Shown here one piece after another: positions 1 to 64,000 of a stretch of 64,000 bases of DNA (the stretch's first letter is position 1; each line of letters starts with the position of its first letter). The DNA lies in assembly GCA_964057225.1 (NCBI GenBank), contig OZ059896.1, positions 8,432,001-8,496,000 on the forward strand. The letters run 5' to 3'. The position numbers and the translations under genes were made by a program. The notes below the pieces were generated by a model. The model searched no databases. It saw only the letters and a list, made by a program, of their open reading frames with translations, and had not been told where the DNA came from. The stretch is from Auanema rhodensis (lineage: Eukaryota; Animalia; Nematoda).

Positions 1-610
1 TTAAAAAATTTAATCACATAAAATACTGTGGATATTTCTTTCTAACGTAGAAAATAGAAGAAATTCTTATTTTAGCTATTAGATTGAACAAATTGTATCT
101 ATTTCTTCCATTTTCTTTTATGCTTTCAGCACCTCTATATGTTTTCTTTTATTTTTCTTAACCACAGCAAACAGTGACTAGATAAATGAATTATACTAAA
201 AATTACAACATTAAAATCTCTATTATATAAATAAAAATATTTTATATTTATATTGATTTTTCATTTTAAAATATTTCTTAGTTAATATCAAAAAATATTT
301 TTTTTCTTTTTAATATAGTAATAAAAGTGAGAATAATATTCATATACATACATACATATGTACATGCACATACATGTATGTATGTAGATAACTCAGTATA
401 TAATTATATATATAACAGTATGTAACTGCTTATATATATATATATATATATCTAATATATTTTTCTATTTATCTATCTCTTTATGTATTTCGTGTATGAA
501 ATTGAACATATTCAATGAAAAAAGGTTTAAAACTAAAATTCGAGAAAATGCAATTGTTGCACGTGAAGCTAAATCTCTTATGATGACAATCTATTGGTTT
601 CCATTTTCCC

Positions 611-615
<5 letters not shown>

Positions 616-653
<38 letters not shown>

Positions 654-680
654 ACTCTCTCTCTCACTCTCTCTCTCCCT
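616..680 (+). repeat. (CT)n microsatellite
   Basis: Seen directly. Confidence 0.95.
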
Positions 681-3600
681 CTTCACGCTGTTCATTAGTA
701 TATTTCAGTTAACTTATGTCTTCTATTGCTAACCTCTCCATAAGATTTTTTCCCAAAAAACTTAATTAAATTCAATATTCCCATAGGCATAATTGAAAAA
801 ATATTTTATCTTCTAAGCAAGCAGTTAATATATGCACATACATTCAATACATTTAATCTAATATAAAACCATTTATCGCAGATTTTTTTAAATTTTCTTT
901 TGAATCAATTTCAAAGATAATTAGTATTATTCATAAAATAATCATAAATAGCACCAAATTTCATGTTATTCCTCTATTATATGAACAAGAAATCTTCAAC
1001 AATCATTTCTTAGCCGATTTTTAACACAAACGTACGTCACTTCCTTCTGTCCATTTCTGAAATCTGAGACACTGAGCTGAGAAATCCATCAGACATCAGT
1101 TGGTCTTCTCATCAATGAAGCCAAAAGTTGTTATTCATTCCGTGTCTTTCCGCTTTCACGCTTAAAGATTTTTTTGATCTTTCTTTTCATGTTTCTGAAT
1201 TTTATTTTTCCATTATTTACTTACCTTTGCTTTTCATATTTTTTTAATCTTTCATTTTAAATTATGAAAAGAAAACAACAAATTTTCCTTTTCTCAAACT
1301 CACTATATACATGTATTTTTTTTTTTATTTCCTAAAATGTTCTAAAACTCTTTTAACCTTCTATACGTATTCTGTAAAGTGAAATTATTTTCGAAAGAAT
1401 TATAGCATAAATAGTAGAGCAAAAGCAAATTGAAGTTTCCATCACCGTTCCACGATTATCACTTTGGGGGGGGGGGGGAGGCTCATTGCAAAACCTCCGA
1501 TAAAGTATATTCAAGTAAGAAAATAGAAAAAAAATAATGGAAAATTTGATTTAGATCAAGTAGAGGTTTTCTAAGTAGCCTCCAGCATTCAGCTTCAATA
1601 AAAGTTTAAATAATTTTTTTTTCTTTTTAGTAAATAAATTCATGTAATGACTTTCATCTTATGATATAACAATTTTAAGATGAATTTTGTTGCTCCTTTT
1701 TCTTGATACATTTCATTTATGTTCTGCTTTATGATCTTTTCTCTCTCACTGTCTCCCTCTATATATCTTCTCTTTTTGCTCCTTTTCCTTCTCTTTATCT
1801 TTCTCTCTCTCTCATAGATGCACATACACACATAGACGCCTTCTTTCTTTTCTTATCTTTTAAAATTTCAACGTATTTTATGATGACAATGTAAGCACAT
1901 TGTTATTTAATTCTTTGTATACTCACTTTCATGTTATGCTAACTGCTTAGAAATTGTCTCTCTTTCCCTCCTTTTTCAAATTATTCAACAAATCTATTCA
2001 AAATTATATTCCATTATAGTTTACTAGCTATATACATATATTATAATTTGAATAATAGTATTTGATAACAACTTAACTTGTTCATCAGATAATACATTTT
2101 TTTTATTTTTTACTTCATAAAAATAATAATTTATTTAACTTTAACTTGTCATAAATTTTGAAAGTTATCGTCTTATATCATAGACAAACAATATTATTTA
2201 TTAATTCTTATAAATATAATAACATGTAATTTATTTCTATATCATATCTATCAAGATGAAATCATATATTTTTTTCGTCCTAAGATAGACAGTTAGCGTC
2301 CCCTCTTCACCTTCTAGCATTTTCTTTCACCTCTTTTTTGTTCTTCAACTTTCTTTCTCTTTCTATTCTTCTTCTCTTTCTCTCTCTCTGTCCCTCTCTC
2401 TCACATCTTTGTCTATTTCTTCCGGTCATGGTGAGGAGAGAGGAGAAGACCTGTGCAAACACGCACGCACCGTGTGGTCCAAACGACGAAATTGCTTTTC
2501 TGTCTGTCGTGAGGCTGTACGCATCGATCGGCATCTGATTTCTAACTCATTCTCGAACAATGAACAACACCATATCTAAATCTAGCTCTTATAATTGTTC
2601 ATAGAATATTTAAATATATTTTATATAATTAAGAATTATTTTCTATATCTTATTCAATTTTTTGGCTTCGTTCATATTATTCTCGTACTTTGAAATAATT
2701 TAAATATTTTGCTTTATTTTATGCTTTGACAAATCAACTTGCGTACACTCCCTATTCATATTATATATCACTTCGCTATAATGCTAACTATCAGCTATTT
2801 CTCTCAATCACTTTCTCTCATCCACCAAATCTTTCCTTCTCCTATAACCTCAACTTCTGGCCACAACTTCTTTATCTATGCCTTCAAGCTCGATCTTATT
2901 TCAGTGACCTGTGACCTATACTTCTTACAAAATGTTTAAATGCCATCAAACGTCTTTTTCGGATGTTTGCGAAAACATTTAGCATTACATTTAGAATTAC
3001 ATTTTCCATTTCTTTCTTTCTTTTCACTGACTTTTCTTCTATTTATTCATTTTTTTCATTTTGTTCCGTTTTCATGAGCTATCTTATAGTATTTTAGAAT
3101 TTGTTTTATACCTCCATATGGTTCAAATTTTTGCAAAGATTTCTTTTATAAACAAATATTTTCTCTTCCACTTTCTTTTTCTCAAAAAAAACCGTTTGTA
3201 ACTGATTTTAAGAAATAGTTGTTGCTGATGTTTCTGCCAAGCATACATACATATACAGATCAAAAATTGATCTAAATAGATTAGTTTAAGATCAAGATGT
3301 TATCAGTTTCAGTTTTTCTGATTATTATATCAATAGCTTCTTACTTTTTTTTAAAATACAATGCTTATGTTTGAGTACTTGTCGATCAGGATGAACCAAA
3401 ATCTTCTCAATTTTCTTTTCATCTATGAACATTTCTCTCATTTTCTCACTTCAAGACCAAAATTCTCTCTTTCTCGTGAGTATCTCTGGCATTCTCCTAT
3501 TTTTTTTAGCATTTTCTTCTCCTTAAAGTCTATTCATTCTACATTATACATATACTCTTACATTCGTGATGGAAACGAAACTAGAGTACAGAATCATCAA

Positions 3601-4376
3601 TGGAATAGCCGTATATTTGAGAGATTTTTTTCCCACAAAATGGTATATAACAGGATATATTTCATTGAATTATCAGACGATCGGACATTGAGAAAATGTG
3701 ATTTTAAAGATTTTATTGATACTTCAATTAGTCATTAATGTATTTCCTGAACATTTACTAATTAATTTTCAAAGATTGAAGATCATTTTACCTCAAACTG
3801 CACTTATTTGGCCTATTTAATGAAACGTTCGTTCTTGACACTGAACTCAGATTCTGCAATTGCCGAATGACGACGATGCTCATCATTAACTTTGCTATCT
3901 AAAGAGTTCTTTCAACTCATTTGTGTTTATTTATTTTTTATTTGTAACTTCACACACAGATTCCATGTTTTCTATCCTTCTATTCCAAGCTCTTAATTCA
4001 ATTTTTGATGACCTTTTCACGTGAACAACTTCACATTCTGCGAAGTTGTTCATATGTCTTCCAAACAAACATGAACGTGTTGCTTTACCCTCTATCCGAA
4101 TATACTTTTTTTTCTATTCCCTGGCTTATTCACTCTTCTATGTTGTTCATATTTTCTGAAGTATTGAGGGAGATTTATTGTCGTCAGGTCAGAGAATACA
4201 CCCACACTAATCAATTCGATCAGCTGGGATGTTTTCAATTGATCTTAATACTCTTCGTTGTGATGTCTAGCAATAAGAGGGTGGCTTAGTCATCTTACTT
4301 TTTTCAATTAGACTTTTAATTTAGTTCTTTTTTTCTTTCTTAAAAACTTTAAAAATAAATAAATTAATGAATAAGC

Positions 4377-4381
<5 letters not shown>

Positions 4382-4419
<38 letters not shown>
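4382..4419. repeat. (AT)n microsatellite
   Basis: Seen directly. Confidence 0.95.
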
Positions 4420-4421
<2 letters not shown>

Positions 4422-5376
4422 CTTTTCAATTTAAAAAAAAAATTGTAATCAATGTTATACAAAATATAATTCTTGATTGATTATTTTATTTCCTTATGAA
4501 TCATTTATTATAATCAATTGATTTTATCTTAATGATTTTTAAAGCTTCCGCTACACACTATTCATTATCAGAAAGTTAAATTTAACTGAATGTTTATTTC
4601 GTTGTATTTCCTTATTATACCCAATTTTCTTTCTTGGCCGCCCATTCGTCCTAATCGAGTTCTTGTCGGCTCTTTGAAATTCTTCTCCTGGGACCCATAT
4701 CAACTAATCCTCTCATTTATTCAGTATCATTTACTTTGGTTACTTTTTCTTTCTTCTATCCCTCAATTTGATGCTTAAACTCAACTGATGTGATGAATGT
4801 CAAATCGTCAGTTAAATAGATGACAATTTTCACTTGGTCTTCATACCAATAGCTTTTTATTTCTTCAAAATTCATGTTGATTGTTTATTTCTAAAACACT
4901 AACATGACGTAATATTACAATAACTTCTATTTACATTTTATCTATTAATAGTCAATAATTCAATTCGAAAAGGAAAGTAAAATGACCAAATGTTTGAATA
5001 TTCTGCACAATTGAGCTTTTGATAGCCTAAACATGCAAAAAAAAAACATTTTTTAAACATTTGTAATATTGTAAAAAGGCATAACAACATGTATATCTAT
5101 GCATATATTGACCTATAATTCTATTTAACTATTTCAAATAATACTCTTCAACACTCATATTTTACTATATGAAACATTTATTTTACTATTATCTGTACCT
5201 TGTAGTGTGTACATTATCTTTTTCTTTTTGGCCTTTAAGATTATTATATAGTATACCGTTATTAGCTCATGGGAACCTTAGCTATTCCCAGGAACAATAA
5301 CTATAAAAAACTATATAAACAAGTATAAAAATTTGTTTAAAAAAGGACGAAACATAGTTGATCTATTTCTATTTTC

Positions 5377-5415
<39 letters not shown>

Positions 5416-5728
5416 CTATATATATTTATATTTATATTTATGTGTTCTTTGTTCTCATCCTCATCTCTTCTATTCAACTAAAAAACTTAAATTATGCACA
5501 TAAAATGAAATAAGAAGCATTCTTTATATATTTATAAGTATTTTCTATTGAGATTATGTGTATACAAATATTTGTTTCAACTACACCGTTTGCTTAGTTT
5601 AATTAATTTGTTTCCAACTAAACTGCTATGAAATATATTTTCTTCATAAATTATATATTCAGGTTGTTGATATCTATCCGGTCACGGACCTGCCGCCTAG
5701 TGAGCTGGCCCTCGATCCACAATACACG

Positions 5729-16127
<10,399 letters not shown>

Positions 16128-16770
16128 GATCTATGCTGGAGGTGCTCCCAAATGTGAAACATCTGATCATAAACCTCATTGGCTAGGCTCCTTACGAGAA
16201 TATACTGTAGTCGTCATATTACAGTTAGCATGAAAAGAGTGTTGTATAATCTATCTATCGTCTTATGCTAAAACTTCAAATTATATTTGAGATTAAACTA
16301 AGAGAGATAGAAAACTATTATATCTTTATATAGATATAAAGATATAATTTTTTTCCTATGCATATAATTTAGATAGTCAGAATTTTATACGGGCAATTTG
16401 CGCTGCATGTTTTGAGAAATTAAAAAAAAAAGGTTTTTTTCGCTTCGTGTCCAAAGTTTAATATGCAAATAGATTTTATTATCTTGCAAAGTAGATATAT
16501 TCCTCTAATTCCTATTTCTCTTTCTCTCTCTCTATATATATATTTAGAGAGAGAGAGAAAGAAATCTACAACATTTCCTTGATTGAGAAGCATTTGCTAG
16601 TTTATACTAACTATTCATCTCTCAGCATATACCAAATGTTCCATAATTTCTTACGAAACTCCGAAAATTGTTATTACCGTCTCTCTATATAATATTTTTT
16701 TAATACCATAGCACATTTTCCACCCTCATCGTCTCCTTATTTTTCATCTTCTCTCTTTCTTCTCGTTCCA

Positions 16771-16773
<3 letters not shown>

Positions 16774-16815
<42 letters not shown>

Positions 16816-16865
16816 CTCTCTCTCTCTCTCTATTCCGCTCTCTTTTTTTTTCTCTCTCTCTCTCT
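16774..16865 (+). repeat. Interrupted (CT)n microsatellite
   Basis: Seen directly. Confidence 0.9.
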
Positions 16866-19800
16866 TCAAGTTTTCCAAATATTTCTCAACTTTTTGAAAC
16901 TTTGGACTTTGTCCTTTAAAAAAACATTGACAAGTTCTGAACATCAATAGGCTTATATTATATTTTTCCTATAGAATTTTTTTTGTTAAATCTAAAGTTT
17001 CAAATAGCTATGTTTTTTTTTTTAATTTTTTTTTGTTTAGCCATATGTACAGTACTGATCATAATACGGTGTCAACTTGCGTTCTTTTTTGTTTTACTTT
17101 TTAACTTCAATAACTTAATTCCTAATCAAGATATCATATATATACTTGTTTGTATTTGAAAGATACATTTCTTCTCTATAAGCTGAAAAAAAAATGAAAA
17201 TTCTGATAAATTTTTTCGGTTTTTAAAACATTTCTATATATAAATTCTTGACAAATAATTTGAAAACGAAAGGAAAACTAATAGATTTAATGCTCTTATA
17301 ATATCATTTAAGTTTTATATAAAAGTTAAAATAGATTATATTAGATAAAGAGCATCAAAGTTTTGTTTTCATAATTTTTTTTTAAAAATTATATTGAAAA
17401 ATCTAAGAATATATGAAATTCTTTTTTAAAAATCATTTGTCTTGAAGTATGAATGTAGAAAAAAGAAAAACGCAAAATGATATTTACCGTATTCGGTATT
17501 TGTATTTATAAGACATATATGGAATTACTAATATCTACTTTTCAACGATTCTACTTTTCTCAGTTTATTTTTTATATTGTTTCTTACGTTCCTTGAATGG
17601 CGATACATATGATCCGGTTTGAAGTCTGAAGCTCTTTGAATGAAGCCCCTATGTTAGCTTATGAACTATCTGACCTATAGCTAGCGTCATTCATTTTCTG
17701 TTGTGATGATTCAGTTTGTGATTATTTCTCTACTTTATATTGTACGTACCACTAACTAATCAGAACTATAGCATTTTTTGTTCATTGTATATCCAATCAT
17801 GCTCTGTATACCATTGTCCTCAGATGATGTTCCTCATAGTCCCTCAGTTTTTTTTACTCAAAAGCTCCATCAGATGTTTTATGCGTATGTATAGTGTAAA
17901 TACTATATACATATATACTATATATCCATTCAATTTGCACGTTTTGTACCTTTTTATAAGCCTGAGGCAATTAACTTGTTTCAACTTTTTTTTGTTGTTC
18001 GTCTTACGAGTATTTTCTCTTCATATTATTTCACAATCTATGCTCCACAATAACCATTCTTTCGTCTAGTTTTGTTCACAGTCCACATTCGGATATATAT
18101 ATATTTCTCTCTTGTATCTATACATGTTTACCTGTATATGTATATAGTTTACTGAATTGTCTGAGAGAACTTTGTCAAATTCATCCCTTTTTTTCTTTTT
18201 TTTTTCGTTGAAATCCTCAACTTCATGTGTGCCATATTTGTGCATTGCCTTGGGGCATTTATATCGTTTGATTACCGTATCCATCATCTCATTTTCAATT
18301 TCATGATGCTACATACATCGTATTAATGAGCAAAAACAATCGATAAAAGTGTTCATTTTTTACAAATTTGTTTAATAATTTTCTTTAATTAAGAATTTAT
18401 AGTTAGTATTTCTATTGTTAAATAGGCAAAGCGGTAATATACGGTACATTCAAGTTACAGGAAGTCAAGATCAATATTGTAAAAATAGATTTTTATGCTT
18501 AGAATAGTAGTGACAAGTTTATAGAAATATACTTGTACTTTATATTCGAAATAAACAATAACAACAATTATCATAAATTTAAATATTGTTTTTTTTATAA
18601 AATAAATTGTAAATTAAATATTAATTGCGTATAATATTACATATAATATACAAAAATTATATATATTATATATTGATTTATTAATAATTACATAATAATA
18701 CAATAAATGATAATAGTAAGGTGCAAAGTTCAGTTATGATCAACGAAAAACAATGAATGAAACATTCAATATTGGGTCATGGATTAACGAAACGACCACC
18801 ATAGTTCCAAGATAATGTTTTTCTCGGAAGCATATTGATTTTATCTTCTTTTTTTTTCTTTTTTTCACACTATGAAAGGCTTTTTCTATTTGTTTCACAT
18901 GATGTTGAAGAGAATAATTTTGATTAGTCATGTTTAGACTTCATTAAGTCTATTATCTTTAGTTTGAAGGAAGTAAAAGAACTTGTTTAGATGTAATGAC
19001 TATGAAGTAGATTAAGTTGCTTTTGTATTTTTTTTTGTTTTTTTTTTTTTTCGTTTATCATGTGTATATCTTTGTATTTTCTTATCAGCTTCATGAACTA
19101 GTAAATAGTAGCAATAGAAGATAAAATGATTACAATTTGATATTCTTGTTAAATTACATTTTAACAAAATATTTTTAAATTTACACATTTTTATTCGATT
19201 TAATTGTTTTTATTATCTTTAAATATTAGAAAAATTCATAAAATGTACTTTGTTTTGATGTTCATTTCAAATTTAAATATGATTTTGATGTATATACTAT
19301 TTATATTTATACAGATAGGTAGATAGATAGATAGGTATACACATATACAACAACTACCCGCGCATTATCTGTTATTTCTTATATGCAACTCATGTGAATC
19401 GGTTGTTTTCTAATATATTGTCTTCTTTTACTCTTTATCTTATAAATCTGTTTTATAATAGAATTTTATATGTTTCTATATCATTTAATCTTGTTTATAT
19501 CATCCTATATCATTATATATCTATCTTTCTCATCCTTTTTCATTTGGTTATGCCTCCCTATCCTTGTCAATCCACTTTCCGTTCGTAATCAGTCATTCAT
19601 GTGTTTCATGTATTTCCGATATATTGCCAATTTTTGAACCAAATCCTTTTTGGACCTTTTTTTTCTTTTTCATTAGATTGAGATTGAGGTACATGTTCTA
19701 TTGTTTTTATACTCTATTCCATCATTTCCTCCAACGTCTCGAACAGTCTTTTGTTTTTTTTCCAAATGCTCCGCTCTCCTTTAATCTCTGTTTGGGATTT

Positions 19801-22800
19801 CATAGAAAAAGAGAGAAAAAAAACTGCTTTTTATCGATCTTCACCTCGTCTTGTATGCTTGTAAATAGATTTGATCGACTGTAAAGAATCGACCCTAAAT
19901 TCTTATTTGACATCGTTGCAATGGTTTCTAGTGAGGTCGTTGTCGATTTCATTCCAATTAACTTTAACAAAGTTACGTTGAACTTGAATATGTTCTTTTG
20001 ATAATTTATGAAGCAGAACAATCTATTTCTTCTATAGATTATTAGCATTTCACGTTTTCTTAAACCAATTCTCCTTCACTCACCAATCACATTGAAGAAA
20101 CTCTTTAGCATTCCATTACTTGATTTATCAATTACCGTTCAGTATCGTTATACCTATCAATTCTATACAGTATTCTATACTATTTTTTGACTAATTGATT
20201 AGAAAAAAGAATTTATTTTCAATCTATTTCAATGATTATTGTTTATTTTTGGCATTTCGAGCTTATCTCACGTCTGTATTTTCTTCAAATATTTAGTTAA
20301 CTTATTCCTTCTGCTAAGCTACTATGTTTAAAACATATATTTAATCCAGATATCCCTTTGTTAGATGTCTATTTTCCTTTTCTTAAAATTTTAATAGATT
20401 CATCTCAAAGCTGTTATAGTTTCATTCTTCATCTGTTCCTCATTTACTCAAATTGAAATCATTGTTGTTGTTGCTGTAGTAGTAGTAGTAGTATAGACTA
20501 CTACGCACTGTTACGATCAAATAGAACACATATGAAAATTATATTATTCAATTGTTGAATTTCATTTCTTTTCAAAATAATATAAGATTTCTTCAAATCC
20601 ATTAATTTCTATTTGACTTTAAAGCTTTTCACGGGATTCAATTCTTTAGCAATTTGTCATCTCTGCTGGGGGCCATCTGATCTTTTCTTTTCACTCACTC
20701 ATCTGCCATCAACTGTTCATTTCTTGAATGGGCATCCAAATTCTTTTCAATTGCAAGTTCTAGTAGAAACCATGCATCAACTATCAACATTTGAAAAAGT
20801 TATTTGAATCCTTCATGTCCTAAGCATGGTAACTGTATGCAAAATTGCATAAATAATTTAGTTGTTATTATATTTTATGGTATAGTAGTAATTCTTTAAG
20901 TATTGATTAGTACTTGCTCATCATAAAATGGTTGAGAAACATCTGGTATCTAACAGATTTCTATGAAATGAATCATTTTCCTAACGATAGTTGTATATAT
21001 ATATTGTATATTATTGGCTATTATATACTTGATTCTTTCTTCATTTCTAAAAGATATTATGAATATGAATGTGTGATGATTAAAAATGTGATGAAACTGA
21101 CGGATTGAATTAATCTTTCTATCGTACACGAGACCTACATACATTTTAAACTTTTAATTCATAACCTTATTATTATTATTCCTTTTTCCTTATGCATTAT
21201 CATTTTATCTTTAATCTTTTAATTATTTTATAATTAAAAGTACATTATTATTATTATTATTTAAATATAATATTAATAATATAATATAATAAAAATATAA
21301 AATTTAGTAAAACATTTACTAATATATTGATTTTTTTGTTTCAAATTAGTAACAAAGAAAATACATTGTTACACGTTGATCATATCAGTTTTCACGTGTA
21401 TCATCTTTTTTTCATTTTTTTCCTCCACCCTTTCCCAGCTCTCTATTTCCTATATTTCTATTCTCTTTCTTTCATTCCTATATGCAGTACTTTCATCTTA
21501 TAACATAGCTTTTTTTTTGTTTTTCCATCCTCATGTATGTGTTCTTATCTATTCTATATATCTTTTTTTTATTTTCTATCTATTGTTTCATATAGTATTC
21601 TTAGTCATATGTGTAGAATAAAGCGTAATATGCCTTTTTCAAACTTAAATCTCTTTGCACTCTGTCTTCGTTCCTAGAAGATGCGCTGACCAATCGTTAT
21701 GATTCTCATCTCTCTGATGCTTGCTTGCTTCTAAGCAAGTTATTAAGATCAAATAAGAACTTTCTTAGCTCTTCAAGTACTTCATAGACATCTATTCTTC
21801 ATTTCTATTTCTATCTTGTTCTTATAATACATATATAGTTAATTATAGCATAATATAGATGACAATGATCATGTATGTCCTTGTCTATCGCTAACTTTCT
21901 GATTCTTTTCGCTACAAAAGTTTTTTTCGAATTTGCTTTTTCTGGTTCCTGTTTACTTCAAGAACAGCTGACCAGATTAGTCAGGTTATTGATTCTGTCA
22001 AATTACTTGTCTGCATCATCTTCGTCATCATTAGATTTGCCGTTATCACTCTGAGCAACTGCTTTCTCAATCAGCTTTTCTGTATTCGGATAAAATGTTT
22101 CAAAATTAATTTTTTTATCTTGAATATATATATATATATATAATAATTCAAATTTTCTAATATTTTGTGGCATAAACAGTAGAATATCTTCCGGATCGGA
22201 AACCAGTCATTTTGGTCATTCGCTTTCTGACGTAATGTCAAACGAGAAAAAAATCAGCAAGAAGTGAAGAAATAGATGGTTAAAAGCCACGAGAAGAGCA
22301 GAGTAGACATGAAAATAGAATAATATTGAAAGAGAGAGGTAGACTTTTCAACAGAAGGCAAAATGCTTAAAAGTCATATATGGCTTATTCATCTATAGTT
22401 ATATATAAGCCTACTTATTATATAAACAATAGTCCTATCTAAAGCCTATAGATTGAAATAAGGAAGAGAAGGGGTTAGAACGAAGTGTAGAGAGAAAGAG
22501 AAACATAAAGAGAAGCTGTATTCAGTCAAGTAACTTCACGCTTTGATTTATAGTTAACCGATTAGAAGCCATCATAGCAATTGCATTTATTGTAGTAATC
22601 CTTCATCACTTCCCCCAATATCTAATCTATCTATCTAACATCGACAACTCAAACTGTTTATCGTCGCGCTTCGGCTTTTACTTCTCTCGTTCGATGTTGC
22701 CAACACAAGCTTCTTCGGCTTGCATCTTGGCTATTAATTCTGAGCTTCGAACTCAATGCGACAGCTTGCTGCCTTCATCTAAACGGTGACCCGTTTTCCT

Positions 22801-23616
22801 CTTAAACTTGCGGAGTCCATCTTCGATTTTTGCTGCCAATGCTCACCTTATTTTCTCTCTTATTGCAGTCATATTTTTGCGAACATTTTCATTTTCTATC
22901 TTCTCATCTGTCCATTTCATTCTTTTTTTCACTGTCCGTTTGCTTTTTCATTGCATATCTGTCCATTCTTTGTATCTATTCCTCCATTTCATTAGGCGTT
23001 CTCTCTAACCTTCTCTTCAATTTCACAAAACAAAATGCAGCTTTTTTCATTGAATTGGCTCATTTTCCAGGTCAATTTATCACATGCTCCCACCTGACCA
23101 GACCTGTCATCGTTTTGCCATTGAACATGTTCCTCAGCAGCAAATATTGCCCCTCTAGCAATTTTCTGTCTGTAGAATTAGGAAAATGTTTTTGGCGAGC
23201 TGTCCCAAGGATTTTGCTTTATTTTTCTCCTCAAAAATGCTATTATTTCTTAAAATATTTGTATGTTATGAATGAATAAAGTAATAATATTGTCTCTCTG
23301 TTTGTAATGCAGCAGTATTAATTTTGTAAAAATTGCTCTTTGTACACAACAATCGATTACTTGATTCTTAATTGATTTTTTTTACTATTTGAATTATTAT
23401 TTGTTTATAATTCAAATACAAATACATACATTTATGTATATTTCATGATAAATTTGTCTGTTTTTTTTTCTTTTATTCTGGATTTTAAACTTATTTCACA
23501 ATCAATTCGTTGTTTTTAATTATCTTTGTCTATGAGTACTTAAAGCTAATTTTCGTGTTATAGACGAGTATTGTGATATCCTTCTCGGTGAAAAGCTGTT
23601 TTCTCGCTTTTCTCAA

Positions 23617-26600
23617 ATGGAACCCGTAGCAGAAGAGGAACCGATGGCTAATCTGGCTACGGGTCTAGAGGACCCATCCTCTTCTGCTGACGGAAGCTCC
23701 ACCACAACTAACACTGCCACAACGATACTAGCGGATGATGTGGATAAGGATAGTGCCATAGATCTTAGCAAGGAAATTGAGGATTTAGGAAAACTACAGG
23801 TATTTTCGAATAATAATTTTCAATTTTTCATTGATTTATATATTTCTTTTTTTATTTTATTAGTTAATTTGTTCATAAGATCTAGTTAAACTTCTTCTTT
23901 TTTTTTGTCTTTTCGTGAAGATTCTCTAGATTGTTTTCTCTGTTTCAACTGAAAATATTCTTTTACATCTTTTGAGAAAAAAGTTTTTTTTTTGTTCAGC
24001 TGAGATCTTTTTCGTTTCTTGCTATGAATAAACGGAAAAGTTTTAATTGTAAAAGTTTTTCGTTTCGAATACTTACATCTACATCTGGAGCCTATTCAGA
24101 AAAGTTTATCTTTTGATGTTCTTTGTCTATTTCCTTTATTCGGCTGCTTATTCGGAATTTCCGAATCTATCTCTCGATGTTGCAACACGTTTTTCTTCTC
24201 CCAGATGTTCGTTTATATTCCAAAAACAAATTATTGCGATAACTACAACGTTTTCGCCTTCATCTTGAATGCTAAGATAATTCGTTTTACATACTCCTTC
24301 ATAGCAAACATATTTTTTATTATTAAATCTTTATATGTAAAGATTTTTCTTTTTTTTTTCCTTTTATTCAAAATCTTCATTTTGATGTTTTAATAATTTT
24401 ATTATTTCTTAAATTAAATTTATTATTTGATGACATTTGCCACTTATAATATTTCTATCATTAGCATTATCGATTGAACGATTGATGAATGAGTAAGAGA
24501 TTAAGCTTAAAGCATAAGTTGAAATTGATCTCGACATATTACGCTTGATTTCACTCACCAACGCTGTTCAAATCAAATCGAAATGATGTTTATTTGATTT
24601 AGGATCAGTCGATTTTCCTTTATTTTTCAGATGTCCCTTGATCGAATGCTTGACTGTGCGCAGTCACCTTCATCCTCAGGTTGTGCGAGTAAGGATTCAA
24701 CATCGACGACATCAAAAAGTAAGATAATTTCATTTACTTTATGTCATTGTGAATCATTATTATCTATTCAGATATTACTTCATCAACATCATCCCCGCTT
24801 CTGAATCTGGGAGCACGTCGATTAATTCGTGTACCATGTGCATCAACACCGTCAACGATTGATGTTTCTAATAGTATTACTGGTCTTATGTTACCATTTA
24901 CTGTATCTGGAGGTGCATCTATAGCAAAGTACTATATAACTATTATATAAATATATAATAAACTTTATTACTTAGGCTTATATTAATTGATAAAATTCGG
25001 CGTGATGATCTTATTGGAATATTATCATCAGGTGATCGTTTGATGGCAATTGATGAGATGTAAGTTTAAGATTTATTATATTTCATTTATATTAATTAAA
25101 TATTATTGATTTTTTATTAATTTTAGCCAAATTAGCGGTATGGTTCGATCTGAAGTATTACGCTTATTAGAGAAAGTTTGCTTTGAGAGAGAACAGATAG
25201 CATTAGAAATTTTGCCAGCAAGTAGGAATAACCTTTGTGTTTTAATTTCTTATTTCAAAATTCAGATGCTTGCACTGATGATATTAGGGAAATCCTTGCT
25301 AATCGTGATTATGCTCAACTTCAAACTACAATTCGTGATAATCTATATGTTAAAACAGTACCATGTAGGTTATATATACATAGAGATATAGATTTATCTT
25401 GTTAAATATTAAAGAAAATGCTGAAAATTTTAAATTCAGATACAACAAGACCATCTCGTGATGGTGAAGTGGATGGAGAGCATTATCGTTTTGTTACTTC
25501 AGTCGAATTTAATCGTTTATTATCTGAAGGAGAGCTTTTAGAACATGGAACATATCAAGGTACGATATTTTTAGTTTAAAAAAAAATAAATTTTTATATG
25601 TTATAATATAGATTTATACCTTATTTCTTTGTTTTATTATTCTTTTGATGTTGATTACTTTCCCAAATCTTTGTGCGAATGTTACCTACATTTGCCACCT
25701 GCTTCTAGATTATATCTGTTCATCTTTACCTAAATAATCCGGATTATTGTCTCAAAAAATGTTTCGTCATCATTGTCTCTCCTAATACAATTAGACTTCG
25801 TGAAACATTTTCTCGATTTCTTTTTCACTTTTTTTCAGTATTTTCTACGAAAAATTCTCTTCTAATTGAAGTTATTTTCTAACTGTTTCCTTCAGTTTCA
25901 ACAATTGATTTTCATCGGAATACCTTTATGCATGTATTCAGATTCATGTCCTCTAAAGAGTGCAGACATGCATGATCTTGCCTCATTTCTCTGTCTTCTG
26001 CTCTATATTTCATTTCTCATCCAGCCTTCTGAAAGAAAGTAGGGTCACATCTGCCGTAGAACTAGTTCATCCATGGCTACAACGTTTTCGAATAAAGTTA
26101 GCTAAGTATGAAATCCGCTCATACTTCTTCTGTTTTTCGAACATTTCATTTGATCTTATAAGAAAATATTCTCATCATTTCTGTGTACATGATCAGCACT
26201 TGAGCTCAATCAGTTATCTAGACTGTATGTGTTGAGAATTGAGATGAGAATCGTGTGAATATGAGGATGTGCGAGCATGTTATGAATGAGATTGAGAGAG
26301 ATTGAGTTGAGTGACGGTCAGCTGAGAAGAACATGACCATGATTTCGTTCATCCTTTCCTCCTTTTACTGCCTTCTGTCTGCCTCATTATTTCGTTCGTC
26401 TTCTTCTCATCTCTGTGAGGTCGTGAGGTGATGAGACGTAAGGTAGTAGTAGTCAGTCAGGTCGATGACCAGTCAATCGATATGAACAAAGGTTATAAGG
26501 GACGCCTTCTTCTTATTAAGATTTGTTTAAAAGGCCAAATATCTCAGAAAAAAACCTTTTTTTTCATCTAATCTCATTTTCATATAACTCTTTATAATTA

Positions 26601-29600
26601 GAATAAAAAGTTAATTAATACATATTGGAGTTTTTGTTTATTTTTCTAATCTGCTATACATCAGACTATCTCTCATTCTCAAACATTGCTCTCTTTGCAA
26701 TCTGTTTATAAACTATTTGTTTTACTATGTTTATAACCTTATTCTTTTGAATCCTCTATTTTCTCACCTTGTTTTATTATTTATCTTTCCGTTTTTTTTT
26801 CTGTTTTTTCTTTGCTTTATTTGCATTTTATCATCGTGTGCCTTTGATCGTAGCAAATCATCCTCATCATATCGGATTAATACTATTTGTATTTTCATTA
26901 AAATACTTATATAACTTATAGTTTAAAGTAATTTTAAGTAAAGCAAAGATTGTATTTTTTATATTTTTATTGTTTTTTATTTGAAATTATTCAAATTTAC
27001 AATAGTTTTATCCAAAAGTTTTGATGTTACCTTATGATGATGTTGTATCTACTATCCTAACATTCATTATTGTCTGTTTAACCTTTCATTATCTTCACTC
27101 TTTTCATAGATCTCTTATTCCAAATTATATTCTTTTGTTCTTTCAATGTCATTTTGTATTTATTGTTATTCCTAAAAATGATTTCTGTTTCATTTCAGAG
27201 TTAACTATCTCATAAGTAGTTGCTATTACAAACACCTTATACCCATATTTTAAATTTAAATTTGATAAAATCTCTCTCTATCTTATCCAAATATTTTTCA
27301 TTTTTCAAATTCTTTTCTTTTTGTCAGCTTTATTACATGAACCTTTTTGGGTGATTTGATATACTATATTGATTTTATACAAAACTGATAACACTAATTT
27401 TGCCAAAACGCAAATGATCATTGTTTGAATCTTCTTAGTTTTTTTTGTTTCATTTTTCTTTTTGAAATTTTACCCAATTGAGATATTTATATTGAAATCT
27501 TATACCATTTTCTCATCATTATCTAGTTATTTATTCTTCATTTTAGTTCTATTTCCTTACATGGTATTCTTTTCATATTTTATATATCAAGCTACTGCTC
27601 CCGCTTTTGTTCAGTTGACTTTCAAATCAATTTTTTTCAACGAAATATTTTGACTTCTATTCAACTATTCAGACGAAAATCGTTCAAATGTTTTTTTTCT
27701 ATTTTAGTTCTGAAAATCATAAAATAATTTGTTTTCTTTCCAAAATCTTAAACGTTTTCTTATTTTGTGTTGAATTTTTTTATACAAAATGTTATTAATG
27801 CCCCCAGGGCATGATGTAAGTATGCTGTATGCTTAACCATACATCAAGTTTCAGAGTTGTTGAAATGACTCATAGAACATTCATTCACAAGAGACTTCAT
27901 ATGTTTTTGAGTCATTGACCCTCATCGCTCTTTTTCTTTCAATTTGTTCAATTTTCTATAATGTTACTAGATTTATCGTTAACATACTATCGGCGAAAAT
28001 GGCTTTTTAAAAAGAAAAAAAGATTTTTATCGATTCTTTCTAATATTATTTAGTTAGATTTAGTATTATATTCAATATAAACTTATCAGTATTATATGTT
28101 TACTTAGGTTTAGTTATATATTATCTAAGATACATAGTTAAATAGAATTAAGAAGGTTAACGGTCATTAAGATGTACAATCTTTCTATCTTTCTTCTTAG
28201 CCATTATCTTTATAAATGTTGTTTCTTCTTCTTTCTTTATATGTTCACGTGGTTCTTGAATGGTTATAGTAACAGAAGAAAATGAACTATTTTGCTTGTT
28301 TCATTCACAGACATTTCAACTAACTGAAACTGAACTTTTGCCAAAAAAACAATTTCATATCTTCTTTTCTACAACTTCTATTGTTTCTCCTCCACGATTT
28401 CTTCATGATTTTGCAATTTTTGTGAAAGAAGCTCATGCGTTTCATATGTTACTTGGAACTAACTGATGAGAGAAAACTCGATTACTTGTCTCGTACCGTG
28501 TTGGCTTCCGGAAATTCCTGCTCTTGTTATCATTTTGCATTCTTGTTCTTGTTCTATGCCTTTTCATCTCTAGCTTGCTATCCACATTTTTGTTTCTCTG
28601 AAACCTAACAAACCTATTAGACGTGCTCGCCATCTTCATCACGTCGTCCAATCATCTTTCTCCCCCCCCCCCCCCCCTCAACTCTCCTATTCTGTCTTTT
28701 CGTGGGTTGTCTGTGTCAGCTAAAATGAGCCCGGAGCAGTCAAATTATGGAAGTTTGCCCTCGACGAAAAAACGAAAACGATTAGCCCGTCGTCTCATAG
28801 CTTGTCTTCTGCATTGTTCGGTACAACCTGCTAACCGATCTAGGTCTTCGTGTGAAGAAGAAGCATATGCGACGTCTACAACTGCGACGGGCACTAGATC
28901 ACCAAAGTCAGCGTTACAACTCGCCTGTTCGTCCATAATACCGGCAACTGCCAGTGCGGTACGCAGAACGACCCCTGCTTCGGATTCGTCTAACATAACC
29001 TGTCGATCATCAGCTGCAAAACACCATCTTCATCAGCTGTGTTCTTGCTGGGTTGGATATTCCAAGTCTGTCACCCAAATGCCAAAACGTCATCTGAAGT
29101 TGTTTCGCCGATTATGGCACTCCGTTGATGAATCAGGTATAGGAAACACTAGCTTTTGAGAAAACATATTGAATGAGTAGTACTATCAAATAGTATGGAG
29201 CAAAACTGAAGACACATTCAAGATAATCTGGTCTTCAAAAGCTCTTTTCTCCGGATTGTATCTTCAATTCTGAAAATCGTCTGATGTATTATGAGGATTT
29301 TTGTTGTTCGTTTTCATTTTCTTCACGTCGTCCGTCTGGCTTAGCTGATGTTTTTCATTTGGACACTTGTAAACAAGCCTTTCACTCATATTCGTTGATT
29401 CAATGTCTTTCTACCTCTTCATAATTGCTGTTATTTCGTACGTGATTCGAGCCTATGCAATCTGATAAGCATCATGTCGCCCTCGGTTATACATGATTTT
29501 ACCGCTGGCCTAGATCTAAAAGAACAGCCTTTCGTCTTTCTTTCCTCAGTCTATTTACCCTTCTCTCCATGTAAATCTCAAATTTTCTCTTTCTCTCTCT

Positions 29601-29606
29601 CCCTCC

Positions 29607-29638
<32 letters not shown>

Positions 29639-30680
29639 ACTTTTTTCATCCTCTTCTCCTTGTTCTAATTGCGTACCTTGTTTTCCTCACCTTACATGTG
29701 CATGTATGAAGTAAACGGTATGGCTGTCACATTGAATACTTAAGTTCTAAGTTGTATTAAGATTGTATTACGATGCCAACGTATAGATTCTTGCTTCTCT
29801 TCACATAGTTTATTATACTTTCATATATGATTCTGATCGTTCCTGCCTTCCAGAATTTTGAGCTTGTTTTCACCCGGAAATCATCTTGAAAATTCCTTTT
29901 GTCTCAAGTACCTAATTTCATTTTATTTTTGAATATTCTTGTAACCTCTGTCTAAGCCTATTACATCAGAGATTGAATGTTGTGAATTTTTTTTTGTATG
30001 TCGTATTTCCATACCATATGGTTCTTTGAGACGTTGTGAATATTCTTTATCGAAACGAACTGCTTTTGTGTCCTCATATTCGATTCTCAGATGAATGGAT
30101 AGAAAAGAAAAAAAAAAGAAAATTAATTCACAACTCATTTCATATTTCTCATTGTCTTCTTATATTTCTTTTTCTTTCTTTAACATCTATTTGTACAGTT
30201 AATTTTAAATTTTTATTATAATTAATGTAAATATTATATATTATATATATATAGTAAACGTTTAAAACTATAGATTCTTCTTTTTTTTCCATATAATGAA
30301 TCATAACATTTGATCTCTCCTCACAATATAGTCTCTGTTATCATCAACTTCATTTTTGATTTTTTATGGACAAAAATGTTGAATGCTATTTGAAATTCAA
30401 ATTGCTCTCTTCTCATTCGAAGTACACTTTACTTCCTGTCAAGGGATTTTCTAAGACATTTTTGATCACTAATGCTCATCTATTGGTTGCCGTTTAAAAG
30501 CATTTTCCTATCACATTTTTCAATCACAGTTTGAGTTTTGTTTGGAAACACAAAACTTTAAAAACTTGGCTTGTTTTACTGTAATATCTCATTTTACTCT
30601 ACTGTAACATCATTGTATATACTTTGTTAAATCATTTAGCTTATTCATAGGATGAATTTGAAATGATTCAGATTGTTTCA

Positions 30681-30758
<78 letters not shown>

Positions 30759-33700
30759 CTCTATTATATATTGAGAGATGGCAGCTTAACTGCAGTCGGA
30801 TCATAGTAAGGTCTTACTCCTCTTGTGCCGTCTGATTACAGTTCTTCTTTCACGACCTTATGCTATATGTATGTGACCATATTAAGCATCTAATCTGTTG
30901 ACATAAGCTATTCATTCTGAATCATTTCCCTGCCTCATATATCTTTCTCATTCTTTTTTTCGTACTTTTCTCTCTCTTTCTCTCTCTCTCTCTCTCTGTC
31001 CCTCTCTCTTCTATTTTCATTTCCTTTTCTTTCTCTTCAACTATATATAACAATTTTGTATTTTATTATCATATTCATGAAGAGTTTTCCTCTGCTTTTG
31101 TGTTCAAATTTCAATCATTTTTATATTTATTTTTACAAAAAAATGGAAACAATCATTCTTTACGATATTTATATTTATAAATATATTAATAATTTTATAA
31201 ACTATATATTTTTCTTTACTTCATCATGATTCATTTAATGTTTTTCTTTTTAAATTCCGATAATTTTTTTCAAACTAATCATCAAATGAAATTGAACGAT
31301 TTTCTATAACCACTTGAAACAAACATCATTCACTTTATAAATTACATCAAACTACTTTTCTATTTATATATATTCTTCTATTCTATATTTTCTTTTAGTA
31401 AACAAATTATTTTAATTATATATATATATAGAATTATTTTTAAAATACTTTTATTTTACTTATATAAACACAAATTATAATATTTCCTTAATCTCACATG
31501 TCATAATTAACATATCCATGTGAAAATTCTTTGGATCTCTGACTAAAAAGTTGTCGGCTTCATCATAGGAATGATTATCATTCCATTTTCTCCTTTAGTT
31601 CTCAACAAACAAACATCTGGCCCATTTCTTTTTTCGCTTTTCGGCTTGATCTTCAAGTAGGTTCCATTGGCAAATGTTCATTCACCCTTTCTCTCCCTAT
31701 CTATCTCTCTCCCCCTCTCTCTCTCTCTCTCTCTTCCACACACTCTTTATCTTATTATCTGTCGCTTATTCTTTATTATTATTTCTTTCATGCTTAGGTT
31801 ATACAGTCCGATAGTTTCTTTCCGCTTTTTTAATTTGCTTTAAACTGCTTTTTTTCCATTATGTTGCTGTTATCATATTTCTATAATAATTTATTCTTTA
31901 TTTAAATTATAAACAATGCTTAAATTATATTTTTATTTAAAAATTAAATAATATTTAAATGTTTTTCTACTTATTATCATACGTTTTCTTATTTCGCCGC
32001 ATCATTCCAGGTCATCTATACGGCACGCCCCGTCCATTGGACGATACAGGAGAGCCCAAACAGTCGGAACTACCACAGACAGCCGTCCAGAACGATCCAA
32101 AACAGCAGATGGTTGCTAGTGCTCGAACTATGATAGGCCCTCTTCCGCCAAACTGGGAAATAGGTTATGCGGAAAATGGCGAGAAATACTTTATCGAGTA
32201 TGTTTTATTTGATTTTTATGAAAAAACAATTGGGGGAAAGTAGGGGGGGGGTGGGGTAATCATAATTAGTTTTGTTTACTAAATTCCAAAACAATTGAAA
32301 CTATGATATACTTTGAAGAATATAATTCTTTTTTTGTTCATTTTTTTGATGAAAAATCATTTCAAAAATACAAATAAACAAAATTTATTATTCTCTAATT
32401 GGCTTGAATAAGTCTATATTCTAGTGTGAGACAGCTCAACTGGTTGCTTTTTTTTCTTTTCGTTTTTAGAAATGGTTTTTCTTGAAAATTCACAAACTTG
32501 TTAGCAAAATCGTATAGCTCATTTTTCTTCTTAATGATTTTTTTGACTTAAGTCATAACACTGGAACAACGACCTGGGATGATCCACGAACATTACCAGA
32601 TGGTTGGGAGCAAGTTCAAGATCCTGAATATGGGGTATTTTATGTCGAGTAAGTTTTGATTATTTTATATAAAATATTGAAGATTATTCGGAAATATTAT
32701 ATTTTAAAACTTCAAAAATCTTTTTGTTCCTCTCATTTTAACACATCTAATCGGAAATTCTCAGTCAATTTGTCATATTTTCACCTGGCATGTCATCAGA
32801 TTATGATAAATCTGTTGCATTGTAGCCAGTTGCGATATCTTTCTTCAAGTTTGAAGTTGAAAAAGTTGATGCATTTTTCAATTAACCTCACATTATTGTG
32901 CTATATGGTCAATATAGCTTAATATGGTTAACTATATTGATTATTATATAGTTTATCAGCTCTTTTCTTATCGAATACTATGTTATATGTTGACACTACA
33001 AATATAGATATTGAAGATACACAACTTATTATTCAAGAAATGTTTGGCTCATTTTTTTCTTATGTTTGCTGTATCAGCTTTTCTCATCCATTTACATGAA
33101 ACTGAAAGCCGATTTGAGCTCAGAATATATGGCTTCAAGCATGAAACGAAAACGAGGAGTATGACGTTGCTCCGCCTCCTGAATGCTCTATTGATCCCCT
33201 CCCACATCCCCTTCGGCTATGTGTTAGTGTGTCCGGGCCATCCAGGCCAGACGACTTTATTCTTTATCTTTTCTATCCTGACTACTAACGGAAGATCATT
33301 CAAACTATTCACAATCGACTCATATGACAACTGAGACCAAATGTCTTTGTCAGTTTTGAGTTGATGGTCACGTTAGACATTAAAACTCTACCTTCTTCCC
33401 ACTTTTACTTCTGGTATTTGAAAGCCTTTCACATCCTTACAGGAAAGTACTAAAGAATTGTGAGAATTCATCTGACTTCCACATCGCTGTGTTCGTTGTC
33501 AAAACCGTGCACGCTGCTACGGCATATCGGATGCATGATACAGCTTGTAAAGCTTCTGCTTCCGGCACATCCAAATCTTCTGATGTCACATCTGGAGCAC
33601 AACTAATTACTGATGTCATTTATTTTAAGCCGTCTATAACGGCTGTTTCTGCAGTTGCACCTACTTCAACTGGAACATCGACTCCGACACCAGCTCCCAC

Positions 33701-36700
33701 CCATAGTGTCACCTTTTCCCCACCATCTCTAGCATCTTCATCAGACGATGCTAACCGAGAAGACGAGTTAACTGTTACATATTCTGATGCTCAAACGGCA
33801 ACAGCCGATGATCATGAAGAACTTCTGAAACATAGACGACGAGTGTTAGTATTTTCCGAGCTTACAATAGACAAGTTTTAAACATAACCTAAAAACTTTT
33901 AAACCTAAAACTTTAAATATTAGCATAAATAAAACAAATAATAGAAAAATTTGGTTTTTAGCCATGTTCATCGTCGAACGCAATATGAACATCCATCATT
34001 GACAACTCCAGCATCTGCAAATAGATATGATCATCCAGCTGCTCCATCGTTTCAATTCAATACTACCTTAGCTAGAGTGAGCATTTAAAATTTTTTAATT
34101 ATTCATATATTGATATCTATCTATCTATATATAGTTTATTTATTTACTTATATATGAATATATATAATTTAAGAAGAGTTATTTGCAGACAAGCAACAAT
34201 GGCCATGTCAGACATTCACCGAATTCTAACTATTCCATTCCAAATGGAAGTTTACCAAATGAATATTATTTTACTCGTGATCCTAATCAATTAAAGGTTA
34301 AAATTATAATAAAAATTTATTTTATATACTTAACACATAATAATTTACATTAATTTTCTTTCAGGGAGATCTGATTACAACAACAATTATTAAAGGACCT
34401 AAAGGTCTTGGCTTTACCCTGATTGGAAACGATGCATCTAGTAATGGTGATGAATTCATTCAGGTTAGTTATTTCGTTTAGTTAGAATGGAAAAGAGATT
34501 GTTTCATAAATTTAATTGAAAAAAATTAATTTAAAATTGAATGAATGCTCGTTCAACATTCTCAAATCTTCCAGAATCTGTGCTAGGCAATTTTGAATGA
34601 AAAGAAATGAGTGAATAACATCTGAACATCTGCGCTTTTCTACCCTATTTTGTTAGTAACATCAGCTTTAGTCGCATGAAACAGCCTTTTTTTGAAAATA
34701 TTTTGATGACTACTACATCATTTGTCTCGATTACTTTTCTGCGATCATGAGAATTCTGATTCTCATGGGGAGTCAGAAAAGGATAATCGACTTTCCATCT
34801 ATCGATCTGTGACCTCTCCAGAGTCACAAAAGCTAAAGCCGAGTAAGCTGCTCAAACCGATAATGGACTTGAAGCTGCTGCAACTGCTTGGCCAGCTCTC
34901 CAGGCGCGATGAGACTGGAGGTCTGACTGAATGAAGTCGAAACTGAAAGTTCATAAGAAAGATTGCATTCGGGCGATGAATGAATTCAAATTGAAGCTGG
35001 CCAAGCTACTAGTCTGAACTGACTGACTGGCTTAGATAACAACCAAGAAATCACATAGACGATTTCAGCGGCCTCATTTCTGTTGTCTGCTAACTTCTAA
35101 ACTCTTCAATGAATCAGTGTCATGTAATTGGGTCGTCTGTGTGTTTTTTGTACTTTCACAGAGAGAAAGACTAGAAGTTTCTTTGGCTTGTCAAGTTTTT
35201 TAAACTTCGAATAGAGGGGATTAGACTCAACAAATTCGTTTTTTCAGTTCCTGTTCTTTAGCTTCTTGATATCTGTTGAGTTTCATTTTCGGGATTAGCT
35301 GTCATTGGCATCTCTTCAATACGAAGTTTGCCGTTCGAACGAGTTTTTCGATTTCTGCTAGCATTTATCTTAAGACTTGTAAGAAATTTGAAAAGTAGTT
35401 ATCCATTATTATTTGGACACCGAATTTCTCTTTTATTCTTTTGTTTCAATAGATTTGTTTTTGGAAATATGGAACACTGCTAAAGAATACAGAAGATGTA
35501 AAAGGGGAAGGGGATGGCTGGAAACAAATGTCATATAAATTAATGTACATTTAGTAATTATATGAGTATATTATACTATATATATATATATTAGTTTATT
35601 TAACTATTCAACTTGTTAATATATCCAATACTAGTTAATTTTTTGTATGAATTTCAAAACAAATGCCCTATTTTCTGATTCACTTTTTCCAATTTTCCGA
35701 ATAAGTCGTTAAGCAAAGGACAACTGCTTTAGCCATACTCGTTCGACTTTAAAAATGTCTGTTTTCATTGAAAAGCTATTATGGAAAGAAACATAGAAAG
35801 TGAATATGAAAGAAGCTGGATGTTAGTTTATGTGTGAATTGAAAAGGATATAGGGATCCTTTGGAGTAAGACTGTGCTATGAACTGAATTCTATGTTGGA
35901 AGCATGACTTCAAACGTTTCTTAGGGATATAACACAATAACTAAGAAAAAAAAAGTTTTAAATCAATATTTATATTGTTTTTGAATAAATTCTCTTATAT
36001 AGTATATAAAGCTGTACTTTACATATCATTATATAAGAATAGAAAAAAGTAAATATTCATCTATATTCTCTATCAATTGAAATTTTTTTAGTCAATATTC
36101 AATTATTATACAACTTGATTTTTCATTGTTATATTCGGAAAAACATTAAGAAAATATATTCATTTTTAGTTGTTTATGTGACATTTATAGAAAAAAAACG
36201 TAAAAGATGTGGATGTAAGAGTTTCTTTAAAAACATGGAAAGCTTTTTCCATCTCCTCTTTTTCCCTCTCTCTCTCTCTATTTCTCTCTCTTTCTCTCTG
36301 TCTCACGCTCTCTCTCTCTATTTCTCTTTTTCGTTCTAACTTTATTCGTCCTATCTCTACCCGTTTATCTAGCTATTTATCTATCTTTATCTCTCTCTCC
36401 GTTTTGAAATGGTCCAAGCTCAAACTATTTGAAATTTCTAACTCAATTTCCAGCTTATTCGGACATTTTTATAAAAGCATAGATGTGATTACCGGATTTG
36501 TGTAGACTTACTATATTTTTGAAAAAAAAAAAAGAAGAGAAAGTTAAAAAGAAATATTTTGATAATGAATGGAAAAAATATAATATATGTAATAAGGATA
36601 TATATAAAGTATACAATATTTATAACTAACTATATGACTTACATAAAAGGTTATAAGTTCTCTTGTACTATTTATGTATAATGTAGAAGCTTGTACTATA

Positions 36701-37738
36701 AGCTTATTGTTTGAAAAGGGATTTTTTCTTCAATAATCTAACGAATTTGTTCAATTTTTGAATTTAATTAATTAAAAATTTATTTTAAATATAAATTTTA
36801 ATATATAATATCTATAGAATATATATATATTTATCAAGCTTTCATCTTTGCAGGTCAAATCTATATTGCCTGGAGGACCTGCTGCAGATAATGGACAACT
36901 TAAACCTGGAGACATTTTGGTTCGGGTTAACGGTCAAATTCTGCTCGGAGCGTCGCAGTCAGAAGCTTGTCGCGTTTTTCTCAACATTGCCGTGGGTGAT
37001 CCCGTAGCTATTCAAGTCTGTCGAGGATATCCATTGTTACAAGATCCTTCACATCGAGTAAGTATTCATATTTAGCAATAACTTTGTTGATTTTGTTTGT
37101 CTTTTCTGTTCTGTATTTCTCTCATCTTTCCTCACATTTTTTCCTTTTCTCTCTCAGATTATTACTGAAAATGCTCATACAATGCAGAAATCTCAACGTG
37201 ATTTTATGGAAATTGACATCTACAAGGGAGCGGATGGTTTTGGATTTACAATTGCTGATAGTGCTCAGGTAATAACTTATTTTGATTACAAATCATATTG
37301 AAAATCATAAATTTACATGAATTAAACTTATATTTACAGGGACAACGTGTCAAAAAAATTCTTTACCCATCCCAATGTCCAAACTTGATGGAAGGAGATA
37401 CTATTGTTGAATTAGATGGACGCAATATGCGCTCAATTCCACATCAGCAATTAGTTGATATGTTACGTGAATGTCCTGTCGGTCATCGTGGACGCTTAGT
37501 AGTTCGTCGTAGTTCTCCTAAACATAGGTATGACTTATGATTGATCATCGATAAAAAAGATTTTTTTGTCGTTTTGGAGGGGTGGGGAGGGGGGGGGAGG
37601 AGATGAAAACAGTTGTTCTCACACTGTATACTGGCACCTAATCACTGTTGTATACTAACAAAGCCTAATGTTATACATTGAACACAAATCTTATTAAGGT
37701 AAAGACAAAGATGAATAATGAAAAAATAGAAATAAAGC

Positions 37739-37789
<51 letters not shown>

Positions 37790-40700
37790 GAAAAAAACGG
37801 AATATAAGCGATATTTTAATCTTCACTTTACGAAATATTTCAAACAAAGGTTTTAAATGATAAATTAAAATAAAATGCGTTTTTTTCTATTTTCATGTCA
37901 AACAAGATGAAGGTAAGTTTGTCTAGATGATGATGACGACGTAAGTATGTATTGACTTTTCGATGTGATTAAAGATTTGATCAATGTCAATTTGAGTAGC
38001 TGGTCTAGCTAGATCTGACAGAGACAAGCCTTCGTTCCCATATTACTATAATTGATTACAGTTATACATAGTTTAAATAACAATATATAGTTAATAATAT
38101 GTATAATTATAATTATTGAAATATATTTCTTTGAAATGCTTATACTATTTGCATAGTATACAATCAGTCAATATTTAATAATATTCTTTTCCTTTTTTTT
38201 ATAGTTTATAGCATATACTATACATATATTCAGATCTCGTACTCCAACAGCAGCGTTCCGTTACGGCGAACAGCAACGTACAACACCTTTACCAGTTGTA
38301 GCACCACGATCTAAGACTCCAGCTCCAAATCAAAGAGAATCACAGATACCAGATCATCCTGTTAACGGAGGAACGGATATGGTAAACAACAACAGCAACA
38401 ATAAGCCATCATACTATTCAAGACCATCTACACTTCAACGCGTAAGTATACATATTTACATTGATTCAATGTTTAATTAAGACGAAATGAAGATAGTAAT
38501 TGATTTCAGCAAGCTCCGCTACCAGATGACTCCAACTATCGCATGCGCTCTTCATCGACAACGCTTGGCTTTGCCACCACGCCCAATTACATGCCATTGA
38601 GTTCATTCCAAACGGATCTCATTACAGTCAACCTGATTCGAAAACCGAAAGGATTTGGTTTCCGCCTTCTTGGTGGAAGTGAGGTACAGCTTTTCAACCA
38701 CAGAGGTTTTATGAAGTATTAACTCTAATTCAATTCAGACAAATACTATGCTCACTGTAGGACAACTTGTAATAGGAGGTGCTGCAAATGAAGATGGACG
38801 ATTATCAGAAGGAGATGAAATCATGGAAGTGAGTTGTTTTTTTCTTCTTCACCACAAACAATTTTAATTTTTATTATTATTATTCTTAAATTTCAGATTG
38901 ATGGACATAACGTTGAGAGAGCTAGTCATTCAGAAGCCGTAGCATTATTGGAGCAAGCTGCTCGTAATAGCCATGTGAAAATGGTTGTTCGTAGACCAAA
39001 GGCAGAAATTCCACAATCACAGTCGATTCATTCAACTACGACCGTTGGTCAAAGTTCAGAAGATGAGTTCGACGTTGTGCTCAATCGACATGATACTGAT
39101 GGATTCGGTTTCATCATCCTCTCTTCACTACATCGAAATGGATCAACAATAGGACAAATTCTTGAAAATTCACCTGCTGCTCGAAGTGGAAAGTTAAAAG
39201 TTGGAGATCGTGTAGTAGCTGTTAATGGAATCGATATATTGAATATGAGTCATGGTGATATTGTGAATCTTATTAAGGTAATATATAGTTTATATAAAAT
39301 AATAAAATAATATGTATACTTGTAGACATCTGGTCATTCGGTTCGATTGAGTATAATGCCTTCTACAGAAGCACCACTAGCTACAAGTACTTTGAATCGA
39401 CCAGCAATGAATGGACCACCATCATTCAAGCCATCAAACTATTCAACTGTATGTTTTTCATTTTAACATCTTCTATTTCTTATTTTTATAGTTACCATCA
39501 TCCAATTATGCAACTTATGCTACACTTCCTAATACTGGAAACGGAATCTATTCTGATTACAGTCGTCCGAAAATCGTGTCTGTAGCTCCTGGACAAGGAC
39601 TTGTTCCATCATATCATCAGACTCAACAGAAATTCGGAACAATGTCTCTAACAGAGCAGGTACGATAGCATACGATACTCTGTTTAAAAAATTTAAAATA
39701 AAAAGGAAAATCATGTTTTCTGTCGATTGTTTTCGTTCACTTTCTGTGTTAAAATGCTAAATATTCACTTATTCATGCCACTCAATCACAGCACATTCTT
39801 TGATTTTTATGTTTTGTTTTTGGAAATTTCTATGAACAAAAATCCATCTATGTCACAGTTTTTGTCTAATATTCATGTTTTTGCTGTATTTAGCATGTAT
39901 TTCTATTGAAATTCATGTCATTTCTGTCACTAAAAACACATCTCTCTCTCTCTTATTATGCTTTCTTAATGCTTAATACCATCTTTGTGCTCTTCCCCTG
40001 TTGTCTTTTGTCATGGCACATTTCAGCAAATATCTTCAAGTACTACTGCACGTACACCTTCATTTTCGCTTCGTCATATGCAGAGTAGTGCTGATTCCTT
40101 GGTACGCCTTCTGGAATCCAGCTCTACATTGGAACGCTACACAGAGCAGTATGACTTAGATGCCATGATGACATCTATTGATGAGTATGAAGATGACATT
40201 CCATCCATCTCACGCCAACTGCCATCACAGCGTCATCTATGATTCGGTAACATCCCCCTTCCTTCCGAATACCGATGAGATGATGATGAAGTGTAGCGTG
40301 TTCATATAATTTGTCTTGCCATGTGTTTTGGCATTCTTTTTCGCATCTCACATCGTGTCGTCAGCATACTACAAGCACCTATCAGTAACATCAACTTCGG
40401 CTGAGATCACTCAGATTTTTGCTCCTCCACAATACATGTCGGGTTTGTGTCTTTCAAGTCCACTGCTTGCCTATGTGTGATGCCTGACTTTCGTTAGTGT
40501 CTATCTGTGTTTCCCAGTATAATTAGGCGCTGCTTGCTGTTCTTCTAAGTGTTTCTAGTTTGATGTGGCTTGTTACCCAATCTTTTTCTACTTTATTTCT
40601 CACCCCATTATCAGTTTGCATGCTTTTCATTTTCAAATTTTCAATTAGTAACTTTCCCTTTACCAAATACTGTGCTTTTCCGTTTGAGAATCTTACAACT

Positions 40701-41062
40701 TAATTTCGTTCTTTACCTTAAGCATATGTATTACAGGATGGTCCATTGATTAACGTTGAATTAGAACGAGGGAGTCGCGGATTCGGATTTTCTATCCGTG
40801 GTGGCCAAGAATTCGGAGCAATGCCTCTGTTCGTACTTCGTATCGCTGAAGATGGCCCAGCAGCTCTTGACGGTCGACTTCGGGTATGTTATCTTTGAAA
40901 TACAACAAGACCTCAAGCTTATTGTTCAATGTTTAGGTTGGAGATCAGCTAATCGCAATCAATAGTCGTGACACGAAAGGAATGACACACGACGAAGCTA
41001 TTCAGCTTATCAAACAACAACCGATAGTTCGTCTTGCTGTGAGGCGACCCAAAATTCAATGA
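23617..41062 (+). CDS. magi-1: MAGI family scaffold (PDZ0, truncated guanylate kinase, 2 WW, PDZ1-5)
   Basis: Exons: 23617-23799, 24631-24718, 24772-24928, 24976-25059, 25127-25221, 25266-25364, 25440-25559, 32011-32197, 32553-32648, 33962-34076, 34189-34296, 34365-34463, 36854-37057, 37158-37268, 37340-37527, 38234-38441, 38510-38683, 38739-38828, 38897-39277, 39326-39448, 39492-39659, 40737-40883, 40937-41062 (TGA). Motifs: [30 protein letters not shown] (GK); [23 protein letters not shown] and [22 protein letters not shown] (WW); GLGF/GFGF PDZ loops. Confidence 0.95.
28662..28677 (-). repeat. C16 homopolymer (G16 on minus strand; G-quadruplex-capable)
   Basis: Seen directly, ~48 bp upstream of the candidate alternative magi-1 ATG. 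Confidence 0.9.
28725..29136 (+). CDS. magi-1: Candidate alternative first exon of magi-1 (137 aa; replaces PDZ0 and most of GK)
   Basis: GC-richer open frame starting at aaaATG 28725 ([31 protein letters not shown]...) and ending at tcag|gtatag in phase 1, which matches the acceptor at 32011. Confidence 0.65.
30683..30754 (+). repeat. (CT)n microsatellite
   Basis: Seen directly. Confidence 0.95.
33531..33881 (+). CDS. Possible additional alternative exon of magi-1 (Ser/Thr/Pro-rich)
   Basis: Coding-like open frame ([12 protein letters not shown]...[10 protein letters not shown]) in the intron that splits WW2. Only weak phase-2 donors (gttaac, gtttta) could join it to 33962, so the boundaries are uncertain. 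Confidence 0.3.
   Translation: MHDTACKASASGTSKSSDVTSGAQLITDVIYFKPSITAVSAVAPTSTGTSTPTPAPTHSVTFSPPSLASSSDDANREDELTVTYSDAQTATADDHEELLKHRRRVLVFSELTIDKF
37742..37786 (+). repeat. (GA)n microsatellite
   Basis: Seen directly. Confidence 0.95.
40027..40242 (+). CDS. magi-1: Candidate alternative terminal exon of magi-1 (isoform lacking PDZ5)
   Basis: Consensus atttcag acceptor at 40026 in phase 0, matching the donor at 39659. 71 open codons ([13 protein letters not shown]...RQLPSQRHL) end in TGA. Confidence 0.6.
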   Translation, partial: QISSSTTARTPSFSLRHMQSSADSLVRLLESSSTLERYTEQYDLDAMMTSIDEYEDDIPSISRQLPSQRHL

Positions 41063-41665
41063 ATTTTCAAGGTCCATTAGACATTTTGATTATAATCTAC
41101 AGTCAACCAAATGTTATCCAAATATATCCAAAAGTAAATTCGTGTAATATAAAATTTGAAAATGTATTTTTTAAAATTTTATATATTATCTCTCTTTCGT
41201 TCCATTTTCATCTCGTTTCCGTCATGTATTGTGTTGTTTTCCGTTTTCCATGGGTCTCATCTTCTTTTTTATTGACAATTGCTATGTGTAATTTAGTTTA
41301 TAATCTTAACTTTTCATTAACATTGTACTTACCGCTAGATTCTTCTCACATTCTCGAAAATATTCTGAAAGTTCGCTCCTACTTCTTCTTCTTCTTCTTC
41401 ATCTAATTACTTTTGTAATTTTACCAGTGAATTTGAATTTGCCCTTCTAAATCCCTGTTTAGCAGCCATTTATATAGATCTATATCATTTGTATATAAGA
41501 CATTTATTCATTGTCTATTCAACTGGATACTTTAAGTCAAATAAATATTAATTTATAATATTATTTAACTAACTTATACTATAAGTAACAAATAACTATA
41601 CTTAATTCAGATTTCTTCATTCTTAATTTGTAATTGTTTAGAGTACAATCTAAATTTACTTGCAC

Positions 41666-41803
41666 AAAAGTTCACGTATGGTTGATGTACATTTGAAAAG
41701 TTCACGTAAAGTACGTATGGTTGATTCGAAGAAGTTCACGTGCGAACTAGTATATCAGGAGAAAAGTTCACGTATGTCGACAGTGTTACAATCGAAAAGT
41801 TCA
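41666..41803. repeat. Cluster of five (A)AAGTTCA(CGT) motifs with ~32-bp period
   Basis: GTTCA cores start at 41670, 41700, 41734, 41766 and 41799; ACGTATGGTTGAT occurs twice. Confidence 0.8.
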
Positions 41804-44800
41804 AATACATTCAGCACAAAGCTTTCTTATTCGTTTTCAACGAGCTTAAGCTTAATGATTGAAGGATTATCAAGCAAAGTATACCGTACTTTTAGTGTAT
41901 ATCAGGTGAATGAAGTTTAATAATTTTAATTTTGTGATCAAAAGACTTAGAAATTATTTTTTAATTCTTCTCTTTTTATTATAAATTAAACTTAGAATAC
42001 TTTTAATTATATTAATATCATAATATAATATTCCTGATAATTTCATTTTATTATTAGAATAATTTTATATTTAAATGATATTTAACGCAAAACGAAAATT
42101 GTTAAATGAAACTAAATGGATATTTTCAATATCAAACTGAAGAATAAGAAATGCTTGTTCTCAGTAACATGAAAGGAAAATCCTTAATTTCTTTGGAAAA
42201 GTGGTAATCAACGACAATAATTCAAAATAAAAATAAAAATCTATTTTTTATTTATGAATTATGTATGAAGATAGATCTACATAAGAATATTTAAATGTTC
42301 AAATAAAATATTAAAGATCAACTAAGCTATTTAAGTTTTTTCTCTTTTTAAATATAGTTCCGAAACTTCAAAATATGTTAAATCAAATGGGTCCCGAGCA
42401 CAAAGCCTTAAGGGATTGTTTCTATATTTTCTGCTCAAACATCTGCCTTAAATGGATTGTGTTTCTGTTTTGCTCCTCGATGAATCTCTTCCACTTTCTT
42501 CCTTTTTTTTCTCATCTACTGACTTATTCGCTCTCTCAACGTGTCTTTTTTCCTCTTCGTTCTAGTCGTTTTTCTTTTCTGCTTTACTCGTTGCTCCTAT
42601 TCGTATTCTCATTCTTATTCACTGTTTTTCTCTTTTTCTCTCTCTATTCCCCTTTCACTCTCACACTCTCTCTTTCTCTCTCTCTATTATATATTTCTCT
42701 CTATATAACTCTCTCTCTCTCATTTTTTTCCCTCTATTTCTTTCTCACATCCTCTGTACTTCTTTTGAGTTTCTTTTCTATTTGTTCATGTTTCTATACA
42801 TATTTATGTATATGCATGTATATCCCATCTGTGCAGCCGTTTTTGAAATGCCAAAAGAAAAAATATCTTCAAGCATTTTTTTCACATTACCACAAGTATT
42901 GCTGAGTATTTTCGCGATTTGGAAAAGCTTCATTTCTACTGAGAAGAAATCATTTCGAAAGTATGTACTTATTTAGATTTTATGCATTAAAGACTCTTTG
43001 AAGAGTTAGAAATTTCAATATCTTCTGGTTTTTTTTTGCCTTTTTTTGCCGTTTACGACTACCAACTTCCAACTTCTAACTATTCATTTTGAGTTTAATT
43101 GGCTGCTGAGAGATTGTTGAAAATTCTGAACGTTCTTCATCACCAACCGGAACAGCTTTTCCTTCAAAAAGAATATCTGACTGACTTTGTCCTTTTTGTC
43201 GAAAACGGCTCTGAAATGCGGGAAACTCTGCCAGTTCCGTCAACTTCGTCAATTTTTGCTGGCTTGTTTGTTAGCTTAAACATCATTTCTCTCACTTCCT
43301 CACCTTAAAAATGTTTTATTTCTTTCCCTAACCAGCGATTCTCTTCAATTCTTTGTTCTTATATTCACTTTAAAACCGTCCATATTTCAATATTACGAAA
43401 AGAAAAACTCTACTTTCAAACTATATATATATATTTTATTTTTTTGCTCTCTATGTCACGTTCTCCTCTTTTTCGCAGAGCTTCAGCTCCCTCTGAAGCT
43501 TGGCCAGTTGGCAGTCAGCTGCCTATTGATCGGCGTCCATCCCCCAGGCCGACTGACTGCGCTCATCGCTAAACCTTCTCGTCTGTTTTACTCCGTGGCT
43601 CATTTAGTCCTCCGCATGCTCCGAATGTTTCAGTTTTATCTATTAGTATGCTTTTATTATTTGATTTTACCTTTTTTCTTCCTCTAATTCATTTGCGGAT
43701 TAAAGTTCGTTTTGCTTCTGTTTCATACAAATTGATTGAATTATGCTATATCTCAAAGTTTTTCGCAAACTTTGCTTGCCCTTTCTCTAACAAAGTGAAA
43801 TGATCATAACGGCAGCCTCAAAGCTTTTCCGGGTCATCTCATATCTTTCTTCCTTTCAGTTTTATTTTCAGCCCATTCCAAATCGTCTTCCGATTTCCGC
43901 TTTGAGAGTCTGCCCTTTATTCAGGCCTAATATCAGAAAATATCGTCACTAATAGCAGCAGCAGTTGAGCAAAAAAAAAGGAAGACGATTGAGGAAAAAG
44001 CTAAAGCTCTGAATACGTTTAGCTACAAATCAAATTCTATCCATGCTTCACTGACGACATCATGTTCTTGCTTTTATTCAGAAGTCTTCGCATCGGTCGT
44101 ATCAGCTTTCTTTCTCAATCCTTCCGTTTCACCTCGGTTTTGTCTTTTTCCACTAATGTAATCAGACTCATCGCTTGTGATGCTCATAGTTGAATGCTTC
44201 AGCTACTGTTCGTCATCTTTCTTTTTTGCTTTATATTCAACTTTTTTTGTTTATAGCTAAACACAACGGCAGCGTTGTTTTTACGAAATAAAGTCTCATA
44301 TTCTTTCTCTGTAACTCTCATCAATTCTAGACTATTTCTTTATACTCTTTTTACTCTTTCTCTCTTTTTAACTGTCACTCTCTATATGCTTGTCATTCCC
44401 CTTCCTATTCTCTCTCTATCCCTCTCTCCTTTTCTTTCAATTCTTGTTCTCTAAACCTCTTGCCTTTTCATATATTTCAAGTTATTTCTCGTATAACTTT
44501 CTTCGCCTGCAGCAGTACCACAATCATCACTAGCAAGTATGACCATCACCAAAAGTAGCAGCACACCCACTTCGACAGCCGGTTTTTTCTAATACCCATA
44601 TGTATGTATATGGACTAGCTCTTATTCATTTGTCAGTTCTATTTTCTTTTTTTCTCTTACTTTTCATATCTCTCTAGTTGTCCGTCTATTCACATTACCT
44701 CTATTTCTTCTTACTTTCCACCTTCTACACACTACCCCCTCTCTATTCTCTACCTCACCCGCATGTACCTCTTCACTAGTTTATATATGTATCTGTCACA

Positions 44801-45988
44801 ACCTTAAGTTGCTTCTATTTCTCTATATCATTCTAGCTTTAGCTGTATCTTCCCACTACCTCTTACCAGCCTACTTATTTCCAACTTATTTCGACCTCAG
44901 CCTTCTCAATTGCAAAGAGTAGGATAGTAGTTTATCCAAACAACCAGGACCTTATCTTTTATATCTTTGAACTATTTTTCAACTGCTAGGAATATTCTTC
45001 TTTTCTTCCGTACTTACTCACACTTTCTCTCTCTTTCTCTCTCCCTCTCTCGTAATAATTATTTTTTTCATTCATTTCATATCTTCTTATCAATTTCAAT
45101 TCTTATTTTCGCTTTTACACTTAATTTCCAAGCGCAAAACCTGCTTGAACGAGAGACGGAGGAAAAGAGACAGGGAGACACAGAAAGAAAGAAAGAGAGA
45201 AAGAGAGAAAGAGAGAGAGAGAGAGAAATCATCCAAATTTTGTCCCCTCTTCCTGTATTTTTTTTTGTTTTTTTTCAACAACAAAATATTTGGAAATACT
45301 AATTCATCTTCGTTCTCGCTTATTTTGTTCGTTCAAAAGTTTCAGTTTCTAAACATCTTTACAAGATCAAGCTTTACATACTTCTTTTTTTATATTTTCT
45401 ACCTACTACCATTTCTCTTTATATTCTATTTCTTCCTTCTTTTTCTACTCTTCTTACTCCTTGTTTGTCTCAATCAATGGGGGTTGCAAGATTTCTCAAA
45501 CTACTAGTCCTTTTTTCATCAACAAGCTTTCACATGATGGTACTAACTCTCTTTAGATACGAGAAAAGTTGTCCGCTTTGACCTCACTTTTTCTTTTCAT
45601 CTTCTGGATTAGATGTTCATTGACAATGTGAATAAGATGAAAGATGAAAAAAGTATCTTCCAAACGATGTTGAATGCGTCAAACATTCAAAAAACTTTAG
45701 AAATCTTTCATGTCTTCACCCTCATACTATTAGCTTTTTTTCAGTTATTTTTTCATTGATTAAACAATTTAGAAATAAAAATATGTTTGTTTGAAATACG
45801 CACAATATGTACTGAGAATTGTCTTTTGCAGTATTTTTTTAGTAAAAAAAAAGAAAATTATTTTTTTTAACCTACGATACACAAAATTGACACATCATCA
45901 ATACCCTTGCTTATTTCTCATAAATAAATCAAAAAAACTTCCAAAATATTATGATTACAATTTAAGAATTATAATTCCATTTAGTAAT

Positions 45989-46000
45989 TCTCTCTCTCTC

Positions 46001-46043
<43 letters not shown>

Positions 46044-46078
46044 TTCTCTCTAACTTCCTTTCTTTCTTTCTTTCTCTA

Positions 46079-46159
<81 letters not shown>
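45989..46159 (+). repeat. Long compound (CT)n microsatellite
   Basis: Seen directly. Confidence 0.95.
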
Positions 46160-46163
<4 letters not shown>

Positions 46164-48916
46164 ATTTTTTTTAATTTTTAATGAAAATACATTTGAACAT
46201 AAATGTTATCATTCCCATCATCTTATTCATCAGCTTTCTTTATAACTTTTTCATTCATCTATCATCTTCATTATCATCATCATAACAATCCTATTCAGGA
46301 GAAGCAATAGGATGATCATTGTCATTCTTGTTAATTTCTTTGTCATCAACACATAACTATAACCATAATACATTATAAACACACATAATCATCATCACTT
46401 ACCGAATGTTCTTGCAATTTTCTTATTCAGATTCTTCTTTTATCTTTTTATTTATCTCCCTCCCCCCCCTCTTCCCCTCCTTTCTTTTTTGTGTAATTTT
46501 CATCTATTATTTGCTGATTTGGTTTCGATTCACTGCCTAAAAATATGTATTTTTCATAATTCTTTCTAATAAATTTTTTATTTTTTATTGTTTCACAGCT
46601 TCTTTTATCATACCTTCATTTGTCTTTCTTGTTTTGTCCCCATGCTTTTTGATTATACTACTAAGTGTTTCATTTGTTTTCTCGCTACTTTACATGAAAA
46701 GATAAATTTGCATTTTTTTCTCTCTATATGACCTTTCTATCTCTCTCTATAATTTATCTTCTATGTGAATAGCCGACTTAATCACTCAAAACCAACCTTC
46801 TAGTCGTTTACGTCATCAAACCAATTCCATTTAAGCAATAAATGGCTTCATCTTTCAAGATTCCGCATCGAATAAGAAAATTAGTTTTCTAAACTCTTTG
46901 ATTTTCATCTTTCACTGCCACCAATCTCCATTTTTCTTACCTCTCATCATCCTCTCTTTCTCTCTTACTTATTTCCCTTTATATTCTTTCTTTTACTTTG
47001 TTTCACCATTAAACATTTTCTCTTTTTCTCAATCTTTCATCATCATCATCATCATATATATATATGCAGACTTCAATACTTTTGCTATCTTTCGTCTTTT
47101 CATTGAAAACTTTTTTTTTCACTCATTGCTTAGCTACTATCTCTTCTTTATTCCTTTTTTTTCACTTTTTCTTTATATATCAAGTTATTTAAGAGCTTTC
47201 TTTCAAATATTCAGACAGCCATTTTTAGTTTCAACCAAAAAAAAGAGAGAAGTACGACTGTGTAGCAGATGTGCAATTGCTCATCTGAAAGAAGAACGAC
47301 AAGTACGGCTTTTATCTTCTGGTAATAGCCGAGTGAATCACGCGGAATCTCTAGAGAAAGAACAAAAAACAACGAACTCCTTCTACGGCCAATCCTTTCC
47401 TCCCGAAAAAACGCTATTCTCCGTATTACCACGACGACGACATCCTAGGTTAGTTTTCATTAACCTGCGTAAAGCTATTTTAGAACATTCTTGTCTATCC
47501 ATTTCCTATGATTATATTTTTTTCTTCAATTCTATGTGATACTTTCACGATAATTCAATTGTTTTCTCTATCCAAAACTTCAACTACAAATAGAAAGTTA
47601 GATTAATGATGAGAAAGGCTACCTATAAAAACATTTTCTTTAGCTTCTTCTTTCAATATCTTCTTCTTTACTTCAACTTCTTCTTACTCATTATACTTTT
47701 CTTTCTTTTTATTGTCTCAATATATACTAGTTTCCTATAAATTTAGTTCGTTCATACATATTTTTCTCAAAAAAAATTGAAATAACGGTTACTCTAAAGT
47801 ACATAAAACCTTTTTTTTCCCAGTTTTCCGCTCATGTTTTCCTATTTGACCTAGCTTCTACGTGAAAGTTCAAGTTTAATAAGCAAATTATTCTGTTTGA
47901 TGTGCACATGCAAAAAAGCTGTTTCTCTTTTGTAGTGATCAGTTCAAACTTCATATGTCGAACTTTTTCTTTTCCGTTTACTCTATCCAACTTCCTACAC
48001 CCCCTACCTCCCACCCTTTCGAACTAGTTCGCTTAATTTTTTCTTCTTTTTTTTTTTTTTAAACTTTATTATTCATTTTACTTTAAATTTTCTTTGCTAT
48101 TTCAAAGCATAGCATATCATAAGATCATTTTGACATCGAAGTACAAATCTAAATGTTTTTCTTTAATTTTTAGTACTTTATCATTAAGAAATTATAGTAT
48201 TGTGAAATATTTATCAATTTCAATATATCAACTAACTTTGTATTTTTCGCATATTTTTTTCCCAAAAAAAAGTTTTTTTATTATTATTATATTCATATAG
48301 TTATATTAGTATTGGTCTGTTCTAATTACTAATCATCCTTAAGTTTTGTTTTAGTCGTTTTCAATTGTCTTTCTTCAAAATGTTACTACTTTTTTCAAAT
48401 TGAGTGCCAATGAGCTCAATTTCGTTTGCAGTCTTCAAATTATTTTTTTAACTTTTTTTTCTCCTATTTTATGTTTTCATATTTCACTAAAACTTTTTTT
48501 TTGTTTCAATAATTAATTAAATTATTCTTATTCTCATATATAACTTTTTTTTAATTCATTTTCTTGGATGAACTAGAGAAATACTAAATTTTTTCAGCTT
48601 TAACAACACCTTGTTTGTGTGAGTTTTGTGACGTGTTTGTCGTGCCCTCGGGGGCCTTAATTAGCTGACGTGACTGTGGTGAATATTCGTCGTCTATTGT
48701 CACAACTCGAATCCAACGTGAACGATCGTCAATCGGTATTATACTTTCTTCACATCCGTTACTCCATATTATTGCCAACATAGTTCTCTATCATCATCAT
48801 CATCATCATCATCACTTTTTCATTTATAATATTCTGAATCTTGCAACGTGACCGAGCAAGTCAACAAAGCTGAGGCCACTTATGATATCACCGAAGTAGG
48901 TTTGATCTAATTTTTC

Positions 48917-48947
<31 letters not shown>

Positions 48948-50249
48948 AACAAATTTTCAAAACAATTTAACAATCCTAATTTTTGGCTTTGTTTCTGTTT
49001 TGGATGTAGATATGCGAATAGTTTCTTTTACTTTCTCTCAATATTCGACTTTTTTCTGGGATAACTTTTAAGAAATGGTTTCCAATTTTTCTTTTTCCGT
49101 ACTAAGTATACATAAGAATAGTAAATATATATATATTTATATATTTCTATTAGTTATATTCTAGTTAACTATTCTTTATTCATTCAATGTTTCTTATTCT
49201 TTTCTACTTATACATACATATATATATAGATATAATATATATATTACATGAATGTATGTATGTGTATAGTATCCATAAATATTTATATATCTTAGTTAAT
49301 ATAATCCTCTTTAAATATTTCTTTTCTTTAATAAATCAAATTATGAATATCCTATGTATAATAGCTTACCTTTACATTTTATTTTAATTTGATAATGCTG
49401 TCACAAAACAATTAACAATTTTCAAAACAATTCGAATGTTTTTGAAATACCTTACTAAGTATGTATGTACTATTCTCTTTTCTCTCTATTTAAATTGGTC
49501 ACAAAATTTTTTTTTGTTTCAAAAATAGCTTTTTTCACTTTTTTTCTATCCTTCACACACAGAAGATCCTTTTAACGAAGAAAAAATCAAATTACACTAC
49601 TTTGAACTCTTATACTCATAGCTCGTTCTCAAAACTCTCCTATAGTTTTCCGTTGAATAGCAATTCAAAGTCGATAATGTCTGATCAACCATTATCTTCA
49701 TCATTATTGTGCTTTTCCGTCTTGATCCTTTCTCTATTTCTCTCTTTTTCATATTATCTTTTACCATTTTTTCTTTGTTAATTTTCAATTTTCAATTTTC
49801 CTTTTTTCTTATTTACTCTATTTCTCTCATTGTTATATTATGTTTTCAAATACTTTCTCTCCTGAGAGAACTTTCACGGAATCTACTCTAGTTTCACAAA
49901 AAAAATCCGCAAATAAATTTTTGAAATGCTGCTCTTAATGCTTCGATTGACCTGCCATCCAACATGCTTCAAGTTTGTTTTTCTAATTCCTCACCAACAA
50001 TTTATTTATTTCTGATGTTTTGAAGCTTCAGTTTCTTTTTTTATTTAGTCAAATCACCAATATTACTTCAATTCTTTTTTATTATTTTCTTTAATTTTCA
50101 TGCTTCGATTAAAAAACATTATTTAGTTTTGTTTTCTTCAACTGTGATATGAGAAAATAACATCATAATCATTTGTAATCTTTTCAAGTTTTAAAGCTTA
50201 TCGATCAAACATTGTAAGCAACAACTTTCATGTATATTTTCATTTATTA

Positions 50250-50251
<2 letters not shown>

Positions 50252-50324
<73 letters not shown>
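50252..50324. repeat. (AT)n microsatellite
   Basis: Seen directly. Confidence 0.95.
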
Positions 50325-50328
<4 letters not shown>

Positions 50329-52759
50329 GAATAATTAACATAACTGCGAAAAGACTACTGAACTAGTTTCTCACTATCTCTCTCTTTCTCTCCTTTTCTC
50401 ACTCTCTCTTTCTTTCTTTTCCTATTAAATCTGCTTATATTTTTAATTGTATTTATTACCTCTTGTTATGTCTTTTTTATTTTATTGTATCGAATTCGAA
50501 AAATTCGATACATTTACCGACTTTTTTGATCTTATTTTACCCTTTTTATATAATCAATCCGGATATCTTTATTCTACCATCGTATCATCATAGGACAAAA
50601 AACTATTTTTCTATTAAATGCATCAATGATTGGCCTCCTACTCTTTCCTCCATCTCTTTCTCTGTTTCTCTTATTCCCTTTTACTCTCTAAGATTATCAT
50701 AAACCTCTTGCATCTCTTCTACTTCATTTCCATCACTTCTTCTCATCTTCATCTCTACTTGAACTTCAATCAAAATATTCCAATGGAAGCTCCATATCAT
50801 CAACATTCTCAAATCACATTTCTCATGATATATAGCAATCTTTATTCCGTTTTCTTATCTATACTGTTTTTCATCGTCTAGTTTTTGAAAAGTTTTCAGT
50901 AAGCATTCGTGTTCAACATTTCCAGTCTCTTCTAAGCCTACTACCTGATTTCTATCTTCCTCAGACCACTTTATACCTTGAATGACCAGCTCTACAAACT
51001 TGTTTTTTTGCTCTGAGATGTCACTCGCCTGTCAGCGTTTTGAAATGCTGCTCCTATGCTAAAATAAGTTTTGAATCAAACAGATTCGAAGCCTTTCTTT
51101 TACATTTTGAATGTTAATGCACGGGAATGTTTCTTTCAACTATGAAGAACTGATTGTTCTATTCATAGTAAAGTACATTTCTTCCTAAAGTTGAACCATA
51201 GAGATTAATGAGATAGTAGAAAACTTTTTAAGATCTTATCTTTGAAAAGCTTTATCGAATCTGTTCAAAAATTAATTTATACAAAGTATTAAATTGAATA
51301 AAAAGAGAGATAGAAAGAGAGATTGAAAGAAATAATAACAAGCAATAACAAGAGGGAGATATATTATAGAAAGCAGAATGAGAAAAGATCCAGGAAAAGC
51401 AGATTTCAGTCGTCATTGTTTATTTGTTTAACCGACCTCCCTTTTTCTACCACCAACTACAACAATCCCCTTCTCTTCATCCTCCTCAACATCATCACCA
51501 TCAACATCAGCCATCAAGCTTACACGAAAAAGCGTATTGCTCAATTTTTTATTTTATTTTGTATCCCCCCGAAATCAACTCCTAATCAATGAATAATCTA
51601 AGATATTTTCATCATCATCGAGAAAGAGAGGCACTCGTGTCCGGAAGTTAATTCTATCTACAGCATCCTCAGTTCCCAATTTATTCTCAAGTCTCATCTC
51701 AGTTCACAAATGTCAGCTGTTGTATGAACTTCAATTTTTTGTCTTATTCCCCCTATTACAACCATTTTCAATTTTACCGATATAGGCAATTAGACTCTAG
51801 TGAAGTTCAAGGAATTAACACATTCGTTTTCTTTTTCTTGAATATAGCTATATATAAGCTTTCCTCATTATATATTGTCTTGTATCTTTGTATCTCTTCT
51901 TTTCTCTCTTTTCTTCGTTTCTTCTTCATCTTTACCCCTCTATCTCTCTTTTATCTTTTTCACGTCTCATATACCCTATTGGCAATCATTCTTCTTACTA
52001 TTTATATAGATATATATCATTATCACATGTTTTTCTAGTCTTCTATCCATTTCTTTGATGTCTTATACCTTTTATATGTTCACATAACATAGCCTAAACG
52101 AGACAATCTCAAGGGTAATCTTCCTCTCTTTCCTTTTTTCAAAAATAACACAAACCCATTTCATGTTGATCGTTTTATGTTCATGAACAAGAATTTCGCA
52201 TGTGGTGCTTATTGAGGCTGACCTATTAGGCCGGACTCAGTTATCTTTGACAGCCCCGTCTCCCCCTATCACATTCTCTGTTTTCCACTCTGTGATTAGG
52301 CTATGATCATATTATCTTGATATTCGTTTATAAATAAGCTGACATATCTAACAAGAATAATTGATTTCTTTTGTATGTCTATGATCTATCCAATAGCTTT
52401 TTCCATAGCTCATCTTTATCAAAACAATGCTCTCAAGTATCACAATCCCTTTTCACAACCTTGTTCTCCTCTCTCTATACTATTATCCGCAACTTAAGTT
52501 TGCTTTATAAAACATTATTTTGTTTTCTTTATCTATTTATAATATCATATTTCTTGAATTGTTTATATAATTAATCAGAAGATGTTATCATTTACTTTCT
52601 TTCTATCATATCTTAGATATGAAGCAAAAACAGTAATTATATTCCGAACGTCTTCCTAAACGATAGTACATATTAAATTTTTTGAAACAATAATCTATCT
52701 ATTATCATGTTTTACTTGAATCTATATTCATTTATTTCAGCTACGTCTCCCGTGGCGGG

Positions 52760-55700
52760 ATGTCGTCTTCTGCCGTAGGACCGGCATCATCTAATCGATT
52801 ATGGGTTGGGCCACTTCTTCTAATTCTTGTAATTGCACTGATTTATATATTTTCCTTAATGCCAAATGGCCCTACACCTCCTAGAGTTTGTTTTTTCTAA
52901 AAGTAATCGTCGATAACATTGGTATTTTTAGTTTCAAAGTCGATTTCCACATGAGGATGTTGATGAGTTCGAGTTTCATCATCGTCGATTAGAGGAATTA
53001 ACAAGAACGGAAGAAGAAGATGTTAGTAGTAACAAAGGTGCTTTTCTTCAATCTAAATCCAATTTTCTTATTTAATGCGTTTAGAACAGCTTTTACTTTC
53101 CGGCGGAATGTGCCTGAATGGCGGAGTTTATAATGAAACTTCAGATTCTTGTTTATGCGCACATAACTTTTCTGGAAATCGTTGTGAAGTTCTCAACACT
53201 AAACAGGTACACTAATAGTTCATTTTATTTCAAATAATCTAACTCTTCAAAATCAGATGTGCCTGAACAATGGATATTTTTCTCAAAAAATAGGCCGATG
53301 TCACTGTCCAATGCCTTGGACTGGACAGTTATGTCAACATCGTTGTACTGGATCTATTGGCAGAGTTAATCGAACAACATGTAAGTTCTTAATTTGCTCA
53401 ATGAACTTGATAAAAGGAAGATAGAATAGAAAACTTAAAAAAAACTTTTCTTCTAACAAGGGTTTCAATTGTTTTTTGAATTTTCAATTTTGAAAATGTT
53501 GCCAAATTAATAAATCTAATAATGTTGCTTCTAGGGACATGTCAATGCTCCAATCCACAAATGTTTGGACAGAACTGCGAACTAGTTTGTATAAATGGTG
53601 AAGTTGTTGATGATGATTGTCAATGTTTACCAGGTTTCATTGAAATGTTTAATTAGTTAAATATTAAAAATATATCTTAGGATATTATGGAAAATCCTGT
53701 GCAGCTTGTGATCCTAGCTACACGACTTCAGGAGAATGTGATGTAAACAATAAGCGAAGGTATTGTTTTACTAATTGTTTTCTTTTCTTTTTTTTTGTAC
53801 TTTAAGTTACTACATGTGGGTTTTAGCTGATAAGAACATAAAACAATCACATGTTCTAAACAAATTTTATTTATTTTACTTCAAAGTCAATGTAGCAAAA
53901 GCTGAAAATAATATAAAAATACTAGCTAAATTAGAAAAATAAATAAAAAATGTTTTGATGTTATGATCTGAGAATTCCATTTAGCCTTCCTTTCATGTTA
54001 TACTCAAAGACAAATATTTTTTTTTCAGAGGAGCTGTGAATTCTAGGCTTACACTAAGCGGTCTTTCTTTTTGTATGATAACAATTGGGTTACTGTGTGT
54101 AACAGCTCGGTAAGATAATATATTTTATAATTTTATGAAGGTATATTTGAAAATTTTGAAGTCGAAGGCGACAATCGATGGTTCCTCCTATGGATGATAC
54201 ATGGTATAGAGTATTTCAAACACATCCTAGACAGTATGTTTTCACATTGTCCACGTAGTTAGAATATAATAATTACAATATAATTGTTTTAAATAATAAT
54301 ATTTATCGAAATTTGAAAAAATTCAAATGTTATAGTCGATGTCGTCATGAGTTCACTTGTGGAAGCGCTTGGCTACCAAGAGATCGGGCTTTGTTCGTCT
54401 CTACTGGACGAGCATCTGTATCACATGGAGGTCGTCGAGGAAATGGGTATGTCATGTGGTTCTTTTGTAAATATTTTTCAATTTTAACATCAGGTATATA
54501 CATATACTAAATGAAAATGCTTGTGGGGGGTTGGGTGAATAGGAATATATAAAACTCGTTTAAACATCAGGTCTTGCCTAGTTCAACACCCGTATGCAAT
54601 ACGGCACAAGAACTGATAGGACTACATTGCGAAGTTTTCTCTTCGGCGATGATGATCCTTATGGTTGGTCCGTGTTACTTACAAGCGATTGATGATGCCA
54701 CAACCATCTGAGCCAATTTTTGAACTATTATAATATTAATTATATTAGAATTAGTAATTCTTTAAGTTTTTCCTTGAAGATAGTTAAAGCATGTGAAAAA
54801 GAACGGAGTTAATATCTGTCGAAAAGTATAGTATCAAACCCCCGTATGAAATACGGTGAAGTTATATTCCAGAATTTGAAGTGTAACTTGTAACGTTAAC
54901 AATGATGATCCTTATGGTTGGTCCGTGTTACTTACAAGCGATTGATGATGCTACAACCATCTGAGTTTTGTATTTTTGGAAAACAATGCATGTTTTGCAT
55001 GGTTGCATATTTTCATAAATGAGATATGTTTATTACCGTCGAATTGACTAAACTAAGATTATTATATAAAAGATATGGGCTCATAGCAGTTTTTCCTTAT
55101 AACCCATACCAAATACGGTTTGAAACATATCAACGTCATCTTAGAATTATTTGTATTCAAGCTATGATGATCCTTTTTGGTTGGTCCGTGTTACTTACAA
55201 GCGATTGATGATGCTACAACCATCTGAGCTATATTTTTGCATTTTTGAAAGTTTAGTATTTTTAAATAATACTTTCTAATATTTTAATTGATGAATACAT
55301 CTGTATGAAGCTGCAAAATCAAATTGTATTTTTTTTAACCAAGTCTTGTACTCAAAACCCGTATGATGTACGAGTATTTACAAAATTCTTCAAGTTGATC
55401 ACTCTTGTTCGTCAAGCAGTGATGATCCTTGGTTGGTCCGTGTTACTTACAAGCGAATGACGCTATTACAACCATCTGAGCAAAAAAACTATTCAATTGT
55501 GAATGATTGGTCAAAATTCTAAGGTTTATGTTTTAGATCTAGAGGTGCTAGGAGAATGACAACTCCCCCGCCCAGCTACACTTCAGTAGATAATATGACA
55601 GATGATGAGTCTCCACCAACTTATGAGGTAATCACTAATGTTCCAAAGAACATTTTTTTAAAACATTTTTCATTTTTCCAGGAGGCGTTGCGAACTTTGG

Positions 55701-55864
55701 ATGAAGAAAGAACAGATATGATGGAAACATCTAGAGAAGAAGAAGTGAAAGATGAAACAGGGGGACCAGTTACTAATGACATCGAAGTAGCTCCTATTGC
55801 GAATGCAAGCTCCGAACCCTCAGTGCCATCCCCTCACGATTCAACAGCAACAAATCCCCAATAG
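52760..55864 (+). CDS. EGF-like repeat transmembrane protein with cytoplasmic PPxY motifs
   Basis: Exons: 52760-52885, 52932-53037, 53085-53206, 53257-53380, 53535-53633, 53681-53759, 54029-54109, 54162-54233, 54336-54446, 55537-55627, 55682-55864 (TAG). Features: N-terminal hydrophobic segment (LWVGPLLLILVIALIYIFSLM); about four short EGF-like units (CLNGG..CLCAHNFSGNRC, CLNNG..CHCPMPWTGQLC, CQCSNPQMFGQNC, CINGE..CQCLPGYYGKSC); TM segment LTLSGLSFCMITIGLLCVTA followed by RRRR; PPPSY and PPTY. Confidence 0.85.
54589..54604 (+). promoter_or_regulatory. Conserved upstream element of snoRNA copy 1 (PSE-like candidate)
   Basis: C-CCGTAT-gca-ATACGG; CCGTAT starts 59 bp before box C. Confidence 0.6.
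54645..54714 (+). ncRNA. Box C/D snoRNA, U18/SNORD18-like, copy 1
   Basis: Box C ATGATGA 54649-55; guide TTGGTCCGTGTT complementary to the conserved LSU rRNA segment AACACGGACCAA; D' CTTA; C' TTGATGA; box D CTGA 54708-11; terminal stem GGC/GCC. Confidence 0.88.
54841..54856 (+). promoter_or_regulatory. Conserved upstream element of snoRNA copy 2
   Basis: C-CCGTAT-gaa-ATACGG; 60 bp before box C. Confidence 0.6.
54898..54967 (+). ncRNA. Box C/D snoRNA, U18/SNORD18-like, copy 2
   Basis: Box C 54902-08, same guide, box D 54961-64, terminal stem AAC/GTT (different sequence from copy 1 but still paired). Confidence 0.88.
55103..55118 (+). promoter_or_regulatory. Conserved upstream element of snoRNA copy 3
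   Basis: C-CCATAC-caa-ATACGG; 60 bp before box C. Confidence 0.55.
55160..55230 (+). ncRNA. Box C/D snoRNA, U18/SNORD18-like, copy 3
   Basis: Box C 55164-70, same guide, box D 55224-27, terminal stem AGC/GCT. Confidence 0.85.
55358..55373 (+). promoter_or_regulatory. Conserved upstream element of snoRNA copy 4
   Basis: C-CCGTAT-gat-GTACGA; 60 bp before box C. Confidence 0.55.
55416..55481 (+). ncRNA. Box C/D snoRNA, U18/SNORD18-like, copy 4 (most divergent)
   Basis: Box C GTGATGA 55419-25, guide TTGGTCCGTGTT intact, degenerate C' (ATGACG), box D 55476-79, short GC/GC stem. Confidence 0.8.
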
Positions 55865-56708
55865 AAGAATATCTATTTAAATTCTGATTTTAACTGAAGT
55901 CAGCTGGAACTTACATTATGGGTATTATTTCCTATTTGTTAAAAAGATTGAATATGTTAATGATGAAAGCATTCTATTAGTGAATTGAAAAGATGAAATA
56001 AGAAGACGATTTTCATCCTTATTTCTTAGTTTCGTCTCCATTTTTCAATCTTTATATATTTCTTTTGTGTGTTTTTGGCATTGCTTCGTCGTCTTTAATT
56101 TGAAACATCCTCTAGCAATTACTTAACTGATCTTAAAATTCAGAGGAAATCAAACATTTTCATCAATCAGGACATAATAAGCTTAATTGCCCAAAATCAT
56201 TATCGTATGCTTGAATAGAAACGTATTGTAGTCATATATGCTGCCTTTTCTTCACTGATACTTAAAGAAAACGAGAAACATTTCTTGATTAACATAGATG
56301 ACGGGGGGATCTATTCCATATTATGTCATTAACTTCAATTAGTTCCGTATTTTTATTTTTTTTGAATATAGTAATTCCTCAAAATCATAGCCTGCTTATC
56401 TCTATATTTCTATTACTCATACATGTTATTAGAGCAAATAATCCATAAATGATGTGGAATACGGTAAACATGTTACGGTAATGACATTCATTATCTTAAG
56501 ACCTACAGTAATTTAGTCGTTCTTTTCTTTCAATTTCCTCGTTGATATGAATGCTAAAATGCCTTAAGGCAACTAAGATATAAAGATTTTAGTTGTAATA
56601 TACATAAGTTGTATTACATTTCTCTACGGGTTTTTATATAACATGTTCATATAATGTTTAATTGTATATAGAAATAAAATGTTAAAACAATAAATATTTA
56701 TTAATGTT

Positions 56709-57990
56709 TCAACATCTTTTATCAACAATATTAACTAAAAATAAGCGAATATGAAATATTCTAACAACTTTTACTATAGCAAATGCAGAATTTGGACTTG
56801 ATATGTTTCGTAAGAAATCAGCTATTTCTATTTTCTGAGATTCAGAAGGTCTGTGAATCTGACACAAAGATTATATCTTGTGATCAGAAAAATAAATTCG
56901 ATTACCTCAATATTTATCTGGCAAACAGATATACCGTGATCGAAAAATCTATTGGATGAGATCAATGGAAGAATTTCGTACTCGGTGCCTTCCATATCTA
57001 TCCAAAGCATGTGAATGACAGATTTTCCAACAAAATCAGTAAGAAAATCAATAAAAGCCTTATGTTTTACCGGTTTAGATATGTATGAAGCTTTAATTAT
57101 GTGTTATTACTGGTAAAATTAGCTAAACCAACTTCTGTTTCCTAATATGTCTGAAAGAATTTCATCCTTCGTAATTGGAGGAGGTGGTTTTGTGGCACCA
57201 AATGGAAGAATAGAAGCATTGTAAGTGCCAGTACTTAGACCAATAGCCATCGGCAAAAATCTCCCATTCAAGGATTCGACCAGTTCTCTATTACCTTCTT
57301 CAATCGGATCAGCAGCTGTGAAGTGAAAGGTGCCGGTCCAAATCTTAACGTAATTTGGAAAATAATTAAAACTAAATGAATAGAATAAGGAAACCTTTCT
57401 CAATTTTTGTTCGGCGTTAAGATCCTGGCCAACTCCAATTGTTACAAGATTCAAAAAATAGTAAATTTTCTGGCAAATACATAATTACAAAGCAAAATCT
57501 TTAATTGCATTTTTTTCAGTACTTACTTTTTAGTTTGATGAAAAACACCCAAAAGAATAAAAAAACTACATTAATTTCTGATAACTTACAGAGTCAGGAA
57601 GAATAAAAAATTTCTTTTCATCATTGTTTTCCACAAAAGATATGCTTTTTAGTTTAAGGAGTGAGGAACAATCGGCTACAATGTTGCCAACATAATACCA
57701 ATTCTGGACGAAATTTTATTTACTATAAAAGCTTAAACTATTTTTCATTACATGCTTACTCTCTCGTATATTCAATGAATGATGCACACAGTTTTGATAT
57801 GAAAGATTTTTATTTCTTAATACTGAAACTATAAAACTAATTTATGATATCAGAACTGAATATAAAACCTTAGGAAAGCTTTCATTAAGTAAAACTGAAT
57901 ATATTGAAGGACTAAAAACTTACTACTTGTTGTAAAAAATATATACAAAAAGATACAGAATATTAAAAAATTGAGGACGCCACGCTTCAT
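56709..57990 (-). CDS. Nematode FkbM-type (Methyltransf_21-like) methyltransferase with N-terminal membrane anchor; possibly disrupted
   Basis: MKRGVLNFLIFCIFLYIFF anchor; ENNDEKKFFILP; LVTIGVGQDLNAEQKL; FTAADPIEEGNRELV; MLWIDMEGTEYEIL; VCQINIEIH; HIRLFLVNIVDKRC*. I could not close the exon 2/3 junction (~57760 to ~57722) in frame. Confidence 0.75.
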
Positions 57991-58335
57991 CCTAACATTG
58001 ACAACAACTGAGCAAATGAAATAACATGGGAAGGAATGATATTGACATGAGATGCTTGAAACCGCAAAAATTAATACACTGATATTCCACATAAGAGAAA
58101 AATATAAAATTTCTACCAGATTTCAATAGAAGAATGATCTGTCTTAACAAGTGATAAACAATCTCAAATAAATAAATATAAAATATCGTTAACAAAATAC
58201 ATTATGAACAAATCTTATATACAATATGAATCAAGTTTAACGATATTGATGCAACTCACATTCAAAATATCCAAAATATAGTACATCACAAAACTACTTA
58301 TTCAGTAATATTTCTAAAATAAGCTTCAATATAAT

Positions 58336-59205
58336 TAATTTGTGTGTAACTTGGACATACCATCTCGCCTGTGAACGAAGATGAAGGCGATCGATTCAAA
58401 ATCATCTTAATTATCCCATTTTTAATTCTTCATTTCCATACATTTAGACTTTCTTTGTAAAGCTTCATTACGATGAGGACATCCGCATTCTACAAAATTG
58501 TACTGTTAAACTAAATGGTGGAATGAAAAAAACTTACTGATTATCATATCTGCAGTCCAATATTGATCTATATCAAACATGCATAAGGTTCCAACATGTA
58601 ATTCACATTCCATTATTACGCGAAATCTATACAGAATATGCTAAGTTATATGTCAAATATATGATATGTCAAACCTTTTACTAGTAGGAGAATCAGTTTT
58701 ATTTTCTTTTGCTGGGATTTCAGCATTCTCCGAAAAGCCTTCCACTGTATTTGTCGAATTTCGAGGAGATTTATGTTGAAAGTTACTTGCTGATGTTAGA
58801 GCAGCAACAATATTTCCATAGCCATTAGATGCCATACTATTCACATCTTCCTCTTTCACTTTCAATTCAATATTGGTTTCATTTGTGCTCTAAAACAAAA
58901 TTGCAAAATTTGGAAGTTATTGCATGAAAACCATGTTTAAGCAATTCAAATTTTCAGAGCTCGGGGTTAATGGCAATTTCTTTCTTTTCCTAAATAAGGA
59001 TATCATGTCCCGAGTTTAAACAAATAAGCATACTTCACAATCAGTCCAGGACTTTCAGTTTCCGTAGCATCTAATCTGAGTTGATCATGACTTTTCTTAA
59101 GAATTCAAGTTTTTCCAAACAAATGAACTAGCATACCTTCGAGCTTATTGGATCTTCTATTTCAATCTTTATATTTGGGAAAGAACTTCTTTTCTGGCGT
59201 GGCAT
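58336..59205 (-). CDS. Small multi-exon protein of unknown function (basic KKRKK patch)
   Basis: ATG 59205 after an atcag acceptor. Phase-consistent short exons with ~45-nt introns read MPRQKRSSFPNIKIEIEDPISSK / KSHDQLRLDATETESPGLIVK / KRKKLPLTPSS.. / STNETNIELKVKEED..PTSK / RFRVIMECELHVGTLCMFDIDQYW.. / CGCPHRNEAL. The 3' end is uncertain (about 58300-58420). Confidence 0.55.
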
Positions 59206-59499
59206 TCTGATTAATTAATATTAATTTATTAACTTTCTATTTCAAAACAGTAGGATTGTATAGTCCATTAAAATATTTCAGAAAAGGTTCAATTTCAAAC
59301 AAATGAAGTTTACATGTGATTGGTATTTCTCATAATGAAAAATATTCTACGCAATTACTGAATTACAAAAAAATAGGTACGTAAATATCTCAATAGGAGC
59401 TAGACATGTCCAGTAAAATATACATATTTATATTAAGTTATTATTCCTTTGTTTATATATATATATAATACGTTTTATTATGAATTATATTTTTAAGAA

Positions 59500-60706
59500 A
59501 TGATTCGACGAGAAAACCGTTTGCGTCGTGAATATATATTCCGAAAATCATTGGAAGAAAAGCAGAGGGCTGTTGATGAAAAGAGAGAAAAAGTTCGCGA
59601 TGCTTTAGACAATAATAAGTTCGAGTTATATTTTACTTATTTATTTATATATTCTTTATTTAGGAAGATAGATAGTGAACTTCGTAAAGAAGCAATTGAG
59701 TTAGCTAAAGGTTCAGAATGGGGAAATCAGGTAAACTTTCGAATGTATTAGTTTTACTTTGAAAGATTTAAGGTTATGGCTGTTGATGATGAATATCGTT
59801 GGGCAGGTACTAAAGATCCTAAAGTTGTTGTAACTACAAGTCGTGATCCTTCTAGCAAATTGAAAGCTTTTGCTAAGGTATATACCCTTGCTTTTTTTGC
59901 ACAGTTAATATGAATAATTTGAAGGAAATGAAATTAGTTTTTCCAAACTCTCAAAGACTAAATCGTGGTCATTATGATGTTAAAAATCTTGTCCAAGCGT
60001 GTAGAGCTAACGATGTATGTTTGAATATGCTATAATAAAACTGTATATTATATTTTAGGTAACTGATTTTGTTCTTCTAACAGAAACTAGAGGACAACCT
60101 GATGGTATGATTGTATGTCACCTTCCATTTGGTCCAACAGCTTGCTTCACTATGCATAATTGTGTTATGAGACATGATGTTCCTGACCGTGAAGCTGTCA
60201 GTGAACAATATCCTCATTTAATCTTTAACAACTTAAACACTCGTCTAGGTCAACGAGTAAGTTTCAACCTTCTTTAACTATTTACTGACATGTTTTTAAG
60301 TTTACAAATATTCTGAAGTACTTGTTCCCGGTACCAAAGCCGGATTCAAAGAGAATTTTGACATTTGCGAATACGGATGACTTTATATCATTCAGACATC
60401 ATACTTATAAGGTAATGTGTTTTTTCTATGTTATTTTTCTATCTGCATTTTCAGAAGGCAGAAGGAGGTGAGTTTGAACTTAAAGAAGTTGGACCTCGTT
60501 TCGAATTACGTCGTGAGTTTATTCTACTTAAGGACATAAGTCTTGATTGTGCATACATTTTAGCTTATTGTATCAAGCTTGGAACTTTGGAGAATTTATC
60601 GGCAGCTGAGGACGAGTGGGTGTTGCGCTCATACACAAACACAGCAAGAAAGAAGCAGTGGTTGAGTGTTGAAAAAGATTCAGATGATGAGAATATGCAA
60701 GAATGA
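59500..60706 (+). CDS. IMP4: U3 snoRNP protein IMP4 (Brix domain)
   Basis: Exons 59500-59618, 59664-59730, 59773-59877, 59925-60014, 60059-60256, 60301-60411, 60455-60512, 60564-60706. Motifs: MIRRENRLRREYIFRKS, DDEYRWAG.KDPKVVVTTSRDPSSKL, RLNRG, HLPFGPTA, SEQYPHLIF, ISFRHH, EVGPRFELRPYCIKLGTL. Confidence 0.96.
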
Positions 60707-61806
60707 ATTAATTTCTGTTTTTTCTTTGGAGAATTGTTATTTTGGTTTGTTATTGTTAATCTTGTTATATTCAATAATTGTTGAAACTTTATTGTTTAAT
60801 TGTTCTACGAAATTTGAAATTTATAACTAAATTCCAACGAACTGTTTTTATGTTAGATGTAAAGGGAAATTCTTGACTCGAAATGTTGGTTAAAACTCTC
60901 TCGATCTCCTGAATTATTTTCTAAATTACACCTTTGATCCATGTGATGTATCTTGTCGCGTGTACTTGGTTATCTGAAGAGGATAGTGTTTTGGACTCGA
61001 TAGCAACTGCTGTGATATAAATCTAATGAATAACATGACTAGATGCTAGAAGTGTGATTGGGGTTGCCGTGGCTTCAGAAGAGCTGGTTGCTTTCATCGG
61101 TTCTAGCTCCGTTATTGAAGTCTGTCAATGCTCTTTACACTTCGAACTGGCCGGCAGTGGAGCTGCTCATTCACCTTCTTGCTTCTCTTGTGTGTTGTCG
61201 GATCAATTGTCATCCAAAGTAGAGATATCGAGAGATAAAGAAAAAGTAGAGTGGTTGAGAGATAGATAGAGAGAAATAGAGAATATCTCCAACTATCTTC
61301 ATTCGCTCTTCCCCGGCATTCTTCGATTCATCTAATTGCTTTGAACATATGAGTGTTTCTTCATTGTTATTTGAGGAATATTTGGCTGTTTTTTGACTTT
61401 TAGCTTTATAGATTTCAGTTATATTAATACGTTGTTACTGTGTTAGATAGAAAGTTTAATCCAATTTCCTCAATCTTATACTTGCTAAGCTATACTGAAA
61501 ATCAACTATTTGAAAACATTATTGCACTACATTGGTTTTAAATTTCTTTTTTTTTCATTCACTAGTTCAATTATTAGTTTTCATAAAAACATCCCGTTCT
61601 CTTTACTTGTGCTTCACTTAGGTCAGATTTAAGAGATTGTTTCTCAGGGTGCAAAGTCACATGAATGATCTTTTGAGAGAAACAGCAAATACAACCGAAG
61701 ATTGACATTACTTTTCTTTTTTTTTCACTTTTCTTTATGTTAAATTATAATAATTAAACTTTGAATTAAGTTAATTTACTACTATAATATTAGTTTTATA
61801 GTTCTC

Positions 61807-64000
61807 ATGTCTGATGGATTGGTGCTTGATCAGAAAAATCTGCAAAAATCCTTATCGGATTCACAGGTAATCATTCGCTTTGTTATTTTAAGTTGTATCC
61901 ACTAATACAGGTAGTAGCTCCACATTCTCAGAAGTCTCCTGAGGCTTCTGGTCTTGGACTCTATATAGAAGAGATGGGTGCTAGCGGAGCAGCACCTGGT
62001 TTGTTTCGTCATAGTGATTTAGAGGACAAACATTTTTCTTCTTTAGGAGACAGAGCATGGGTTCTCTTAGCGCATAGGCAAGAATTACCGGTGTTAATAG
62101 AATTTGCTTTACGGGATGAAACTGTTGAAGCTGAAGAAATAGTAGAACGAGAAAAAGTTTGTTTATTACATGAAATTTAATTTTAATGTTTTATTTCAGT
62201 TGATTACTTTCACAGTTCCAACACTTCCATGGGATTCAAATAACATTAATATTAAATTGACATGTGGAAATTCAGAGATTTCAGTTCCATTCAAATACAG
62301 AAAGAGGTACTTGAAAAACGCAATAACACAACAATGTTCTTTTTTTAATGTTCCCGTTTTCCAGATGCCGATCTGTTACACCGTGTGTTTCAATTGAAAA
62401 TTTGATTGAGTTTGCTACAAATGGTGATACCTTGGCTTTAGTGCAACCATTCAGTTTTCTTTTGCCACAGTTAGATGGAGAAGGGAACACGTTAGCTGTA
62501 GACAGAATATCTAATGTTATATTCATATCTATTGCAGAGTCCTTCATCTTGCAGCACGAAACAGTCAAAGTTTTGCTTTAAAAATCCTTTTATCAGCTGT
62601 TCCCTCACCCGATAAAGAAGGTATAGAAATATCAAAAATTATAATAAATGTTATAATTCAATTAAGAAATTGTTAATATTCGAAATTCTCGAGGGTTAAC
62701 TGCCTTACATTGTGCGATAAGATCTGGTGATCCGGACAGCGTACATTACTTAATAGCAAATAAGGCACATGCTTATATTTCAGATAATCATAAGAATACA
62801 GTAAGTATTGATTGTTTATTTTTTTATTCTTATCTAATATAATTTAAACTTGGAATATTAGGCTGTTCACTATCTTGCTGATGCTTATAACGAAGCAATT
62901 TTCAAAGAAATTCTAGAACCAGCTACAGCTGAAGATTTAAAAGTTGAAGAATTGAATGATGAAGGTTATGCAGCTCTGCATCTAGCTGTACGTAGGTGAG
63001 TATAGATGTCTATGATCTCCCGAAAACTAGAAAACTTCGTTTACAGGTTGAAACTGAGTTTGATTGAAATGCTTCTTGAAGCAGGGGCTAATCCTAATTC
63101 GTTAGACCGTAATGGACGTACTCCTTTAATACATGCTGTTCTTATGAATGATACGGACATTGTCCAGTTTCTAATAGATGTATATATATACTTGTTAAGA
63201 TATTTTCTTTTAATTTTGTGAATTTCAGCATGGTTCTGATGCGAATATAGAAAGTAATAATGGAGAGACAAGTCTATTGCTTGCGAGAGACAATGCAAAT
63301 TATGCTTTGTTGGGATATTTACTGGATGCTGGGGCTGATCCAACAGTTGCAAATCAAAAAGGAGAAACTTTGATTGATTCAGATGATTCAACTATTCAAA
63401 ACATAGTCAAAGGAGAACGGTATAAAGGAAAATAATTTGTTTACACCTTTTCATGTTTAGAATCGCTTTACCTCCGAAGGAAATTTTCACTTCATCGTCT
63501 CCTAGTGATCTCCCAGCCGTACGGGCACCTTTGTTCGGTAAGTCATGTCCGAAGAGTACGGTTGTGGATCAATATACAGTCAAACATAGTCGAATGATTA
63601 TACGAAATCCGAACCCTCAAACAAATGAAGAAGATAATATTCAGGGTACGGGTCTGTTGGCATTCGGTTTTTCATATCACAATACCTTTGAAGTTTCTAA
63701 AAAATTCATTCATTCATTGGTTTCTTAGATGAGCCTGAAGAAAGTGCCACATTAAGTGGAATTCGTGAAAATGCTCGACAGCGAGCTGCAAGACTGATGG
63801 AAGAAGTAGAGCAACTAATGAATGAACCATCAACTAGTGGCACTTCTACTGGTGCTAGGAGAGGAGCTCATAAAGGTTGTTATAACATAGATATTGAAAT
63901 CGAAAACAAAACATATCTTTCAGACGATATAGCAGGATTAGATTATTTAACAAGATTACGGTTATCGAAAGCTTTAGATCTAGATGGAAAATGGCAAAAT
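61807..64000 (+). CDS. ikb-1: IkB / NF-kB p105-like protein: IPT-like domain, basic patch, ~6 ankyrin repeats, start of death domain (truncated by window edge)
   Basis: Exons 61807-61866, 61911-62156, 62200-62306, 62365-62490, 62538-62620, 62667-62800, 62862-62995, 63047-63179, 63229-63419, 63461-63645, 63729-63875, 63924->64000. ANK motifs: GNTVLHLAA, GLTALHCAI, KNTAVHYLA, GYAALHLAV, GRTPLIHAV, GETSLLLA. Death-domain-like LDYLTRLRLSKALDLDGKWQ. The symbol rests on domain architecture, not alignment. Confidence 0.75.

What the first reader, a model, noticed from the sequence alone, without database searches (positions are those of the whole stretch)
54585..55481. Four tandem U18-like snoRNA cassettes in one intron, each with a palindromic element at a fixed 59-60 bp upstream
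Seen: intron 54447-55536 of the EGF gene has four units (box C at 54649, 54902, 55164, 55419; period 253-262 bp). Only two blocks are conserved between units: the ~65-nt snoRNA and a C-CCGTAT-N3-ATACGG element starting 59, 60, 60 and 60 bp before box C. The spacer between them has diverged in sequence but not in length. Established: fixed-distance upstream elements are typical of SNAPc/PSE-type snRNA promoters, and some C. elegans intronic ncRNAs are transcribed independently from upstream motifs. From memory the C. elegans PSE/UM1 core is roughly AACCCG-N5-TGTCGG, which copy 4 (AACCCGTATGATGTACG) resembles. Inference: these are four autonomous nested transcription units with a lineage-specific palindromic PSE, not splicing-derived snoRNAs. 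Pol II is favoured because there is no shared TATA box, copy 3 has an internal T5 run, and copy 4 lacks a downstream T-run. An alternative is an RNA hairpin that directs endonucleolytic release from a polycistronic intron, but changes in copies 3 and 4 break the pairing without compensation, which favours a DNA element.
Basis: partly seen in the sequence, partly recalled or inferred. Interest (0 to 1): 0.8.

Follow-up and report, generated by a model that had tools for sequence, protein, structure and literature searches.

The report
Four promoter-bearing U18 snoRNA genes
One intron of a nematode EGF-repeat gene holds four copies of the U18 ribosomal-RNA methylation guide, each behind the same promoter box that this worm uses for its spliceosomal RNA genes. 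They are therefore very probably self-transcribed mini-genes, an arrangement already known from C. elegans.

Summary
Intron 54446-55535 (+) holds four units with a period of 252-263 bp. Each unit has a SNORD18-like box C/D snoRNA and a CCCGTAT-N3-ATACGG-type element 50-51 nt before UGAUGA. The spacer between them has drifted to random identity (0.29-0.30) but has kept its length.

The element is this species' snRNA proximal sequence element (PSE). U1, U2, U4, U5, U6 and SL2 genes carry it, with TACG at -43 to -46 in the Pol II genes. At least eight other C/D snoRNA families carry it too. A matrix built only from snRNA promoters ranks the four intronic elements as the top four of 127,954 positions in the window.

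The geometry and the lack of a TATA box fit the Pol II type, not the U6 type. The palindrome is incidental, because most PSEs here are not palindromic.

No RNA 5' ends could be examined, so autonomous transcription is inferred and a splicing-derived contribution is not excluded.

PSE/UM1-driven intronic snoRNAs are established in C. elegans, so this is a new member of a known kind. This scan has already noted similar promoter-bearing snoRNA arrays elsewhere in the same genome.

A shared AWUUUUGA element just after box D is an unexplained extra.

The parts
54446..55535 (+). Host intron (GT..AG) of an expressed gene with EGF-like repeats. It contains all four units in the sense orientation.
   Evidence: Spliced RNA contigs in four runs join 54445 to 55536. 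Exon depth is 130-190 and intron contigs have depth 3-6. Upstream exons give weak EGF-family Pfam hits.
54584..54607 (+). Unit 1 PSE (core ACCCGTATGCAATACGG, 54588-54604)
   Evidence: snRNA-derived PWM score 25.9 bits, the best of 127,954 window positions. It matches the genome-wide PSE pattern.
54644..54715 (+). U18-like snoRNA 1. Predicted start 54644-54646, box C 54650-54655, guide GGTCCGTGTT 54667-54676, D'-like CTTA 54678-54681, box D 54708-54711, terminal stem GGC/GCC.
   Evidence: RF00093 at 30.5 bits, E 0.0022. Guide duplex with the LSU rDNA sequence at -21.9 kcal/mol. Start predicted from the TACG+44 to +46 rule of the snRNA genes.
54715..54724 (+). Downstream AATTTTTGAA element of unit 1
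   Evidence: Shared by 6 of 9 independent PSE-snoRNA families.
54836..54859 (+). Unit 2 PSE (CCCCGTATGAAATACGG)
   Evidence: PWM 21.5 bits, second best in the window.
54896..54968 (+). U18-like snoRNA 2. Box C 54903-54908, box D 54961-54964, terminal stem AAC/GTT, which is compensatory relative to unit 1.
   Evidence: RF00093 at 36.3 bits, E 7.8e-5. Sequence.
54971..54981 (+). Downstream TATTTTTGGAA element of unit 2
55098..55121 (+). Unit 3 PSE (ACCCATACCAAATACGG; not palindromic)
   Evidence: PWM 15.7 bits, fourth best in the window. It matches the genome pattern.
55158..55231 (+). U18-like snoRNA 3. Box C 55165-55170, internal T5 at 55174-55178, box D 55224-55227, terminal stem AGC/GCT.
   Evidence: RF00093 at 36.0 bits, E 9.4e-5.
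55240..55251 (+). Downstream CATTTTTGAAAG element of unit 3
55353..55376 (+). Unit 4 PSE (ACCCGTATGATGTACGA; weakened 3' half)
   Evidence: PWM 17.6 bits, third best in the window.
55413..55483 (+). U18-like snoRNA 4. Box C 55420-55425, degenerate C' box, box D 55476-55479, terminal stem of only 2 bp. It ends 56 nt before the 3' splice site and has no downstream T-run element.
   Evidence: RF00093 at 29.3 bits, E 0.0043..

Best explanation
Each unit of about 255 bp is a self-contained SNAPc-type small-RNA gene nested, in the sense orientation, in an intron of an expressed EGF-repeat gene.

Proposed mechanism: the bipartite element (ACCC[G/A]TA-N5-TACGG, about -60 to -40) is this nematode's snRNA proximal sequence element. 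It binds SNAPc (inferred). With no TATA box, it directs RNA polymerase II to start 44-46 nt after the TACG half-site. That is 4-7 nt before box C, at the foot of the snoRNA's terminal stem. The primary transcript therefore already has the mature 5' end, presumably capped and then trimethylated.

The short transcript ends just beyond box D, perhaps at or near the shared AWUUUUGA element, and is trimmed to the snoRNP boundary. The product is the U18-type guide that directs 2'-O-methylation of the A in GAAAC-A-CGG of large-subunit rRNA.

Shown here: the anatomy, the identity of the element with the snRNA promoters, the matching geometry, and purifying selection on the element and its distance. 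Inferred: SNAPc binding, Pol II, the cap and the termination mode. Units 1-3 look fully functional. Unit 4 looks weakened.
For: (1) U1, U2, U5 and U6 genes found with Rfam models carry the element with TACG at -43 to -45 (U1, U2, one U5), -48 (the other U5) and -53 (U6). U4 and SL2 carry it at -46.
(2) A PWM built from 10 snRNA PSEs ranks the four intronic elements first to fourth of 127,954 window positions, all on the + strand.
(3) The pattern ACCCRTANNNNNTACGG has 290 genome hits against 8 for the reversed control. Among the first 100 listed, about 17 of 18 loci outside the repeat family precede a small-RNA gene. These are U4, U1, eight C/D snoRNA families and five PSE+TATA loci.
(4) In 13 PSE-linked C/D snoRNA units the TACG-to-UGAUGA distance is 50-55 nt, and the predicted +1 falls at the terminal stem.
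(5) Spacer identity between units is at the random level while the PSE core is at 0.76 and the spacing is constant. This points to selection on the element and its distance after old duplications.
(6) Terminal-stem pairs changed on both sides: GGC/GCC, AAC/GTT, AGC/GCT. The copies are therefore maintained as RNAs.
(7) These are the only four U18 copies in the 181-Mb genome.
(8) There is no TATA-like box at TACG+20 to +29, where U6 and five other loci have one. A U6-like -53 geometry would place the start inside box C.
(9) Units with an internal T5 (unit 3, L087, L088) argue against Pol III.
(10) Precedent in C. elegans: PSE/UM1 is found at 54 of 161 ncRNA loci including 11 snoRNAs. Intronic UM1 loci are expressed independently of their hosts. 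UM1 start sites equal the mature 5' ends. Seven C/D snoRNAs carry trimethylguanosine caps (PMC2527325, PMC1474057, PMC2200864).
Against: There is no direct evidence of transcription from the elements. The only RNA data were assembled contigs of what look like mRNA libraries. These cannot show snoRNA ends or caps.

Those contigs do show low-level host pre-mRNA running from the exon through unit 1 and across units 2-4. Intron-derived snoRNA production is therefore physically possible.

Three of the four units have T4-T5 runs shortly after box D, which could also be read as Pol III terminators.

The snRNA genes' 3' flanks do not share the snoRNA downstream element, so the termination mechanism is unknown.

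SNORD18 scores are below Rfam's gathering threshold.
Confidence: 0.8

Rival explanations
1. Mixed or mainly intron-derived biogenesis. The snoRNAs are released from the spliced host intron by debranching and exonucleolytic trimming, as for U18 in yeast and vertebrates and for intronic snoRNA clusters in plants and flies. The PSEs would add only a minor or tissue-specific contribution.
For: The units lie in the sense orientation in an efficiently spliced intron of a well-expressed host. Intron contigs of depth 3-6 bridge the exon, the PSE and the snoRNA. Unit 4 ends 56 nt before the 3' splice site, a typical place for a splicing-dependent snoRNA. From general knowledge, U18 is intron-encoded in other eukaryotes. 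Many fungal U18 hits sit just after a gtatgt 5' splice-site-like sequence.
Against: It does not explain why the PSE and its exact distance were conserved in all four units while the neighbouring sequence drifted to random. It also does not explain why the same element at the same distance precedes many other snoRNA genes, snRNA genes and an SL2 gene. In C. elegans, intronic UM1 loci are uncoupled from host expression (PMC1474057).
Confidence: 0.13
2. Pol III type-3 genes. The PSE recruits SNAPc and RNA polymerase III, as at U6, and transcripts end at the T4-T5 run after box D.
For: Units 1-3 and several other PSE-snoRNAs have a TTTT(T)G run 4-25 nt after box D. U6 in this genome uses the same PSE.
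Against: There is no TATA-like box at TACG+20 to +29, unlike U6 and loci L052, L054, L062, L063 and L070. The U6 spacing of -53 would start transcription inside box C, whereas the snoRNA spacing matches the Pol II snRNAs. T5 runs occur inside unit 3, L087 and L088. Unit 4 and the ceN22 units have A-runs, not T-runs, after box D.
Confidence: 0.05
3. RNA hairpin signal. The palindrome is transcribed as part of the intron and forms a stem-loop that directs endonucleolytic release of each snoRNA from a polycistronic precursor.
For: Units 1 and 2 can form a 6-bp stem with a 3-nt loop.
Against: The hairpins are weak (-5.1 and -5.4 kcal/mol). The stem is lost in unit 3 and reduced in unit 4 without compensation. 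The same element lies upstream of the transcription start at U1, U2, U4, U5, U6 and SL2 genes, where it is not in the RNA. Most copies there are not palindromic, for example CACCCATAACAGATACGG.
Confidence: 0.02

Closest known systems
C. elegans PSE/UM1-type ncRNA loci, including intronic C/D snoRNAs (Deng et al. 2006 as cited in PMC2527325; He et al. 2006 PMC1474057; Li et al. 2008 PMC2527325)
   Same: A bipartite PSE (PSEA and PSEB halves) lies about 60 bp upstream and is TATA-less. [quoted passage not shown] The start site coincides with the mature 5' end. Expression is independent of the host.
   Different: The sequence of the element differs in this species, especially the 3' half, TACGG. 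Here four paralogous units sit in tandem in one intron, whereas 71% of C. elegans snoRNAs are single-copy (PMC3342880). Nothing has been tested experimentally here.
CeR-2/U8-like and U3 snoRNA genes of C. elegans; vertebrate U3, U8 and U13 genes
   Same: These are box C/D snoRNAs transcribed from snRNA-type promoters by Pol II with TMG caps (PMC2943600, PMC2200864).
   Different: Those are processing snoRNAs, which are independently transcribed in most animals. U18 is an ordinary methylation guide that is intron-processed in yeast and vertebrates (general knowledge).
SNORD18 (U18), Rfam RF00093
   Same: Box C, the GGUCCGUGUU guide, the internal helix and box D are all present. The guide pairs with the conserved LSU sequence AACACGGACC, and the target A lies 5 nt from the D' position.
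   Different: D' reads CUUA instead of CUGA. Scores are 29-36 bits against a gathering score of 41. The RNA has its own promoter instead of depending on the intron.
Intronic or polycistronic snoRNA clusters of plants and Drosophila
   Same: Several snoRNAs lie in one intron or one precursor.
   Different: Those clusters share one promoter and are cut out of a common precursor. Here every copy keeps its own promoter element at a fixed distance.

Membership tests
SNAPc/PSE-dependent Pol II small-RNA gene (nematode UM1 type) | Upstream element matching the species' own snRNA-gene PSE | tested here: met
   The snRNA-only PWM gives 25.9, 21.5, 17.6 and 15.7 bits, the top four sites of the window. 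The element is shared with U1, U2, U4, U5, U6 and SL2 genes.
SNAPc/PSE-dependent Pol II small-RNA gene (nematode UM1 type) | Fixed PSE-to-start distance as at Pol II snRNA genes | tested here: met
   TACG lies at -43 to -46 at U1, U2, U4, SL2 and one U5. At the units, TACG lies 50-51 nt before UGAUGA, which puts +1 4-7 nt before box C at the terminal stem. The 5' end itself is predicted, not mapped.
SNAPc/PSE-dependent Pol II small-RNA gene (nematode UM1 type) | No TATA box between the PSE and the start | tested here: met
   None of the four units has a TATA-like sequence at TACG+20 to +29, where U6 and five other loci have one.
SNAPc/PSE-dependent Pol II small-RNA gene (nematode UM1 type) | Capped (m7G/TMG) 5' end, SNPC-4 occupancy, and expression independent of the host | not testable with these tools
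   Only assembled contigs of mRNA-like libraries were available.
SNAPc/PSE-dependent Pol II small-RNA gene (nematode UM1 type) | snRNA-type 3' box | tested here: inconclusive
   The snoRNA units share AWTTTTGA after box D. The snRNA genes' 3' flanks show a different AAGAA-like pattern.
SNORD18 / U18 box C/D snoRNA | Boxes C and D with a terminal stem | tested here: met
   All four copies have UGAUGA and CUGA. The terminal stem is 3 bp with changes on both sides in units 1-3 and 2 bp in unit 4.
SNORD18 / U18 box C/D snoRNA | Guide complementary to the LSU rRNA site GAAACACGGACC, with the target A at the fifth position from D' | tested here: met
   The genome's rDNA reads GAAACACGGACCGAGGAG. The duplex GGUCCGUGUU/AACACGGACC, plus UCCUU/GAGGA, folds at about -22 kcal/mol. 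The register is the same as in fungal U18 (GUGUUA-CUGA). D' here is CUUA.
SNORD18 / U18 box C/D snoRNA | Rfam RF00093 score at or above the gathering cut-off | tested here: not met
   29.3-36.3 bits against 41. Even so, SNORD18 is the best family for every copy, with E 8e-5 to 4e-3. I call the RNA U18-type by guide and architecture, not by the curated threshold.
Splicing-dependent intronic snoRNA | Sense orientation in a spliced intron of an expressed host | tested here: met
   Spliced contigs in four runs.
Splicing-dependent intronic snoRNA | No promoter of its own, and one snoRNA per intron near the 3' splice site | tested here: not met
   Each of the four copies has a PSE. Only unit 4 lies near the 3' splice site, at 56 nt.
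Pol III type-3 (U6-like) gene | PSE plus a TATA-like box about 21 nt after TACG, with the start at about TACG+53 | tested here: not met
   There is no TATA. A start at +53 would fall inside box C.
UM2-type (tRNA-like leader) snoRNA gene of C. elegans | tRNA-like A/B-box leader upstream of the snoRNA | tested here: not met
   ARAGORN finds no tRNA-like gene in 54300-55700.

The most novel reading that the evidence does not exclude
The AWUUUUGA element 4-25 nt after box D may be a dedicated 3'-end signal of SNAPc-driven guide snoRNA genes in this nematode. It is Sm-site-like (RAU4-5GR), is shared by the U18 units and five other unrelated PSE-snoRNA families, and is absent from the snRNA genes' flanks. 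One possibility is an Sm/Lsm- or La-type binding site on a short 3'-extended precursor that couples termination, cap hypermethylation and trimming. That would be a snoRNA biogenesis route not described for animal methylation guides.
Probability: 0.15. Interest if true: 0.6.

Novelty: new member of a known kind. Interest (0 to 1): 0.3.

Why it matters
It gives a clean, sequence-level definition of this nematode's SNAPc promoter element (ACCC[A/G]TA-N5-TACGG). It also gives two spacing rules: TACG at about -44 without a TATA box for Pol II genes, and at about -53 with a TATA-like box at U6, the one Pol III-type gene whose start could be placed. These rules can be used to annotate small-RNA genes across the genome.

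It shows U18, a textbook intron-processed guide in yeast and vertebrates, as a set of autonomous genes that still sit inside an intron. A cassette of promoter plus RNA about 255 bp long can duplicate on its own. That offers a simple explanation for why this genome is rich in tandem snoRNA arrays while C. elegans snoRNAs are mostly single-copy.

The mechanism itself is already established in C. elegans, so the finding extends rather than changes current understanding.

Tried and rejected
- Rfam at gathering thresholds over the whole window found nothing. The snoRNAs appear only with the E-value threshold.
- Tandem Repeats Finder does not see the array, because the spacers have diverged.
- The RNA runs were assembled contigs only and probably poly(A) libraries. 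They confirm the intron and host expression but cannot show snoRNA ends, strand or caps. Contig ends inside the snoRNA bodies are assembly breaks at repeated words, not RNA ends.
- A metagenome scan for U18 with the GTGTTAC guide returned mostly fungal intronic U18 genes and chance bacterial hits. No close nematode relative was found, so conservation of the array in related species could not be tested.
- My first rRNA pattern (RAACACGGACCAAGG) found nothing, because this species' rDNA reads ACCGAGG.
- The C. elegans PSE consensus could not be quoted from a held paper. Deng et al. 2006 is not held.
- The next-best PWM hits in the window (40803 on the - strand, 23618 on the + strand) lie in coding-looking sequence and lack TACGG. 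I take them as chance matches.
- The RNA-hairpin, tRNA-leader (UM2) and Pol III readings were considered and rejected, as set out under the rival explanations.
- I did not run the large protein searches. The host gene was only scanned exon by exon against Pfam, and the joined spliced model was not built or searched.
Full report
**What is there**

The stretch 54446-55535 on the + strand is an intron. Spliced RNA contigs from four runs of one study join 54445 to 55536 across a GT..AG gap of 1090 bases. The flanking exons have contig depths of 130-190. The upstream exons give weak EGF-family Pfam matches. The last exons encode PPxY-like motifs. I scanned the exons one by one by reference and did not build or search the joined model.

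Inside the intron, repeat finding and alignment show four units spaced 252-263 bp apart. Each unit holds a box C/D RNA of about 72 nt. Its best Rfam match is SNORD18, at 29.3-36.3 bits and E 8e-5 to 4e-3, which is below the gathering score of 41. Each unit also holds an element of the form CCCGTAT-N3-ATACGG. Its TACG half-site lies 50, 51, 51 and 51 nt before UGAUGA.

Mean pairwise identity between units is 0.76 for the 17-nt core of the element and 0.93-1.0 for the snoRNA. It is only 0.29-0.30 for the spacer and 0.30-0.36 for the downstream flank, against 0.28 expected from composition. The duplications are old enough that only selected parts remain alike.

**The RNAs are real U18-type guides**

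All copies keep UGAUGA, the guide GGUCCGUGUU, an internal helix (UGGUUG/CAACCA) and CUGA. The 3-bp terminal stem differs between units by changes on both sides: GGC/GCC in unit 1, AAC/GUU in unit 2 and AGC/GCU in unit 3. Unit 4 keeps only 2 bp and has a degenerate C' box.

This genome's rDNA reads GAAACACGGACCGAGGAG, with about 660 hits to the 15-base core allowing one mismatch. The guide pairs with AACACGGACC at about -22 kcal/mol. This puts the A of GAAAC-A-CGG five positions from the D' site, the same register as in fungal U18 genes. D' reads CUUA rather than CUGA.

A DNA search of the whole 181-Mb assembly finds these four copies and no others. The array is therefore the species' only detectable source of U18.

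**The upstream element is the species' snRNA promoter element**

I located U1, U2, U6 and U5 with Rfam models and read their upstream regions. All carry the same bipartite element:
- U1: CACCCATAnCAGATACGG
- U2: CACGCGTATGAAATACGG and CACTCGTAACAAGTACGA
- U5: CACGCATACAACATACGG
- U6: CACGGGTATGAACTACGG

The TACG half-site lies at -43 to -45 in U1, U2 and one U5 family, and at -53 in U6.

The exact palindromic motif has only five hits in the genome. Two are units 1 and 2 of this array. Two precede tandem ceN22 C/D snoRNA genes. One precedes an SL2 spliced-leader RNA gene (RF00199, 52.6 bits) with TACG at -46.

A weight matrix built from ten snRNA-gene elements alone was scanned over both strands of the 64-kb window. 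It ranks the four intronic elements first to fourth of 127,954 positions, at 25.9, 21.5, 17.6 and 15.7 bits. The next hits lack TACGG and lie in coding-looking sequence.

The degenerate pattern ACCCRTANNNNNTACGG has 290 genome hits against 8 for the reversed control. Most of the excess is one dispersed repeat family and tandem arrays. Of about 18 other loci among the first 100 listed, about 17 stand in front of a small-RNA gene at the right distance. They are:
- U4 and two U1 genes
- eight box C/D snoRNA families (sn3060, ceN30-like, sn2429-like and others)
- five loci that also have a TATA-like box

**Which polymerase**

In 13 PSE-linked C/D snoRNA units, TACG lies 50-55 nt before UGAUGA. TACG+44 falls at the first bases of the terminal stem. 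This is the geometry of the Pol II snRNA genes.

U6 has the element 9 nt further upstream and a TTATGTAAG box 21 nt after TACG. Five other loci have CTATATAG-like boxes at that same place. None of the four units has anything TATA-like there. A U6-type start would fall inside box C.

T5 runs occur inside unit 3 and inside two unrelated PSE-snoRNAs, L087 and L088. Unit 4 and the ceN22 units are followed by A-runs rather than T-runs. Pol II is therefore the better reading. No tRNA-like leader of the C. elegans UM2 kind is present.

**DNA element or RNA hairpin**

As RNA, the elements of units 1 and 2 form only a 6-bp stem with a 3-nt loop (-5.1 and -5.4 kcal/mol). Unit 3 loses this fold and unit 4 weakens it, without compensation.

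At snRNA and SL2 genes the element lies upstream of the start site, and most copies there are not palindromic. It is neither a feature of the promoter nor an RNA signal.

**What remains inferred**

No run with raw reads or small-RNA libraries was available. The contigs show host mRNA plus low-depth (3-6) intron pieces. One piece runs from the exon through the first element into snoRNA 1, and others span units 2-4. Their ends fall inside the repeated snoRNA body and are assembly breaks.

Host pre-mRNA therefore does traverse the units, and some U18 could come from the spliced intron. Unit 4 ends 56 nt before the 3' splice site, has the weakest element and lacks the downstream element. It is the copy best placed for that route.

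SNAPc binding, the cap and the mode of termination are inferred from the C. elegans precedent.

**Comparison with what is known**

In C. elegans the PSE is the core of upstream motif 1 (UM1). UM1 is found at 54 of 161 small ncRNA loci, including 23 snRNAs and 11 snoRNAs, and most of these loci are TATA-less and yield capped transcripts (PMC2527325). Both PSE halves are needed for activity, and the start site equals the mature 5' end (PMC2527325). Intronic UM1 loci are expressed far above their host genes and uncorrelated with them (PMC1474057). Twenty-eight of 32 predicted Pol II ncRNAs, including seven C/D snoRNAs, carry trimethylguanosine caps (PMC2200864). SNAPc motifs have been predicted across nematodes, with a conserved 5' half and a divergent 3' half (PMC6436959).

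The present locus fits this class feature by feature, so I rate it a new member of a known kind. The particular points are the species-specific element, the fourfold tandem arrangement inside one intron, and the fact that the RNA is U18, which from general knowledge is intron-processed in yeast and vertebrates.

Tandem promoter-bearing cassettes are common in this genome by my own calls:
- five sn3060 units, period 271
- two ceN22 units, period 648
- long arrays of U6 (period 226), U5 (371), U1 (727) and U2 (about 2465)

Earlier notes of this scan describe further promoter-bearing snoRNA arrays on other DNA of the same genome. This contrasts with C. elegans, where 71% of snoRNAs are single-copy. 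It fits the published argument that a snoRNA without its own promoter duplicates poorly (PMC3342880).

**An extra observation**

TTTTG[A/G], in the context AWTTTTGA, lies 4-25 nt after box D in units 1-3 and in five other unrelated PSE-snoRNA families. That is 6 of 9 independent families, against 4.2% of control CTGA sites in the window. The binomial P is about 4e-7, for a pattern defined after seeing the data.

The U1, U2 and U5 3' flanks do not have it. The same letters form the Sm site inside U4.

It could be a 3'-end signal, a short T-run, or an Sm/Lsm/La-type site on a 3'-extended precursor. I could not distinguish these.

**Verdict**

Interest is modest.

Noticed in passing
window 54715-54724, 54971-54981, 55240-55251; also L050, L053, L059, L087, L089: An AWTTTTGA element (Sm-site-like or 3'-box-like) lies 4-25 nt after box D in 6 of 9 independent PSE-linked C/D snoRNA families. 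Only 4.2% of control CTGA sites have it. It is absent from U1, U2 and U5 3' flanks.
   Followed up: partly
G000 C1:18483821(-)/18498264(+), C1:18794873(-)/18809322(+), C3:9452445(-)/9466925(+) and many more (loci L055-L069, L080-L083, L086, L090-L093): Most of the 290 PSE-pattern hits belong to a repeat, ccattgattaACCC[A/G]TAA..G.TACGGtgaaca, followed by AT-rich satellite-like sequence. The hits often occur as inverted pairs about 14.4 kb apart. This may mark the ends of a large mobile element that happens to carry, or mimics, a PSE.
   Followed up: no
G000 C1:6375156-6386113 (U6), C8:10427543-10529686 (U5), C3:15862280-16077301 (U1), C1:10958341-11283156 (U2): The spliceosomal snRNA genes lie in very long head-to-tail arrays, with periods of 226, about 371, 727 and about 2465 bp. 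Each search listed at least 42-48 copies.
   Followed up: no
L098-L100 (G000 C8 rDNA arrays, C4:576415): The large-subunit rDNA reads ACACGGACCGAGGAG, where I expected the widely conserved ...ACCAAGGAG (from memory). The U18 guide keeps a U opposite this G.
   Followed up: partly
L050 (G000 C1:5787397-5790413): There are five tandem sn3060 C/D snoRNA genes (RF01153, 54-55 bits) with a period of about 271 bp. At least the copy I examined lies behind a PSE.
   Followed up: partly
L052, L054, L062, L063, L070-L079: These loci have a PSE plus a TATA-like box 20-22 nt after TACG, followed by unidentified structured RNAs. L062 and L063 lie near ceN36-1-like H/ACA matches. L070-L079 form an array that ends in T7. 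They are candidate Pol III SNAPc genes.
   Followed up: no
L108 (metagenome contig Ga0157364_1007485), 4807-5617: Three tandem U18 genes with a period of about 385-400 bp occur in an AT-rich (30% GC) eukaryotic contig. Each is preceded by a conserved upstream block. U18 arrays have therefore arisen elsewhere too.
   Followed up: no
window 55413-55535: Unit 4 is the most degenerate copy. Its PSE 3' half is TACGA, its C' box is UGACGC and its terminal stem has 2 bp. It is also the only copy at a typical splicing-dependent distance, 56 nt from the 3' splice site.
   Followed up: partly
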